Source of the DNA: Chlamydiota bacterium
GTDB taxonomy: Bacteria > Chlamydiota > Chlamydiia > Chlamydiales > RGXB01
Direction: 5' to 3'
Assembly: GCA_947494155.1 (NCBI GenBank)
Contig: CANLTW010000004.1
Coordinates: 1 to 64,000, forward strand
Length of the DNA: 64,000 bases
The position numbers were made by a program, and so were the translations under genes. Under the pieces are notes generated by a model, which worked only from the letters and a program-made list of their open reading frames with translations, ran no database searches and was not told where the DNA came from. Below, piece by piece: positions 1 through 64,000 of this stretch (the first letter of the stretch is position 1; each line of letters begins with the position of its first letter).

Positions 1-138
1 CGTTCGGTTTTTTTTTAAGTTTATCCCAATCAGGGAGTTAAAATTAATATATAAATTTATTTTTAAATACGCTATAATAGCAATAGATTTGAGCACTATA
101 GACTTAGGGGAAAGTGCGGTCTTTATTTAGGGGGGAAT

Positions 139-789
139 ATGATTCAAGCTTTTAAACCTGTTTTAGCCACATCACCAATGAAAACGCTACCTCAAGTTAG
201 CAGGTCAGTTATGGGTGCGCGACAGATAACTTACGCACCGCAAAACTCAAAATTGAATAAAATGGTAACAGTAGCAAAAGAGGGAATGAAGGCTTTCACC
301 TCCACTCGAGCAGAACTTCTCCCCCTTATTCAAGCGTCGCGCGCAGGCGAGGTTCTCTATATGCATCCAAAGGTTCAAGCTCTTATCGATCAAAAATTGG
401 GGCAAGACGACAGGCTTTCTTTAAAATTTTTAATGGAAAATTTTGTGGCCGGCCTCCATGGCTCCAATGGCTATGAAACCATCAAAAATCAGCTTAGAGA
501 AGGAAAGCTTGAGCTTAAAAAGGACTTTTTCTGGACAAAAGATGTAACTGAGTGCACGACCTATGCGCAAGGGGAAGACCCCATTATCGTTGTTGTAGAG
601 TTACCTGGAGAAAAAGAGAACCACTACAACAAAGTTTGCTCGCTCCATGCTAAGCAATACATTGCTGAGGGGTTCAACGCAAATATTTTGGGGATATTCA
701 AGAAAAGCGATAAGATTATTTCAAAAGAGTGGGCTACAACCCAGGCTTTGATCCATGCATCAAAGGTCATTTTACGAGCACTAAGGTAA
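139..789 (+). CDS. Hypothetical protein, candidate ADP-ribosyltransferase-fold (HYE-like) effector
   Basis: 216 aa ORF with RBS ggggga. Motifs LHGS...FFWTKD...YAQG..PIIVVVE resemble the ART core strands. Paralogous to the next ORF. Confidence 0.45.
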   Translation: MIQAFKPVLATSPMKTLPQVSRSVMGARQITYAPQNSKLNKMVTVAKEGMKAFTSTRAELLPLIQASRAGEVLYMHPKVQALIDQKLGQDDRLSLKFLMENFVAGLHGSNGYETIKNQLREGKLELKKDFFWTKDVTECTTYAQGEDPIIVVVELPGEKENHYNKVCSLHAKQYIAEGFNANILGIFKKSDKIISKEWATTQALIHASKVILRALR

Positions 790-805
790 CCGGATAAAAA
801 AGCTT

Positions 806-1339
806 ATGAGAATCCCGAATTTAAACGCTTTTTGTAATTTTGCAAAAAACATCTTCGACAAAGAGGTCCGTTCTAGCAGTTATTTGGTCGCAAAAAATCA
901 TTTTAACAAACTGCAAAGCGGGTTTACATTCGGCAAAAACCTGTACATCAGTCCAGAAAATACGCATCTTAAAGAATACACTATTTACGAAGTCCAAAAA
1001 ATCACCGGAGCGCTCTTTCATGGAGCAAGGGATGCGCAAACGGTGATCCATTTGGCGGAAAAAAATGGCGCATTTCCGCCGGGAAAAGGGCTTCATGTCG
1101 TGGATGCGACCGATGTGAGTTCTGCACGGATGATTGCAGGACCTCAAGGGGTGATGGTATTAGTGGAAAATACACAGGGCGTCGCTTCGGATGCGTATGG
1201 AAATATGCAAATTCCTCTCCATTTGCCGAAAAAAATTCTGGGTATTTGGGAAAAAGATTCAGATAGAGTATCGATAGATTGGGCTCTATTCTCCTCGGTT
1301 CGTCGCTACATATCTGAGATTAGCTCAAGACATCCCTAG
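806..1339 (+). CDS. Hypothetical protein, paralog of 139..789 (candidate ART fold)
   Basis: LFHGA...GKGLHV...SARMIAGPQGVMVLVE. C-terminal KKILGIWEKDSDRVSIDWA aligns with ANILGIFKKSDKIISKEWA of the upstream ORF. Confidence 0.45.
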   Translation: MRIPNLNAFCNFAKNIFDKEVRSSSYLVAKNHFNKLQSGFTFGKNLYISPENTHLKEYTIYEVQKITGALFHGARDAQTVIHLAEKNGAFPPGKGLHVVDATDVSSARMIAGPQGVMVLVENTQGVASDAYGNMQIPLHLPKKILGIWEKDSDRVSIDWALFSSVRRYISEISSRHP

Positions 1340-3418
1340 ATCACAGGTCCGTTTCAGGTCGCATCCCAACACAAACCCCTTTTCATGAGGGGGGAAATTT
1401 GGCCCAATCGGTAGAGTGTTGGAAAAAAATCTGCGGTAGACTTCGATGGCCTCCTGATGGTTTTCGACCACATAAAAACAGTTAGAGATCCATTCGGATC
1501 CTTTGATAGTTCCCGACTGCAAATTGATAGTAAACCGATTAGAGATTTTCATTTCCCAATAGTGGGAAGATCCAAATAAAATCACCGGATATGGGGGCAC
1601 CGAGTTCACCTTGCGCCTTACCTCTTCGAGGCTGTATTCGAAATCGGTTCCAATCCCCCCCTCTAAAAAAATGGGGAAGTCTAGATAAAACTCGGCCTGT
1701 CTTTCCACGAGTTTATCAATTCGGTAGGTCATCTTTGCATCAATAAATGTGTTTATCGATTGTTCATTGACATACCCCCCCGTTTTTAGGCTGAAATCGA
1801 CAATATTCGCGCAAGAGAGGATTCCAACAGATTTAGCCGCTCTATTTCCCACCTCCATCACTCCGGGTCCACCGCCGGTGACCAAAGCGATCGAAGTAGA
1901 AGGATTCAGAAGGGGGTGAGAGGATGAGGCACGCATTTCTAGAATCCCTTTAAGCAAAAGCGTCAGCTCTTGTTCAAAGTTGGAACCTTTAAGATTGGAT
2001 CCATACACACCAAAAAAAGTGGCCTTTAAGAATTCCTGAATGCGATCTTTTGGGACAAACATACCAGTATATCTTCCTGGGCGTTCTATGAATTGCAGAC
2101 ATTTTTTTGTCACCAGATCCACCCAGTGAATTTCTATCCCTAGCCGATAAAGATCGATCATAAAGGTCCGATCTTCGTGAGTGAAAAACTGGTCTGATGA
2201 GCGTGAAGCGTATTGAAAATAGAGCCTTTTGACCTGCTTTTTAATCTTATCCGATAAAAAAAGGCGTTTGAGAAAATAGGTGGGAAAATGGCGACAAAAT
2301 AAAACCCCTTCAGATGTGAACTCCTCCCAATCGATCCTATTCAAAAAATAGGTTTCTGGCTGGTTGAGGATATAATTTTGGATCATGATGGAATCGCTTG
2401 GAGACATCTCGACAGTTGGTATGGATTCTATGAAATAGTCTTTGACGATCCATTCCTTGGGTTGCAATTTTTGCATTTGTTTAGAGCTGACAATGAATGT
2501 AGCTGCTTTATTCCCTTTTTGCCCCGGCGCATTTTTGAAGGTCTCAAAAATATTTTGGTCATTAGCGAGGAGGGCCTGCAGTTTATCCCTATCGGAAAAA
2601 AACACAAACTCTTTATAGGGTTCCAAAACATAAAATTCGAGCGGTATTTGCTCTATGGGTTGTGTGCTTTTCCCAAAAAACTCATAAATATCTCCTGAAT
2701 TGCGTGTTGTGGGTTCCAAAATAGAGGCTTCGGTATGGATATACCCTGGGGGGAGAAGCTCGTTTTTTACTCTTGCAAAAACTGTTCTTATGTAAAGAGG
2801 TTCAGTTTTGACTAAAAGCATCTCATTTTCTTGAACAATTTTGGGTTGGGAGGGATCCCTTTTTTGATGCAGCTGCAAAAGATGTCTTAAAGAGATTTTT
2901 TTTTCTAAAGCGATTGCAACGGTAGGAAGCAGACCTTTTATACTCTCTTCATAGACAACTTTTCCCTCAAGTAAAGGGATAAATCCGATCAATTGTCCTT
3001 GAAGCACTTGCAGATCAAACCTCTCTTTAAAAGAGAGGAGCGGATGACCGTGTCGATCGCTTCTTTCGAACATGCGTACTAGATAGTCGGGTTTTAGAAC
3101 AAGCCGATCGGGATCTTTTGCGAAGAGCTTACCAACATAAGCCCCCTTATTGAGTTTAGAAAGAAGCTCTAAACCCAATGGGCAACGAGGAATAAATTCC
3201 ACGTGAGCGCGTATTTTTTTTAGGCCAAAATCGATCTCGGTATGTTCTAAAATCGCATCCAGCCCCAATTGGGCAAGGATGCTTTTAAGATTGAATTGGA
3301 TCAGTTTAGTATCGATTTTAAAACCAAGAAATTGGGCTGAGACATGCTCAAAAAGAACAACTGCTTTAGAGTTATTTTTCGATTCAATATATCCATCGGG
3401 GGTAATCAAATCAAACAT
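1325..3418 (-). CDS. LOG-family (SLOG) nucleotide phosphoribohydrolase domain protein with long N-terminal region, CT387-like
   Basis: C-terminal GVYGS, TGGGPGVME, ERQ and EGGIGTDFE (PGGxGTxxE-like) motifs. About 700 aa and near MYG1/HIT, as recalled for Chlamydia. Confidence 0.8.
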   Translation of the reverse strand: MFDLITPDGYIESKNNSKAVVLFEHVSAQFLGFKIDTKLIQFNLKSILAQLGLDAILEHTEIDFGLKKIRAHVEFIPRCPLGLELLSKLNKGAYVGKLFAKDPDRLVLKPDYLVRMFERSDRHGHPLLSFKERFDLQVLQGQLIGFIPLLEGKVVYEESIKGLLPTVAIALEKKISLRHLLQLHQKRDPSQPKIVQENEMLLVKTEPLYIRTVFARVKNELLPPGYIHTEASILEPTTRNSGDIYEFFGKSTQPIEQIPLEFYVLEPYKEFVFFSDRDKLQALLANDQNIFETFKNAPGQKGNKAATFIVSSKQMQKLQPKEWIVKDYFIESIPTVEMSPSDSIMIQNYILNQPETYFLNRIDWEEFTSEGVLFCRHFPTYFLKRLFLSDKIKKQVKRLYFQYASRSSDQFFTHEDRTFMIDLYRLGIEIHWVDLVTKKCLQFIERPGRYTGMFVPKDRIQEFLKATFFGVYGSNLKGSNFEQELTLLLKGILEMRASSSHPLLNPSTSIALVTGGGPGVMEVGNRAAKSVGILSCANIVDFSLKTGGYVNEQSINTFIDAKMTYRIDKLVERQAEFYLDFPIFLEGGIGTDFEYSLEEVRRKVNSVPPYPVILFGSSHYWEMKISNRFTINLQSGTIKGSEWISNCFYVVENHQEAIEVYRRFFSNTLPIGPNFPPHEKGFVLGCDLKRTCDLGMS

Positions 3419-5309
3419 CGTCGTAGATCTCCTTAAATAGACGAAATCCTCTTAAGTAGATTCGCCCTTTAGTTCCTAGCTGTAATTTCTCTTTAAAAAA
3501 GTGCTTGTAAACCTCTACGGCTTCAGATCCTGAAGAGACTTGTATAAGACAGTTGGAGAGATACTCGCCCGTTCGTAGAGTGCCCGATTCATGGTTTAGA
3601 GTAAACCTCGATGTGATTTTTTGCTCCCAGTAATAGACATCTCCAAAAAGGAGGATTGGGGTGACCTCATAGCTTCCCACCTGCCTCCCTACTACTTCAA
3701 GGGCTAATTCCAAGTCGGTACCATACCCCCCAATAAAAAAAATAGGGAGCTTCACAAGAAATTCGGCTTGACGTTCGATCATCCGTTCAATTCTATAGGT
3801 CATTTTACCGTCAACATGGGGATTCATCGGTTCGAAAGAAAAATTGCAGAGATGGGCCAAGGATAAAATCTTTAGATCAAAGGCCACCTTGTTGGCTATC
3901 CCCATGACCCCTGGACCCCCTCCCGTAGAGACTGCCAAAGGGCGGTGTGGGTTCAAAAGCGGGTGGGAGCAGTCGATCTTCATCGTCTCCAACCCTAGCA
4001 AAATCTCCCTAATATCCCCCTCGATATCTTTAGAAACGCAGCTTGAGCCGTAGATCCCAATAGTTAGAGCGCGGTGGTACTCTTCGATTCGGTTCGGAGG
4101 CAAAAAAATTCCGGTGTAGTCAAGTACCCTTTCACAAAATTGCAGCAATTTTGACAGAGTCTTATCGTACCAAAATACCTCTATTCCGTGGGCGTTGAGA
4201 TCTAGCAAAAAAGAGCGGTCAGCATGAGAAAAATAGCCCGGTGTTTTTTTAGAAGGGTTCATGAAGTAGATCCGTTTAAGCTTTTTGAGGATCGTTCTTT
4301 GAAAAAATAGACCCCGAAGAAAAAACGAGGGGAGGTAGGTAACAAAAAGAACCCCTTCAGAATTGATCTGCTGATTTAAAATAGATTCCAAAATAGCCGT
4401 CTCGGGCTGGTCATGGATAAATTGTTCTAAAAGTTGATGGTGCCGCTCATTGCGAATAACAGGGGGCAACTCAACCTTGGACGAGGGGACAGTTAGCCAA
4501 AATGAGGTAAGGGGCTCTTTGAGCTGCCGATTAGAGGTTAAGAAAAGTGCGGAGCGGTTCTCCTCATTAGGAGTTAAGGAGAATACCTCTTGCACTACTT
4601 CCAAAGATTCTAAAGCTCTGTTTAAGCCGCGCTCAGAGAAGAAGCTGATTTTTTGCTTGTACTCTGACTCCTTGTAAAGGGCGAATTTTACCGAATTATT
4701 ATGATAAAGGAGCGGAACATAAGAGCTTTGTGGTTGTAGACAAAAATCGGAAACAAGAAAAAGGGTTTCGTGTTTAATTGCTTTATATTTGACTACCGTT
4801 CCAGCAGGGTCCGGAATCAAAATTTTTTCTATTTGGGTCTCTGAAAAATCGGTCAAGGGGGTATTGATGGGGGGGATACGGTAGGCATCTAGTGTAGAGT
4901 TCAGCTCAAGAATTAATCCATCGTCTTGTTGCACCAAAGAGTTGCTATTAAAATCGACCAACCTTTCCTTTTGAAGCTCCTCAATAAATCTTTTCGATTG
5001 GACTCTAAATCTATCATCTTTTATAAAAAGCCTTGCAACCTTTCTTCCGACTCCAAGAGGGAATGTCGATTTGATCTCGAGAATGATCTCGTTTTTATGC
5101 ACATTTTTTTCTAGACTTAAAAGTTGAAAGCAAGCCCCCAAGAGGCGACAGTTGATATTAGGGTCTAGTAAGAAATTTTCTATGGGGTTGTGAAAACCTA
5201 GAAACGTTTTGGGTAGTTCTTTAAAAAGGACACGATAGACCTCTTTTTCGGTGCCAATCACCTCACCCAAAGGGGAAAGAAAGTGGGGGATGAAATCGTG
5301 GTGTTTCAT
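3411..5309 (-). CDS. Second LOG-family protein, tandem paralog of 1325..3418
   Basis: GIYGS, TGGGPGVMG, KMTYRIERMIERQAEF, IGGYGTDLE. Start placed at ATG 5309 (RBS aagggg) because the ATG at 5327 lies within a TATGCT -10 box. Confidence 0.8.
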   Translation of the reverse strand: MKHHDFIPHFLSPLGEVIGTEKEVYRVLFKELPKTFLGFHNPIENFLLDPNINCRLLGACFQLLSLEKNVHKNEIILEIKSTFPLGVGRKVARLFIKDDRFRVQSKRFIEELQKERLVDFNSNSLVQQDDGLILELNSTLDAYRIPPINTPLTDFSETQIEKILIPDPAGTVVKYKAIKHETLFLVSDFCLQPQSSYVPLLYHNNSVKFALYKESEYKQKISFFSERGLNRALESLEVVQEVFSLTPNEENRSALFLTSNRQLKEPLTSFWLTVPSSKVELPPVIRNERHHQLLEQFIHDQPETAILESILNQQINSEGVLFVTYLPSFFLRGLFFQRTILKKLKRIYFMNPSKKTPGYFSHADRSFLLDLNAHGIEVFWYDKTLSKLLQFCERVLDYTGIFLPPNRIEEYHRALTIGIYGSSCVSKDIEGDIREILLGLETMKIDCSHPLLNPHRPLAVSTGGGPGVMGIANKVAFDLKILSLAHLCNFSFEPMNPHVDGKMTYRIERMIERQAEFLVKLPIFFIGGYGTDLELALEVVGRQVGSYEVTPILLFGDVYYWEQKITSRFTLNHESGTLRTGEYLSNCLIQVSSGSEAVEVYKHFFKEKLQLGTKGRIYLRGFRLFKEIYDDV

Positions 5310-5439
5310 AACCCCTTCCCTTAGCATATTTCCTATTAATCAGAAAACCTCTTCTTTTGGGGGTAAAAGCCTCACTCGAAGGATAGATATGGGACCCGTC
5401 TCTTGATTTTTCATCGATTTATCTCTAAACTAAAGGGGT

Positions 5440-6567
5440 ATGCGTATTTTAGTAGTCAAATTGACCTCAATCGGCGATATCATCCAAACCTACCGAGCCT
5501 TTAATCAGATCCGGCAAAGCTATCCTGAAGCGAAAATCTCTTGGGCAGTGGAGGAGAGGTACAAAACTTGCGTTTCACACCTCAAAGGGTTGGATGAGGT
5601 GATTTTTCTCCCTTTCAAGGAGATCAAAAAAGGGGTTTGGAGCCCTATCGTAAAAGCGCTTAAAGCGCTGCGCAATCGCACATTTGACATTGTTTTTGAC
5701 TTTCAAGGAAATTGTAAATCTGCAGTTGTTTTAGCTCTTGTAAAGGGGGATCTTAAAGTAGGCTTTGACCGAAAAGGGGTGGCCGAGTGGCCAAATCTTT
5801 TCGCTACAAACCGTAAAGTTTTTGCCCCAAAAGAGCTCCATTCGGAGGAGAGATACCTCAGGATTGTTGATAGCGTCACAAAAAGCAAAAGAGTCCCATT
5901 TCATCCGATAAAATTTTACCTCTCTAGGGAGGAAAGACAAGAGGTGGACGCCTTTTTGGAAAAGATACCTAAAAACCTCCTCCTTTTATGTCCTTTCAGT
6001 GCATGGGATCAAAAAAGTCTCAGGTTAGAGGATTGGAAACAATGGATACGTCAGCTTAGAAAAGACTGGGCTTTTTCGATCGTTATTCCCTATTTCCACG
6101 AGGAAGAGAAGGCTATAGCTGAGAGGATTTGTGATGAGTTTTCTCATGTACATCTTTGGAAAATCTTATCGATTCCACAGTGGCAATATCTTATGGAACA
6201 TATGAGAATGGTGATAGCAGTCGATTCGGCTTCGTTGCATTTGGCGGGGGTGACTAATATCCCCACGTTTAGTGTGTTCGGACCTACTTTAAAAAGTGTA
6301 TATGGCCCTATGGGTGAAATTCATGGATTTTTTCAAGGGAGCTGCCCTTATAATGAATCGTTTGCAGTCAAATGCAAGAAGATGCGCAAATGCTCTGCCC
6401 CATGCCTCAAAGAGGCGGATCTAGGTGTGGTCTATGAAGCTTTCCATAAACATCTGCAGGGAATTTTAGGAAAAAAAGCCGAAAATTTGCCCTCATCAGA
6501 TATGGCCCATAACGATCTCGCTAACTTCCAATTCTTTGAAAAAAAAGTTGATCCTTTTCTTGTTTAA
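5440..6567 (+). CDS. Glycosyltransferase family 9 (WaaC/WaaF heptosyltransferase-like)
   Basis: N-terminal MRILVVKLTSIGDII, FDIVFDFQG, VDSASLHLA...FGPT and a C-terminal Cys cluster typical of GT9. Confidence 0.85.
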   Translation: MRILVVKLTSIGDIIQTYRAFNQIRQSYPEAKISWAVEERYKTCVSHLKGLDEVIFLPFKEIKKGVWSPIVKALKALRNRTFDIVFDFQGNCKSAVVLALVKGDLKVGFDRKGVAEWPNLFATNRKVFAPKELHSEERYLRIVDSVTKSKRVPFHPIKFYLSREERQEVDAFLEKIPKNLLLLCPFSAWDQKSLRLEDWKQWIRQLRKDWAFSIVIPYFHEEEKAIAERICDEFSHVHLWKILSIPQWQYLMEHMRMVIAVDSASLHLAGVTNIPTFSVFGPTLKSVYGPMGEIHGFFQGSCPYNESFAVKCKKMRKCSAPCLKEADLGVVYEAFHKHLQGILGKKAENLPSSDMAHNDLANFQFFEKKVDPFLV

Positions 6568-6600
6568 TAGGTATAACAAGTTTACAAAAGGAGTCAAGAA

Positions 6601-7065
6601 TTGAAAGCCAAAGAACCTGTCCACTTTAGCGGAGTGGATCAAAATGGGAAACCAATAAACAGTGAAGATTTCAAAGGGCGTTGGATCGCTTTGTATTTTT
6701 ATCCCAAAGATGATACTCCGGGTTGCACAAAACAGGCCTGTAATTTAAGAGAAAATTTTGATGAATTGCAAAAGCATGGAATCGAAATTTTAGGGGTGAG
6801 TCCGGATGATGTGGAAAGTCACAAAAAGTTCGAGCAAAAATACGACCTCCCTTTTCGCTTGATAGCCGATCCTGAGCGGAAAATTTCGAAAATGTTTGGC
6901 GTCTATAAATGGCATTTTGGATTCAATTTTTTTCCCTATAAATGGGTAAAAAGAGTCACCGTATTGATTGATCCAAACGGTATTGAGGTCGGGAGAATCG
7001 AGAAAGTCGAAGTAGGCAACCACTCCAAACAAATTTTGGAATTTCTCAAATCCTATATCTCGTAA
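6601..7065 (+). CDS. bcp: Peroxiredoxin, BCP/PrxQ family
   Basis: LYFYPKDDTPGCTKQAC motif. TTG start with RBS aaaggag. Confidence 0.92.
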   Translation: MKAKEPVHFSGVDQNGKPINSEDFKGRWIALYFYPKDDTPGCTKQACNLRENFDELQKHGIEILGVSPDDVESHKKFEQKYDLPFRLIADPERKISKMFGVYKWHFGFNFFPYKWVKRVTVLIDPNGIEVGRIEKVEVGNHSKQILEFLKSYIS

Positions 7066-7079
7066 AATCCATGCTTAGC

Positions 7080-7109
7080 TTGCTTTTTCAAGGTTATTGG
7101 AAGTATACT
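7080..7109 (+). promoter_or_regulatory. Putative sigma66 promoter for the MYG1-HIT-HEAT operon
   Basis: TTGCTT-N18-TATACT, followed by a ~110 nt leader containing hairpin agatcctaaaa/ttttaggatct (7180..7204). Confidence 0.5.
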
Positions 7110-7223
7110 TGAGCCTTAATTGACACATACATTTTCAAAAATGTTTGTTTGGGAAATCAGAAGAAATAATTCTACAACCAGATCCTAAAATTTTTTTAGG
7201 ATCTTCATTTTGAGGATAGTTGC

Positions 7224-8120
7224 ATGTCCCTTGAGAAAAAAACGGGTGCAGTGGTGCATGACGGTCCGTTCCATGCGGACGAGATCATCGCGTGTGTACA
7301 GCTACTTTATGCCAATTTGATACAAAAAAATGAGATTCATCGCTCAAGAGATCCCCTTGTTATTTCCAAATTTCAATTTGTTGTTGACGTCGGCGCTATT
7401 TACGACGAGAAACATTTTTTATTCGACCATCACCAAAGCTCGTATCAGGGGGAGCTGAGCTCTGCAGGGATGGTGGCGAAATTTCTTTTCCATCAGGGTT
7501 TTTACGATACGCACCTGTATCATCATCTCAAAAAAGAGTTGATTGATCACGTAGATGCCTTCGATAATGGTCGCGTCAGCCGGGAAATTTTGAACACACC
7601 CACTTTTTCTCATGCGATTGAAAATTTTGTTCCTATTAGAGAGGGTGCGGACAAAGAGGAGATGAACAGAGCCTTTTTCCAGGCTTTGGATTTTGCCTAC
7701 GGCCATTTTGATCGCCTTGTGGAGCGCTACAGGTATAGGCAGCGTTGCAAAGAAGTTGTAAAAAAAGTTATGGATTCTTCCGACGAGATCCTTGTTTTTA
7801 ACGAGATGGTTCCCTGGCTTGAGAACTTTTTTGAACTCGGGGGAGAGAAGCACAAGGCAAAATATATTGTGATGCCTGTGCCTAATGGTTGGAAACTAAG
7901 GGTAATTCCAAAAACCTATGCTGAGAGAATGGGCTCAAGGCTTGATCTGCCAAGCTTCTGGGGCGGGTTAAATGAGGGGGAGTTTGAGTCAGTCTGTGGT
8001 ATTAAAGGGGGGAAGTTTTGCCATAAGGGGCTTTTTATTGCAATTTTTGCTTCAAAAGAGGGGGCGATTGAGGGGGCAAAGAAAAGTCTTAAACACCATA
8101 AACAAGAAACTCGAGACTAA
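7224..8120 (+). CDS. MYG1-family (UPF0160) metal-dependent hydrolase/exonuclease
   Basis: HDGPFHADE, VDVG, FDHHQ, LSSAG, DAFDNG and FCHKGLF motifs. Confidence 0.9.
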   Translation: MSLEKKTGAVVHDGPFHADEIIACVQLLYANLIQKNEIHRSRDPLVISKFQFVVDVGAIYDEKHFLFDHHQSSYQGELSSAGMVAKFLFHQGFYDTHLYHHLKKELIDHVDAFDNGRVSREILNTPTFSHAIENFVPIREGADKEEMNRAFFQALDFAYGHFDRLVERYRYRQRCKEVVKKVMDSSDEILVFNEMVPWLENFFELGGEKHKAKYIVMPVPNGWKLRVIPKTYAERMGSRLDLPSFWGGLNEGEFESVCGIKGGKFCHKGLFIAIFASKEGAIEGAKKSLKHHKQETRD

Positions 8121-8123
8121 AAG

Positions 8124-8459
8124 ATGAAAACACTTTTTTCCAAAATTATCGACAAAGAGCTTTCGGCCACTATAATTTACGAAGATGAGATGGTGATTGT
8201 GATAAAAGATATCCATCCTAAGGCTCCGATTCACTGGTTAATTATACCAAAAATACCCATCCCAACATTTCAGGATTTACAAAAAGAGCATTTCGGGTAT
8301 TTGTTAGCTATGACCGAAACGATTCAAAAACTAGCAAAAGAGCACTCCATTGAAAAGGGGTACAGGCTAGTGGTGAATAATGGCCCTGATGCGGGGCAAT
8401 CGGTGTATCATTTACATATACATATGTTGGCTGAACGTGCACATAATCACGATTTTTAG
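8124..8459 (+). CDS. HIT-family nucleotide hydrolase
   Basis: TLFSKII, DIHPKAPIHWLIIPK, NNGPDAGQSVYHLHIH histidine triad. Confidence 0.93.
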   Translation: MKTLFSKIIDKELSATIIYEDEMVIVIKDIHPKAPIHWLIIPKIPIPTFQDLQKEHFGYLLAMTETIQKLAKEHSIEKGYRLVVNNGPDAGQSVYHLHIHMLAERAHNHDF

Positions 8460-10137
8460 TAGTTTGATCCTAGCCTTCCCTTTGATGGCCGGTTGGAATG
8501 AGATCCATTCTTCCATCCTCATTCAAGATAACGAGGGGGCTTTAAACCATTCAAAAAGCTATTTTCTCGAGGATCCGGATAAAACCGAGCGCAAATTTCT
8601 TTATGCTCAAACTCTAGCTCATCTACTAAAAACTCAAGAGGCGATCCATCTAGTAAAATCCGAAGATCTTTTGCCGGTGAATGCGTTTGAACTTATCGAG
8701 TCTCTAGCCTGGTCTGTTTTGCGCAAACATGCCCAAGGGGGGGAGGCCAGCGAAGCTATGTCAGTTTTAGGAGCTGCCATCACGCGGGATGTGCGTGGAA
8801 TGAAGATTCTTATGGAAAAGGCCCGCTCGCCTAATGCTCGTGTTAGGGGATTTACCATGAAGCTAGCCGGTTTTTATCCAGATCCTCCCTTAAAAAAACT
8901 TGTCGCAAAGATTATAGGAACCGAAACTAACTACCATGTTCGTTTGGAGGCGATGCGAGCTGCAGGCCTTCAATCGAATGCGGATGCGACCGAAGCTCTG
9001 AAAAAAATGATCGAACACCCCCTCTCCACCTCTGAAGAGAGGTTGACCGCAATACATAGCCTGGCCCTTATTCTCGAAGGGATTGATCCCATACAACTTG
9101 ATTTTTTGATTCGTAATGAGAGGTCTCAGTATAGACAGCTTGCTTTAGAGTCGATTATACGCGAAGGGAAAAAAGAGCATTTAGACCTTGTAATCAACCA
9201 CCTAAAAGACCCCTCTCTTGATGTCCGCTCCAAAGCCTTTGAAGCACTTGCTCTTTTATCCGATTCTGAGGAGCTGATTATTCGAGCGCAGCCGATGATT
9301 CAGAGCAGTTGCGAAACGGTATCGTTACCGCTTAAAATGATGGGGCATTGGACTTTATCACTGAGTAAAAATTCTCAATCGATCGATTTTCTCATCGATT
9401 GTTTAGACCACGAGTCTGCTGGGATTCGAGTACTTGCTGCCTCTTATATTGCAAAATCTAAACCGGCACTCTCAGTTTTAAAAGACAAAGAGAAACGGAT
9501 CATGGATCCTTTTGCTAAAATCAATCTTGCTATGGGATACCTCCGGCATAAAATGGCTTTGGAATTTGTAAAAGACTCTTTCAAGGAGTTTTTACATAAC
9601 GAGATGGGATTGGTGATGCTTGCACAAGAGGAATCGATGTTTCCTACAATTCTCCCTTCGCAAGTTCCGCATCAACCCATGTTACCGAATTACCCGCTGA
9701 TCGTCGATCAGCTGACACGCCTCTCTTTGATTGGGTCGTACGCGCTTGTGGATCTCGAGGGGGCCAAGAATGCACTTGAGCGCCTTTTTGAGAAAAAGCT
9801 TGTGCCGGTGAGTAGAATGGCTCTCATCTTTTTGTTTAAAGAATCTGATACCGATGTGGTAGAGGTAGCAAGGGAGCTGAGTAAGACAGGTGATAGAAAG
9901 AACCGGTTGCAGACCCTCCTTGTTCTCGCCTTTTTTGGAAAAGAGACAGCGATTGTCGATGAGCTGATCGATCTATATCCTAACGTAAGCTTTGAGGAGA
10001 AGATCCAGATCGTTGAGTCTTTAGGGTACTTGGGTGGGGATAAAACGGTAAGATTCCTTTTGAAAAAATTGGAGGAACCCTCAAGGCTAATACAAATTGC
10101 TGCTGCCTCTTCACTAATCCAGTCCCTTTACCACTAA
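8437..10137 (+). CDS. HEAT-repeat protein with probable signal peptide, CT384-like
   Basis: Repeated VR..A..AL HEAT units. GTG at 8437 gives the signal-like N-terminus MHIITIFSSLILAFPLMA and reduces the overlap with hit. Confidence 0.75.
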   Translation: MHIITIFSSLILAFPLMAGWNEIHSSILIQDNEGALNHSKSYFLEDPDKTERKFLYAQTLAHLLKTQEAIHLVKSEDLLPVNAFELIESLAWSVLRKHAQGGEASEAMSVLGAAITRDVRGMKILMEKARSPNARVRGFTMKLAGFYPDPPLKKLVAKIIGTETNYHVRLEAMRAAGLQSNADATEALKKMIEHPLSTSEERLTAIHSLALILEGIDPIQLDFLIRNERSQYRQLALESIIREGKKEHLDLVINHLKDPSLDVRSKAFEALALLSDSEELIIRAQPMIQSSCETVSLPLKMMGHWTLSLSKNSQSIDFLIDCLDHESAGIRVLAASYIAKSKPALSVLKDKEKRIMDPFAKINLAMGYLRHKMALEFVKDSFKEFLHNEMGLVMLAQEESMFPTILPSQVPHQPMLPNYPLIVDQLTRLSLIGSYALVDLEGAKNALERLFEKKLVPVSRMALIFLFKESDTDVVEVARELSKTGDRKNRLQTLLVLAFFGKETAIVDELIDLYPNVSFEEKIQIVESLGYLGGDKTVRFLLKKLEEPSRLIQIAAASSLIQSLYH

Positions 10138-10156
10138 TCTAGAGAGAAAAAACCTA

Positions 10157-11230
10157 GTGTCTGTTTGTTACCTGATTATTGACCACAAGGGGATCCACCC
10201 CGGAGTAGAGCAGTTATTTAGTCATTTAAAGACTAAGTCTAGGTGGTGCTACCTCGCAATTTTGCCCGATAAAAAGTGCACGGCATTTGTTTTTTCAATT
10301 GAGAAAGAGGCGTACGAAAACAGCTCTTTTGAGGCGGTGCACTCTTTCTATTCCAAAAAAGCGCTCCTCGAGGCATTAGCCCTTTTTTTGAAGGGTAAAA
10401 AGGTCTTTGTGGATGAGGATATTGTCCCTTTTAAAAAAATTGAAGAGCTCAAAGCCCTTTCTATTGATGTCCATAGCGCCGAGGTTTACAGGCAACAAAT
10501 CTACTCCTTGAGCCCCTCGATGGTGACATCGCATCAACAGGCCAATAGCAATATAGAACAGATCATGAAAAATTTCGCAGTTTGGTTTGCGAAAGAGCCT
10601 CTTTTAACAGAAAAAAATATTGTCGACTGGCTTTTAAAAGAGATTGAAAGGCGGGGGATGGAGACTATCTCCCATCCGATTGTGGCTTACAAGGAAAATA
10701 GCGCTTTGCCCCACTACCATTTAGAGGGGGAGGGGGCTTCTATACTTGGGGAGGGACCTCTATTAATAGACCTATGGGCGAGACTCAAAGAACCAAATGC
10801 CATTTATGCGGACAGAACTTTTTTATTCATGGTCAATCGCGAACCTAACCTAGAGGAGAAAGAGGCCTTTTCAGCAGTTTTGACGGCTCAAAAAAAAGCG
10901 TTTCAAGCTATCGGAGCTCAAAGTAAGGGCTCTTATGTGGATGCAGTTGCAAGGGCTGTTTTAGAGGAAAAAGGGTATAAAGAGAATATTCTTCACCGCC
11001 TTGGACACTCGATCGATAGGAGCTTGCACGGGCTATCTATGCATTTTGATAGCGTCGAGGAGCCAGACGAAAGAGTGCCGGTCAAGAACATGGTAGCCAG
11101 TATTGAACCGGCTGTATATATTCCAAAAAAATTCGGGGTTAGGCTCGAGTCTAACATTTTTATTGATGAAAACCTGCAACCCCAATGGACAAATCCTCTC
11201 CAAGAGGGCTGGATTCTTTTAACACACTAA
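10157..11230 (+). CDS. Xaa-Pro aminopeptidase, M24 family
   Basis: SALPHY, LIDLWA, ADRT, HRLGH, SIEPAVY and GVRLE metal-ligand motifs. Confidence 0.88.
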   Translation: MSVCYLIIDHKGIHPGVEQLFSHLKTKSRWCYLAILPDKKCTAFVFSIEKEAYENSSFEAVHSFYSKKALLEALALFLKGKKVFVDEDIVPFKKIEELKALSIDVHSAEVYRQQIYSLSPSMVTSHQQANSNIEQIMKNFAVWFAKEPLLTEKNIVDWLLKEIERRGMETISHPIVAYKENSALPHYHLEGEGASILGEGPLLIDLWARLKEPNAIYADRTFLFMVNREPNLEEKEAFSAVLTAQKKAFQAIGAQSKGSYVDAVARAVLEEKGYKENILHRLGHSIDRSLHGLSMHFDSVEEPDERVPVKNMVASIEPAVYIPKKFGVRLESNIFIDENLQPQWTNPLQEGWILLTH

Positions 11231-11244
11231 ACAAAATCCAAACC

Positions 11245-11937
11245 CTAGCTATTTGAACGATTTTCTTTCTCAAGTTTTTTACGTAAAATACCGTTATAAA
11301 TCCCTTCACGAACGGTATGCTCTCTCCAGAAATTCCATGAGCCTGGCCAATAAAATTTTGTGAAAAAATAGGGGATGCTCGCCGAACTCTTTTTTCCTGC
11401 TATTTTATTTTTCAACACCTTCAAAAAGCCTATACTCGAGATTAACAAGGTCAAGGGATTTTGCAAAAAACACAATGCATCCAAAAGGGTCACATGGTGA
11501 GTAAGTTTTTTGATTTTAAAAGAGTTTTTAAAGAAGCTGCTGGATCCTAGGGTATGCACAGTGATTCGGGATAGGAGTTTTTCAAAACCGCTTTTTTGCA
11601 AATGGTGGAGCGCTCTTTCAATGATTACTCCCCCTTCCGAATGGCCTATCAGAAGAATTTTTTTCGACCCCCCCTCTAAAGAGATAAGTTTTTTAGAGAG
11701 CTCGTACGTCGACTCTGAAGGATACCCGATTTTAGCCTGAAAAATTCTAAAATGGTCGGAAATAAACCCAGAGGTAGGGTTAACAAGATGCTCGATATGG
11801 TGGGGAAAATGGCTAAAGGGGGCAGTGATCTCCAAAGCTACATTCACGGTATTATTGATCCCGTTGATAAAGATGGAGTGACAAGGTGCATCAAAATCTT
11901 CATGCACTGGAGCAAAATAGGGTAAAACCGTATCCAT
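11245..11937 (-). CDS. Alpha/beta-hydrolase (lipase-like, DUF687-like)
   Basis: IFINGINN oxyanion region, GHSEG nucleophile elbow, candidate Asp (LLDAL) and His (REH). Confidence 0.65.
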   Translation of the reverse strand: MDTVLPYFAPVHEDFDAPCHSIFINGINNTVNVALEITAPFSHFPHHIEHLVNPTSGFISDHFRIFQAKIGYPSESTYELSKKLISLEGGSKKILLIGHSEGGVIIERALHHLQKSGFEKLLSRITVHTLGSSSFFKNSFKIKKLTHHVTLLDALCFLQNPLTLLISSIGFLKVLKNKIAGKKSSASIPYFFTKFYWPGSWNFWREHTVREGIYNGILRKKLEKENRSNS

Positions 11938-11953
11938 AAGGGGCTTTTGTGGC

Positions 11954-12721
11954 TTAAGTTTCTGCTAAAACAAACCGCATATAGTTCGTAAAATAGGTGG
12001 CTGCTCGAATGCTATGCTCTTTAAGTGGGTGATTAGAGTGGGGAGCGTGAAAATATGTGGGGCAGTAGTTCCCTATTTTAAAGGGTTTTCTTATCCCTTC
12101 AAGTTTGTTTTTAAGAAGATTTGCTGAAGCCCAGATATATCTGAAGATCAAAGAGGGGTTTAAAACAATCGATATAGGGTCAAAAATCGAGACATGATTT
12201 TCAATTTTTTCGGCATAACGCTTATCAAAAAAGAAGGGGGCTCCAAAACTAAGAATGTGTAATTTGGGGTACAGTTTCATAAACACGTCGTTGGAGAGGT
12301 GATGTAAAGCTTGTCGAGTGATTAGACAGCCCTCGCTATGGCAGACGATCTTTATATCTTCGATATCTTCGGGAAGGTTCTCAAGAGTCTCTTTGAGCTT
12401 AACCGATGCCGGGCTTTGCCCCCCCAACCAGAGTTTTACACATCTAAAAAAATCTTTTACTAATCCGTTGGTGAGATTGGCGATAGAATAGGTATGCCGT
12501 TTGGTGTTTTTTGAGGTTTGGCTATGTACGCATTCAATATCCATACAGCTCTGGCGCACACCATTTACATAGATGAGAGCGCTCTTTGTCCCCTCTTTAC
12601 CGGAAGAAAATTTACATGCAGCAGGTTCGACTCCATAGGAGACCTCCTCGCAAAAAGAGTAGAGATTATAAAGTGGGCCACCGGATGGCGGGGTACTATT
12701 TGGTAGTGGTTGCACTAGCAT
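11954..12721 (-). CDS. Alpha/beta-hydrolase, tandem paralog of 11245..11937
   Basis: IYVNG, CHSEG, FDPI, KEH. Pro/Ser-rich N-terminus. Confidence 0.65.
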   Translation of the reverse strand: MLVQPLPNSTPPSGGPLYNLYSFCEEVSYGVEPAACKFSSGKEGTKSALIYVNGVRQSCMDIECVHSQTSKNTKRHTYSIANLTNGLVKDFFRCVKLWLGGQSPASVKLKETLENLPEDIEDIKIVCHSEGCLITRQALHHLSNDVFMKLYPKLHILSFGAPFFFDKRYAEKIENHVSIFDPISIVLNPSLIFRYIWASANLLKNKLEGIRKPFKIGNYCPTYFHAPHSNHPLKEHSIRAATYFTNYMRFVLAET

Positions 12722-12883
12722 GAAAGATACCTCTTCTTTTAGATCTGGGATCTATGAGTTAGACAATAGTATAAAATTATAAAAGAATAACTCCAAACAT
12801 TAAATAAATTAGTATCTTATTTTTTCTACTAAAACATTTTTTAGTACACTTTTTTTACCTGTTGCTCTAGTCTATTTTGGTTT

Positions 12884-14098
12884 ATGAAAGTGCAAAATCA
12901 CCAACCCATCCCCATCTGGGGAGGAATCGCATTAGTAGCGGGCACCTGTATCGGCGGGGGGATGTTAGCCCTTCCGGTTGAGACGGCTGAGGCCGGGCTT
13001 TTGCCGGCATTTCTGGGTCTTTTTTTGGCCTGGATCTACATGCTTTTGACAGGTCTGTTATTAGTGGAGGCCACTTTATGGGTAAAAAAACCCCATCCTC
13101 ACCTCGTGAGCCTGTCCAGTCAGTTTCTAGGGTCCGGGGGGCGGTATTTATCCATCCTTTTGGTCCTATTTATGGGTCTGGGCTCCTTGGTTGCCTATGT
13201 AACGGCAGGGGCACCTCTAATCGGTAAATTTTTAAAATATTCTTTTGGCTTTTTGGTTTCGCCGGGTACCTCTCTTTTGGTTTTTTCCCTCTTATTTGGA
13301 GCCATTTTTCTACTTAAGGAAAACAAAGTCTCTAAATTAAATCACTACCTGGTTATAGGGCTGATTTTAAGTTTTGCTCTTATTTTGGGGATAGGGGGGA
13401 GTTCTTTCACATCTTTACCCCTAAAAGCAGACTTTTCAAAAATTCCTTTAACTCTTCCTTTAATATTGACCACATTTAGTTACCAAATTATGGTTCCTAG
13501 CCTTGTGGAACTTTTGCATAGAGACAGGCGTTCCCTGTTTAAAGCGGTTTTTTTAGGTTCATTGGTCCCGTTGTTAGTTTATCTTGCCTATGAGACGGTG
13601 GTTCTAGGAATTGTCCCTTATGAGGGGGAAATGGGGCTTAAATATGCGCTTAGCAAGGGATTATCCTCCACAGAGGTCTTGTATTTTCACACAAAGTCCA
13701 GCCTTTTAGCGCCCGTTGTGGATACTTTTGCGTTCCTTTCCCTCGGCACCTCTTTTATCGGTATCGGTTTTGGTCTGGTGGGGTTTTTAAGAGATCTGTT
13801 CTCTTTGAAAGAAACGAAGCATACGCTTTTTGGGATTACCTTTTTGATCCTCTCTTTGACCCTGTTTTTGTGTTATTCAATACCCAATGCTTTTCTTACA
13901 GCGCTAGATTTAACCGGGGGTTACGGCGATACCTGGTTAAGCGGTCTCATTCCGATCAGTATGTGCTGGGTGGGTAGGTATGTTCAAGGGATTCGGGAGG
14001 GTTCGCCCGCTTTGATGAAAAAATGGGTTCTCATTCTCTTAGGTTCTTTTTCGTTTTATGTAATCTACATCCAAAGTTTGAAGCTTGTTCAGGGGTGA
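12884..14098 (+). CDS. tyrP: Aromatic amino acid permease (TyrP/Mtr/TnaB family)
   Basis: GGIALVAGTCIGGGMLALP signature, about 11 hydrophobic helices, TSFIG motif. Confidence 0.85.
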   Translation: MKVQNHQPIPIWGGIALVAGTCIGGGMLALPVETAEAGLLPAFLGLFLAWIYMLLTGLLLVEATLWVKKPHPHLVSLSSQFLGSGGRYLSILLVLFMGLGSLVAYVTAGAPLIGKFLKYSFGFLVSPGTSLLVFSLLFGAIFLLKENKVSKLNHYLVIGLILSFALILGIGGSSFTSLPLKADFSKIPLTLPLILTTFSYQIMVPSLVELLHRDRRSLFKAVFLGSLVPLLVYLAYETVVLGIVPYEGEMGLKYALSKGLSSTEVLYFHTKSSLLAPVVDTFAFLSLGTSFIGIGFGLVGFLRDLFSLKETKHTLFGITFLILSLTLFLCYSIPNAFLTALDLTGGYGDTWLSGLIPISMCWVGRYVQGIREGSPALMKKWVLILLGSFSFYVIYIQSLKLVQG

Positions 14099-14147
14099 AA
14101 AGGGGGTTTATACCCCCCCCCAGTGGAACAATAGCGCGTTTAATTGG

Positions 14148-14939
14148 TTAATTCAATCTGGCTAAAGCCTCTTGTATTTTTTCGGGGTAGTTTTGGGCTG
14201 AGATAAAATCGAGAAGTGACATTCTTACGCGCACCGTTTGCATCGAACGTTTGCGGTAATCGTTTGTTAGGCGACCAAAAAGCAATGGAAAACACTCCCC
14301 AACATCTTTAGAATCTACAAAAAGGGGGTTTCCCCATGCTAAGTTTTCGATGTTTGGATAGGCGCTTGAGCTTTTTGAGAAGGGTTCTATATCTACTTTA
14401 ATTCTAGGACGATCTTTATGATTTTCTATCGCTTTTAGAGCATAGAACTGCAAAGCGGGAAGGTGGTATTTCTGGATGGTGCTCTCATAAAAGGGCCAAT
14501 CGGGTTGGCTTATCATCCTATTCTTCAGAACCAAGGTTTTTTCCCGAACTTTATAGAGAATCTGTTGGAAAATTTTTTGGCAGAACGGGTTTAAAGGTGA
14601 ATTAGCATCAAGCTCTTTTACCGATAAGTCCGAAGAGTAGAGAATTTTCTTCAGCCTCGATTCCTCTTTACTGCGGGCACGGAGTTCTGGGATCATAGGA
14701 TATATGATTCGTCGGTACAAGCTGCTAGTTAACAAGGCATTCCCTGCTAGAACAAGCGGAGCTAGACGGGGAGATGACCGCATGATTCGTACTGCATTGA
14801 GTGTTGAGAGCACAAAAAGAGACAGGGAACTAAAATAAAACAATGCTAACTTTTTGATCCGATCCATTCTGCAAGAGTGTAACAGATCCCGGTACGCGGC
14901 TTCACTCGAATCTAAGTTTGTAAGAAATTGAATATCCAT
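14148..14939 (-). CDS. Hypothetical protein with bilobed hydrophobic segment (Inc-like)
   Basis: KLALFYFSSLSLFVLSTLNAV-loop-LAPLVLAGNALLTSSLY. Start placed at ATG 14939 with RBS aaggg. Confidence 0.55.
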   Translation of the reverse strand: MDIQFLTNLDSSEAAYRDLLHSCRMDRIKKLALFYFSSLSLFVLSTLNAVRIMRSSPRLAPLVLAGNALLTSSLYRRIIYPMIPELRARSKEESRLKKILYSSDLSVKELDANSPLNPFCQKIFQQILYKVREKTLVLKNRMISQPDWPFYESTIQKYHLPALQFYALKAIENHKDRPRIKVDIEPFSKSSSAYPNIENLAWGNPLFVDSKDVGECFPLLFGRLTNDYRKRSMQTVRVRMSLLDFISAQNYPEKIQEALARLN

Positions 14940-14992
14940 AATTACCCTTTTTTTCAAATTTTTTTAAGATACTAACAAGAAAGGGAAAAATT

Positions 14993-15024
14993 AAAAAGAC
15001 CTGAAACTATTCAGGTCTTTTTTT
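14993..15024. terminator. Intrinsic terminator, bidirectional shape
   Basis: aaaaagacctgaa-acta-ttcaggtcttttt inverted repeat with A and T tails, downstream of 15058..16038. Confidence 0.75.
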
Positions 15025-15057
15025 AAAGGTCACGGGGGATAAATCAAATCGGAGTAT

Positions 15058-16038
15058 CTACAGAAGAGCGTAGAGATGATCCACAAATTTTTCTATGGAT
15101 TGATGATTTTCTACACATAGGTGAATAAGGGAAACAAACTCTTTGTACGTAACGATGCTTTTGCCTTGCGATGTTGTTGAGACAATTAGGGGGCGGTCAT
15201 CTCGTGTTATCGCATGTTCTTCATACTTGAGATTGGCAAATTTGAGCCCATCAGCAAAATTGGGAGGAATTTCGTGCCAATTTTTTGTTTCTACTGCTTT
15301 TGGTTCTAAAGCACCTGGGTCAATCAAAGATGCATCCAACATTCTGTTTTGACAAACTTTTAAAACATCTGGCAAGAAATCTGTCATCAGAAATTTATAC
15401 AGATCCGCTTCCATCTCATTTTTTGTGGAATTATGGCAGAAAAACACTGGATCTTTAACCGAAACATCCTGGGGCTTGACAAAGAGGGGCTTCAGGCCTA
15501 GATAAGATTCACGGGCCGCCTCAAGATCCTCCTCTTTTTGAATATCGAATGCTTGGCTTGGACAGACTCGTAACGGTCGTGTATACCAGGGGTTTAGTAA
15601 ATCAAGAATCGATTTATACTCAGGGATACTCATATCGGGTTCTATGCGATTGTAAACCTTAGACAGAATGTGCATTTTTTTTCTGTTTTTGGTGATCTGA
15701 CACTCCACCCAGTCATTATACTTGGGAAAAAGAGTGGTAACAAATTTTTCAAAAAGATAGATGCCTGTCACCAAAGCGATCGTTGTGGAGATATATTTGC
15801 ATAAAATAGGGGCGGTTCGTCGAAAATGGCCGGCAAGAGGAGCGGTAAATGAAAGGTAGGAAAAGGTTTTGCAGACACCCCAAAGAGACATCAAAGCGAC
15901 CTGTTTGACTTTTAAATTTGTCAATTCAGCCCCAAGATCACGAACCTGCGCGATTTTGGCGAGGGATTTATCGGGGGAGTAAGGTCTATAAGGGGAGGAG
16001 TCGTTTGAGTGGACTGGTGAAGAAGCGGGTGAGAACAT
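15058..16038 (-). CDS. Hypothetical protein, Inc-like, Ser/Pro-rich N-terminus
   Basis: MFSPASSPVHSNDSSP start, two close hydrophobic segments, C-terminus similar to 16146..17096. RBS gagg. Confidence 0.55.
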   Translation of the reverse strand: MFSPASSPVHSNDSSPYRPYSPDKSLAKIAQVRDLGAELTNLKVKQVALMSLWGVCKTFSYLSFTAPLAGHFRRTAPILCKYISTTIALVTGIYLFEKFVTTLFPKYNDWVECQITKNRKKMHILSKVYNRIEPDMSIPEYKSILDLLNPWYTRPLRVCPSQAFDIQKEEDLEAARESYLGLKPLFVKPQDVSVKDPVFFCHNSTKNEMEADLYKFLMTDFLPDVLKVCQNRMLDASLIDPGALEPKAVETKNWHEIPPNFADGLKFANLKYEEHAITRDDRPLIVSTTSQGKSIVTYKEFVSLIHLCVENHQSIEKFVDHLYALL

Positions 16039-16145
16039 TCTTTACCTCATTTGGTTTAGAGAAACATTTTAACTCACCCAGATATATTAACAAATAATAC
16101 AAATTTCTTTATTGCTGAAAGAAATGATAGAAAAACCTTTAGTCC

Positions 16146-17096
16146 TTAAACTTTAATCTGTTTGTTTATTACAGATAAAAGATAATTTGTAAACTCATCG
16201 AGATTGAGGTTTTTAGTGTGGGCCTCCTTAATGAGTGACTCTAATTGTCCAAATGTAAAATAAAATTTTTTATCCTGTTGAACACAGAGAAGCAGTGGTG
16301 CATTTTCTAAAATTTTTGCTTGGTTGTCCTCGATTTTGATGGGATACAGCCCTTGAGGCCCACTGAAATTTTTTAGATCTTCTAGGGTCAGCTGCTCCAA
16401 AGGGGAGTTTAGGGGAATCTCTTTGTTTATTTTCTTTCTTAAAAGCCGTGCGAAAACATGAACATCTTCAGTTAAGGAAGATTTTAAATAATTTGTTACA
16501 TTTGCCTGAGCAAGCAGCGCCTCGCTAAAATCCTCCTTTTGGAAATCGGCTAGCGTATTGAGTTGCTTATACTTGTCATAGGTCGCTGTGAATTCTTTGG
16601 TCGTAAGCTCATCCAGGCGAGCCTTTATGACAGTATCCTCAACAATAAGCTTGGGACTGTGCCAAAAAGTGGATCCTAGTACTTTCGTTTCAGCAGGCGG
16701 CATGTAGCCTTCGGGGAGAGTTGGGGTATAGAGACTCGACAGCATTTTAATCCAAGTTCTGTTCGCCAAGATCCTGGACTCGATCACACCCTGATAGAAA
16801 GCCACTCTTTCAATCAGATAGTTGGAAACAAGTGTGGGCACCAGCAAAAATAGAGTCGCCTTTAATAGGGGCATGTTTTGGGTTTTTTTAAAGGAGAAGG
16901 TGGCCACCAAGAGCGGGAAAAGGTGTTTAAAAACAAGTAAAGAGATATTTTGGATTTCTAGTTGAAGGTTAGTAGTCTTCAATGAATTTAGAGTTCTTGA
17001 TACGTCGTAATACTGGCAGGGTTTACCCTCGACATCTAGGGAGGGGGGGGCGTGCCTATATTCCTGGGGGGGAAAGGTTACTAATGCTAATTCCAT
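16146..17096 (-). CDS. Hypothetical protein, Inc-like paralog
   Basis: ISLLVFKHLFPLLVATFSF...LLKATLFLLVPTLVSNYLI hairpin. C-terminal PLLLCV...TFGQLESLI...LDEFTNYL matches the neighbour. Confidence 0.55.
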   Translation of the reverse strand: MELALVTFPPQEYRHAPPSLDVEGKPCQYYDVSRTLNSLKTTNLQLEIQNISLLVFKHLFPLLVATFSFKKTQNMPLLKATLFLLVPTLVSNYLIERVAFYQGVIESRILANRTWIKMLSSLYTPTLPEGYMPPAETKVLGSTFWHSPKLIVEDTVIKARLDELTTKEFTATYDKYKQLNTLADFQKEDFSEALLAQANVTNYLKSSLTEDVHVFARLLRKKINKEIPLNSPLEQLTLEDLKNFSGPQGLYPIKIEDNQAKILENAPLLLCVQQDKKFYFTFGQLESLIKEAHTKNLNLDEFTNYLLSVINKQIKV

Positions 17097-17154
17097 ATTA
17101 ATTTTAGGGGTTAGTTATTCATCCAAGATAATAATGAAATTGGAATTAATTTAT

Positions 17155-17583
17155 CTATTTCTCTTCTATTAAATTGGCTTGGATACAAACGATTTTTTTT
17201 AAAACGTGCTTCAAAAGAGATTCCAGTCCATTGAGTCGTGTGAGAGACAAAGAGGCAAAAAACCCAAGCGAAGTTAGAATTTTGGGCCTGTAAGATAAAG
17301 CCTGCGAAGGGGTGAGGTTGTCGTAGAGATAAACTACAAGAGCTGCAAGACCTTTGGAGATAAGGGCATCGGAATCGACGTGCAGTTTCAGCCTGCCCTC
17401 AGTGAGTTCAACCAAACAGTACATGAGACTTTGGCATCCTACCACCTTATTCTCCTGCACCTTTTCGTCTTGGGGGAAAGGGGGGAGCTGGCGCCCCATG
17501 AGCATGATTTTTTCATAAAAGATCTCACTTGTAAGAGACGAAAAACTCTCTAAAAGGGTCTGTTCTTTTTGGGTCATATCCAT
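17155..17583 (-). CDS. sufE: SufE-family Fe-S sulfur acceptor
   Basis: ENKVVGCQS, DSDALISKGL, LSLTRLNGL. Start placed at ATG 17583. Confidence 0.88.
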   Translation of the reverse strand: MDMTQKEQTLLESFSSLTSEIFYEKIMLMGRQLPPFPQDEKVQENKVVGCQSLMYCLVELTEGRLKLHVDSDALISKGLAALVVYLYDNLTPSQALSYRPKILTSLGFFASLSLTRLNGLESLLKHVLKKIVCIQANLIEEK

Positions 17584-17805
17584 CGCCTTCAAGTATACCT
17601 AATTTCGAGGATTCCACCTAGAAATTTAAAAAGAACAAAAGGGGAAAAGCGAAACGTAGTATAAATTAATTCAATAAGGGAAAATAGGGAGGAAGAAGAG
17701 GAGTTCGACTCATTTTTTTAAAAAGAAACTGCATCCTCCATTTGAAATCATTTGTATATTTTCCCGAAAACAGCTTAAACTCAACCCCAGTAAAACTGAG
17801 GAGAT

Positions 17806-18033
17806 ATGTCCGGAAAAGAGGAATTCATCGAGATTGAAGGGAAGATAATAGATGTTCTTCCTAACGCAACGTTCAAAGTTAAAGTTGATGGTTATGAGGA
17901 TATGTATGTCACAGCTACGCCATCCGGAAAAATCCGTTTACGCAACATCCGTTTAACAAGGGGCGACCAGGTCAAACTTGAAATGAGTCCTTATGACATG
18001 AACCGGGCCCGTATCACCTACCGGATCCGCTAA
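17806..18033 (+). CDS. infA: Translation initiation factor IF-1
   Basis: IEIEG...LPNATFKV...SGKIR...GDQV..EMSPYD..RARITYR. Confidence 0.97.
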   Translation: MSGKEEFIEIEGKIIDVLPNATFKVKVDGYEDMYVTATPSGKIRLRNIRLTRGDQVKLEMSPYDMNRARITYRIR

Positions 18034-18064
18034 ATTGGAAATTCTTAAGGGTCAAATTATTGGC

Positions 18065-18093
18065 TTGCTTTTATAACGCAAACCCAATATGCT
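18065..18093 (+). promoter_or_regulatory. Putative sigma66 promoter of the tRNA-Thr/tuf transcript
   Basis: TTGCTT-N17-TATGCT ending about 27 nt before tRNA-Thr. Confidence 0.6.
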
Positions 18094-18119
18094 CTTAAGC
18101 ATTCATTTTTTTGAGTGTC

Positions 18120-18191
18120 GCCCGGGTAGCTTAGTGGTATAGCACACGCATGGTAAGCGTGAGGTCGAAGGTTCGATTCCTTTCCCGGGCA
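18120..18191 (+). tRNA. tRNA-Thr(GGT)
   Basis: Acceptor GCCCGGG/CCCGGGC, anticodon arm CACGC-ATGGTAA-GCGTG, T-loop TTCGATT. No encoded CCA. Confidence 0.95.
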
Positions 18192-18242
18192 AAAAAAATA
18201 CAAACTAAATCGCCTCGATTAAAAAACTCGAAGGAGAGACAA

Positions 18243-19424
18243 ATGGCAAAAGAGAGTTTTCAGCGTACGAAACCTCACGTAAATATCGGTACCATCGGAC
18301 ACGTTGACCATGGTAAAACAACTTTGACAGCTGCTATTACAAAAAACCAAGCAGACAAGAAGCTTGCGCAATTTAAAGCTTACGATCAAATCGATAAAGC
18401 TCCTGAGGAAAAAGCGCGTGGTATCACAATCAACGCAACACACGTTGAGTATGAAACTGTAACACGTCACTACGCTCACGTTGACTGCCCTGGTCACGCT
18501 GACTACGTAAAAAACATGATCACAGGTGCGGCTCAAATGGACGGAGCAATCCTCGTTGTTGCTGCAACAGATGGTCCAATGCCACAAACACGTGAGCACA
18601 TTCTTTTGGCTCGCCAAGTAGGCGTTCCTTCTATCGTTGTCTTCTTGAATAAAGTTGACATGATGGTAGGTGATGAAGAGTTGATCGACCTCGTTGAGTA
18701 CGAGATCACCGAGCTTCTCGAAAAATATGGCTACAAAGACTGTCCTATCATTCGCGGTTCCGGTCTTAGAGCTCTCGAAGGGGATGCTAAATATGTAGCT
18801 GCTATCGACCAGTTAATGGAAGCTGTTGATACACACATCAAGACTCCTGCTCGTGAAATCGATAAACCCTTCTGTCTTCCAATCGAAGATGTATTCTCCA
18901 TCTCCGGTCGCGGTACTGTTGTAACAGGCCGTTGCGAGCGTGGACAAGTACGCGTTGGTGAAGAGATGGAAATCATTGGATACGGTATCACCAAAAAGAC
19001 TACCGTAACTGGTGTCGAAATGTTCCAAAAGACTCTTGACTACGCAGAATCCGGCGAGAACGTTGGACTCCTCTTGCGTGGTATTGAGAAGAAAGACGTG
19101 CAACGTGGTCAAGTTGTAGCAAAACCTGGTACAATCAAGCCACACACAAAATTCACAGCTCAACTTTACGTTCTTACGAAAGAAGAGGGTGGAAGACATA
19201 AGCCTTTCTTCGAAGGGTACAGACCACAAGTTTACATCCGCACAGCTGACATCACTGCTACAGTCCACCTAATGGACGGTAAAGAGATGGTTATGCCAGG
19301 CGACAACTGCAACCTAACCGTTGAACTCCTTGCAAGCATGCCGCTTGAGAAAGGGATGAGATTCGCTCTCCGTGAAGGCGGAAGAACGATCGGTGCAGGA
19401 ACAGTTGTAGATATTCTTGTATAA
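18243..19424 (+). CDS. tuf: Elongation factor Tu
   Basis: [39 protein letters not shown]. Start placed at 18243 with RBS aaggag. Confidence 0.99.
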
Positions 19425-19429
19425 TGCTA

Positions 19430-19460
19430 TTTTGGGGAGGCCGTTGTGGTCTCCCTAAAA
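19430..19460 (+). terminator. Stem-loop between tuf and tRNA-Trp (terminator or processing site)
   Basis: ttttggggaggcc-gttgt-ggtctccctaaaa inverted repeat. Confidence 0.5.
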
Positions 19461-19466
19461 ATTATT

Positions 19467-19539
19467 GGGTGCTTAGCTCAGCTGGTAGAGCGTCGGTCTC
19501 CAAAACCGCAGGTCGGGGGTTCGATCCCCTCAGCACTCG
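19467..19539 (+). tRNA. tRNA-Trp(CCA)
   Basis: GGGTGCT/AGCACTC acceptor, anticodon loop CTCCAAA, T-arm GGGGG-TTCGATC-CCCTC. Usual position before secE. Confidence 0.95.
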
Positions 19540-19563
19540 TTTATCTTCAAAAGAAGGTTTAAC

Positions 19564-19806
19564 ATGACATCTAAAACTGTCCAATTTCCTACAGCAAGTA
19601 ACGTGAATAAGAGTAGTTCTATGCTCGGTGATTTTAAATCAGAAATGCGTAAACTTTCTTGGCCTGCAAAAGCCGAGGTTGTACGTGGAACAAAAGCAGT
19701 TTTAGCATCACTTTTCGTATTTGGGATAGGGATCTATGTGGTGGATCTTGCGATCCGCGGGGCACTAAACCTTGTCCAGACGGCTGTGAATGTCTTATTT
19801 CGCTAA
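19564..19806 (+). CDS. secE: Preprotein translocase subunit SecE
   Basis: KSEMRKLSWP motif plus one TM helix, between tRNA-Trp and nusG. Confidence 0.92.
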   Translation: MTSKTVQFPTASNVNKSSSMLGDFKSEMRKLSWPAKAEVVRGTKAVLASLFVFGIGIYVVDLAIRGALNLVQTAVNVLFR

Positions 19807-19818
19807 TTAGGTACGTTC

Positions 19819-20361
19819 ATGCATCATTGGTACGTTGTACAGGTTATTTCTGGTCTGGAGAAAAAAGTAAAGAAATCCATTGAAGAAGGGCGAGCTCAGG
19901 CCGGTATGGAAACTGCTGTCGCTCAAGTGGTTTTGCCAACAGAGAACGTTTCTGAGGTAAAAAAAGGGCAGCAAAGGGTCGTTGAACGTAAAGTTTGGCC
20001 CGGCTACGTAATAATTCAGATGGAAATAAACGACGAGTCTTGGCAATATATTAAAAGCTTTGACGGAGTCATAGGATTTTTAGGGGGCGAAAAGCCGGTC
20101 CCCCTCTCAGACGCAGAGGTGCATACAATCCTCTCCGAGCTTGAGAATAAGCAAGGTGGTCTTGTGCACCGACACGATATTCGTGCAGGCGACAAGGTTA
20201 AAATTGTGGATGGGGTTTTTGAAACTTTTACCGGTACTGTTGTCGATTCTGACGCCAATAAAGGTAAACTCAATGTCCTCGTCTCTATTTTCGGTCGCGA
20301 GACCAAGGTCGAGCTCGAATTCTGGCAGGTCGAAAAGATCTACGGAGAGCAAGACCAATAA
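19819..20361 (+). CDS. nusG: Transcription factor NusG
   Basis: WYVVQV.SG.EKKV, PGYV, KOW motif GDKVKIVDG.F, VSIFGRET.VEL. Confidence 0.98.
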   Translation: MHHWYVVQVISGLEKKVKKSIEEGRAQAGMETAVAQVVLPTENVSEVKKGQQRVVERKVWPGYVIIQMEINDESWQYIKSFDGVIGFLGGEKPVPLSDAEVHTILSELENKQGGLVHRHDIRAGDKVKIVDGVFETFTGTVVDSDANKGKLNVLVSIFGRETKVELEFWQVEKIYGEQDQ

Positions 20362-20441
20362 ACAAGTTTTATGCAACGCAAGCTTAAATTTTAAGTTTTC
20401 ATTGCATAAATCAAACGTCTTAAAGACGACAAAGGAAAAAA

Positions 20442-20867
20442 ATGGCTAAAAAGGTTACTGGGACAATTAAATTGCAGCTCCCAGCAGGGAAAGCAAATCC
20501 CGCCCCACCTGTTGGTCCCGCGCTCGGTTCAAAGGGTGTCAATATCATGGCATTCTGTAAAGAGTTCAACGCGGCGACTCAGGCAAAGGCCGGGTCGATC
20601 ATCCCTGTTGTGATCACAGTTTATGCTGATAAATCGTTTACGTTTATCACAAAAAATCCCCCCGTTTCAAACCTGTTGTTGAAAGCTGTCGGTGCTGAAA
20701 AAGGATCGAAAACTCCCAACAGTGCGAAAGTGGGTAAAATCAAGCGGAGTGAAGTCCGCAAAATCGCTGAGCTTAAGCTTTCCGAAATGAACGCAGCTTC
20801 CCTTGAAGCGGCCGAACTGGTCGTTGCAGGGACAGCACGCTCCATGGGCATTGATGTAATTGACTAA
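20442..20867 (+). CDS. rplK: 50S ribosomal protein L11
   Basis: [29 protein letters not shown]. Confidence 0.99.
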
Positions 20868-20880
20868 TGGAGGAGTGACT

Positions 20881-21570
20881 GTGGCAAAATTAAGCAAAAG
20901 AATGCGAGAGATCAAAAAATTTCTCGAAAATCGCTCCTTGACTGTTCAAGAGGCGGTTGACCATATTAAAAAAGAACCGAAAGTAAAGTTCGACGCTAGC
21001 GTGGATCTCAATATTTCCTTGAATGTTGATACCAAAAAAGCTGACCAGCAAGTTCGAACAAGCGTTGTTCTTCCACATGGTACCGGTAAAGCGGTGCGCG
21101 TTGTTGTTGTGACAAAAGACTTGGAGAAAGCGGCTCAAGCTAAGGCTAACGGTGCTATCGAAGCGGGCTCTCTAGAGCTTCTCGATCGCATGCAAGGCGG
21201 ATGGGTAGATTACGATCTTGTTATCGCATCTCCCGATGTTATGCGCGATTTTGCTAAGGTTGCAAAGGTTCTCGGTCCACGAGGGCTCATGCCAAACCCA
21301 AAATCGGGAACTGTAACCCAAGACGTGGTTGCAGCGACGGTTGAGGCTTGCAAAGGTAAAGTCGAGTTGAAGCCCGACAAAATGGGACAAGTGCATTTAA
21401 GAATCGGACGCTTATCGTTTGAGAAGGACAAGCTTGTAGAGAACGCAGAGGCGATTATCGCTGAGCTGATCAAAGCCAAGCCAAGAGCTCTCAAAGGTGC
21501 ATTTATTAAAAGTGTATACATGGCCTCTACCATGGGTGGAAGTCATCAATTAGCAGTTTCGGCGGAGTAA
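20881..21570 (+). CDS. rplA: 50S ribosomal protein L1
   Basis: VLPHGTGK, LGPRGLMPNPKSGTVT, STMG. GTG start at 20881 with RBS ggagga. Confidence 0.98.
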   Translation: MAKLSKRMREIKKFLENRSLTVQEAVDHIKKEPKVKFDASVDLNISLNVDTKKADQQVRTSVVLPHGTGKAVRVVVVTKDLEKAAQAKANGAIEAGSLELLDRMQGGWVDYDLVIASPDVMRDFAKVAKVLGPRGLMPNPKSGTVTQDVVAATVEACKGKVELKPDKMGQVHLRIGRLSFEKDKLVENAEAIIAELIKAKPRALKGAFIKSVYMASTMGGSHQLAVSAE

Positions 21571-21575
21571 GAACC

Positions 21576-22094
21576 ATGAGGAAAGAGAAAGAGTATCTTC
21601 TAGAAGAGATCGCAGGTTCGATTCCTCAAGGATCTAATCTTGTTCTTGTCAATTACGGCAAAATGGAGCCCAATAAGACTCACGATTTCCGTCGTAGGAT
21701 TTCTAAAGTCGGTGGACGCTACCTAGTCGTAAAAAAACGTATTTTCCGCAAAGCTGCGGAAACAAAAGGGATGAAAATAGACATTTCCCACCTTAAAGGA
21801 AATGTCGGTTTTGTTGTTGCTAATGATAATTTTCTTGAGGCGACCAAAGAACTTTATAGTTTCAGAACTGATAATAAGGATCTGATCGAAGTTCTTGGTG
21901 GCCATTTTGAAGGGAGCTTCTGCTCACCAGCTCAAGTGGAATTAATATCTAAGCTACCAAGCCTACCAGAAATGCGCGCACAATTCCTCGGAACGCTCGA
22001 GGCGCCGCTTTCACACACATTAGGTGCTATTGAGGCTGTATTGACCTCAGTCATCTACTGCTTGGACAACAAAGCTAAAGATCAACAATCATGA
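21576..22094 (+). CDS. rplJ: 50S ribosomal protein L10
   Basis: Position, plus VVKKRIF and SKLPSLPEMRAQFLG motifs. Confidence 0.95.
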   Translation: MRKEKEYLLEEIAGSIPQGSNLVLVNYGKMEPNKTHDFRRRISKVGGRYLVVKKRIFRKAAETKGMKIDISHLKGNVGFVVANDNFLEATKELYSFRTDNKDLIEVLGGHFEGSFCSPAQVELISKLPSLPEMRAQFLGTLEAPLSHTLGAIEAVLTSVIYCLDNKAKDQQS

Positions 22095-22109
22095 TTTTGG
22101 AGAAGTAAC

Positions 22110-22508
22110 GTGAGTAAACATACTTTAGATCAACTCGTAGACGAGCTAAGCGCTCTTACTGTTCTTGAAATGGCTGAACTCAAAACCAAACTTGAAGATA
22201 AGTGGGGAGTCAAAGCATCAGCAGGTGTTGCTATGATGGCAGGACCAGCAGCAGGCGGAGCAGCAGCTCCAGCAGCTGAAGCTGAAGCACAAGAGTTCAT
22301 CGTAACACTTGAGCCAGTTGATGCTGACAAGAAAGTAGCCGCGATTAAAGTTGTGCGTGAAATCACAGGTCTTGGCCTTAAAGAGGCTAAAGAGCTTGTA
22401 GAAGCAGCGCCAAAAGCGGTGAAAGAGCAGCTCAACAAGGCTGATGCACAAGCCCTCGCTAAAAAGTTTGAGGACGTGCAAATTAAAGTTACAGTTAAAG
22501 CAATGTAG
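22110..22508 (+). CDS. rplL: 50S ribosomal protein L7/L12
   Basis: [17 protein letters not shown], Ala-rich hinge, [20 protein letters not shown]. Confidence 0.98.
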
Positions 22509-22531
22509 TTTTTGTTTTAGTTAGTAGTTAT

Positions 22532-22568
22532 AGGCAAAGCAAAAGAACACTGTTTTTTTGCTTTGCCT
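22532..22568 (+). terminator. Attenuator/terminator hairpin between rplL and rpoB
   Basis: aggcaaagcaaaagaac/gtttttttgctttgcct long inverted repeat. Confidence 0.65.
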
Positions 22569-22610
22569 TATTCAATTTTCTTTGGGAATCACTCAGATTC
22601 GGGGTTTTAA

Positions 22611-25600
22611 ATGGCTATTAGACCACCTCAGAGGGTCAGTTTACAGAAACGGCAAGAGATTATCGATTTGCCGAATTTGATTGAAGTACAAATCAAATCC
22701 TACCAACAGTTCCTACAAAACGATCGTCTTGCAGACGAGAGAGATAGTATAGGGCTCGAAGAGGTTTTCAGAGAGGTATTTCCGATCAAATCGTACGACG
22801 AAAAGATCATCCTCGAATACCTATCGTACAACTTAGGGGTACCTAAATACACACCGGAAGAGTGTATTAAAAGAGGTATTACATACAATTCCGCATTAAA
22901 AGCTAAATTCAGACTTACCGATGAGACCGGTATCAAGGAGGAGGAGGTCTATTTAGGGACTTTGCCTCTCATGACGCAAAGGGGAACCTTTGTAGTCAAT
23001 GGTGCCGAGCGCGTCATCGTCTCCCAATTGCATCGTTCGCCGGGCATTTGCTTTGAGCAGGACAAGCATCCAAAAGGGAACATTCTTTACTCTTTCCGTA
23101 TTATTCCTTATAGAGGAAGCTGGTTAGAGGCTTCTTTTGACATCAACGACCACGTTTATATCTACGCTGATAAAAAGAAAAGACGTCGCAAAATTTTGGC
23201 GACTTCATTCATCCGTACACTCGGTTTCTCTACAAACGCAGACATTATTGAAGAGTTCTTCGAGACAAGAAAAGTCAAAATCCGCTCAGAAAAAGAGTTT
23301 GCCAAAATTGTAGGAAAAATCTTGGCAGAGGACGTAGTGGACGAAGCTACGAATACTGTTTTCGGAAAAGCATCTGAAAAGCTTACAACCGCAATGTTGA
23401 AGCGTATCTTTGATGCTAATATCACTACTCTCAAAATTGCAGAGGATGCAGACGAAACGTCACCTATTATCAAAATGTTAGCAAAAGATCCTACGGACTC
23501 TTACGAATCCGCTCTAAAGGATTTTTATCGCAAGTTGAGACCAGGCGAACCGGCTACCCTCTCCAATGCTCGCTCAGTGATGATGCGTCTTTTCTTCGAT
23601 CCGAAAAGATACAATCTCGGTCGTGTTGGTCGCTACAAGATGAACAAAAAGCTCTCAGTTGAGACTAACGACGAAGCCCTTAATGTTGTCACTTTGAAAA
23701 AAGAGGACATCATTTTGGCGTTGAAGTATCTTATCCGCTTAAAGAACGGAGATCCACAAGCGCAAATCGACGATATCGATCACCTTGCTAATCGCCGCGT
23801 GCGCTCAGTAGGGGAGTTGGTGCAGAACCAGTGCCGTATCGGTTTTGTTCGTATGGAAAAGATCATTCGTGAGAGAATGAACCTTTTTGATTTCTCATCA
23901 GACACCCTAACTCCAGGCAAAGCGATTTCTGCCAGAGGTCTCCAAGGGGCAATCAAGGATTTCTTTGGTCGCTCGCAACTTTCCCAGTTCATGGATCAGA
24001 CCAACCCGATCGCTGAATTGACACATAAACGTCGTCTTTCCAGTTTAGGTCCTGGTGGATTGAACAGAGATCGTGCTGGATTCGAGGTTCGCGACGTCCA
24101 CCCGAGCCATTATGGTCGTGTTTGTCCGATTGAGACTCCAGAGGGACCGAACATCGGTTTGATCACTTCGTTGTCTTCGTTTGCGAAAATCAACGAATTT
24201 GGTTTTGTTGAGACACCCTATCGGATAGTGCGAGAGGGGATTGTTACCGATGAGATCGAGTACATGACTGCAGACATGGAAGAAAAATGTGTGATTGCTC
24301 AGGCTTCAGCCCATCTCGATGAACACAACATGTTTACTGAGGATTTTTGCTGGGCGCGCTTTAAAGGGGAGTCTTTGAAGATCGAATCCTCTAAAGTAAC
24401 GCACATGGACGTTTCACCACGTCAGCTTGTTTCAGTTGTTACAGGTTTAATCCCTTTCCTAGAGCATGACGACGCTAACCGTGCCTTGATGGGATCTAAC
24501 ATGCAACGCCAAGCCGTACCCCTATTGATTACTGATGCTCCAGTTGTTGGAACAGGGATCGAGAAACGCGCTGCAACAGATTCCTGCGCTGTGATTATTG
24601 CGCAAGAAGCTGGAGAGGTGGAGTACGTAGACGGTTACAAAATTGTGATCGCTCCGGAGAGAAGCCCGTTAAGCAAGAAGGTCTACCCACTTGTCAAATT
24701 CATGCGTTCCAACTCAGGCACTTGTATTAACCAAACTCCTCTCGTTTCGGTAGGAGACAAGGTAGTAGCAGGTGACGTTTTAGCAGATGGTCCGGCAACC
24801 GACAAAGGAGAAGTAGCTCTTGGTAAAAACGTGCTAGTTGCCTTCATGCCTTGGTGCGGATACAACTACGAAGATGCGATCATTATCTCAGAGGAGTTGA
24901 TTCGTAAGGATTACTACACCTCTATTTACCTCGAAGAGTTCGAGCTTACAGCCCGTGATACGAAGCTAGGTAAAGAAGAGATCACTCGCGATATTCCGAA
25001 TGTCTCGGAAGAGGCTTTGGCGAATCTTGGCGATGACGGTATTATCCGTATTGGAGCCGAGGTGAAACCCGGGGATATCCTTGTAGGAAAAATCACTCCA
25101 AAATCGGAAACTGAACTTTCCCCAGAAGAGCGTCTTTTAAGAGCGATTTTCGGCGAAAAGGCGGCGGATGTGAAGGATGCATCACTGACAGTTCCTGTCG
25201 GGACTGAGGGTGTTGTAATGGATGTGCGCGTTTTTTCACGTGTAGATCGTCTATCCAAAACGGACGATGAGCGTGTTGAAGAGCGTAGTCAAATTCAAGA
25301 TATACACAAGTCCTACAAAGAAAAAGAGATCGAAATCACAGTCGAAATGCACGAAAAGCTGGGAGCGCTTCTTATCGATGAGAAAGCACCTGAGCCCATC
25401 ATGCACAAAAAGACAGGCGAAGTGATCATCCGATCTGGCCAGGTATTTACTCAAGATCTTCTAGAGTCTATCGAGTCAGTCCCACTAGCTGATCTTATCG
25501 TCCCCTATTCCGATCTCTATGAGACTATGAAATCGATTCTTAGAGAATTCCATGGAAAAATGGAAGAACTTGATTCGAAGTACAAATCGGAAGTGGAGCA

Positions 25601-26387
25601 TCTCAAAAAAGGGGATACCGAGCTTGAGGCAGGGGTAATCCGTCAGGTTAAAGTCTATATTGCGACAAAGCGCAAGCTGCAAGTCGGAGATAAGATGGCT
25701 GGACGTCACGGTAACAAAGGGGTGGTCTCCAAGATCGTTCCAGAGTGTGATATGCCATACCTTGAGGATGGAACTCCAATCCAAATTATTTTGAACCCAC
25801 TCGGGGTACCATCCCGTATGAACTTGGGGCAGATGTTGGAGACTCACTTGGGATTCGTAGCCAAGAAGAAGGGGATTTACGTAAAGAGCCCTGTCTTCGA
25901 AGGTTTCCCGGAAAAAGAGATTTGGAAAATGTTCGAGGATCTCGACATGGAACCCGATGGTAAGTCCTATCTTTATGATGGACGCACAGGGGAGCGCTTC
26001 GACAACAAGGCTGTAGTCGGATACATTTATATGTTGAAACTCTCACACCTTGTTGCGGATAAGATCCACGCTCGTGCGATCGGACCCTATTCTCTCGTTA
26101 CGCAACAGCCTCTTGGAGGTAAAGCGCAACGGGGAGGTCAGCGTTTCGGTGAGATGGAGGTATGGGCGCTTGAAGCATACGGCGCTGCCAACCTTCTCCA
26201 AGAGATGCTCACGGTGAAGTCGGATGACGTTGACGGAAGAACACGCATCTACGCTTCGATCGTTAAAGGAGATAATATTCTTCAGGCCGGTACACCTGAA
26301 TCTTTCAACGTTCTTGTAAAAGAGATGCAAGGATTGGGATTGGATATACGCGGATTTGTTGAAACGCCAGTAGAGGCTCTAGCTTAA
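22611..26387 (+). CDS. rpoB: RNA polymerase beta subunit
   Basis: [33 protein letters not shown]. Chlamydia-type N-terminus. Confidence 0.99.
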
Positions 26388-26396
26388 AGGTAGAAA

Positions 26397-29300
26397 ATGC
26401 ATCAAAAAGAAGAACAACTACACGAACAGCACTTTGATCACCTCTCCATTCGTATCGCCTCTGATGAGGTGATACGTGGTAGCTGGTCACGTGGTGAGAT
26501 TAAGAAATCTGAAACGATCAACTACCGTACAAGCAAGCCTGAGAAAGGGGGTCTTTTCTGTGAAAAGATCTTCGGACCTACGAGGGATTGGGAGTGTGCC
26601 TGCGGTAAGTACAAAAAAATCAAGCATAAAGGGATTGTTTGCGATCGTTGCGGCGTTGAGGTTACCCTATCTAAGGTACGTCGTGAGCGGATGGCACATA
26701 TTGACCTTGCTGTGCCTGTTGTGCACATCTGGTTTTTTAAGAGCCAACCATCACGCATCGGCAATCTCCTTGGGATGTCCTCCGGGGATCTTGAGCGTAT
26801 CATCTATTATGAGGAGTATGTTGTTGTAGATCCAGGTCGCACAACTCTTGAGAAAAAGCAACTTCTCACCGACATTGAGTATAGAGAAGCGCAAGAAAAG
26901 TGGGGAGCTGAGTCTTTTAAAGCGATGATGGGTGGCGATGCTATCCGTCAACTCTTGAACACAGAGGATTTGCAAGCGACTGTTGTGGAGCTCAAAGAGA
27001 AGCTTAAAAAGACCAAATCAACGCAAGCGCGTATGAAGATTGCGAAGCGACTCAAAATTGTTGAGGGATTCACCAACTCTGACAATAAATCGGAGTGGAT
27101 GGTCATGGCGGCAGTTCCGGTGATTCCACCAGATCTACGCCCTTTAGTTCCGCTTGATGGGGGCAGATTCGCCACTTCAGACCTCAACGACCTTTACCGT
27201 CGCGTCATCAACAGAAACAACCGTTTGAAGTCCATCTTAAAACTCAAGACTCCTGACGTGATTATCCGTAACGAAAAGCGTATGTTGCAAGAGGCAGTAG
27301 ACGCCCTTTTCGATAACGGTCGTCATGGCCACCCCGTTATGGGAGCCGGGAATCGCCCATTGAAATCCCTAAGCGAAATGCTTAAAGGGAAACAGGGGCG
27401 TTTCCGTCAAAACCTTTTGGGTAAACGTGTCGACTACTCAGGCCGTTCGGTAATTGTGGTGGGTCCTGAGCTTAAGCTCAACCAGTGCGGTTTGCCAAAA
27501 CAGATGGCTTTGGAACTCTTTGAGCCTTTTATCGTGAAAAAACTCAAAGATGACGGACATGTCTACACTATCCGATCTGCTAAAAAAATGATCCATAGAG
27601 AAGAGCCTGTAGTATGGGACGCTTTGGAAGAGGTGATCAAAGGTCACCCTGTTCTTCTGAACCGTGCTCCTACATTGCACCGTCTCGGGGTTCAGGCATT
27701 TGAGCCGGTTTTGATCGAAGGTAAGGCCTTGCGCATCCATCCTCTCGTTTGTACCGCTTTCAACGCCGACTTCGACGGAGACCAGATGGCTGTCCACGTA
27801 CCGTTGTCTATCGAAGCTCAGATTGAAGCGAAAGTTTTGATGATGGCTCCTGACAACATCTTCTTGCCCTCAAGTGGTAAGCCGGTCGCGATCCCTTCAC
27901 AGGACATGATCCTAGGTCTTTACTATATGATGCACGATCCTGTGATCAAGCGTGAGGAAATGGGGGGGAAAACAAAGGTATTTGCCAACACTGACGAGGT
28001 GCTGTTAGCCCTCAACAGCGCAGGCAGCTACTCGATGTTTGAAGAGCGCCAGGAGGGTCAGCGTATTGATGATCTTGGACGAGGAATTCATATCCACGAG
28101 TCTATCAAGGTAAAACTTGAGGATGGTTTTGTTGAAACGACACCCGGAAGAGTGCTTTTCAATACTATTGTACCTAAAGAGCTCGGTTTCCAAAACTACT
28201 CTTTACGTAAGAAAAAGCTCGGCGAACTGGTAAATCAGGTCTACAAAACTGTGGGTCTTGAAAGGACTGTCCGTTTTCTAGATGATTTGAAAAACCTCGG
28301 GTTTAGCCAGGCAACTAAATCTTCTATCTCTATGGGTGTTGTAGATGTGCACATTCCGCAGATCAAAGAGAAGCTTCTTAAAGAGGCAGAGAAGAAGGTT
28401 GCTGTAGTGATCAAGCAGTACGAGGATGGAGTCATCACAGAAGGGGAGCGAAAGTCCAAAATCATCAGTATCTGGACGGACGTAACCGAGGAGATTTCCG
28501 AAGAGCTCTTCAAGCGTATCACTACGCCAAAAGGCTCTAAGTTGAATCCTCTTTATATGATGATGGATTCCGGAGCTCGTGGTAACAAGTCTCAGGTGCG
28601 ACAGCTTGGTTCTCTTAGAGGTTTGATGGCGAAACCATCAGGCGAGATCATCGAATCTCCGATCACCTCTAACTTCCGTGAAGGGTTGAGCGTTTTGGAA
28701 TACTTCATTTCTGCTCACGGTGCCCGCAAAGGTCTTGCCGATACGGCATTGAAAACTGCCGACTCCGGTTACCTAACACGCCGTCTTGTAGACGTAGCGC
28801 AGGATGTCCTTGTAAATGAGGAGGACTGTGGCACGTTGAACGGGATTGAGGTTGCTGCGATTAAGCAGGGGACAGAGGATCTGTTGCCACTCAGAGACCG
28901 CCTGTATGGTCGCTGCGTGACAGACGATGTCTTCATGCCTGGAGACAGCAAGGTGATTCTCGCAAAAGCCGGGGACATCCTCTCTATCCATCAAGCAGAA
29001 GCGATCGAGAATGCCGGTATTGAGAGCCTTAAGGTGCGCTCAACGCTCACTTGTGAATCCAAGCGTGGTATCTGTGCGAAGTGCTATGGTATCAATCTTG
29101 CCAACGGGCGTAAGGTAAACCATGGTGAGGCTGTAGGTATTATCGCCGCGCAATCGATCGGTGAACCCGGTACTCAGTTGACGATGCGTACGTTCCACTT
29201 AGGAGGTATTGCGTCCGCTAGCCAGAATCCCGAGTTGATTACCGATAAAGAGGGTATCTTGGTCTACCACGATATCCGATCAGTACGTGACGAAGAGGAT

Positions 29301-30590
29301 GCTGAGCTTGTATTGAACAAGCATGGGCGTGCTTACATCGTGCGTGATGAGGGGAGACCTCTTGAGGAATTGAAGAAGCTCCTTGCGACTAAGTCGATTG
29401 AGCCTCTCTCTACCTACCCTATCGAGCTTGGTACACAGCTTTTAGTTCGTGACGGAAGTGCCGTGAAAGCGGGATTGAAGTTTGCGCTCTGTGAGCAGCA
29501 TAACATTCCGATTATCTGTGAAAAAGAGGGATTTGTCCGTTTTGATGACCTCGTTGAGGGGATCTCGACGCAAAAAACTGTCAATAAAGAGACGGGGCAA
29601 ACCGAGATCTATGTGAAGCAGCACCGTGGAGAATTGCACCCGCAAATTTCCATCTACTCGGATGCTACCTTCAAAGATCTGATCGGTAGCTATGCTATAC
29701 CTTCAGGTGCGTATCTTTCTGTTGAGGAGGCGGCTTTTGTGAAAGCAGGTCAAAAACTTGCGCGTCTTCCAAAGGGTGCCGTTACAACTAAAGACATCAC
29801 CGGTGGTCTGTTCCGTGTTGCAAAGCTTTTTGAGGCTAGCAAACCTGCAGATGCCGCTGAAATTGCAAAGATTGACGGTATTGTTCAGCTGAAAGGCGTA
29901 CAAAAGAACAAACGTATTGTCGTCGTTGTCGATGAAGTTACCGGAGCCGAAGAAGAGCATCACATTCCGTTGACCAAACACCTGATCGTCCAAAAAGGGG
30001 ATCGTGTAGAAAAAGGGCAACAGATCACTGAGGGTGCAGTTCGTCTACAAGAGATTCTTGAGGTTTGCGGTGTCCGTGAGCTGCAGAAGTTCCTTGTAAA
30101 CCAGGTACAAGAGGTATATCGTCTTCAAGGGGTAGACATCAACGATAAACACATTGAGATTATCGTACGTCAAATGCTCCAAAAAATACGCATTACCGAT
30201 CCGGGTGATACGACATTCTTATACGGTGAGGATATTGATAAACGCACATTCCATGCGCAAAACAAGCAAGTGATTGCCGAAGGTGGAAAACCTGCAGAAG
30301 CAGCTCCAGTCCTTTTAGGTATTACAAAAGCTTCTTTGGGCACGGAGTCCTTCTTCTCTGCAGCATCGTTCCAGGAGACTACAAAAGTCCTTACCGATGC
30401 CGCTTGCGAAGGAAAGAGCGATTATCTCCTCGACTTCAAGTCTAACATTATCGTAGGGCAACAGGTTCCTTCCGGAACAGGTCACCAGATTTATATTGAT
30501 CGACTGAAAAAGAATTTGGGCGGAGACGATATCGAGACCCTCGATTTCGACTTTGATCGGGTTCCCGAGTTAGTTGCAACAGCCGGCTAA
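26397..30590 (+). CDS. rpoC: RNA polymerase beta-prime subunit
   Basis: [12 protein letters not shown] catalytic motif, Zn-binding cysteines, [13 protein letters not shown]. Confidence 0.99.
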
Positions 30591-30594
30591 AACT

Positions 30595-30622
30595 AAAGGC
30601 CTCTCTCTTGAGAGGCCTTTTT
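30595..30622 (+). terminator. Intrinsic terminator of rpoBC
   Basis: aaaggcctctc-tctt-gagaggccttt followed by a T tract. Confidence 0.85.
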
Positions 30623-30707
30623 CATTCCAATCGATCTAGGGGTAACCCTAGACGCTTCAGACTAAAAAAAATTCTAATAATTTTCCAGGTAAATCCCTCC
30701 CGTTTGG

Positions 30708-30736
30708 TTGCCAATAATTTAATATTTTACTATAAT
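30708..30736 (+). promoter_or_regulatory. Near-consensus sigma66 promoter for the AvrB-like gene
   Basis: TTGCCA-N17-TATAAT ending 31 nt before ATG 30768. Confidence 0.7.
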
Positions 30737-30767
30737 TTCTATGATTTTGACTGAATTTGAGTAAAAT

Positions 30768-32210
30768 ATGATCCTATCCGGCGCAGTGAGTGCATGTGGA
30801 GCTATAAATCTTTCCCCCGAGATAGATCTTTTGGGGGATTTAACTGCGCACAAGGCTGAATGTGCTAGTAAATTGCCGACCACCGCCTATAGCCCTGAGT
30901 ACTTTAGCCCGGTGGTGAAAGAGGGGATGTTCGGTAACCTCGGACAAAAGCCCTATTTAGAGGCTGCGGGTTCGGCGATAGATCTTGTTGCACAAAAGAT
31001 CCTTAAAAAAGGGATAAAAACCGATTTTCATGGTCTTCTTGCCGATTTGAGTAAAATCCGCAAAGAAATAGCTCTAAGGACAAATACCCCTATGGCTGAG
31101 CGGTTTGGGGTGCGACGCAATGAAATGCATGCCCCCTTCAGTTATCCTTTTTTGATTCTAAGCGGCCAATACATACTTGCAGGGCTTAAGATATGCGAAA
31201 ATGTATTTCCGCTCTTAGCTCAAGCTGCTTTGAAAGAGACCTCTGAGGAGGACATTTTTACAAAGCCTTTCCAGATGACCTGTCAAGATTCCCCCTTTTC
31301 TAGTTTTACTCTGGAGCTTTTGAGTCAGGAGGCTATCAAAGCTAGAGGACTCAATACAGTCCGTTGGGGTCGTGGCCTTAAAGGATATGCTGCCGATGCA
31401 ATTGTAAATCCCTACGTCTATTCAGGTTTCTGTGAAGGTGGGGAGGAGAGCTATCAGCTCTTTTTGCGTAATACAAGACACCATTTGTCTGGTGAGGCCA
31501 TGTTACTGTCTTTAACAAAAAAGATTTCTTTAAAAGATAGTTGGAATGCGATTGTTGAAAGAGAAAAAGAGAAGGATCGTGAGTTACTTGCGGCCAAATT
31601 TAAAGATTTTAAGCAACAGAAGCATTTGGTTGAGGGGGATGGATACCACGGAATCAAGCTAGCAAAAGCGTTTCACAATCTAGAGGAAGAGTTTAGTCAG
31701 CCGATTAATGAAGGGGAGGAACTCCCCCCTAAAACTCACTATCTTCTATTTTCGATGCGCCATGAGGTTTTGGGGAAATTGTACGCCACATCTAAGTTTG
31801 TCACCTGGCTAAATCGCACCCCGGGCGAGGATTTGGATGATACTTTAGACAGAGCATATGAAAATTCCCGTTGGCTTGTGATGCATCAGGACATATTCCT
31901 TTTGGAAGATACCCTTAAAGAATGCGAGAGACTATTCAGGGATGTTTTGAGTTGGGATCACTCCAAAGGGACTTTAGAACTCATAGAGAAGATGGCTCCG
32001 TTAATCTATCTGCTGACCCATAGTCATAGAGATTCTAGAGGCACTGCGGCTATGAATGAATGGCTTGAGCGGGGGATCTACAAATCTTTTGGTTTTGATA
32101 TGTTAGCCCTAAGCACGCGCATGATAGATCTGGATGCTTTTTGCAACACTTATCCCGTATATTTTGAAATTTACAAAAAGTCTTTCAGCCTGGTGCCTAT
32201 AGGAAGCTAA
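30768..32210 (+). CDS. AvrB/AvrC-like Fido-fold effector candidate
   Basis: C-terminal LTHSHRDSRGTAAMNEWLERGIYKSFG...IDLDAF matches the recalled AvrB/AvrC/XopAH pattern H..PD.RGSAA..E...R.....G...PDLEA. Lacks the canonical Fic HPFxDGNGR. Confidence 0.6.
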   Translation: MILSGAVSACGAINLSPEIDLLGDLTAHKAECASKLPTTAYSPEYFSPVVKEGMFGNLGQKPYLEAAGSAIDLVAQKILKKGIKTDFHGLLADLSKIRKEIALRTNTPMAERFGVRRNEMHAPFSYPFLILSGQYILAGLKICENVFPLLAQAALKETSEEDIFTKPFQMTCQDSPFSSFTLELLSQEAIKARGLNTVRWGRGLKGYAADAIVNPYVYSGFCEGGEESYQLFLRNTRHHLSGEAMLLSLTKKISLKDSWNAIVEREKEKDRELLAAKFKDFKQQKHLVEGDGYHGIKLAKAFHNLEEEFSQPINEGEELPPKTHYLLFSMRHEVLGKLYATSKFVTWLNRTPGEDLDDTLDRAYENSRWLVMHQDIFLLEDTLKECERLFRDVLSWDHSKGTLELIEKMAPLIYLLTHSHRDSRGTAAMNEWLERGIYKSFGFDMLALSTRMIDLDAFCNTYPVYFEIYKKSFSLVPIGS

Positions 32211-32233
32211 TCGAGTATTTGCTAAATCTTTAC

Positions 32234-34858
32234 TTAAAAATAGGCATAGTCTTTGGGGATAAATTCATAGAAGCCCCCTTTAGTATATGATTTCAATTTG
32301 AAGTATTTTGTATTAAAAGAAATTCTGTGCCCATAAATAATCTCGATTTGGCTTTTTGCTTTTTCAGAAAATTCAATAATCCCCTTTTCAGAGATATTAG
32401 GACAGTGGCGTATTTTAACATGTGTTAGGGATAGATCAAGAAGGCTGATGAGATCGCCGTCTGTGAAATCTTCCGCCTCAAGAGAAAAAAATACAAGCGG
32501 AAGTTTTTGAAGAAAATAAACATAAGAGACATCCCATTTTTTTAGCCCGATGAGTTCAAGTTCACTTAAGGGTTTATTTTGAAGGAATAAAAGACCACAA
32601 AGGTCGATCTTGCTGGCATTTCTCAAAGAAAGCGATTGGAGATGTCTGTTATTGTCTAATAGCGCAAGATGTGCATTTTCAACTGGTAAATCTATACAAA
32701 GGCTTCTGAGCTCTTTTTTTTGTAACACAGAGAACAAACGACTAGGGTCTACATGAATAGTCGTGAAATTAAGCTCGTTTAAGGGGTTTTTTTTAATCAA
32801 ATCTAATAGGGTTTTTTCCTCAATATCGATCCCGCACAGATGGAGAATTTCTAGTGAGTCGAGATTTTGTAGTTGCTGGAAGCAGGAATCAATCCCATAG
32901 ACATTCTCCAAAACAAGCTTTTTTAGTCGATTATTTTTGATCAAAGCAAGAAATACATCGGGATCTAAAAGGGAATCTTTAATTTTCAAGCTTACAAGGC
33001 TCGATAGTTTTTTTAGTAAAAAGGCAGGGGGAAAAAAGTTAGCTAGATTTCCCATCCATTCCAGATCTTTAGGTTGAGGGTGTTTTTTAAGAGTTTCAAG
33101 CAATTCCGATTCCCTTTGATGAGCAAAAAGAGAAAGCTTTTCCCCTTTGCAAGGCGCCCATAGTTTCAAAGAGTTCATTCTATCTATTATCAGAAATCCT
33201 TGCTTTAATTTTTCTTTCAGGGGTTGAAAAGCACTTGGTGTCACTAACTCCAATGGGTTTTGCTCCAACGGATCGTCTTCTATGTGAAACACCTCATCAG
33301 GGGTGATTTTATAGGGCCCTTCTCTAAGAGCAATATCTGTGGAAAATCCCAAGTTTCCCAAGATTTGAAACCGTTGTTCCTTTTTTCTTGAAAGCGGATA
33401 GCCTAAACTGTGATGCACTACCGGTTTTTTTAAAAGATCAATAACCGTTGGGAAAATATCGATTTGAGAGGTGATAAACGAGTGCTTTTGCGGTTCAAGA
33501 TCCCCTATTTTCAGAAAAACGCAGGGGACATGCACGTTTTCTTGGTAAACTTTCATCCGAATTTGGAGATTTTCGTGCTCTCCCATAGGTTGCCCATGAT
33601 CTCCTAAGAGAATAAAAAGGGTATCTTTATACCAGGGCCTCTCTTGTGCTTTAAGAAAAAACTCCTCTAATCGCTTGTCTCCGACACGCAAAGCCTGCCT
33701 TAGTTTTTTTAAACCCTCTTTCTCCCCTTGTTCCTCCTCTTTGGGGACCTCCCAGGGGTGGTGACCGAATCCACTGGATAAAAAACCAAAGAATGGCGAT
33801 TCTGCGGTAGCTTTTTGATCCATCTGCTCAATGAGGTCTTGATAAGCTAATTGATCATCCACCATATAGGAAGAAAAAAACTTCCCCTTAGCTTGTTCAA
33901 TATAATCTACTCGATTAGTGTAGCGATCAAAGACCTCCCCATCGCCTAGGTATTCTTTTTTGGCCTCTCCGTATGTAGAGGTAAAATGGGCAGTATAGTA
34001 ACCCAATTTTTTTAACATCTGGGGCATACCCGTAAGAGGTAGATCATTCAAGCTGTGATAGTGGAAATTTTCTTGAAAAGGGGGAATACCAAAAAGTGTG
34101 GATACCGCAGCAGGGCAAGAGATGGGGAAATTTGCGTAGAATTGATCGAAAAAAACCCCCTTATTGCTGATTTTTTTAAAAAAAGGGGCGCTATCAAGAT
34201 CACGCATCCCCAGCGATTCCAAGAGAAGCACCACGATGTGAGGTTTTTCTTTTTTTAGTGAAAAAAGAGAGGGGGAAGAATAACCGGTGGTCTTCCTTAA
34301 AAAAGGATAGAACGGATCGATAAAAACCGATTTTTCCGATTCAAAAAGGAAAAAAGAGGGGAAAGAACTTGTGGTAGGGGGGGATTTCTTGTGTATCTTT
34401 TTAGGAAAAAATCTAAAAAAAAGATGCGTATGAAACCATAAAGAACCAGCTGAAGCTAAAAGAAGAAGGGGATGAAACAATTTAAGCGCAAAAAAAGGGG
34501 TAGATCCCCATAGAATTAGTAGGGTGAAAAGTTGACTAAGCCCACGAAATCCTATCTCATAGAACACCGAATCTTTTAAAGACCACAAACTTTTTTCAAA
34601 CCATTGAAAATCGCTCCAAATTAGACCCCTTTTATAAATTCTACTGATCTGCAGATCTAAAAACATAAGGGTAAAATAGGCGAGTGACAGAATGCTGAAA
34701 AAAAATTTTTCGTAACCGACGGGTGCTAGAAAAGATAAACCTAAGATAAGTTGAATAAAGAAATAATCCTGTAAACCGCTGCTTAAATTTCCTAAAAAGG
34801 ATCCCTTTTTTTGACTGCGTACCAAAAGAAGAGATAAGAAAAAAAATGCAGTAAACAT
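32234..34858 (-). CDS. Membrane-anchored LtaS/sulfatase-like (alkaline phosphatase superfamily) transferase fused to C-terminal leucine-rich repeats
   Basis: N-terminal TM helices; HIVVLLLES, GHHPW, GDHG, HVP, SQIDIFPT; last ~290 aa consist of LxxLxL repeats ending HCPNISEKG. Confidence 0.75.
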   Translation of the reverse strand: MFTAFFFLSLLLVRSQKKGSFLGNLSSGLQDYFFIQLILGLSFLAPVGYEKFFFSILSLAYFTLMFLDLQISRIYKRGLIWSDFQWFEKSLWSLKDSVFYEIGFRGLSQLFTLLILWGSTPFFALKLFHPLLLLASAGSLWFHTHLFFRFFPKKIHKKSPPTTSSFPSFFLFESEKSVFIDPFYPFLRKTTGYSSPSLFSLKKEKPHIVVLLLESLGMRDLDSAPFFKKISNKGVFFDQFYANFPISCPAAVSTLFGIPPFQENFHYHSLNDLPLTGMPQMLKKLGYYTAHFTSTYGEAKKEYLGDGEVFDRYTNRVDYIEQAKGKFFSSYMVDDQLAYQDLIEQMDQKATAESPFFGFLSSGFGHHPWEVPKEEEQGEKEGLKKLRQALRVGDKRLEEFFLKAQERPWYKDTLFILLGDHGQPMGEHENLQIRMKVYQENVHVPCVFLKIGDLEPQKHSFITSQIDIFPTVIDLLKKPVVHHSLGYPLSRKKEQRFQILGNLGFSTDIALREGPYKITPDEVFHIEDDPLEQNPLELVTPSAFQPLKEKLKQGFLIIDRMNSLKLWAPCKGEKLSLFAHQRESELLETLKKHPQPKDLEWMGNLANFFPPAFLLKKLSSLVSLKIKDSLLDPDVFLALIKNNRLKKLVLENVYGIDSCFQQLQNLDSLEILHLCGIDIEEKTLLDLIKKNPLNELNFTTIHVDPSRLFSVLQKKELRSLCIDLPVENAHLALLDNNRHLQSLSLRNASKIDLCGLLFLQNKPLSELELIGLKKWDVSYVYFLQKLPLVFFSLEAEDFTDGDLISLLDLSLTHVKIRHCPNISEKGIIEFSEKAKSQIEIIYGHRISFNTKYFKLKSYTKGGFYEFIPKDYAYF

Positions 34859-34913
34859 TATTTAAATAGGTACCAAAAGAGGGCTTATAAATCAAACTGA
34901 ATTAAGGGAAATA

Positions 34914-34938
34914 AAAACCTCGACGATAGCGAGGTTTT
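34914..34938 (-). terminator. Putative terminator after tal and the small ORF
   Basis: aaaacctcg-acgatag-cgaggtttt inverted repeat. Confidence 0.55.
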
Positions 34939-34996
34939 GTCTGATAATAAAAATTTCTCCAGAGCTTTGAGGAAAATTGAGACGGGGGAGCGGTAG

Positions 34997-35101
34997 TTAG
35001 GGAAGGGGTATTGTGTAGTAGTGCACGACCAATTTCAAAATAAATATAGCAAGAATAATGAAAAAGCCTACGCCTAAAAAGATATTCCAACGCGATCCCA
35101 T
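34997..35101 (-). CDS. Small single-pass membrane protein, 34 aa (not in the ORF track)
   Basis: MGSRWNIFLGVGFFIILAIFILKLVVHYYTIPLP. ATG 1 nt after the tal stop, GAGG 6 nt upstream. Confidence 0.55.
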   Translation of the reverse strand: MGSRWNIFLGVGFFIILAIFILKLVVHYYTIPLP

Positions 35102-35102
35102 C

Positions 35103-36041
35103 TTAAACCTCTTTCGCTACAATCCCTAAAAGGGTGTCGAGATCTTTAGCAAAACGGCGGATACCGTCTGATAATAAAAATGCTGCTCCATGATCTTCAT
35201 TATGTTGATGAGAAAATTTTGCGTAATCGACCTCTATTTTTGTCACATCGCTTTTTTTAGCCGTCTCTAAGTCGAGTTTTCTAGTAACCTCTTGACTGCC
35301 ATTTTGCATCTCTTCTAAAAATTTGGGTGCTATGGTCAATAGGTCACTTCCTGCAAGAGCAAGGATCTGTTTGGATGAGCGAAATGAAGCTCCCATGACT
35401 TGGGTTTTATACCCAAACTTTTTGAGATAGCTGTAAATTTTTCTGACCGATAGGACCCCCGGATCCTCATCAGGAGCAAAATCGGTTACCCCTTTCTCTT
35501 TTTTGTAAAAATCGGTAATGCGTCCTACAAAAGGGGAGATAAGAGTCACCCCTGCATCGGCGCAAATTGCAGCTTGAGCCATCGAAAATAACAGGGTCAT
35601 ATTGCAGTGGATCCCCATTTTTTCTAAAATGTTGGCGGCCTGAGCCCCCTCCCAAGTCGAGGCAAGTTTAATAAGAATTCTTTCTGGACCAATCCCTTTC
35701 TTTCCAAATCGTTCAATAATTTTATGGGCAAATATAATACTGGCGTCTTTATCCCAGGAGAGTTTGGGATCGACTTCAATAGAAACTCTGCCGTTTGAGG
35801 GGAGGAATTTTAAAATCTCCACACCAAAAGCGATGAATAGATCCATATAGGCATCGTAAACATCCTTTTTGCCTTTTACGGTCTGTTGTAAAAGGGGAAG
35901 GTAGGCCGGATCTTTGATCGCCTCTAATATAAGAGATGGATTGGTGGTCGCATCCTGTGGACTATATTTTTTCAACTCGTGAAATTGTCCGGTGTCCGCG
36001 ACAACTATAGTAAATTTTTTTAGATCTTCTAACGTGCTCAT
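35103..36041 (-). CDS. tal: Transaldolase
   Basis: VVADTG, DATTNPSL, LIKLASTWEG, CNMTLLFS, ISPFVGRI, VMGASFR. Confidence 0.97.
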   Translation of the reverse strand: MSTLEDLKKFTIVVADTGQFHELKKYSPQDATTNPSLILEAIKDPAYLPLLQQTVKGKKDVYDAYMDLFIAFGVEILKFLPSNGRVSIEVDPKLSWDKDASIIFAHKIIERFGKKGIGPERILIKLASTWEGAQAANILEKMGIHCNMTLLFSMAQAAICADAGVTLISPFVGRITDFYKKEKGVTDFAPDEDPGVLSVRKIYSYLKKFGYKTQVMGASFRSSKQILALAGSDLLTIAPKFLEEMQNGSQEVTRKLDLETAKKSDVTKIEVDYAKFSHQHNEDHGAAFLLSDGIRRFAKDLDTLLGIVAKEV

Positions 36042-36238
36042 AAACTTAATAAGCCAGAGGTAGGAATAAACTACAACTGCCTCAAGAAAAAAACAGATCG
36101 ATCTTTTAAAAATTTGCCTTTTGCATGGGACGAAATAGGGGGGAGCGACAGAATCGGCTCTACTTCATTTCAAAGAATGGGGCGAAAAAAGCGACACGAG
36201 GGGTAAAATCTTTCTCGATACTAGGCAAGATAGAGGAT

Positions 36239-36487
36239 TTATTTCAAGTCGGGGGTTTTGGTGGGTGTAGGGCCATTGCTGAGTCCCGCCGCTAAAGCTA
36301 TTCCAACAAAGAGGGCGACCCCCCAGGCGATCATGCTGACGTTGAGCTCTTCTGTGCTTTTATCGTCAAAATCCCAATAGTTTGTTTTTTCGGCGCTACT
36401 TTTTTTCGTTTGCGTAGGGGTCTTTCCCTCTAACGGGGTACTTAGAGCTAATCCAAAGGATAGAAAAGTTAATAAAATCTTACGCAT
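36239..36487 (-). CDS. Small hypothetical protein with signal peptide and one TM helix
   Basis: MRKILLTFLSFGLALS signal-like start and SMIAWGVALFVGIALAAGL helix. Confidence 0.65.
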   Translation of the reverse strand: MRKILLTFLSFGLALSTPLEGKTPTQTKKSSAEKTNYWDFDDKSTEELNVSMIAWGVALFVGIALAAGLSNGPTPTKTPDLK

Positions 36488-36595
36488 ATCTTTGCCATAT
36501 GCGATAGATCTTATAAAATCAAGGACTATAGAGGTTTTTTCAAAGGAGTTAAAGGTTGTCGTTTAATCATCAGAGGGTTACAATACCCTAAAATC

Positions 36596-37240
36596 TTGGG
36601 TGAAGAGCTGATGAAATACGCGAATAACACAAGTGAGACGATCCAAAGGATCCTTCAAGCAATCAAGGAAGAGGCTTTGGAGCCCTCAAAAACAGAGGCC
36701 GAAGAGACAATAGCTTCCGCAAATGCCGAAAGCGAGCAGATCCTCTATGAGGCTAACGCAAGGGCTGAGTCTATAGTAGCAGAGGCTACAAAAAAGGCTT
36801 CCGATCAGATAAAGGCTGCAAAAGTCGAGATAGATCTGGCACTCAAACAAGCTAAGCTGCAATTGAAAAACGATCTTACGCAAAATCTTTTCAAAAAAGA
36901 GCTCAAAGAGAGCCTCTCCAAAGAGATGCATAAGACCCAGATTGTTGCAAGAGCTGTGAATATTGTTCTCGAATCTTTAGAAAAAGATGGTCTTTACTCC
37001 AAATTCTCCTTAGTTGTCCCTGATGGGGTCTTTGAAAAAGAGCTGACCCAGCACTTGGCTCAAAATGTGATAGAGAAGATCGAGAAATTTGGAGAGCTAA
37101 AATTTGACTCTGTCTTTGGCGGGGTAATTTTAAAAATTCAAGAGAAAAATATGGTGGTCGAACTTACAGAAAATCAGGTAGAACAGGTGCTTGATCGTTT
37201 TGTATCCGACTCTTTGAAGGCATTTGTTTATAGCGATTAG
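36596..37240 (+). CDS. atpE: V-type ATP synthase subunit E
   Basis: Coiled-coil EA..II..A repeats, first gene of the V-ATPase operon. Start may be ATG 36611. Confidence 0.8.
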   Translation: MGEELMKYANNTSETIQRILQAIKEEALEPSKTEAEETIASANAESEQILYEANARAESIVAEATKKASDQIKAAKVEIDLALKQAKLQLKNDLTQNLFKKELKESLSKEMHKTQIVARAVNIVLESLEKDGLYSKFSLVVPDGVFEKELTQHLAQNVIEKIEKFGELKFDSVFGGVILKIQEKNMVVELTENQVEQVLDRFVSDSLKAFVYSD

Positions 37241-37245
37241 GTAGA

Positions 37246-38031
37246 ATGTATACGTTTCTTGAGTGTTACTTACCCCCCACCACTTTTGATACAAAACCTG
37301 AGATGGATCTCAAGGAGTTAAATGAGCTCTTTGAGCTAAATCTATCCCAAGAGGATAAAAATAGGTTGGCAAAGATACGCACCCTCATTGATGTGCTCAA
37401 CTTAAGATCCTATTTTACTGCTGATCGAATTTCGCCCGGAGGCTCTGTAGAGCCTGAGGAAATTGGCTATTGCCTCGAGCAGCAGATAAGTTATCCTCTA
37501 TTCGTTTTTGACTATATAGAAAAATATAAAGATATTAACGAGCGCATCCACCATTTTCGCGAGCTCCTTTTAACAGCATACGACTGGCTAGTAGAAACAA
37601 CCCAGGGCTTTTTGCACGATTTTTTCGACTACGATCGAAAAGTATGGATCACGTCGATGGCCTACTTGTCTAAAAAGAGGGAAAGAGAGCTTAAAGAGGA
37701 TTTCGATTTTCTAGACCCTAACGATTCTCTGACTATCCTGATCCAGGCGCAACACGAATCGGAGCATTTCGAATTTCCTGAAGGGCTTGAGGGGATAGAC
37801 CTAGAATTAGATGTAGCGTTTAGGGATCCCCTTAAAGAGATACAGATGATTTCTCGGCTCCGATACAATTTTTGCCAAACCTATTTACAAACTGACCCTT
37901 TCACATTAGACTCGCTTTTTGCCTACTATACACAGGTTTGGGTGCTATCCGACTTTTATGAGAGCCAAGACCAAAATTTAACAAAAAAAGGGGGGGACCT
38001 CCTCCTCAAACGGATTCAGGAGATCAAATGA
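37246..38031 (+). CDS. V-type ATPase subunit C-like protein (DUF2764, CT309-like)
   Basis: Position between E and A. N-terminal Y.FL..YLP and C-terminal DPFTLDSLFAY. Confidence 0.7.
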   Translation: MYTFLECYLPPTTFDTKPEMDLKELNELFELNLSQEDKNRLAKIRTLIDVLNLRSYFTADRISPGGSVEPEEIGYCLEQQISYPLFVFDYIEKYKDINERIHHFRELLLTAYDWLVETTQGFLHDFFDYDRKVWITSMAYLSKKRERELKEDFDFLDPNDSLTILIQAQHESEHFEFPEGLEGIDLELDVAFRDPLKEIQMISRLRYNFCQTYLQTDPFTLDSLFAYYTQVWVLSDFYESQDQNLTKKGGDLLLKRIQEIK

Positions 38032-39812
38032 TGACACAATCGCCCGTTTGGCAACTTGCTACCGGTACAGTTGAGGCTGTAAATGGCAACCTTGTGAGTG
38101 TTCTTTTTGAAGGCCCGGCAATTAACGGGGAAAAAATCTATGTTGAAGTCGACGGGATTGAGATCAAAGGGGAGATTATTGAGATCGCCTCCAATATTGC
38201 CAAAGCCCAAATGTTCGAAGATACAAAAGGGATCCGTCTTGGGGCTAAAGTCACCTTTTCGGGTGAGCTGATTGAAGCAGAATTAGGGCCCGGTTTGTTG
38301 AATCTGGTAGTAGACGGGATCGGTTCTCCACTTGCCGATGTCGCTGAAAAGGCGGGGTATTTCATGGAGCGCGGGATTGAGATCCCTACCCTTGATCGGA
38401 AAAGGCATTGGGAATTCACCCCTACTGCCAAAATTGGCGATACGGTGTGTCGTGGTGTAGAGCTCGGATTTGTGATCGAAGGGCGCATCAGACACAAAAT
38501 AATGGTCCCGTTTAAGCTTCAAGGTACCTATACCATCACCTGGCTTGCCAAAACCGGACATTATACTATTGAGATGCCGGTTGCCAAGATCCAAGATCAG
38601 AATGGTCACGAGATCTCTATCAACATGTTGCAGAAATGGCCGATCAAAAATAGACTAATAGCGGGTCAACCCCGTGTAAAAGATCGACTTTTGGAAACCG
38701 GAATGCGTGCAATTGATACGATGTTTCCTATCGTTATGGGGAGCACCACCTGTTCACCCGGCCCATTCGGTGCGGGGAAAACAGTGATTCAGCACCTTAT
38801 TTCCAAGTATGCGAATGTGGATATCGTCATTATTGTTGCCTGCGGTGAGCGCGCCGGCGAGGTTGTTGAGGTAATCACCGAATTTCCCCATCTTTTGGAT
38901 CCAAGATACCACGAACCTTTGATGCAACGCACCACGATCATATGCAACACCTCATCTATGCCTGTTGCAGCTAGAGAGTCCTCCATCTATATGGGTATCA
39001 CGATTGGGGAGTATTATCGGCAGATGGGGCTAAACGTCCTATTACTGGCAGACTCCACCTCCCGATGGGCGCAAGCGATGCGCGAAGTTTCGGCAAGACT
39101 TGAGGAGATTCCCGGAGAAGAGGCCTTCCCTGCGTATCTGACCTCCAGGATTCACTCTTTCTATGAGCGGGCTGGAGTGATCGAAACCCCTAACCAAAAA
39201 CTCGGCTCTATCTCTATCATCGGGGCTGTTTCCCCGGCTGGTGGAAACTTTGATGAGCCTGTGACCCAGGCTACTTTGATGGTAGTAGACACGTTTCTTT
39301 GCTTATCACGGGGCCTTTCTGACCAGAGAAGATACCCGGCTATTTCACGTGATTTGTCCTGGTCTTCAAATATCGATATAGCTGCCGATTTTTTAAGAAA
39401 GCAGGCCCCCGATTGGAAATACTCGGTGGATACAGCTAGAAAAATTCTTATGGAGGGTTTGGAGATTGAAAAGAGGATGGATGTCGTTGGAGAAGATGCC
39501 ATCCAGATGAGCGATTACGTGACGTACTTGAAAAAAGAGTTATTTGATTTCTCCTACTTACAGCAAAACGCTTTTGACCAAGAGGATGTTTATTGCCCTT
39601 TAGAGCGCCAAATTGAGTTGATGAAGCTCTATGACGAGATCTTTGCTTCCCCTTATCTTTTCAAAAACCATGATTCGGCAAGAAAGTCATTTATTGGTTT
39701 GCAAAATGACCTGAAGAACTTGAATTACACCGCCTTTCGATCCGATTCTTATCTAGAGGGCAAGGCCAGAATTGAAAAAAGAATAGAAGAGATGTTGGAC
39801 GTATGCAAGTAA
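38028..39812 (+). CDS. atpA: V-type ATP synthase subunit A
   Basis: GPFGAGKT Walker A, CGERAGE, ADSTSRWAQA, PGEEAFPAYL. Confidence 0.97.
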   Translation: MMTQSPVWQLATGTVEAVNGNLVSVLFEGPAINGEKIYVEVDGIEIKGEIIEIASNIAKAQMFEDTKGIRLGAKVTFSGELIEAELGPGLLNLVVDGIGSPLADVAEKAGYFMERGIEIPTLDRKRHWEFTPTAKIGDTVCRGVELGFVIEGRIRHKIMVPFKLQGTYTITWLAKTGHYTIEMPVAKIQDQNGHEISINMLQKWPIKNRLIAGQPRVKDRLLETGMRAIDTMFPIVMGSTTCSPGPFGAGKTVIQHLISKYANVDIVIIVACGERAGEVVEVITEFPHLLDPRYHEPLMQRTTIICNTSSMPVAARESSIYMGITIGEYYRQMGLNVLLLADSTSRWAQAMREVSARLEEIPGEEAFPAYLTSRIHSFYERAGVIETPNQKLGSISIIGAVSPAGGNFDEPVTQATLMVVDTFLCLSRGLSDQRRYPAISRDLSWSSNIDIAADFLRKQAPDWKYSVDTARKILMEGLEIEKRMDVVGEDAIQMSDYVTYLKKELFDFSYLQQNAFDQEDVYCPLERQIELMKLYDEIFASPYLFKNHDSARKSFIGLQNDLKNLNYTAFRSDSYLEGKARIEKRIEEMLDVCK

Positions 39813-41101
39813 AAAAGACTCGAATTCAAAACATCCGCGGAAATCTTATCACCTTGCAAGCTGTGGGCCCCGCCATGGGAGAGCTCGCTGAAGTAATAAG
39901 ACGCGATACGAGCCGCTCGCTAGCCTCGGTTATCCGTATCGATTCAGATAAAGTTACTTTGCAGGTTTTCGATTCCACTAGAGGCATTAGCGTCAATGAC
40001 GAGGTAGTTTTTTTAAGGGACTATTTTCGCCTTGGAATCAGTGATGATTGTTTAGGATCGGTATTTAGCGGCAGCGGAAAGCTCAAGATGGGGGTTGATG
40101 CAGGTCATGAGCGTATTGAGGTGGGGCGTCCGAGTTTTAACCCGATGAAACGCCGAATGCCGAGCTTAATGATCCGCACAAACTTGCCAATGATCGACAT
40201 GTTCAACACCTTTGTGCGCGGTCAAAAAATCCCCCTTTTCTGTAGTCCCGGCTCAAAACCTGTGGAGGTTCTGTGCCGTATTGCGAATCAAACCGATGCC
40301 GATGTCGTAATTATTGGTGGAATGGGTTTGACGCAGACCCAGTACGAAAAATTTATCCAAAACGCCCGTACTAGCGGGTCATTAAATCGGACCCTTTTTT
40401 ACGCACACTTAGCTACCGACCCGGTCAATGAGGCGGTGATGGTTCCCGATCTGGCTCTTGCAGCTGCTGAGTATTTCGCTTTGAAAGGGAAAAATGTTTT
40501 GGTGCTTTTAACCGACATGGTTGCATTTGCCGACGCCCTGAAAGAGATCGCTATCTCCTTGGATTTCGTCCCTGCCAACCGCGGATACTCCTCCGACCTA
40601 TACACTCAGCTTGCCATGCGCTACGAGAAGGCGGTGGAAATCGAGGGGAATGGAGCGCTGACTATTCTCGCTTCGACAACCCTACCGGCTAATGACGTTA
40701 CCCACCCCATTCCGGACCTTACCGGTTACATCACTGAGGGGCAATTCTATCTTAACATCGATTGTATCGAGCCTTTTGGATCTCTATCACGTCTTAAGCA
40801 GCTTGTGATTGGAAAAACTACACGCACCGATCATGGGCACCTAGCTAATGCAATGATTCGTCTTTATGCAGACGCTTTGAAAGCCAAAGAGCGTGATCGG
40901 ATGGGGTTCAAACTTTCAAGTTGGGACAATAAACTTCTAAAGTATCAACAGCAATTTCGGGCGAAATTTATGAGCCTAGAGGTGAATATACCACTCGAAG
41001 AGGCATTGGATCAGGGGTGGAAAATGCTTTCCGACTGCTTTGAAAAAGAGGAAGTGGGAATTAAAAAAGAAGTCGTGGATATCCATTGGGCTTGCGTCTG
41101 A
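39803..41101 (+). CDS. atpB: V-type ATP synthase subunit B
   Basis: GQKIP, LLTDM, THPIPDLTGYITEGQ, SLSRL. Confidence 0.95.
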   Translation: MQVKKTRIQNIRGNLITLQAVGPAMGELAEVIRRDTSRSLASVIRIDSDKVTLQVFDSTRGISVNDEVVFLRDYFRLGISDDCLGSVFSGSGKLKMGVDAGHERIEVGRPSFNPMKRRMPSLMIRTNLPMIDMFNTFVRGQKIPLFCSPGSKPVEVLCRIANQTDADVVIIGGMGLTQTQYEKFIQNARTSGSLNRTLFYAHLATDPVNEAVMVPDLALAAAEYFALKGKNVLVLLTDMVAFADALKEIAISLDFVPANRGYSSDLYTQLAMRYEKAVEIEGNGALTILASTTLPANDVTHPIPDLTGYITEGQFYLNIDCIEPFGSLSRLKQLVIGKTTRTDHGHLANAMIRLYADALKAKERDRMGFKLSSWDNKLLKYQQQFRAKFMSLEVNIPLEEALDQGWKMLSDCFEKEEVGIKKEVVDIHWACV

Positions 41102-41110
41102 GGTAGAATT

Positions 41111-41719
41111 TTGTCTGAAATCCGTTTATCCAAAATAGAACTTAAAAACCAGCAAAACAGCCTTGAGCAGTTTAAAAGGTATCTTCCTGTTTTAGAGCTA
41201 AAAAAAATTCTTTTGCAATCTGTTTTATCCCATCTGGATGTGGAGCTGTTCCAATCCGAATCCAAAAAAATGGAACAGCAAAGACGATTGATGTCTGTAA
41301 GCGCACTTTTTGCGAAACCCGGAATGAAAGAGTTTACCGATTCGATGCGCGTTATTACCATTCAACGGAGTGAGGAGAACATCGCCGGTATAGAACTCCC
41401 CGTATTCATGGGTGTAGAATTCGCCCCTGTAGAGAGTCTTGTAGGATCGGTCCCTTTGAATGCGTTTAGTTTGCGGGGAATTTTTGAGGAGGTGATGGAG
41501 GTAATCTGCCGGCACCAGGTTCTTTTGGAACGTCGAAAAATTTTGGAAAAAGAATTGAGAGATGTGACGGTCAAAGTCAATTTATTTGACAAGATCCTGA
41601 TTCCTCGAGCTGAAGCGAACATTAAAAAAATTAAAATTGCTTTAGATGATCAACAACTTGCTCAGATCGCTAATGCAAAAAAAGCTAAAGAGCTGATTTT
41701 GAAAAAGGGGGCGAGATGA
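41111..41719 (+). CDS. atpD: V-type ATP synthase subunit D
   Basis: RYLPVLELKK, ENIAGIELP, KVNLFDKILIP. Confidence 0.92.
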   Translation: MSEIRLSKIELKNQQNSLEQFKRYLPVLELKKILLQSVLSHLDVELFQSESKKMEQQRRLMSVSALFAKPGMKEFTDSMRVITIQRSEENIAGIELPVFMGVEFAPVESLVGSVPLNAFSLRGIFEEVMEVICRHQVLLERRKILEKELRDVTVKVNLFDKILIPRAEANIKKIKIALDDQQLAQIANAKKAKELILKKGAR

Positions 41720-43632
41720 TCATACCCTGTGAAAAAGTTCTCTTCATCGGTACTACGGAGGATTTGGTTCAGTTTTTAGAAAACGCTCAAAAGATTGGAC
41801 AGCTGCAATTCCAATCGATTGAGGGGAAAAAAATGCGCACGATCTCCAACGCTGCGGAAGATGTCCTCCATGCCTTAAGGATTCTTCGTCGCCAAGTTCC
41901 GGTCGATCAACTCAAAAATGACGTAGTCCCACGCTACGAACTGGTCGAAAAAATCATCTATTTGCAAGACAGGTGCGATCGTATAGTTGAGGCTCAAAAG
42001 ATTCTACAGCATGAGATCCAGAGAATTAAACCTTTTGGAAATATCGACCTTGAAACAGTGAACGCAATAAGCGAAAAATCGCTACACAAAGTCCAATTTT
42101 TTTTCAAAAAAGGGAAAAAGGAGTTGCCTGAGGAGCTTTTTAAGAGACTTGTGTATATTGACACCGACGGCACTACCGACTATTTCATGCATATAGGGCC
42201 CGATCCTTTGAAAGCGGACGGTCTTACGGAGACGGTGATGGAGTACTCGCTCAATTCTTTGAAGGAGCGCTACCAAAATCTGCAGAAAGAAGAGGTCAGG
42301 ATTCAAACCGAGCTCAAAGAGATGGCTCATTACAAGGAGATTTTAGAAGAGTACCTTGAAGAGCTTCTCGACCACGACGATCTCCGCTATACACGTTCTC
42401 AGGCCGAAAATATTTTAGGCTCCACCCTTTTTGCTATTGAGGCCTGGACACCGGCCGGAAAAGAGGATTGGAAAGAGGCCCTTAAAGGGGTCAATGTTCA
42501 TATGGAGCATGTCCGTATTCGCCCCGATGAGACGGTCCCTACTTTCATGGAGAATGCCGGCTATCGTAAAGTGGGTGAGGATCTTGTCAAAGTCTACGAC
42601 GTCCCCTCGATCGAGGATAAAGATCCCTCTTTATGGGTGCTGATCTTTTTTACCCTTTTTTTTGCTATGATTGTAGCAGACGCAGGTTATGGTTTACTGT
42701 TTTTGATCGCGTCGTTGATTGCTAATACTGTGTTTCGTAAAGCCGAAGGGTTGACGAAAAGATTACTCAAATTAGCGCTGATTCTATCCTCAGCCTGTGT
42801 AGTTTGGGGAGTTTTGACCGCATCCTATTTCGGTATGCAGCTGAGCCCCGAGAACCCCCTTTCTAAAAGCTCTTTAATTTATCATGTCTCCAAGAAAAAG
42901 ATCCTCTACCAGATAGAAAAAAAGGGATCTGTCTACAATGACTGGATCAAAGAGTATCCGCAACTTGCACAGGAGACCTCGCCAGAAGCCTTTTTACAAA
43001 GGGGTGCAAAAATCAAAGATGGCAAAGTACAATACGAGTTAGCCGAGGATCTTTTTTTAGCAAATCTTTTGGAATTTTCCCTATTGATAGGAACTTTGCA
43101 TATCATTTTATCTCTTTTTCGAGGCTCAAGAAAAAATCTTGGTAGTCTCGGATGGGTTCTCTTTGCAGTAGGGGCTTTTTTATATTTCCCCACCTACATG
43201 GGGGTACCAACATTGTTGAATGAACTGGGGATAATCTCAGAGGAAAATGCTGCAATTTATGGTCTGCAATTCATAGCTATTGGAATCGCTTTTGCGACCA
43301 TGGTAGCCCTATTTAAAAGGAGACTATCGGGTATTTTTGAGCTTACTCACGCTGTACAGATTTTTGCCGATGTGATTTCTTACGTGCGTTTGTATGCGCT
43401 TGGACTTACAGGGGTCATCTTGGCAAGCACCTCCAATAAATTTGCTGAGGATCTAGGTTATGCTGTGGGCCTTTTTATTCTATTATTTGGCCACGGCTTG
43501 AATATCATGGTCGCTCTGATGAGCGGAACAATCCATGGTTTACGTTTGAATTTTTTAGAGTGGTATCGCCACTGTTTTGAGGGGGGAGGGAAACTCTTTA
43601 CCCCGTTATTAAAAAGGAGAATTACTTTATGA
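41716..43632 (+). CDS. atpI: V-type ATP synthase subunit I
   Basis: FFAMIVADAGYG, DVISYVRLYALGL, HGLRLNFLEW. Confidence 0.95.
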   Translation: MIIPCEKVLFIGTTEDLVQFLENAQKIGQLQFQSIEGKKMRTISNAAEDVLHALRILRRQVPVDQLKNDVVPRYELVEKIIYLQDRCDRIVEAQKILQHEIQRIKPFGNIDLETVNAISEKSLHKVQFFFKKGKKELPEELFKRLVYIDTDGTTDYFMHIGPDPLKADGLTETVMEYSLNSLKERYQNLQKEEVRIQTELKEMAHYKEILEEYLEELLDHDDLRYTRSQAENILGSTLFAIEAWTPAGKEDWKEALKGVNVHMEHVRIRPDETVPTFMENAGYRKVGEDLVKVYDVPSIEDKDPSLWVLIFFTLFFAMIVADAGYGLLFLIASLIANTVFRKAEGLTKRLLKLALILSSACVVWGVLTASYFGMQLSPENPLSKSSLIYHVSKKKILYQIEKKGSVYNDWIKEYPQLAQETSPEAFLQRGAKIKDGKVQYELAEDLFLANLLEFSLLIGTLHIILSLFRGSRKNLGSLGWVLFAVGAFLYFPTYMGVPTLLNELGIISEENAAIYGLQFIAIGIAFATMVALFKRRLSGIFELTHAVQIFADVISYVRLYALGLTGVILASTSNKFAEDLGYAVGLFILLFGHGLNIMVALMSGTIHGLRLNFLEWYRHCFEGGGKLFTPLLKRRITL

Positions 43633-44063
43633 CACCAACTTTATATGCTATGGCGGGACCCGCTCTGGTTTTAGGAATCTCCCTTTTTGGCAGCTCGCTT
43701 GGATGCGCCATAGGCTTTTCAGCGGCACAAGGGGTAATGGCTCGCACAGATGAGGGGCACGCAAAATACATCTCCCTTGCGGTCCTTCCCTCCTCTCAAG
43801 GGTTATTTGGTTCGATTTTGATGGTTTTAATGCGCGCAGCTATTGTTGCAGGTACATTGTCTCCGCTTTCAGCGATCTTTATCGGCCTGTCTACAGGACT
43901 TGCCCTTTTGGGTTCTTCTGTGTTCCAGGGAAAAGTTGTCGCTGCGGCCATCCAATCGATTGCAAAACAACCCGGTCTTTTCGGCAAATCTTTTGTCGGA
44001 ATCGTTGTGATTGAATCCTTCTCCCTTTTTGCGTTTGCCTTTTCATTGATGCTTTTAAAGTAG
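43629..44063 (+). CDS. atpK: V-type ATP synthase subunit K (proteolipid)
   Basis: Four TM helices, PSSQ, FQG and the conserved Glu in VIESF. Confidence 0.92.
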   Translation: MTPTLYAMAGPALVLGISLFGSSLGCAIGFSAAQGVMARTDEGHAKYISLAVLPSSQGLFGSILMVLMRAAIVAGTLSPLSAIFIGLSTGLALLGSSVFQGKVVAAAIQSIAKQPGLFGKSFVGIVVIESFSLFAFAFSLMLLK

Positions 44064-44098
44064 CCTCTCTTTTTAAAAGAGCATAAAGGATAAATATG

Positions 44099-44130
44099 AA
44101 GACTCGCATGCAAAGCGAGTCTTTTATTTT
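44099..44130 (+). terminator. Intrinsic terminator of the V-ATPase operon
   Basis: aagactcgc-atgcaaa-gcgagtctt followed by ttatttt. Confidence 0.8.
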
Positions 44131-44379
44131 CCTATTATTTCCAACTAAAATCTATACAAATCTTTAAAAATAGGCAAAAAAAACCTTTATTTTTAAAAAC
44201 CAAAATTTTATTATCCCTTAAAAACCTTCTTCTAAAGAAAAACTTTAATGAGATTAGGTAGCCTTTATTTGTTTGTGGGGACTTTTGCATACCTTGCCTT
44301 TTTTCCCTCGCAAGAAAACTTTTTAGGCGGTAAATAAAGTTATTTCCAAAGGTTTTTAATAAAAAAAATAGGTATTGGA

Positions 44380-44922
44380 ATGTCTACAGAATTAACAACG
44401 CATACTAACTGGGGTGGGCCACTCATCAATTTGAATGGGCAAGACACCTTCTTCATTCACAGAGATCTTTCATCCACTATTTGTCTTATTGAAAAAGAGA
44501 CAGAAAAAGGGAGATGGGTTTTAGAGACGGATCCGGCTGAGGAACAAATACCCCACCTGAAAGTCTATGCAGCAAAATTTTTTAGCAAAAAACTTCCGAT
44601 GCCTGTTGAAGAGGCTGTCAAAGAACTCAATTTAGATGAAAGAACCGAGAGGGTTTTTTTAGATTGGACTAGAGAGAATGAGTGGATAGAGATTGTCCCT
44701 TTTAAATACCCCGCCTTGAGAATCATGCGTAATGTAACGGGCCTTTGCCTTTTGTTGATTGTGGGGATTTCAGATCGTCTTCTCCAGACGATTTTTTCTG
44801 AGGAGAGCCTACAAAATAGCAGGACATTCTCTTTTTTATTTGGTGGAGCCTATATTTTTGCTGACTATCTCTTAAAAAAAAGAGAGACTTTAAGCAGGTC
44901 AATCTGTCTAATTCGTCCTTAA
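44380..44922 (+). CDS. Hypothetical protein with two C-terminal hydrophobic segments
   Basis: 180 aa ORF with VTGLCLLLIVGI and FSFLFGGAYIFA. Confidence 0.55.
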   Translation: MSTELTTHTNWGGPLINLNGQDTFFIHRDLSSTICLIEKETEKGRWVLETDPAEEQIPHLKVYAAKFFSKKLPMPVEEAVKELNLDERTERVFLDWTRENEWIEIVPFKYPALRIMRNVTGLCLLLIVGISDRLLQTIFSEESLQNSRTFSFLFGGAYIFADYLLKKRETLSRSICLIRP

Positions 44923-44931
44923 AAAAGGGAT

Positions 44932-44964
44932 AACGGGTCCATTTTTTTGTAATAGACCCGTTTT
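44932..44964. terminator. Bidirectional terminator between convergent genes
   Basis: aacgggtc...gacccgtt with a T tail. Confidence 0.55.
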
Positions 44965-44985
44965 TGTAAAAGCGATAAAAGTTTT

Positions 44986-46056
44986 TTAGCCGTTAAAAAC
45001 ACCCTCCATGATGTTTAATCTATCATTGGAGACTAAGCGGAAAGTAAAGGGTCGGTCAAAGCGAATTGTGTGCGAGGGTAAAGGTTTAACGCTTGTAGTG
45101 CGGAAAAGACCAGCCGTTACAAAAGCGGCCTTAACGCCCCCCTCTTCTAAGACAAAGAAGGTTTTTTGCACTACGCTCGCAAGTTTACCTGCCTCTGTCT
45201 CCTTATTTAAGGGGATCCCCGTTTCCAAAAGTTTTTCAAGAAGCTCTTGGGTGTTGGAAAGGGAAAATTTAGGAAGTGTGATGTCGACATAGCAGGTTTT
45301 CCCTCTATGGCTCCCCTCGTAAAAAGCATCTTGTTCTAAAAGCTTTTCTATCGGGATACCCCCTTTTGGGATGGAGAGTTGCAAGCGATAGGAGGAGCCT
45401 TCCAGCTCAAGCTCAATGAACTGCAAAAATCCATTTTCATAGTAGCGGACTCTTTTCATCCCCCACATCATATCGATCTCTTTTTTTTCCTTTGTTGAGG
45501 TCTGGAATACCTTTTTTTTAGTGTGGCTAGGATCAAAAGGGTCATCGAATTTCCCGATAAACGAACCCGCATTGACTGCTACAAGCCCCTCTTTAGGGAG
45601 GTCTCTTCTCTGTTCAAAGATTTTGGGTATCATCCCATCGGTCTTTTCCTTCACAAAATCATTCAGCCTCTCGACGATGTAAGGATCATCTAGATTTAGA
45701 CCTAAACAGTGTAACAGCTCTAAATGCTCGTTTAGTAAACTAAGGTCGATAGTCGATGCACAGCAGTTTCCTAGTTTAAGCTGAGGATGGTTCTCAAACA
45801 TGGATAAAAGATAACGTGTAACACTCTCTTTATTTTTTGTTCCAAAGACCTCTTGAAGAATGATCTCTTGTTCTTCGGGCCTAAAAAGGGGATAGATGAT
45901 TCCTACGAACTGATCTATACTTAAGGGGGCAATTAAAGAGCTTTTTTGCTCATGTTGGTAAAGCTTTTTTAATATGGAGGTCTCTTTTGAGGCGACGGGA
46001 AGAACAGTTAGAATGTTTTCGTCCTCAATCTGCATTTGTGGATTGTCCACGATCAT
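44986..46056 (-). CDS. Serpin-family protein
   Basis: LVAVNAGSFIGKF, VDITLPKFSL, hinge EEGGVKAA and FDRPFTF serpin signature. RBS aaggag. Confidence 0.75.
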   Translation of the reverse strand: MIVDNPQMQIEDENILTVLPVASKETSILKKLYQHEQKSSLIAPLSIDQFVGIIYPLFRPEEQEIILQEVFGTKNKESVTRYLLSMFENHPQLKLGNCCASTIDLSLLNEHLELLHCLGLNLDDPYIVERLNDFVKEKTDGMIPKIFEQRRDLPKEGLVAVNAGSFIGKFDDPFDPSHTKKKVFQTSTKEKKEIDMMWGMKRVRYYENGFLQFIELELEGSSYRLQLSIPKGGIPIEKLLEQDAFYEGSHRGKTCYVDITLPKFSLSNTQELLEKLLETGIPLNKETEAGKLASVVQKTFFVLEEGGVKAAFVTAGLFRTTSVKPLPSHTIRFDRPFTFRLVSNDRLNIMEGVFNG

Positions 46057-46164
46057 AGTATCTCCTTTCGCTCAAAGAGCATGAAGTTTTTAGATTCTAT
46101 GATAGTTAACGTTTATAATAAAAAAAAGTAATTTATCTTAAGCTAGGTGAGGTAAAGGCAAAAT

Positions 46165-46821
46165 TTATTCCTTAATCAATTCATCGATATCGTCATACCG
46201 CACATGCTGAATATCGCTGTAGCCACCGCGCTGAAAGACTAGGTTTTTTGTGTAAAAAGCGAGGTCATTTTGTAAAAGGGTATCCCAGGCAATATCAATG
46301 ATGGTCTCATCTGGGGCATTTTTTGCAAAAGGGATGGAAAGAAGCTTTTGGTAGCAACTTTCAAAACAGGCTAAAAGTTTTGGGATGTAATGGGAATTTA
46401 CCAAGTAGGCATGAGCCCGTCTAGAGCTTTTAACGCGTGATATTCCTGCAAAAGAGGAGGGTTCACTTTTTTTTATCTGCCCGCCAAGAAAAAAAATGTC
46501 GTACGTTTTGATTCTGTCGTAAAAGTACCCCAGGTGGGTCTCAATTTCATCATTATTGGCAAGAAAAAAGGCATCATCTTCTAAAATTAGAACCTCTTTG
46601 AGACCCCTTTCTTGGGCAAGTTTTAGAGCTTTAATATGGCTTAAAGCACAGCCTCTATGCCCGTTAAGCACATCATGCTCTCCCTCGATTCTCTCGATTT
46701 TTTCCTCTTTTACGCCCAGCTTTTTAAGCTGAGAAAGAATCAAAGCATTCCGATCGGCTCGATGACTTAGGTTGATGTAGAAGATTTTTTCTAACCTGTT
46801 GAGTCCTTTGCAAGTGCTCAT
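46165..46821 (-). CDS. Glycosyltransferase family 25
   Basis: FYINL.HR.DR, GCALSH, LILEDD, AHAYLV, QRGGYSDI. Confidence 0.85.
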   Translation of the reverse strand: MSTCKGLNRLEKIFYINLSHRADRNALILSQLKKLGVKEEKIERIEGEHDVLNGHRGCALSHIKALKLAQERGLKEVLILEDDAFFLANNDEIETHLGYFYDRIKTYDIFFLGGQIKKSEPSSFAGISRVKSSRRAHAYLVNSHYIPKLLACFESCYQKLLSIPFAKNAPDETIIDIAWDTLLQNDLAFYTKNLVFQRGGYSDIQHVRYDDIDELIKE

Positions 46822-46841
46822 TGTTCTGCTATCTCCTGTTT

Positions 46842-47486
46842 TTAAGACAAATATGTGGTATAGTCATCATGGGTGAAGTGCTGAATATCACTGTATCCAC
46901 CCCTCTGGTAGGCGAAAATTTTGGTAAATAGCACAAGATGCGTTTCGAAAAGATGATCCCATGCTCTGTCTATAGCCAAATCGTGGACCTGATTGAATGT
47001 AGGGATTGTTTGTAATCTCAAATAGGCCTTCTCAAAGACCTCTAAAATTGTAGGAATAAAGTGGTCTTTCACAGCATAGGCGTGTGCTAATCTGGCCTTT
47101 CTTGCCCGAAAGATCCCCTCAATTTGACTTTTTTGATATTGCTCCACTCTGGCCCCTAGAAGAAGCATATCGTAGGTTTGTGCATGTTGAAAGAGTAGAT
47201 GCAGGTGGCTTTCAATCTCGTTATTGTCGCAGGAAAAGAAGGCATCATCTTCCAGAATAAGAACCTCCTTAAGTCCCAGTTTTTTTGCAAGCTTAAGGGC
47301 ATCGATATGGCTCAGAGCACAACCTCTATGACCATTTAAAACATCTAAATTTCCTTCAATCCGTACGATTTTATTAGGATCAACGCCTAATTTGTCTAAT
47401 TCTTGCAAAAGCAAACTTTTGCGATCGGTACGGTGGTCTAAGTTTATATAAAATATTTTTTCAAACCGATTTAAGCCCTTAGACAT
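46842..47486 (-). CDS. Glycosyltransferase family 25, tandem paralog
   Basis: Same motifs. Shares DVLNGHRGCALSHI and LKEVLILEDDAFF with the neighbour. Confidence 0.85.
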   Translation of the reverse strand: MSKGLNRFEKIFYINLDHRTDRKSLLLQELDKLGVDPNKIVRIEGNLDVLNGHRGCALSHIDALKLAKKLGLKEVLILEDDAFFSCDNNEIESHLHLLFQHAQTYDMLLLGARVEQYQKSQIEGIFRARKARLAHAYAVKDHFIPTILEVFEKAYLRLQTIPTFNQVHDLAIDRAWDHLFETHLVLFTKIFAYQRGGYSDIQHFTHDDYTTYLS

Positions 47487-47578
47487 GGTTGCTTCGCATT
47501 CTTCATTCGAGCTGAAATTATATTTTCCCTTTTATTTAGTCAATAAAGCGCCAAAAAGTAGGCCCATTTGATAATTGC

Positions 47579-47607
47579 TTGCATCCAACACAGATGTCTC
47601 CTAATAT
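47579..47607 (+). promoter_or_regulatory. Putative sigma66 promoter for fumC
   Basis: TTGCAT-N17-TAATAT. Confidence 0.45.
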
Positions 47608-47631
47608 GAAAAAAATTTTTGAGTTTTTCAG

Positions 47632-49038
47632 ATGGAATATCGTATTGAAAAAGATAGCTTGGGAGAGGTGAAAGTCCCCAAAGATCGTTTATATGGGGCT
47701 CAAACACAGCGCTCATTGGAAAATTTCAATGTGGGTACAAGCCACTTTCCGCTCGAGGTGATCAGCCAGCTAATTTTAATCAAGAAAGCAGCAGCAATAG
47801 TGAACCACAAGCTAGGGGTTTTAGACCAAACAAAGCATGAACTTATTGTTGATGCTGCCGATGCGCTTTTAAGGGGGGGGTTTGAAAAAGAGTTTCCTCT
47901 ACATCTGTATCAGACAGGATCGGGTACTCAGAGTAATATGAATGTGAATGAGGTGATTAGTAACCTTGCGATTAGAAAGCTTGGGGGAGTTTTAGGTTCC
48001 AAAGATCCGATCCACCCAAATGATCATGTAAACAAAAGCCAGTCCTCTAATGATACGATCCCGACAGCAATCCACATGGCTGTGGTTCATGAATGTAAAG
48101 TACGCCTTCTACCCAGCCTAAGGCTTTTTAGAGATGCTTTGGAGGAAAAAGCAAAAAGTTTTCATGATGTGATTAAGGTCGGAAGAACCCATTTGATGGA
48201 CGCTACCCCTTTAAGCCTGGGAGATGAATTCAAAGGCTACTGTGTCCAAATCGATCTAGGGATCCGTTCTGTAGAGGAGGCGTTGAAAGAGGTTGAGGCC
48301 CTTGCTATAGGCGGGACCGCTGTGGGTACAGGGATCAATACCCCAAAAGGGTTTCAAAAGCTGATGATTGAGGAGCTAAGCCGCCTTTGTGGGCACCATT
48401 TTAAATCTAGTGAGTCATTATTTGAAGCGCTCTCGTGTGAAGATAGCCTTGTTCAAATTGGTGGAGCTTTGAACCGACTAGCCTGCGCCGCGTTGAAGAT
48501 CGGAAATGATATTCGACTCTATGCTTCAGGGCCAAGAGCGGGGATAGGGGAGCTCATTTTGCCTGCGAATGAGCCGGGGTCTTCGATCATGCCGGGGAAG
48601 GTTAATCCTACCCAATGTGAATCGATTACAATGATCGCCGCAAGGGTGATGGGGAATTACACAACTATCACTATAGCAGCTTCACAAGGCCATTTTCAGC
48701 TGAATGTCTATCGTCCCGTGATCGCGCATGCCCTTTTGCAGTCGATAAGACTTTTAGCTGATGGAGTCAAGAATTTTACCGAGAAATGCCTTAAAGGGAT
48801 TCGGGTGAATCACAAAAAAATAGATACCCATTTGGAACAGTCGTTGATGTTGGTGACCGCACTTGTCCCTAAAATCGGCTATGATAACGCAGCTAAAATC
48901 GCTTTGTACGCGCATGAGCATAATCTGAGTTTAAAAATGGCTGCAGTCAAGCTGCATATTATGACAGAACAGGAGTATGACCAGTCGTTGAACATAAAAA
49001 AAATGGCATTTCCCCATGGAGATCACGCCAACGCTTAA
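47632..49038 (+). CDS. fumC: Fumarate hydratase class II
   Basis: QTGSGTQSNMN, HPNDHVNKSQSSND, GRTHLMDATP, GSSIMPGKVNPTQ. Confidence 0.96.
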   Translation: MEYRIEKDSLGEVKVPKDRLYGAQTQRSLENFNVGTSHFPLEVISQLILIKKAAAIVNHKLGVLDQTKHELIVDAADALLRGGFEKEFPLHLYQTGSGTQSNMNVNEVISNLAIRKLGGVLGSKDPIHPNDHVNKSQSSNDTIPTAIHMAVVHECKVRLLPSLRLFRDALEEKAKSFHDVIKVGRTHLMDATPLSLGDEFKGYCVQIDLGIRSVEEALKEVEALAIGGTAVGTGINTPKGFQKLMIEELSRLCGHHFKSSESLFEALSCEDSLVQIGGALNRLACAALKIGNDIRLYASGPRAGIGELILPANEPGSSIMPGKVNPTQCESITMIAARVMGNYTTITIAASQGHFQLNVYRPVIAHALLQSIRLLADGVKNFTEKCLKGIRVNHKKIDTHLEQSLMLVTALVPKIGYDNAAKIALYAHEHNLSLKMAAVKLHIMTEQEYDQSLNIKKMAFPHGDHANA

Positions 49039-49122
49039 GTCAAATAGTAAAATAAATGTTATAGCTCTAGCCTGTTAAAAGGGGGGTAAACGAAAAAAGA
49101 GCTAGCATTTAGGCGTTTTATG

Positions 49123-49140
49123 AGGGGGCTAGCGCCCCCT
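49123..49140. terminator. Hairpin between convergent fumC and the epimerase-reductase gene
   Basis: agggggc-tagc-gccccct. Confidence 0.5.
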
Positions 49141-49153
49141 TTGGAAAATTAAC

Positions 49154-50095
49154 CTATTGGGTTTTTTGTTGTTTGATTTTTTCAAAAACTTCAATCAGAG
49201 CCGCATGAATCTCTTTTAATTCAGGAAACTTGCCTTGAAGCTTTGTCACATCAAGCTCATTATTGGAACGCTTGGCTTTAAGGATCTGGTTTTGCTCCTC
49301 TATAGAGAAGTTTTCCCAGGTGAAATCGGGATCGACGTACTCTTTATAAAGCGACAGGATCTCGTTGTGGGAAATAACGCCGGGATTGGTGAAATTGTAA
49401 TTTCCCGTCTCGTTTTGTCGAGCAAGTTCTATTGCCAGCGGAATCATCTCATCGAGGACAGTCATACTGTTGGCCACATTGATCACCTTGGAGTATTTAG
49501 TGATTTTTGTGATAAAATTTCTCGGGGATAGATCGCTGGAGATAGGCATTCTTAAACGGAGGTTGAGGACATTGGGGTAATAGGTAAGAAGTTTATCTAG
49601 CACCACCTTTGTTGAAGAGTAAAAAGAGCCAAAGAAATTAGGAGCATCCTCCTCAGTAAATCCAATCGATGAGCCAAGCGGGTGTGTCTCGTCGTATTCA
49701 TAAATACAGCCGGTACCAAAATTGGTCATATGAAGACCCTTCAGATAAGCGATATCGGCTAGGTTCAAAGCCCCGATGATGTTGGATCGTAGGGTTTGCT
49801 CTTTATTTGATTCGCACCAGTCGACATTCGGCACCCCAGTAACACCAGCAGCGTTGATGATATGGGTCGGCTGAGTCTTTTCGATTTCATTCAAGATCTC
49901 CTCCCGATTTTCCAAACGGGATTCGGCAGGGATGCAGACAAAGCCCCCCTTTTGAAGCTCTTCAAGGATCATATTACCGATCCAACCGGTTTTGCCCCCA
50001 AAAACAAGAAAGCGTGTCTCCTCTTTTGACATGGGTGAGAGCGTCGCCGATAAAAATCGGCAACAAACCAAAAAAGATAAAGCAAAGTATTTCAT
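49154..50095 (-). CDS. Eukaryote-type NDP-4-keto-6-deoxyglucose 3,5-epimerase/4-reductase (NRS/ER, UER1, RHM C-terminal type) with N-terminal hydrophobic extension
   Basis: GKTGWIG, NAAGVTG.PNVDWCE, TGCIYEYD..HPLGS.IGF.EED.PNF.GSFYS, LRMPISSDL..RNFITKI, NFTNPGVISHNEIL, RSNNELD. Confidence 0.88.
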   Translation of the reverse strand: MKYFALSFLVCCRFLSATLSPMSKEETRFLVFGGKTGWIGNMILEELQKGGFVCIPAESRLENREEILNEIEKTQPTHIINAAGVTGVPNVDWCESNKEQTLRSNIIGALNLADIAYLKGLHMTNFGTGCIYEYDETHPLGSSIGFTEEDAPNFFGSFYSSTKVVLDKLLTYYPNVLNLRLRMPISSDLSPRNFITKITKYSKVINVANSMTVLDEMIPLAIELARQNETGNYNFTNPGVISHNEILSLYKEYVDPDFTWENFSIEEQNQILKAKRSNNELDVTKLQGKFPELKEIHAALIEVFEKIKQQKTQ

Positions 50096-50111
50096 AGTGA
50101 AAACTCCAGAT

Positions 50112-51236
50112 TTATTGATAGCTAATTTCTTTATCAGATACGTAGACAGGGTGGGAGGAATTTTCGTAGAGGTTTATACAGAAATCGGGGTTTCTAAGAT
50201 ACCACTTCAGAGTTTCGCTTAGCCCCTCTTCCAAGCTGATGATTGGCGACCAGCCCAAAAGTTTTTGAGCCTTAGTATTTCCGCCAATATGGCAATCTAC
50301 TTGACCGGGGCGGTCCGAAATTTTCAAAACGGGGTAGTGGGGCTTCTGTAAAATCTCTAAAATCGAATGTACGATGGCATTTACAGAGACAGCTTTATTT
50401 GTTCCGATATTGATTTCTTGCCCTTTTATTTGTGAAAAATCGGGTTTGTGCAGAGCCATATCGATCGCTCGTGCTGTATCCAGAGTGTGTACCCAGTCCC
50501 TAGATTGCTCCCCGCTTCCGTGGATTTTTATGGGTTTATTGAGAATGATGGAGGCGATAATACGAGGAATCAATTTTTCTACATGCTGGTTTGGACCATA
50601 GTTATTAAAGGGTCGAAGGATGACTACCGGCAAATCGTAGGTGCAGTAGTAGGAGTATACAAGGCGATCTGCTCCGGCTTTGGCAGCGGCATACGGGCTT
50701 CGTGGATTTAAGGGATGATCCTCATTCATCGGTTGCGTTTCAGCCGTTCCATAAACTTCAGAGGTGGAAATATGGATAAACCGCTCCACCTTCTCCCGAT
50801 TTTTATTAAGGGCTACAAGTAAAGAGCGTGTCCCTAAAATGTCGGTTTCCAGAAATTTAGCGTCTGATACGATGCTCCTTGTGACATGAGATTCTGCAGC
50901 AAAATGGACCACATAATCGCTTTGCCCCATAAGAGAATTAACGATATCAAAGTCGTTAATATTAGCATGCACGAATGTAAAGCGGTCTGCGCTGCGGATT
51001 TCTTGGGAGATATTCTCTAACGATCCTGCATAGGTTAAGGCATCTAATACAATAAATCGGTATTCGGGATACTTATCGTACATGTATTGTAAAAAGTTGC
51101 TGCCGATAAATCCTGCCGCTCCAGTAATAAGAACAGTTTTATTATTCTCATTAGAGGATTCATCAGCTGAAAAAAGTGGGTTTATGGAAAAAAACCCTAT
51201 TAGGGTGATTCTTAGGATAAATTTTGAGAAGTTCAA
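50112..51236 (-). CDS. NDP-glucose 4,6-dehydratase (RmlB/UGD-like SDR) with signal-peptide-like N-terminus
   Basis: TGAAGFIGSNF, DALTYAG, HFAAESHV, HISTSEVYG, SPYAAAKA, NNYGPNQH.EKLIP. TTG start with RBS agagg. Confidence 0.85.
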   Translation of the reverse strand: MNFSKFILRITLIGFFSINPLFSADESSNENNKTVLITGAAGFIGSNFLQYMYDKYPEYRFIVLDALTYAGSLENISQEIRSADRFTFVHANINDFDIVNSLMGQSDYVVHFAAESHVTRSIVSDAKFLETDILGTRSLLVALNKNREKVERFIHISTSEVYGTAETQPMNEDHPLNPRSPYAAAKAGADRLVYSYYCTYDLPVVILRPFNNYGPNQHVEKLIPRIIASIILNKPIKIHGSGEQSRDWVHTLDTARAIDMALHKPDFSQIKGQEINIGTNKAVSVNAIVHSILEILQKPHYPVLKISDRPGQVDCHIGGNTKAQKLLGWSPIISLEEGLSETLKWYLRNPDFCINLYENSSHPVYVSDKEISYQ

Positions 51237-51331
51237 TTTGGTGCCTCTAATTGTTATAATGTTTCAGAACCTAGGGAAAAGAAAAACTTAAAATAACTAT
51301 TTCGGTCTTTCTAATTCAATTTTTTTATTTC

Positions 51332-53377
51332 TCAAACTAGCTGTGGATATCTTTTTTCTAAAATCGCCATAACCAGATTTAGTTCCTGGTCGATATTTTC
51401 CATGAAAGCGGCAAAAACTCCCTTAAAAGATATGTCCCAATCCAGTATCAGAGGGTGGCTCATAAACTCCTGGATTTCGCGAAGGAATCGATCGACCTTT
51501 TCGAGCGTTTTTTTCCGTTCGACAGCAGGCAAGTTTTCAAAATAGTCGTTTTTTGGATTTGTAAAGTCATATTTAGATAAAAGAGCCCTCTCTTTTGCAG
51601 CAATTTTTGCAAAAAATAGCCTATGCTTCCCCTCAAGAAGCTCTATTTTACAATCGCTACGCACATGAGTAAGAAGATGAATCCATTCAGCGGATGTATC
51701 TCCGATCTCTATCGCTTCCAGTTCTTTGATCTCAAGAAAAGGGAGTAGAGCCGCTTTTTGGATTGGTTCCAAAAAGGGATATAAACCTAAAAGCGACTTC
51801 CTCGTTTCCAGGGAATTCCAATAATAAAAGAGACCTAATGCATACTCTTCTCTCTCTTCAGTCAGATAACTGACAGCTTCTCGAACATCAAAAAGGTAAT
51901 ACGCTGTTGATTTGGAAATTTTTAAAGGTTTCCCCGATTTGGGGTTTTTGATAACCCCCCGGTCGGTGGTAACCTCCACGTCTGAAAAATCGGAAATAGA
52001 GGATCCAATAGACCTTTTTTCCTCCTCAGGTGGTTCTAAAAAAGCCTGTGTTGTAGAGATTTTACTCGCCTGGGAAAAGATACTTTTTAGAAGAAACTGC
52101 ACTTTTTCATCAAAAGCCCTTTTTTCCAATGGGTTAATTTGCCCCCCACAGAAGCGTATTAGGAGGTGTTTGTTATCAGGAGATAAAAAAGAGTAGCTGC
52201 TTAAAAAAAAGGGGGCAAGTTCAAAAAGGTGTTCTCTTCTAAAGAGGCGATTGGTAAAAGCAAACAGATCGAGTGCCGATTCTTTTAAAAGAAGTTTTGA
52301 AAGCTCTTTTGAGGTGCTTAACTCATACAGAAATGCCTCGGGCTCCTTTAGGCGTAGGCAGTTTTCGAGCGCTCTTTGAATGGAGGGGGAATCTCGATGG
52401 AAAATCCCCTCAATCAGATCGACAAAAAGTTTATGCATCGTTCCGATTAGGCGAATATCTACGCCATACGTATTTACCCCTTTTCGCTCGTCTTTATCTT
52501 GAATCAACAGGAATCGGATGATGTTACACATAGAGGTATCTCTATAGAGGAGACTTAACGCACGAGAATTAAGATCAGAAAACGAAAACCCTTCGATCTC
52601 GCTCAAGGCATCTAAAATCATGCAAAAAGGGTCTGACAGAAAATGGTAATAGAGGGAAATTTTACCGCTTTTTAGCGGTTTCAAAGCGATAAGGGGATTG
52701 TCTTGAAGCTTTTGGTGAACGTATTCTTTGGCTTGCCTGTTCTGCTGAAAAAGATCGGCTATAAAATGGGGCTGACGGATGAAAAAATCGATAAAGGAGT
52801 CTTCGATCATAAAGGCCTCCAAAAAGCGGCTTGTATACTGGTTGCAGAAGCGCAGGATATAGTTAAAGCTCTCGATGATTTCCTGGTCGGTGATAAGGGA
52901 TGGGTCTGGATCGTTTAAAAGCTGTAAAAGGGGCGCCATTATGGAGCAAATTTTAGGAGGGATATCAAAAAATCGGTTGAGAATAGGATCATTCCAGTAG
53001 AAAATAGAGTCCAGATCCTGGATGCTGAAGGAGGTTAGGGGATTGAACCCCAGCCTTTTTAAATCCGGATTTTCAAAAAGGGTGGGATTTGAGCCATAAA
53101 GAGTTAAAATAAAGGGTAGGGAAGAGGATTTTTCTTTATCTTTAAGCAAGATGCGCTGCCCCATGAGTTGCGTAAAAAAAGATCTCGTGTCCATCTGATT
53201 TTCAGGAATTTTTGTGATTTTTTTGTGAATAACCAGATCCTCCAAAGGCTCGTATGCTCTTTGCTGTTGTGCTAAGGGTTTGAATATCTCTAAAAGACTT
53301 TCCAAATTGTGTTGAGAAACCGCTTCGCAATCTATTGGGTGAATGGGTTGTGATGTCGGAATGGATGGTGTGCTCAT
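51332..53377 (-). CDS. Large helical hypothetical protein, effector-like
   Basis: About 680 aa, S/T/P-rich start MSTPSIPTSQP. Start placed at 53377 because the ATG at 53410 lies within TTGATT-N17-TAATGT. Confidence 0.6.
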   Translation of the reverse strand: MSTPSIPTSQPIHPIDCEAVSQHNLESLLEIFKPLAQQQRAYEPLEDLVIHKKITKIPENQMDTRSFFTQLMGQRILLKDKEKSSSLPFILTLYGSNPTLFENPDLKRLGFNPLTSFSIQDLDSIFYWNDPILNRFFDIPPKICSIMAPLLQLLNDPDPSLITDQEIIESFNYILRFCNQYTSRFLEAFMIEDSFIDFFIRQPHFIADLFQQNRQAKEYVHQKLQDNPLIALKPLKSGKISLYYHFLSDPFCMILDALSEIEGFSFSDLNSRALSLLYRDTSMCNIIRFLLIQDKDERKGVNTYGVDIRLIGTMHKLFVDLIEGIFHRDSPSIQRALENCLRLKEPEAFLYELSTSKELSKLLLKESALDLFAFTNRLFRREHLFELAPFFLSSYSFLSPDNKHLLIRFCGGQINPLEKRAFDEKVQFLLKSIFSQASKISTTQAFLEPPEEEKRSIGSSISDFSDVEVTTDRGVIKNPKSGKPLKISKSTAYYLFDVREAVSYLTEEREEYALGLFYYWNSLETRKSLLGLYPFLEPIQKAALLPFLEIKELEAIEIGDTSAEWIHLLTHVRSDCKIELLEGKHRLFFAKIAAKERALLSKYDFTNPKNDYFENLPAVERKKTLEKVDRFLREIQEFMSHPLILDWDISFKGVFAAFMENIDQELNLVMAILEKRYPQLV

Positions 53378-53573
53378 TAAGAAACCTTTGTTTTTTAGCG
53401 GCAAACACATTAAGAAATACTAGAAACGAAATCAAGGAGTTTTAAAATAATTCTATTTATAAAATCTGATGGGGAGGTGTAAGGTATATGACGAACTGCA
53501 GTTTCTACTTGGCTTAGTTGATTCATAAGTGCTTTTTTAGGTACCCTTCTAGTTACCAAATGGGTGTCTTAGA

Positions 53574-54011
53574 TTGAAGAAAGTGATTTTAGCAATAGTT
53601 CTCCTTTTGAGCAGTTGTCAAAAGCAGCAAATAGAGGTGGAGCATTTTGCAGTGAGTAAAAAAAATCTCCCCTCAACATTCACCCTTTCACCCGATCCTC
53701 AACAGGAAGAGGGGTATTTTGGGGAAATTTTTTTGATCCATTACACTCTTACTGACGAGCAACTGGGGTCAAAAACTCCTGTCATTGCCCAATTTTTGCT
53801 TGAAGATCTTCAGGAATTTCAAACCGAATTCATCCCAACCCAAAAAAGGGGCTTCGAGCGGTTAGAGTGGATCAATGAGTCGTTTCAAAAGCATGGAGCT
53901 GTGATTGGCTATCAGGTCTGTTACCAGGACTTTTGTTTGAAAAGCCCCCTTTTCAGAAAAATGATCGAAGTTGATCATAAAAGGCTCGCCAAAGAAAAAA
54001 ATGGGAAATAA
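53574..54011 (+). CDS. Lipoprotein, CT303-like
   Basis: Lipobox LLLSSC after MKKVILAIV, LPSTF..SPDP motif, position between atpK and valS. Confidence 0.65.
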   Translation: MKKVILAIVLLLSSCQKQQIEVEHFAVSKKNLPSTFTLSPDPQQEEGYFGEIFLIHYTLTDEQLGSKTPVIAQFLLEDLQEFQTEFIPTQKRGFERLEWINESFQKHGAVIGYQVCYQDFCLKSPLFRKMIEVDHKRLAKEKNGK

Positions 54012-54048
54012 AGGACAAAAGAGGGGAGTGGAGACTAACTGAGAGGTT

Positions 54049-55011
54049 TCAGCGACGAATAAAACACTCTAAAAAGTTAGAAAGTCCTATGCACGGATCG
54101 GTTATAGAAAGGCCCCCTTTTGCGTCCTTGCTAAAGGGTTGGTTTCCCTCTTCTAAATGACACTCGGCCATAAGACCATGGATAGGGGCTGTTTCGTCGA
54201 AAAGGTACGTCTGAAAAAGTTTTTTTTGTCGCTCAGGGTCTTTAAAAGAGTTTTGGTGCGCACAGTCGATAAAGATCTTAGAATTCAACCCCCTTTTTTG
54301 GATCGCCAAAAATCCATGAGAAAGAAGATCCAGGTTCGGACCTTTAAAACCTCCCCTTAGCATCATGTGTGTTTCCAAGTTTTGTCCAAAAACTAATTGG
54401 GGTCCGTAAGGGCCCATCTTGGGGGACCAAAGCCCTTTTTGAGCCATATATAAAGCATCGATTGCCCCCTCCAGGCTGCCATCGATGCCGTTCTTAAAAA
54501 CTACAGGGAGTTTAAGGGATGCGGCTAGCTGGCGATGGGTTTGAGAATAGACCGTTCTTGCACCGATCATTCCGACAGTCACAAGATCTTCCACGTAGGG
54601 GGCTAAAAAGGGGTCGATGAACTCATAGCTCAAATTTAGACCCATATCCACCAGCTCAACCATGAATCTTCGACCATATTCGATCCCTTTTTCAATAGCG
54701 CACTCCCCATTCAGATCCGGATCCATTAAGAAGCCGCGCCAGAAATGGTTTGAGCGGGGTTTTTCCAGATGACAACGGTATAAAAAAAAGAATTCAGGAA
54801 ATTCTTGTTGCAGATCGTTTATTTTTTTTCCAAGGAGAAGATCGGATGGCAAATGATGGATGGAACAGGGTCCTACAAAAAGGGCTTTTTTATAACTGTC
54901 AAACTGTTGGAACTTTCTCCTGGAATCCAGAACTTTTTTTCTAGTCTCCAAAGAGAGGGGGTAAAGCTTTTGTACCTGAGCTGGGGTAGGAAGGTCTCTT
55001 GGATGGAACAT
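54049..55011 (-). CDS. DAHP synthase, class I-alpha (AroF/G/H type)
   Basis: GPCSIH, EKPR, IGART, FKN, LRGG, IDCAH.NS.KD, SITDPC. Likely start ATG 55011. Confidence 0.88.
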   Translation of the reverse strand: MFHPRDLPTPAQVQKLYPLSLETRKKVLDSRRKFQQFDSYKKALFVGPCSIHHLPSDLLLGKKINDLQQEFPEFFFLYRCHLEKPRSNHFWRGFLMDPDLNGECAIEKGIEYGRRFMVELVDMGLNLSYEFIDPFLAPYVEDLVTVGMIGARTVYSQTHRQLAASLKLPVVFKNGIDGSLEGAIDALYMAQKGLWSPKMGPYGPQLVFGQNLETHMMLRGGFKGPNLDLLSHGFLAIQKRGLNSKIFIDCAHQNSFKDPERQKKLFQTYLFDETAPIHGLMAECHLEEGNQPFSKDAKGGLSITDPCIGLSNFLECFIRR

Positions 55012-55074
55012 GAGCGAGTTTTCCAGATTAATTTTTATTTCACTTTTCGAACATTTTTCTAAAAAATTCAATAG

Positions 55075-55108
55075 ATTGGAGGAGCTTTTTTTTTAAAACT
55101 CCTCCAAT
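55075..55108 (-). terminator. Hairpin immediately after valS
   Basis: attggaggag...ctcctccaat 10 bp perfect inverted repeat. Confidence 0.55.
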
Positions 55109-55112
55109 TTCA

Positions 55113-57875
55113 TCAGTTAGAGGTTAAGTGCAGCAATTTTTCGTGCTGGATTTTGAGTTGCATTCTCTGTTCAAAAAGGGTTTTAAACTGTTTTTGGGTT
55201 GACTCTAGGAGAGGTTGAGGGGCCTTTGCAACAAATTCCTGATTCTCTAGCCGCTCTTTCAGCCCTTTCATATTTTTTTCAACTAATTCGAGTTGCTTTT
55301 CAATCCTGATGCACTCTTTAAAAAGCATCTCCTTTGGCAGAGGGATGAATAGTGTGGCACAAGGAAAGCTCATTTTTGTCCCGAAATCCCCCTCATCGAT
55401 CTTTTCGACGAATTGAAACATGCTTTTTGTTAAGGTCTCCATCACCTCTATAGCATTGAGGGGAGTTTTTCCCCTCTCGTGGTGATTCAAGACATGAACA
55501 TGCATAACAGACCCAAGAGGGATCTGCATTTCGGCACGCACATTCCGTATTTTTTGCACCCAATCGAGCGCCTCTTCAAAATGGCTCACCTCGTGGATAT
55601 TTGGATCAAAAGCTCTCTGTTTAAGCGCTAAAAGGGGGCTTAACTCTTTAATTTGGCTACGAATGTGCTGGTAAATTTCTTCTGTAATAAACGGGATAAA
55701 AGGGTGCAAGATCTCCAATGAGCGCAGTAGCACATGGAGTAAAACCCCGCGCGTTGTCTCAAAATCTTGTGCATTCCCCCTTTTTTTAAATAAAATAGGT
55801 TTTACAGCTTCTAAATAGACTGCGCAAAAGTCATCCCAAAAAAAGCGATAGACGCGCTGCGCTGCTTCATTGATGAAGTAGCGGTCGATGAACTGATCTA
55901 TCTCTACAGAGGTTTGTCTTAACCGCTCCAAAATCCACTTGTCCGCTTCGCTTAGTAGATCATGGACAAGATTCGGGATCGAATCGAGGTTATCAAGATG
56001 GGGTAGGGTAAAGCGGAAAGCATTCCAAATTTTGTTTATAAAATTACGCCCCTCCTCAAAACGTCGTAAATCAAGATCAATTTGCCGCGAATGGGAGACT
56101 AAAGAGAGGAGGGTAAAGCGGACTGCATCCACCCCATACGTATCGATCATCTCGATGGGATCAATAACATTCCCCTTCGATTTTGACATCTTTTCCCATT
56201 TAAATTGAACCCCTTTGGGGAGTTTTTCCGCCAATTCCAGCTGCTTTCTCTCCTCCTGCGATACATACTCAATATGTCCAGAGTCCTTTTCTCTCCAAAA
56301 GGATTTTGCATAAATCAGCCCGTGGAGGAAAACCTTTTTAAACGGTGGCGTTTGGACCGCTACCTCGGACATAAGAATCATCCTGGCAACCCAGAAAAAG
56401 AGAATGTCATGACCGGTAACCAACACAGAGGTGGGGAAAAATGTTTTAAAGTCCTGGCTATTTTCCACCCAGTTTGTGCAACTTAAAGGCCATAAAGCGC
56501 TTGAGAACCAGGTATCCAATACATCGGGGTCTTTTTGGTACCTTTCGGGATTCGCTTCCACCTCAGGGGGGAGGCCGTTTTCAGCAAAACAAATGACACG
56601 CTCCTCATCCTCTTTGTCATACCAGATAGGGATTGGGTGCCCCCACCAAAGCTGTCTGGAGATGCACCAGTCCTGGAGATTGTCTATCCAATGGTGGTAA
56701 GTCCGCTCCCACTCTTGAGGTATAATTTCAACCTCTTTGTTGTCGACGATCGCATTCAACTTCTCTTTGAAAATGCGCATGTTAACAAACCATTGCTTAG
56801 ATAGAAAAGGCTCAATTACCGCTTTTGAACGGTAGGAGATGCCGACGCGGTGGGTATGCTTTTCCATTTTTACCAGGCACCCCTCTTTCTGCATCGCTTC
56901 GACGATTTTTTGGCGTGCCTCGAGCATCTTGAGGCCGCTAAAAGGGGCATGGCCCTCAATCACACAGCCCCCAGAGGTCATCATGTTGATCGCTTCAAGC
57001 CCCAAACGTTTGGCGCAGGCGTAATCGTTTGGATCATGCCCGGGGGTAATCTTCACCGCCCCAGTGCCGAATTCGGGGTCGACAAAATGGTCTAAAACGA
57101 TCGGCAAATCGATTTTTCGTAAAGGGTGGAAGAAAGTTTTGTTGTGGTAAGAGGTGTATTTCTCATCTTTTGGGTGCACAGCAATCGCAACATCAGCAAG
57201 CATCGTCTCGGGGCGAGTCGTTGCCACCTGGATAAAACCCGATTGATCGCTTAAGCGAAACTGGAATGTGTAGAGGCTACCCTCTTTTTCTTCAAACTCC
57301 ACCTCATCATCTGCAAGGGCGGTTTCGCTAACCGGATCCCAGTTGACCAGGTAAAGTCCGCGGTAAATCAGCCCTTGATCAAAAAGTTTTTTGAACATTG
57401 TGTTAACGGTTTTCGAGCAGACTTCATCAAGCGTGAACCGCTGCCTGGACCAATCGCAAGAGGAGCCTAAACGTTTGAATTGGGATAGAATTTTTTTCTC
57501 GTAATCCTCTTTCCAGGCAAAAGCGTAATGAAGAAACTCCTCTTTTGTCATATCGGTACGCCGCTTATTTTCTTTTGCAAGAAGCATCCGTTCCACGACG
57601 GTTTGCGTTGCAATTCCTGCATGATCGGTCCCAGGGTACCAGACAGCATTGTATCCATGCATCCTGTGATAGCGCACCAAAAGGTCCTGGACACTGGCAT
57701 CCAGAGCGTGCCCCATGTGTAATTGCCCAGTGACATTGGGTGGGGGAATCACAATCGAAAAGGGGGGTTTTTTGCTATTTTGGTCTGCGATAAACGCACC
57801 ACTCCAAAGAGGTGCAATTAGAGTTTCGTTCGCTTTAGGGTCAAATGTTTTAGGCAGTTCTTCCATAGGGTTCAT
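55113..57875 (-). CDS. valS: Valine--tRNA ligase
   Basis: PPPNVTGQLHMGHAL, DHAGIATQ, DWCISRQLWWGH, DVLDTWFSS, KMSKS. Confidence 0.98.
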   Translation of the reverse strand: MNPMEELPKTFDPKANETLIAPLWSGAFIADQNSKKPPFSIVIPPPNVTGQLHMGHALDASVQDLLVRYHRMHGYNAVWYPGTDHAGIATQTVVERMLLAKENKRRTDMTKEEFLHYAFAWKEDYEKKILSQFKRLGSSCDWSRQRFTLDEVCSKTVNTMFKKLFDQGLIYRGLYLVNWDPVSETALADDEVEFEEKEGSLYTFQFRLSDQSGFIQVATTRPETMLADVAIAVHPKDEKYTSYHNKTFFHPLRKIDLPIVLDHFVDPEFGTGAVKITPGHDPNDYACAKRLGLEAINMMTSGGCVIEGHAPFSGLKMLEARQKIVEAMQKEGCLVKMEKHTHRVGISYRSKAVIEPFLSKQWFVNMRIFKEKLNAIVDNKEVEIIPQEWERTYHHWIDNLQDWCISRQLWWGHPIPIWYDKEDEERVICFAENGLPPEVEANPERYQKDPDVLDTWFSSALWPLSCTNWVENSQDFKTFFPTSVLVTGHDILFFWVARMILMSEVAVQTPPFKKVFLHGLIYAKSFWREKDSGHIEYVSQEERKQLELAEKLPKGVQFKWEKMSKSKGNVIDPIEMIDTYGVDAVRFTLLSLVSHSRQIDLDLRRFEEGRNFINKIWNAFRFTLPHLDNLDSIPNLVHDLLSEADKWILERLRQTSVEIDQFIDRYFINEAAQRVYRFFWDDFCAVYLEAVKPILFKKRGNAQDFETTRGVLLHVLLRSLEILHPFIPFITEEIYQHIRSQIKELSPLLALKQRAFDPNIHEVSHFEEALDWVQKIRNVRAEMQIPLGSVMHVHVLNHHERGKTPLNAIEVMETLTKSMFQFVEKIDEGDFGTKMSFPCATLFIPLPKEMLFKECIRIEKQLELVEKNMKGLKERLENQEFVAKAPQPLLESTQKQFKTLFEQRMQLKIQHEKLLHLTSN

Positions 57876-58017
57876 AGGGTAGCATAGATCAGATTTTGTT
57901 TAAAACCCTCTTGATGTTTGAAACGAATATCTTGGGGCATTTAAGAAAAAAGGGGAAAAACTCATCGAAGGAGAAAAAAAAGGTGATTTCATAAAACTGA
58001 TTACATAAACTATTTGG

Positions 58018-60099
58018 ATGCATACAGTATCAAATTTTTTGGCACCAGTCGAGGATCCAACCCACCACCCCTCTTACATACACTATAGAAACCGCGTTCT
58101 CGATGGGGAAACGGATCAGTTAAGAAAACTTTTTGAAATTATTGCTTACACCGGAACGAGTATCCCGTCTGTACTAGAGAAAGATCGTGTTCTTTACGAA
58201 GAGATCCAAAATAGGATGGGATCAAGATGGGTCTGTTTGGCTACGGAATCCTCTATCGCCTCCCAGATGACAAAGGATTTTTCTGTCCCCGTCTGGAAAA
58301 ATAGGAAGTTTGAATTGCTTAAAATGGATTTGGAGGACGATCAATGGGAATTCTTTAGCTCACTGGAGGCCTATTTGGAGGACGAAGGGATCGAGGGGCT
58401 AAAAAAAGTTTTTCAAGATCCGCAACTCAAAAGTTTTCTTGCAAATCATCCTCAGGAGTGGATTCTTTCTGTTTATAAGATGTTTCCTGAGGCCAAAGAG
58501 ACGATTGAAGAAAACTTTCACATCTCTTTAAACGTTGAGGCTAGAAAAAGCCATGAATGGAAACAGGCATTAGAGGCATTATATGACAATCTTCTACAAA
58601 ATCCAGAGAATACGGCCTCATTACTTAGGAGTTTTTTGAGGCAAACAGGCGAGGGGGGATTAGAGAATCTTTTTTTAGAAAAGCCCATACAAGATCTGCT
58701 TTTCCAAAATGAGGAGGTTTTTTGGATTCCAGAGGTTCTTAAAGAGTTTCCTCAGGCATGGGAGAAAATTGAGGCTCAAATCTCCAAACTCTGGCTGACC
58801 AACCCAGATCTGTTACAGTTTCTTGAAAGAGATAGCGACTGGTTCAAAGCCCTCAAAAAGGGGGCGTTTACCACTACACCGCTGCTTTTTCTTTCCGATT
58901 ACGCAAAAAAGGGAAAAATATCCTATCAAAAACTTGATCCGGGAGTATTGCATAAGATTTTTTTGCAAGAGGCTTATCATCCTATTTTGCATAGTGACAA
59001 AAACTATCCATGGATCCCTTTTTACTTATCCCATCTCCCGGAAAATGTGCAGCTGGTAGAGGCTTTTATCGCAAAAAAATGGAAAGACGATCCTGCATTC
59101 TTCGAGGTAGTGCGAGAATCCAACCTGTGGTTAGAGGCTTTAGTGAAGACGCTCCGTCAGTCTCGAGAACCCTCTGCGTTTTTGTTTTTTGTCGATTTAA
59201 TTAGACTATCTTGTGATTTGAAAGGGTTGAGTCCGGAAAAAACCAGACATTTTCTTTTGTACCTTCCCGATTGGATGTTAGCTAAATTTGGGAAAGCGCC
59301 CTTTTATAAAGATAAAAACGACTCATTTCGCGAGGTTATCAAAGACCTTTGTGAAAAGACAACGCAAAGGACTTTAGAGGAAAAAGCGTTGTCCATCGAG
59401 TGGTGCAGGCTGGTCAAAAATCTCCATCCGATAGCCCTCATTGAGCTTTCTAAAATGGTGCCCGCGCACCAGCTTGCCTCAAGATGGATCCCTTCGATGG
59501 AGCTTCATCAGCTATTATTACTCATCCCTTTACTGGAGCTGGCCCCTTTCAAAACTGTTTTTAATGAGCTTTTTTTAGAGGAGCATCCAAGAGCCTTGAT
59601 GTTTGCGACCGAGATGCAAAAGGAGTTTTACGCTAATGTATTCGCCTACGCTTTTGATCAGGACTTTCAGAACACTTTTCCACTACAAGAGCAAACGATA
59701 GAGGCGCTTAACGGCTTTCTTTTGAGAAAAAGGACCGCTCTTAAGTCTATTCAAGCCCTTTATAGGAAAAAACCTCAAAATATTGCCCAGTGCCTCTCTT
59801 TGCTTGAGGGGAAACTGGAGCAGATTGAGAGGGGAGTATCACCCCTTTTCTTGCAGGAGATCCGTTTAGAGGAATTGGTGCAAGAGTGGAAAAATACTTC
59901 TCTATCCGAATCCCAAAAAGTCTCGTTCGAGGTCCCTTTGAAACCGGTAGATAGCACACGCCCCTTGGAGTTAGAAAATGTCTCTTCAACGGAAAGCGAG
60001 CATCCTGAGGGGCATTTTTTCTCCTCCAAGGAGACTGTGATTCTCCCGAAAGTCTCCATCCCGCGACTCCCTTTGGAGCGGTTAGAACGGGACTCTTAG
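58018..60099 (+). CDS. Large hypothetical protein with three internal helical repeats
   Basis: 693 aa. The pattern L..lF...l..lL...WI..v...fP...iE...W..AL recurs three times. Confidence 0.6.
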   Translation: MHTVSNFLAPVEDPTHHPSYIHYRNRVLDGETDQLRKLFEIIAYTGTSIPSVLEKDRVLYEEIQNRMGSRWVCLATESSIASQMTKDFSVPVWKNRKFELLKMDLEDDQWEFFSSLEAYLEDEGIEGLKKVFQDPQLKSFLANHPQEWILSVYKMFPEAKETIEENFHISLNVEARKSHEWKQALEALYDNLLQNPENTASLLRSFLRQTGEGGLENLFLEKPIQDLLFQNEEVFWIPEVLKEFPQAWEKIEAQISKLWLTNPDLLQFLERDSDWFKALKKGAFTTTPLLFLSDYAKKGKISYQKLDPGVLHKIFLQEAYHPILHSDKNYPWIPFYLSHLPENVQLVEAFIAKKWKDDPAFFEVVRESNLWLEALVKTLRQSREPSAFLFFVDLIRLSCDLKGLSPEKTRHFLLYLPDWMLAKFGKAPFYKDKNDSFREVIKDLCEKTTQRTLEEKALSIEWCRLVKNLHPIALIELSKMVPAHQLASRWIPSMELHQLLLLIPLLELAPFKTVFNELFLEEHPRALMFATEMQKEFYANVFAYAFDQDFQNTFPLQEQTIEALNGFLLRKRTALKSIQALYRKKPQNIAQCLSLLEGKLEQIERGVSPLFLQEIRLEELVQEWKNTSLSESQKVSFEVPLKPVDSTRPLELENVSSTESEHPEGHFFSSKETVILPKVSIPRLPLERLERDS

Positions 60100-60158
60100 T
60101 TTTTCAAGAGGGGATGTAGGGCAAGCTTTTTTTGCCCATAAAAACCAGGGGAGGAAAA

Positions 60159-62384
60159 TTACAGGTTTTTTAGGAGAGCAAGCTCTAAAGGGAGAAATTG
60201 CTGTAGGGGGATCGTGCGCCCTTTTTTAGAGTGTTTATCGATCAGCTCTCTTAAAGTGGGAAAATGGGAAAATGGGGCAGTTGATGCCCCAAATGCATGC
60301 TGAGGTGTTGTGGTCAATGAGGGTTTAGCAAGCCAATCGTAAAACTGAATAACAAGGGGGTGGTTAGGGTTATGAAGGTTTTCAATCAACTCCAGAGCCT
60401 CTTTTTGCCCCAGCGTCTCCAAAGTTTTTGTTTTCATCAAATAAAAGGCGATAAGGCTCTCCCCGTCTTTCAAGTCGATGCAGGGGGGTACTTCAAGAGT
60501 TTGAAGAAGCTCATGAATTGCCGGGGTGTTTTTAGGGAGCAGATGATACTTCAATACAATCAGCGCAAAAAGATAAGGACCTAGGCGCCCCTCTTCTTTG
60601 GATTGTTCTAGGCGAAAAAGGATCTCCTCCTCAATAAGGATCAGTTGCGCATCGTTTCTAAATAAATTTAAAGCAATCTCGTAACATTTAGCCTCCTCAC
60701 CCACCTCATGTAATTTGCGGTAGCTTAACCCCTTTCCAAGCCATTCCAGGATCCCTTTTTGCGTTTTGTGCAGTTTTTCGAAAGCCTCAAAAGCCTCATC
60801 GGTTCGATTGAGCTCTAAAAGGGTGAGACCGCTTCTGAACGTAGCAATAAGACCCTCGGACCTCCGTTCAAAAGAGTGGCTGATTTTTTTGTACTCTTCC
60901 AAGGCTTTTTCATATAGCCCGTTAGCAAAAAAAGTGTCTGGGATGGTCAAGCATCCGATTCTTGCATTGTAAGATCCACAAGAGACGGAAAAGCTTTTCA
61001 TTTTAAACTGCAGATCTTTGTAGACTAGACCCACATGTGCTCCCGTTACAGGCAAAAAGATGGGGACAACAAAAAGGGTTTTACCCCCGATTTTCAGTTG
61101 GATCGATTCGTAAAGTTTTTCTATTTCTATCTCTAGACTTACCCCCTCCTGGACTTGGGGAGCGCAGAGGGTTTTTAGAACGATTCCGGCACGCAACAGC
61201 CGCACCTGGTTTGGGGCAATCCAGACAGTCAAGCCGGAGTCTAGACCTTTTTGCTCCATTCTATGGGCAACACCAAGTAAAAATCCTACCCCCTCGTTCC
61301 CTTTTTCTAAAGTAATATGCGCTTCAAGCTTCACGTTTCCCGGAAAAAGCGTTGAGGAAAGCATGTAGATAGCCCAATCTTTGGTCTGTTTTAAAACCAC
61401 GGTTTCTTGCAATTCCCAGTCCGATGGGTTTTTGGGATCCAATCGGGCAGCAAAAACCCAATCGGCTTTCCCTTCGAAATACTGCTCTAAATCAGAAATC
61501 ATCTCCTTGAGGTTTTGGTAGCGGTGCTCTTTCTTGAAAGAGAGGCAACGCATAGCGATTTTTGCAAGAAGGGGGGGGATTTCACGCATCGGTGCGACAT
61601 CTATGGGATCTAAAATCTTTTCCTCTTGGGCCTGTTGTTTAAACATCTTCACCGACTGCCTTTTAAAAGGGTGTTTCAAAGTGAGGATTTGGTATAGTAT
61701 GACACCCAAGGAGTAGATATCGCTTTGCACGCTGTCGAGTTTCTCCAAGATCCTCTCGGGTGCCATATAGGTGATGGTTCCCACAATTTTACCCACGCGT
61801 GTTAAGTCGGGATGGGATTTTAAGACCGGCATGTCATCGAAAGATTCCTCATTCATATCGGCATACTCGGCAAGTCCGAAATCGTAGATAAGCACCTCGT
61901 TGAATGGGCCGATCAGAATATTTTCGGGTTTCAGATCCCGATGCAAAACCCCCTTTGAGTGTGCATACTGAACGGCATGGCAGATTGTCAGAAAATCCCT
62001 TACTAGATGGATTGTCGAGGCTTTAGACTGTCGGTAGCTAGCCAAAAGAGTTTTAAGAGTTTTGCCCTGAATGAAGGGCATTATATAGAAAAGATCTTGA
62101 AAATTTTCCTCGATGGAATAGACACCTAAAATGGCAGGGTGAGTAAGCTGAGCCGCTATTTTTGCCTCTTTCAGGAAGCGTTGGCGAATCAGAGGGATCC
62201 CATGCATTTCGGGGCGGATCCTTTTGAGGGCAACATCCCTTTCGGTTTTAGGGTCATAACAAAGATACACCTCCCCCATGCCACCCTTGCCGATAAGCTC
62301 TTTGACCTCATAGTGGCCAATCGTCTTAGGGGGTTTTGTCAAAGGGTGCAGGGATTCCTTAGAGCTTTCGACTTCTCTGTCCAT
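60159..62384 (-). CDS. pknD: Hanks-type Ser/Thr protein kinase PknD with TPR-like C-terminal region
   Basis: IGKGGMGEVY, VALKRI, HRDLKPEN, DFG, GTITYMAPE. Near valS, as recalled for Chlamydia. Confidence 0.85.
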   Translation of the reverse strand: MDREVESSKESLHPLTKPPKTIGHYEVKELIGKGGMGEVYLCYDPKTERDVALKRIRPEMHGIPLIRQRFLKEAKIAAQLTHPAILGVYSIEENFQDLFYIMPFIQGKTLKTLLASYRQSKASTIHLVRDFLTICHAVQYAHSKGVLHRDLKPENILIGPFNEVLIYDFGLAEYADMNEESFDDMPVLKSHPDLTRVGKIVGTITYMAPERILEKLDSVQSDIYSLGVILYQILTLKHPFKRQSVKMFKQQAQEEKILDPIDVAPMREIPPLLAKIAMRCLSFKKEHRYQNLKEMISDLEQYFEGKADWVFAARLDPKNPSDWELQETVVLKQTKDWAIYMLSSTLFPGNVKLEAHITLEKGNEGVGFLLGVAHRMEQKGLDSGLTVWIAPNQVRLLRAGIVLKTLCAPQVQEGVSLEIEIEKLYESIQLKIGGKTLFVVPIFLPVTGAHVGLVYKDLQFKMKSFSVSCGSYNARIGCLTIPDTFFANGLYEKALEEYKKISHSFERRSEGLIATFRSGLTLLELNRTDEAFEAFEKLHKTQKGILEWLGKGLSYRKLHEVGEEAKCYEIALNLFRNDAQLILIEEEILFRLEQSKEEGRLGPYLFALIVLKYHLLPKNTPAIHELLQTLEVPPCIDLKDGESLIAFYLMKTKTLETLGQKEALELIENLHNPNHPLVIQFYDWLAKPSLTTTPQHAFGASTAPFSHFPTLRELIDKHSKKGRTIPLQQFLPLELALLKNL

Positions 62385-62912
62385 AAAAAAACTATCGCAC
62401 GAACAGGATCAACTTGGCAAGAAACACCTGAGTTTTCTTTCTCCTATTGGATAGCAATCTTTGAGTGTGATACCGACAACCCCCTTTTTTTTGAAAAAAG
62501 AGTTTAAAAATGGGGTGATGACCCTATCACGCGCGCATTGAGAGATTTAAAAAAAGGGGGAGGGGATTCAGATGTGACCGTAACAAAAACAACAAAAGGC
62601 GATGTTGTGATTGATATTGAATAATAAAAGTTTGTCGGCCAAACCTTTTTTAACACTCCTCTTTAACACCTTTCGAAGATCGCCAGCTCAGGGGGCAGTC
62701 GCACATACTAAATGCTTAAACAGCGGTTTTTGAAACTAACAAATTGACAAAGAGCGGATTATAAAAAATGTAAAATACCCCTTTTAAATAAATATAAAAT
62801 ATTTTATTTATTAAATTATAGTAAGTGCGTTGAAGCCGCAGGGGTTTCCATCGCGCGCGAAGTAAAAAAAAACTATTTTTTAACGAGTGTTAAATTTTAA
62901 AAAGGGATTTAT

Positions 62913-63137
62913 ATGCCAAGAAAACAAGCAAAAGCTCCTAATGTTAACCCCAAACAGCCGCAAGAACCAACTAAGCGTGGTGGTGTTGGAGATATTGTTG
63001 AAAACCAATATAATTTTTTTATTGGGGGGGGAAGCACTGGTAGTGTAAACCAACCAGGTAATTTAATAGGTGACGATGGGACAGACCCCAATGAGCGAAG
63101 TGGAACTGCTCCAGGTGCACCTAAGGGGTCGTTCTAA
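62913..63137 (+). CDS. Small Gly/Pro/Asn-rich peptide, 74 aa, with internal KRGG
   Basis: RBS aaaggg, followed by a strong hairpin. Occupies the same position in its cassette as 63655..63816. Confidence 0.65.
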   Translation: MPRKQAKAPNVNPKQPQEPTKRGGVGDIVENQYNFFIGGGSTGSVNQPGNLIGDDGTDPNERSGTAPGAPKGSF

Positions 63138-63161
63138 ACGATTTATAACGTTTATTGCACC

Positions 63162-63202
63162 AAAAAAATCTCTAGAGGCTCTGCTTCTAGAGATTTTTTT
63201 TT
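63162..63202. terminator. Bidirectional terminator hairpin, cassette 1
   Basis: aaaaaaatctctaga/tctagagattttttt 15 bp perfect arms. A second hairpin tctcccgaaaa/ttttcgggaga lies at 63206..63238. Confidence 0.75.
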
Positions 63203-63654
63203 CCCTCTCCCGAAAATGGAAAAAACCTTTTCGGGAGAATCTTCTAGATTGGAGGTTCTTTAAAAAAGCGCTCAGCGAGTGTTTAATTAGCTTACAATCC
63301 CATTTTTTTAACCTGTTGCAGGAAATAGCCAAAAATAGCGATTTGGAAATGGGAATTTTTAGTGGCGCTCGCACTTAAAGACATCTCCATTTTTGCCCAA
63401 GGTTCAGCTCTAACTTGGCTTAATAGGAGTTCGCCTCTTAGGGGAGTTTAGCTAGGAAGAATCCGGAGTAGTGGTTTTGAACGCAAGGAATTCAACTAAA
63501 GCATATTATAAAAAAAATTAAAAATTTATAGAAAATAAATGTAAAATATTTTATGTAATAAATAACAGGGAATGTGATGGGTGCGTTGACGATCCTATCG
63601 CAATAAAACATTCAATAAATTGTTAAATTTTATTAAAAGGAATTCGTGGATTTT

Positions 63655-63816
63655 ATGGGAAAAAAACAACAAAAAGGAGCTCTATCAGCTCAAAGACTAC
63701 GTGGTGGCAAGAAAGAAGTGACACAAGATCTCGCGGGGGAGGAAACAACAAAAAAACCCGGGAAAGCTCCAGTTTCAGATCAACCTTCTTGTGGCCCAAG
63801 CACAGAGAGTTACTAA
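63655..63816 (+). CDS. Small peptide, 53 aa, with internal RLRGG (not in the ORF track)
   Basis: MGKKQQKGALSAQRLRGGKKEVTQDLAGEETTKKPGKAPVSDQPSCGPSTESY, translated by hand. Same cassette position as 62913..63137. Confidence 0.65.
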   Translation: MGKKQQKGALSAQRLRGGKKEVTQDLAGEETTKKPGKAPVSDQPSCGPSTESY

Positions 63817-63840
63817 TATACCATTGTGAATTTATTGCAC

Positions 63841-63882
63841 CAAAAAAAATCTCTGGAGCACTGCTTCTAGAGATTTTTTTTG
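63841..63882. terminator. Bidirectional terminator hairpin, cassette 2
   Basis: caaaaaaaatctct...agagattttttttg inverted repeat. Confidence 0.7.
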
Positions 63883-64000
63883 CCCAATTACCAAGAAGGG
63901 AAATAATCTTTTTAGAGGAGCATCCTAAATAGGAAGTTTAAAAAAGCTCTAAACCGGTGTTAATTTTAGCTCTAAGCCCCTTTTTTTCAAAAAGTTGTCG

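Follow-up and report, generated by a model that had tools for sequence, protein, structure and literature searches.

Between a Ser/Thr protein kinase gene and trpS, the genome of a freshwater chlamydia-like bacterium (assembly size 1.41 Mb) carries two tandem cassettes, each made up of one small open reading frame (ORF) and one strong terminator. The chlamydial assignment is based on an Hc1 match and on type III chaperone families; an OmcB family search matched nothing, its controls included, and carries no weight either way. The cassettes lie at the right end of the window, that is, the whole stretch of 64,000 nucleotides that was analyzed. ORF1 (62913-63137) encodes 74 aa, and ORF2 (63655-63816) encodes 53 aa, or 56 aa if the GTG at 63646 is used as the start. 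The other neighbors of the locus are a GH18 gene and SpoIID-like and RuvB genes. The features are as follows.

60159-62384, minus strand: Ser/Thr protein kinase gene with a TPR tail (Pfam Pkinase, E 4.4e-49), the left conserved neighbor, outside the cassettes
62430-63980, plus strand: lineage-specific block of about 1.56 kb containing the cassettes, set by where the same-genus flank matches break off
62540-62627, plus strand: cassette 0, the remnant of a third cassette, aligning to an intact 47-aa ORF in the sister-strain locus L061
62740-62830, plus strand: AT-rich block upstream in unit 1, containing a 14-nt palindrome (62794-62807), the presumed promoter/operator region
62888-62912, plus strand: pre-start block of unit 1, a purine-rich ribosome-binding stretch with an exact 12-nt repeat at 63621-63632
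62913-62984, plus strand: ORF1 leader, 24 codons ending in K-R-G-G, the Gly-Gly being residues 23-24
62985-63137, plus strand: ORF1 hypervariable core and stop, 50 aa, rich in Gly, Pro and acidic residues
63151-63200, plus strand: conserved TTTATTGCACC motif plus the unit 1 terminator hairpin (folding energy -22.1 kcal/mol, z -5.3)
63259-63397, plus strand: decayed second copy of the start of trpS (upstream region and first codons), aligning to 63937-64088, which leads into the real trpS
63505-63565, plus strand: AT-rich upstream block of unit 2, a repeat of the unit 1 block
63655-63708, plus strand: ORF2 leader, 18 codons ending in L-R-G-G, the Gly-Gly being residues 17-18
63709-63816, plus strand: ORF2 hypervariable core and stop, 35 aa
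63831-63882, plus strand: conserved motif plus the unit 2 terminator hairpin (folding energy -21.8 kcal/mol, z -5.0)
63937-64000, plus strand: region upstream of trpS, whose ATG lies beyond the window at contig base 64035 (Pfam tRNA-synt_1b, E 1.5e-54)

Structure and extent of the array

A first-pass annotation had described two repeat units of about 0.7 kb, and a within-genome BLAST search together with a full alignment agrees, the homology spanning the whole unit length. In that search, 63831-64088 matches 63151-63397 at 72% identity over 265 nt (E 1.8e-25), the two units share an 83-nt stretch at 83% identity (E 7.7e-15), and their AT-rich upstream blocks (62758-62816 and 63505-63563) are 76% identical; the block of unit 1 may serve as a promoter. 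Exact repeats are found as well: 18 nt, TTTATTGCACCAAAAAAA, at 63151 and 63831, and 12 nt, TGTTAAATTTTA, immediately 5' of both start codons. Both terminator hairpins beat shuffled sequence, with none of 200 shuffles as good. A simple terminator scan missed them because, on our reading of the stems, their loops are about 9 nt long, and it is folding that reveals them.

The ORFs had also been said to have in common a basic leader ending in R-G-G and to continue into unrelated cores. The two proteins bear this out, as they give no mutual protein match at E<=10. The suggestion that the array may extend past position 64000 did not hold, because trpS starts at contig base 64035, and a search for further copies by within-genome BLAST found the cassette type limited to these two in the 1.41-Mb assembly. 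Since 63259-63397 is a decayed copy of the region upstream of trpS and its first codons, the repeat is a tandem duplication; the second unit is the product of an event that copied the trpS 5' end with it. As for cassette 0, only the end of the core and the stop are legible in this genome, with no in-frame ATG.

The block of about 1.56 kb is absent between the kinase gene and trpS in four of the five same-genus genomes searched. In these four (G001, G002, G003 and G005) the kinase gene directly adjoins trpS, with at most about 135 nt separating them, and the same-genus flank matches end at about 62423-62429 and restart at about 63981-63989. Protein searches with ORF1 and ORF2 in 40 relatives returned chance-level matches only, and in a search of 5.8 billion proteins each ORF retrieved only itself plus one allele. 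Neither has a match in Pfam or NCBIfam, and the ESM Atlas holds no usable match for ORF1.

Conserved leaders and divergent cores

A sister strain (locus L061) allows the cassettes to be compared over a short distance, as its trpS is 99.3% identical and its intergenic DNA 96-97.6% identical to those of this genome. The upstream block of unit 1 (62740-62830) is 97.5% identical, the ORF1 leader 94.4% and the ORF2 leader 100% over 54 nt. In contrast, the ORF1 core is only 59.6% identical, with indels that maintain the frame, and the ORF2 core 58.3%, with three 3-nt indels; overall, flanks and leaders are 94-100% identical against 58-60% for the cores. Both ORFs are open in L061, with the same start and a similar end. 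The leaders are not more conserved than the neighboring non-coding DNA in this comparison, so the contrast between leader and core rests on abnormally divergent cores. The cassette 0 segment is 63% identical between the two strains, and in L061 it is an intact 47-aa ORF with an MKK-type, Lys-rich start and KGG. In the unit 2 hairpin of the sister strain, stem and loop are altered and folding is retained (z -6.7).

Further alleles tell the same story. Full-length ones are known for ORF1 (P0002) and ORF2 (P0004), the ORF1 leader differs by one or two residues across sequencing runs, and the net indel in the ORF1 core is -3 nt for X15, X19 and X2 alike. The stretch is contained in 14 DNA runs. 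R-G-G holds its position across the two paralogues and all alleles seen (P0002, P0004, L061), and variability sets in within a few codons 3' of it. The earlier view, in which each ORF is a gene that joins a conserved leader to a variable core, is thus upheld by the strain comparison, in which the frames are kept. A diversity-generating retroelement is ruled out as the source of the changes, which are not adenine-specific and include indels. So is a Chi-like recombination role for the R-G-G-encoding CGTGGTGG, which occurs in 28 copies on both strands at an observed/expected ratio of 1.27.

Cassette 1 is present in RNA libraries. Contigs from three studies cover it (X15, 289 nt; X17, 203 nt; X19, 411 nt), starting about 50-70 nt 5' of the ATG and reaching the terminator or beyond, although such contigs carry no information on strand, ends, level or translation and the libraries may include DNA. 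None of these contigs lies on ORF2, the kinase gene or trpS, and missing cover of this kind proves nothing.

Export machines and Lys-rich Gly-Gly peptides

It had been remarked that no peptidase, transporter or modifying enzyme was visible beside the cassettes. At the locus this is correct: no exporter, immunity gene or receptor is found among the neighboring genes examined, and no radical SAM, YcaO or ATP-grasp enzyme is linked to it. However, the genome does have C39 exporters on other contigs. There are two NHLP-type export cassettes, each with HlyD, a C39-peptidase ABC transporter (PCAT) and a second ABC subunit, ABC2 (TIGR03794, TIGR03796, TIGR03797). Contigs C5 and C8 carry the PCATs (Peptidase_C39 E 5.7e-37 and 2.9e-32), and the nearest solved structure to the C39 domain is the double-glycine protease 6mpz (E 3.4e-41). 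The exporters of this genome keep the catalytic residues, and across this order Gln, Cys, His and Asp do not vary in any of the PCAT N-termini compared (22 of 22).

Some lines of evidence were uninformative. A scan of genome contigs with the C39 domain returned 594 relatives across many phyla, which says nothing about the cassette locus; complex prediction from the C39 domain alignment with ORF2 gave a score of 0.00, which counts neither way; and the net charge of the C39 domains gave no clue.

The usual cargo of such machines was not recognized. The best whole-genome match to the NHLP leader family (TIGR03793) has E 0.11, Nif11 (TIGR03798) has none, and NCBIfam gives ORF1 and ORF2 no match to the NHLP or Nif11 leader models. 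What the genome does hold is 17 intact small ORFs of the form MKK...GG and one more that begins with MQK. A strict filter, which was set post hoc, finds 12 such ORFs in the real genome, none in the reversed genome and none in each of five local shuffles. A hydrophobic residue stands at -4 in 9 of the 17, against a background of 10% (p 1.3e-5, likewise post hoc). Exactly two Cys are found in six of the 18 cores, and both are retained in a G002 orthologue. Pfam and NCBIfam give no match for the 17 Lys-rich peptides (nine minus-strand entries being off by one codon).

Three Lys-rich Gly-Gly ORFs of this genome adjoin export genes, one upstream of the C8 export operon and two just downstream of an operon for an HlyD-family protein, an MFS transporter and an outer-membrane factor. 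In G001, another lies 170 nt upstream of HlyD-PCAT. Within the genus, G000, G001 and G006 each have two PCATs and at least four Lys-rich Gly-Gly peptides; in G003 one PCAT and no such peptide were seen, and in G005 neither. G002 has at least two of the peptides and no PCAT was found in it, in an assembly that is 89% complete and in 190 contigs. A 20-peptide profile run over G000 and 40 relatives, 41 genomes together, lacked sensitivity, since it recovered only 3 of 19 own members.

The window peptides have much in common with this set: a basic M-x-[KR]-K-Q-x-K start, a Gly-Gly falling at residues 17-24, a variable core, and tandem duplicates inside conserved non-coding frames. An MKK-type cassette even occupies the same locus in the sister strain. 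They differ in that the window leaders have far fewer Lys and the window cassettes show no DNA similarity to the other Lys-rich loci; the AT-rich palindrome found 5' of both units is absent from the other peptide loci. Against a profile of 17 other leaders, ORF2 reaches 7.2 bits and ranks 25th among 13,662 ORFs, below the best reversed-genome score of 8.7 bits; ORF1 scores 0.2 bits, and ORF1 and the sister-strain cassette 0 score about 0-3 bits. ORF1 and ORF2 are not statistically assignable to the Lys-rich Gly-Gly family.

The determinants by which C39 peptidases recognize a double-glycine leader are described as hydrophobic residues at -4, -7 and -12 in a helix (PMC6363468). The window leaders have a typical size and end for such precursors (about 15-30 aa, ending in Gly-Gly, Gly-Ala or Gly-Ser), kept in P0002, P0004 and L061. 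In ORF1 the three positions are Lys, Glu and Pro, none of which fits, and the leader is Pro-rich and thus unlikely to form the recognition helix. In ORF2 they are Leu, Ala and Lys, so that only -4 fits. The first-pass annotation had seen in the cassettes the layout of double-glycine precursors. That comparison stands for the leader, the Gly-Gly site, the variable core and the C39 exporters elsewhere in the genome; it breaks down at the -7 and -12 residues, at the family profile and at linkage, as no transporter, accessory or immunity gene is linked to the precursor genes.

Candidate functions and known systems

The reading we favor, with a confidence that falls somewhat short of even, is that the tandem cassettes encode Gly-Gly-leader precursors that are cut and exported by the genome's NHLP-type machines as microcin- or pheromone-like peptides. 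The small protein genes, each with its own terminator, are tandem duplicates, two copies intact and one decayed, and a single lineage of a freshwater chlamydia-like genus would have gained them at the site between the kinase gene and trpS. The product, if translated, would be a short basic leader ending in Arg-Gly-Gly followed by a disordered core rich in Gly, Pro and acidic residues, with the core swapped or diversified between otherwise near-identical strains. The leader would be recognized by one of the two type-I export machines, consisting of an HlyD adaptor, a C39-peptidase ABC transporter, a second ABC subunit and a TolC-like outer channel; the precursor would be cut after Gly-Gly and the core exported. 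The secreted peptide would be under diversifying or frequency-dependent selection, and it would function beside the approximately 18 Lys-rich-leader Gly-Gly peptides of the genome. This reading gains support from the frames kept through heavy core divergence, from the RNA-library contigs on cassette 1, from the intact exporters, and from the Lys-rich Gly-Gly ORFs with their places beside export genes, their hydrophobic -4 residues, their paired Cys and the PCAT and peptide counts within the genus. It gains further support because the usual NHLP/Nif11 cargo was not found in the genome, and because ORF2 has Leu at -4 and the sister cassette 0 is of the MKK type with KGG. Against it stand the family profile, the atypical -4, -7 and -12 residues, the distance from any exporter, the peptides of G002 and the Lys-rich loci beside type III chaperone-like genes.

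It is also possible, though rather unlikely, that the ORFs are expressed, fast-evolving small disordered proteins independent of the C39 exporters, such as host-directed effectors that leave by type III secretion, or proteins that stay in the cytoplasm or associate with the nucleoid, with the Gly-Gly incidental. The missing leader determinants (including Lys at -4 in ORF1), the lack of exporter linkage and the failure of the Lys-rich family profile on both ORFs all speak for this. Two Lys-rich peptide loci adjoin type III secretion chaperone-like genes (CesT, TPR_3), which fits a different export route, and hypervariable cores would suit host-directed effectors equally well. However, an incidental Gly-Gly sits poorly with an R-G-G whose position is fixed in both paralogues and all alleles seen, and with variability that starts just after it. 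The genome also has two complete exporters with intact catalytic residues but no recognizable conventional cargo. Moreover, effectors of 53-76 aa would be unusually small.

An improbable variant is that the ORFs are precursors of ribosomally made, modified peptides (RiPPs), whose cores would be dehydrated or otherwise modified before cleavage and export. The enzyme could be a 534-aa protein in the C8 export operon that resembles the N-terminal (dehydratase) part of LanM (DUF4135 E 1.8e-51; TIGR03897 positions 10-271 of 932) and also matches LicM2 and CylM in the PDB. A Lys-rich Gly-Gly peptide lies upstream of that operon, and the window cores include Ser and Thr. However, the protein has no cyclase domain and no full LanM match, whereas class II lanthipeptides call for a complete LanM (dehydratase plus cyclase) and for cores rich in Cys and Ser/Thr, and its gene lies on another contig; a scan of genome contigs with the protein found no relative. 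ORF1 has no Cys and ORF2 only one, and Gly/Pro-rich cores of 35-52 aa resemble unmodified microcin-type peptides more.

Least likely of all, and very improbable, is that the units are non-coding RNAs or decaying duplication debris with untranslated ORFs: there is no protein family or homologue outside the lineage, cassette 0 is decayed here, and the dead trpS fragment 3' of unit 1 means that part of the block is debris, but in several independent assemblies both frames have stayed open through in-frame indels and a core divergence of about 40%, a permissive Rfam search of 62300-64200 gave chance-level matches only (all far under gathering scores), and the divergence sits in the ORF bodies and not in the untranslated parts, the opposite of a structure-constrained RNA.

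If the cassette products are indeed exporter cargo, then a 1.4-Mb genome of a probable intracellular bacterium spends about 20 genes and two export machines on peptides, strain-level hypervariability would indicate competition or signaling within host cells, and the atypical leader would broaden the known recognition rules of C39 peptidases. More speculatively, environmental chlamydiae might possess a many-precursor secreted-peptide system, in which NHLP-type machines that recognize an atypical Lys/Arg-rich leader cut and export the products of dozens of small, basic Gly-Gly-leader genes, the hypervariable cassettes among them. Allelic replacement would then drive the turnover of the cores, which co-infecting strains would use on one another as weapons or signals, or which would act against the host. 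If so, obligate intracellular bacteria would have their first described peptide system of the bacteriocin or pheromone type. To our knowledge, chlamydiae are not known for ribosomal secreted peptides. In the literature searched, the one related remark is a mention of RiPP-like clusters in some chlamydial families (PMC9666466), and full-text searches for chlamydial Gly-Gly leader peptides and for Lys-rich leaders of the Gly-Gly type came back empty.

Three known systems invite comparison with the proposed exporter cargo. Class II microcins and other double-glycine peptides leave gram-negative cells through a C39-peptidase ABC transporter, an HlyD-type adaptor and TolC. The cassettes resemble them in the small ribosomal precursor, the leader of 18-24 aa ending in Gly-Gly, the Gly-rich anionic core and the stand-alone gene with its own terminator, and the genome has a peptidase-ABC transporter and adaptor with intact Cys-His-Asp. 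Unlike microcin leaders, those of the window are basic and lack the -7 and -12 hydrophobic residues (ORF1 also that at -4); the genes are not beside an exporter, have no immunity gene and belong to a chlamydia-like intracellular bacterium.

With the NHLP/Nif11 systems, the genome has in common exporters of the same three-gene kind and many scattered precursor-like genes with conserved leaders and hypervariable cores. The prochlorosins are an example of how one processing and export machine can serve many scattered precursors. NHLP and Nif11 leaders are, however, much longer than the Lys-rich leaders of 18-30 aa seen here, and this genome has neither leader family nor a full LanM.

Finally, the streptococcal Gly-Gly pheromones (competence and bacteriocin-inducing peptides) have a leader cut by a PCAT and come in strain-specific pherotypes. 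The cores of the window are longer and disordered, and no receptor kinase co-varies with them, the adjacent kinase gene adjoining trpS without cassettes in four relatives. The likeness lies in the Gly-Gly leader itself and in the pattern of variation, with a conserved leader and a core that differs as discrete alleles among close strains.

Two duplicated cassettes upstream of trpS

The first-pass annotation had described two homologous units of about 0.7 kb, and this layout is borne out by BLAST within the genome, by exact repeats and by hairpins. Positions 63831-64088 align with 63151-63397 (72% over 265 nt, E 1.8e-25), a further stretch of 83 nt is 83% identical, and identity is 76% between the AT-rich blocks upstream of the units (62758-62816 and 63505-63563). 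A 12-nt exact repeat, TGTTAAATTTTA, precedes both start codons, and an 18-nt one, TTTATTGCACCAAAAAAA, follows both ORFs, each of which has a hairpin (A-run, stem, T-run) on its 3' side with a folding z of -5.3 (unit 1) or -5.0 (unit 2) against shuffles. The encoded proteins have in common a basic start and R-G-G, and a search of one against the other gives no match at E<=10.

Reading frames of the two cassettes
62913-63137: ORF1, 74 aa
63655-63816: ORF2, 53 aa, or 56 aa if an upstream GTG start is used

The window makes up the opening 64 kb of contig C4, which is 82 kb long, and the array ends before base 64035 because the tryptophanyl-tRNA synthetase gene (trpS) starts there, so the earlier suggestion that it may run past 64000 does not hold. 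Nor did the proposed genome search for additional cassettes add a third: motif search and BLAST of the 1.41-Mb, 24-contig assembly found just the two copies. On the 3' side of unit 1, positions 63259-63397 align with the trpS upstream region and the first trpS codons, but this copy is broken. It follows that the two units arose when a segment spanning the cassette and the 5' end of trpS was duplicated in tandem.

A 2.6 kb query was used to search for the locus in five genomes of the same genus. In four of them (G001, G002, G003 and G005), trpS lies at most about 135 nt from the Ser/Thr protein kinase gene that stands to the left of the cassettes; since the two genes are nearly adjacent there, the roughly 1.56-kb block between them in the window (about 62430-63980) is, by this comparison, lineage-specific. 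The closest of the five, G006 (85-89% identical), has contig ends at the locus and a partial cassette 5' of trpS.

Assemblies tend to break at the AT-rich upstream elements, where the contig ends of G006 and of the sister-strain metagenome locus L061 lie. The DNA run X2 has several contigs whose match to the window is limited to about 36 nt of these elements (62785-62823, 63504-63546), with unlike sequence beyond; copies of the element may exist at further loci or in different strains. Two ORFs without a Pfam family flank the region, one of 693 aa in the window (58018-60099, plus strand) and one of 436 aa further along the contig (C4:66627-67937, minus strand).

Among DNA runs, 14 with a freshwater or lake label contain near-identical DNA (shares 0.37-0.87), and six RNA runs contain small shares of near-identical sequence. 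Three RNA runs from three studies were aligned to the locus, and all three gave contigs on cassette 1 (62866-63153, 62866-63053 and 62844-63254). This shows that cassette 1 is present in RNA libraries, in contigs that carry no strand, ends or level and could reflect DNA carry-over.

Divergence of the cores between sister strains

L061 represents a near-identical strain (trpS identity 1015/1022 nt) with three cassettes 5' of trpS. The first encodes 47 aa, with an MKK-type start and KGG, the second an ORF1 allele of 76 aa, and the third an ORF2 allele of 56 aa (P0004). Of the first of these (cassette 0), the tail alone remains in the window (about 62540-62627), without a start codon.

Identity of the window to L061 (leader, basic N-terminal part up to Gly-Gly; core, the rest)
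Upstream of ORF1: 97.5%
Leader 1: 94.4%
Core 1: 59.6%
Terminator 1: 91.2%
Inter-cassette DNA: 97.6%
Leader 2: 100%
Core 2: 58.3%
Terminator 2: 69.6%
Downstream: 96.0%
trpS: 99.3%

Three 3-nt indels separate core 2 of the window from that of L061. In each of three aligned runs with variants, the indels in ORF1 add up to -3 nt, and in the aligned runs the ORF1 leader has 1-2 residue changes and the core more than 20 substitutions. Another ORF1 allele, P0002, keeps residues 1-44 and differs in the remainder. As divergence some twenty-fold over background is limited to the ORF bodies and the frames stay open, neutral decay, judged from the sequences, cannot account for the pattern, which instead suggests recombinational allelic replacement, selection for diversity in a translated product, or both. 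The leaders are no more conserved between the window and L061 than the adjoining non-coding DNA, so the cores are what stands out.

Export genes and Lys-rich peptides in the genus

A genome search for C39 peptidase-ABC transporters, as advised in the first-pass annotation, found two three-gene export cassettes outside the window, on contigs C5 and C8 of the fragmented assembly (the peptide cassettes are on C4). Each encodes an HlyD-type adaptor (TIGR03794), a peptidase-ABC transporter (PCAT; TIGR03796, Peptidase_C39) and a second ABC subunit (TIGR03797).

Export cassettes and an associated gene
C5:58123-64406, plus strand: NHLP-type export cassette (HlyD adaptor, C39-peptidase ABC, second ABC of about 990 aa)
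C8:45483-51757, minus strand: NHLP-type export cassette (HlyD adaptor, C39-peptidase ABC, second ABC of about 990 aa)
C8:51818-53425 (L025 10819-12426), minus strand: LanM-N-like 534-aa protein

Among solved structures, the C39 domain comes nearest to 6mpz, a double-glycine protease domain (E 3.4e-41). The residues Gln, Cys, His and Asp do not vary in 22/22 PCAT N-termini of this order, and 24 genomes in a sample of 150 from it carry the transporter. NHLP and Nif11 leaders, the usual cargo families, were not found in the genome. The match of the 534-aa protein of the C8 operon is limited to the LanM N-terminal dehydratase part (DUF4135), with no cyclase domain. Upstream of its gene are two unknown proteins, of 186 and 155 aa, which on visual inspection resemble paralogues. 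About 360 nt 5' of the operon, a 38-aa ORF has a Lys-rich start, a five-Gly run, a short tail and its own hairpin.

A scan of all ATG ORFs in the genome found 17 intact small ORFs with an MKK start, Lys-rich 19-31 residues through Gly-Gly and unrelated cores, together with one additional member with an MQK start and at least three truncated copies. These ORFs match no known families.

Lys-rich Gly-Gly ORFs (strand in brackets)
C1:17668-17766 (-)
C7:17955-18071 (-)
C8:54825-54941 (-)
C10:9777-9914 (+)
C10:10055-10204 (+)
C13:221-313 (-)
C13:647-730 (+)
C13:28057-28176 (-)
C13:28189-28323 (-)
C14:4957-5067 (+)
C14:6845-7072 (+)
C17:22759-22878 (+)
C17:22908-23048 (+)
C17:23094-23252 (+)
C17:24401-24547 (+)
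C17:25915-26046 (-)
C18:20812-20919 (-)
C18:21523-21669 (-)
C10:31421-31483 (-): truncated, DNA near-identical to C13:28189, stop just before Gly-Gly
C18:20600-20653 (-): truncated, intact in G006
C13:33180-33233 (-): truncated

A strict filter, chosen post hoc, retains 12 in the genome vs none in the reversed genome or in any of five local shuffles; a looser one is barely enriched (16/8016 ORFs vs 11/8606). Leader position -4 is hydrophobic in 9/17, compared with 10% at the remaining leader positions (p 1.3e-5, post hoc), and positions -7 and -12 in just 2/17 apiece. Exactly two Cys are found in 6/18 cores. Several of the genes have been duplicated in tandem or in inverted orientation and are preceded by nearly identical DNA, and two lie directly 3' of an HlyD-family/MFS/outer-membrane-factor operon. 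A cluster at C14:337-10200 (contig 40% G+C) holds two ankyrin-repeat proteins and three patatin-like phospholipases, with two Lys-rich peptide genes interspersed. The assignment to the chlamydiae draws on an Hc1-family match, type III chaperone families, eukaryote-like repeat proteins and the size of the genome.

In G001, a single leader (MKKREVK...NKRGG, or a near variant of it) heads four peptides with entirely different cores (C38:228-601, L058; C42, L059; C23, L051 5071-5154); two of the four form a tandem pair with about 245 nt between them, and one lies 170 nt 5' of HlyD-PCAT. G002 has orthologues of two set members, one keeping both Cys, and G006 has at least four members. Two PCATs and at least four Lys-rich peptides are present in each of the genome studied here, G001 and G006; G003 has one PCAT and G005 none, with no Lys-rich peptide seen in either (pattern matches judged by eye), and G002 (89% complete) has at least two peptides and no PCAT found. 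Since the genomes are kin, this co-occurrence is only a hint.

Possible roles and known systems

ORF1 and ORF2 are like the Lys-rich set in their basic start (M-x-[KR]-K-Q-x-K), in Gly-Gly at residues 17-24, in R-G-G (as in several members) and in duplication with conserved frames, and the sister strain has an MKK-type cassette at the same locus. Against a profile of the 17 other leaders, ORF2 scores 7.2 bits (rank 25/13,662; best reversed-genome match, 8.7 bits) and ORF1 and the sister-strain cassettes 0-7 bits, values at which the window's peptides are not separated from noise. By sequence, the two are outside the classical double-glycine leader family, and they could plausibly work like its members only if the C39 domains of this genome recognise a leader of another, basic type.

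The reading we tentatively favor, at somewhat under an even chance, is that ORF1 and ORF2 are translated into precursors whose leader would target one of the two export machines, with cleavage after Gly-Gly and export of unmodified, microcin- or pheromone-like cores under diversifying selection. Its main rival, which we think rather unlikely, takes them for real, fast-evolving small proteins with a different route, such as type III secretion, or with no route at all; the chaperone-like genes that adjoin two of the Lys-rich loci favor it. A variant in which the peptides are modified has the LanM-N-like protein as its basis and is improbable. That the units are non-coding or debris is very improbable given the maintained ORF frames.

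RiPP-like clusters are mentioned for some chlamydial families in PMC9666466. A full-text literature search returned nothing on chlamydial Gly-Gly peptides or on Lys-rich Gly-Gly leaders. Of known systems, the nearest in kind are the Gly-Gly peptides of type-I export systems, class II microcins among them; the NHLP/Nif11 systems with many precursors, of which the prochlorosins are an example; and the streptococcal Gly-Gly pheromones with their pherotypes.
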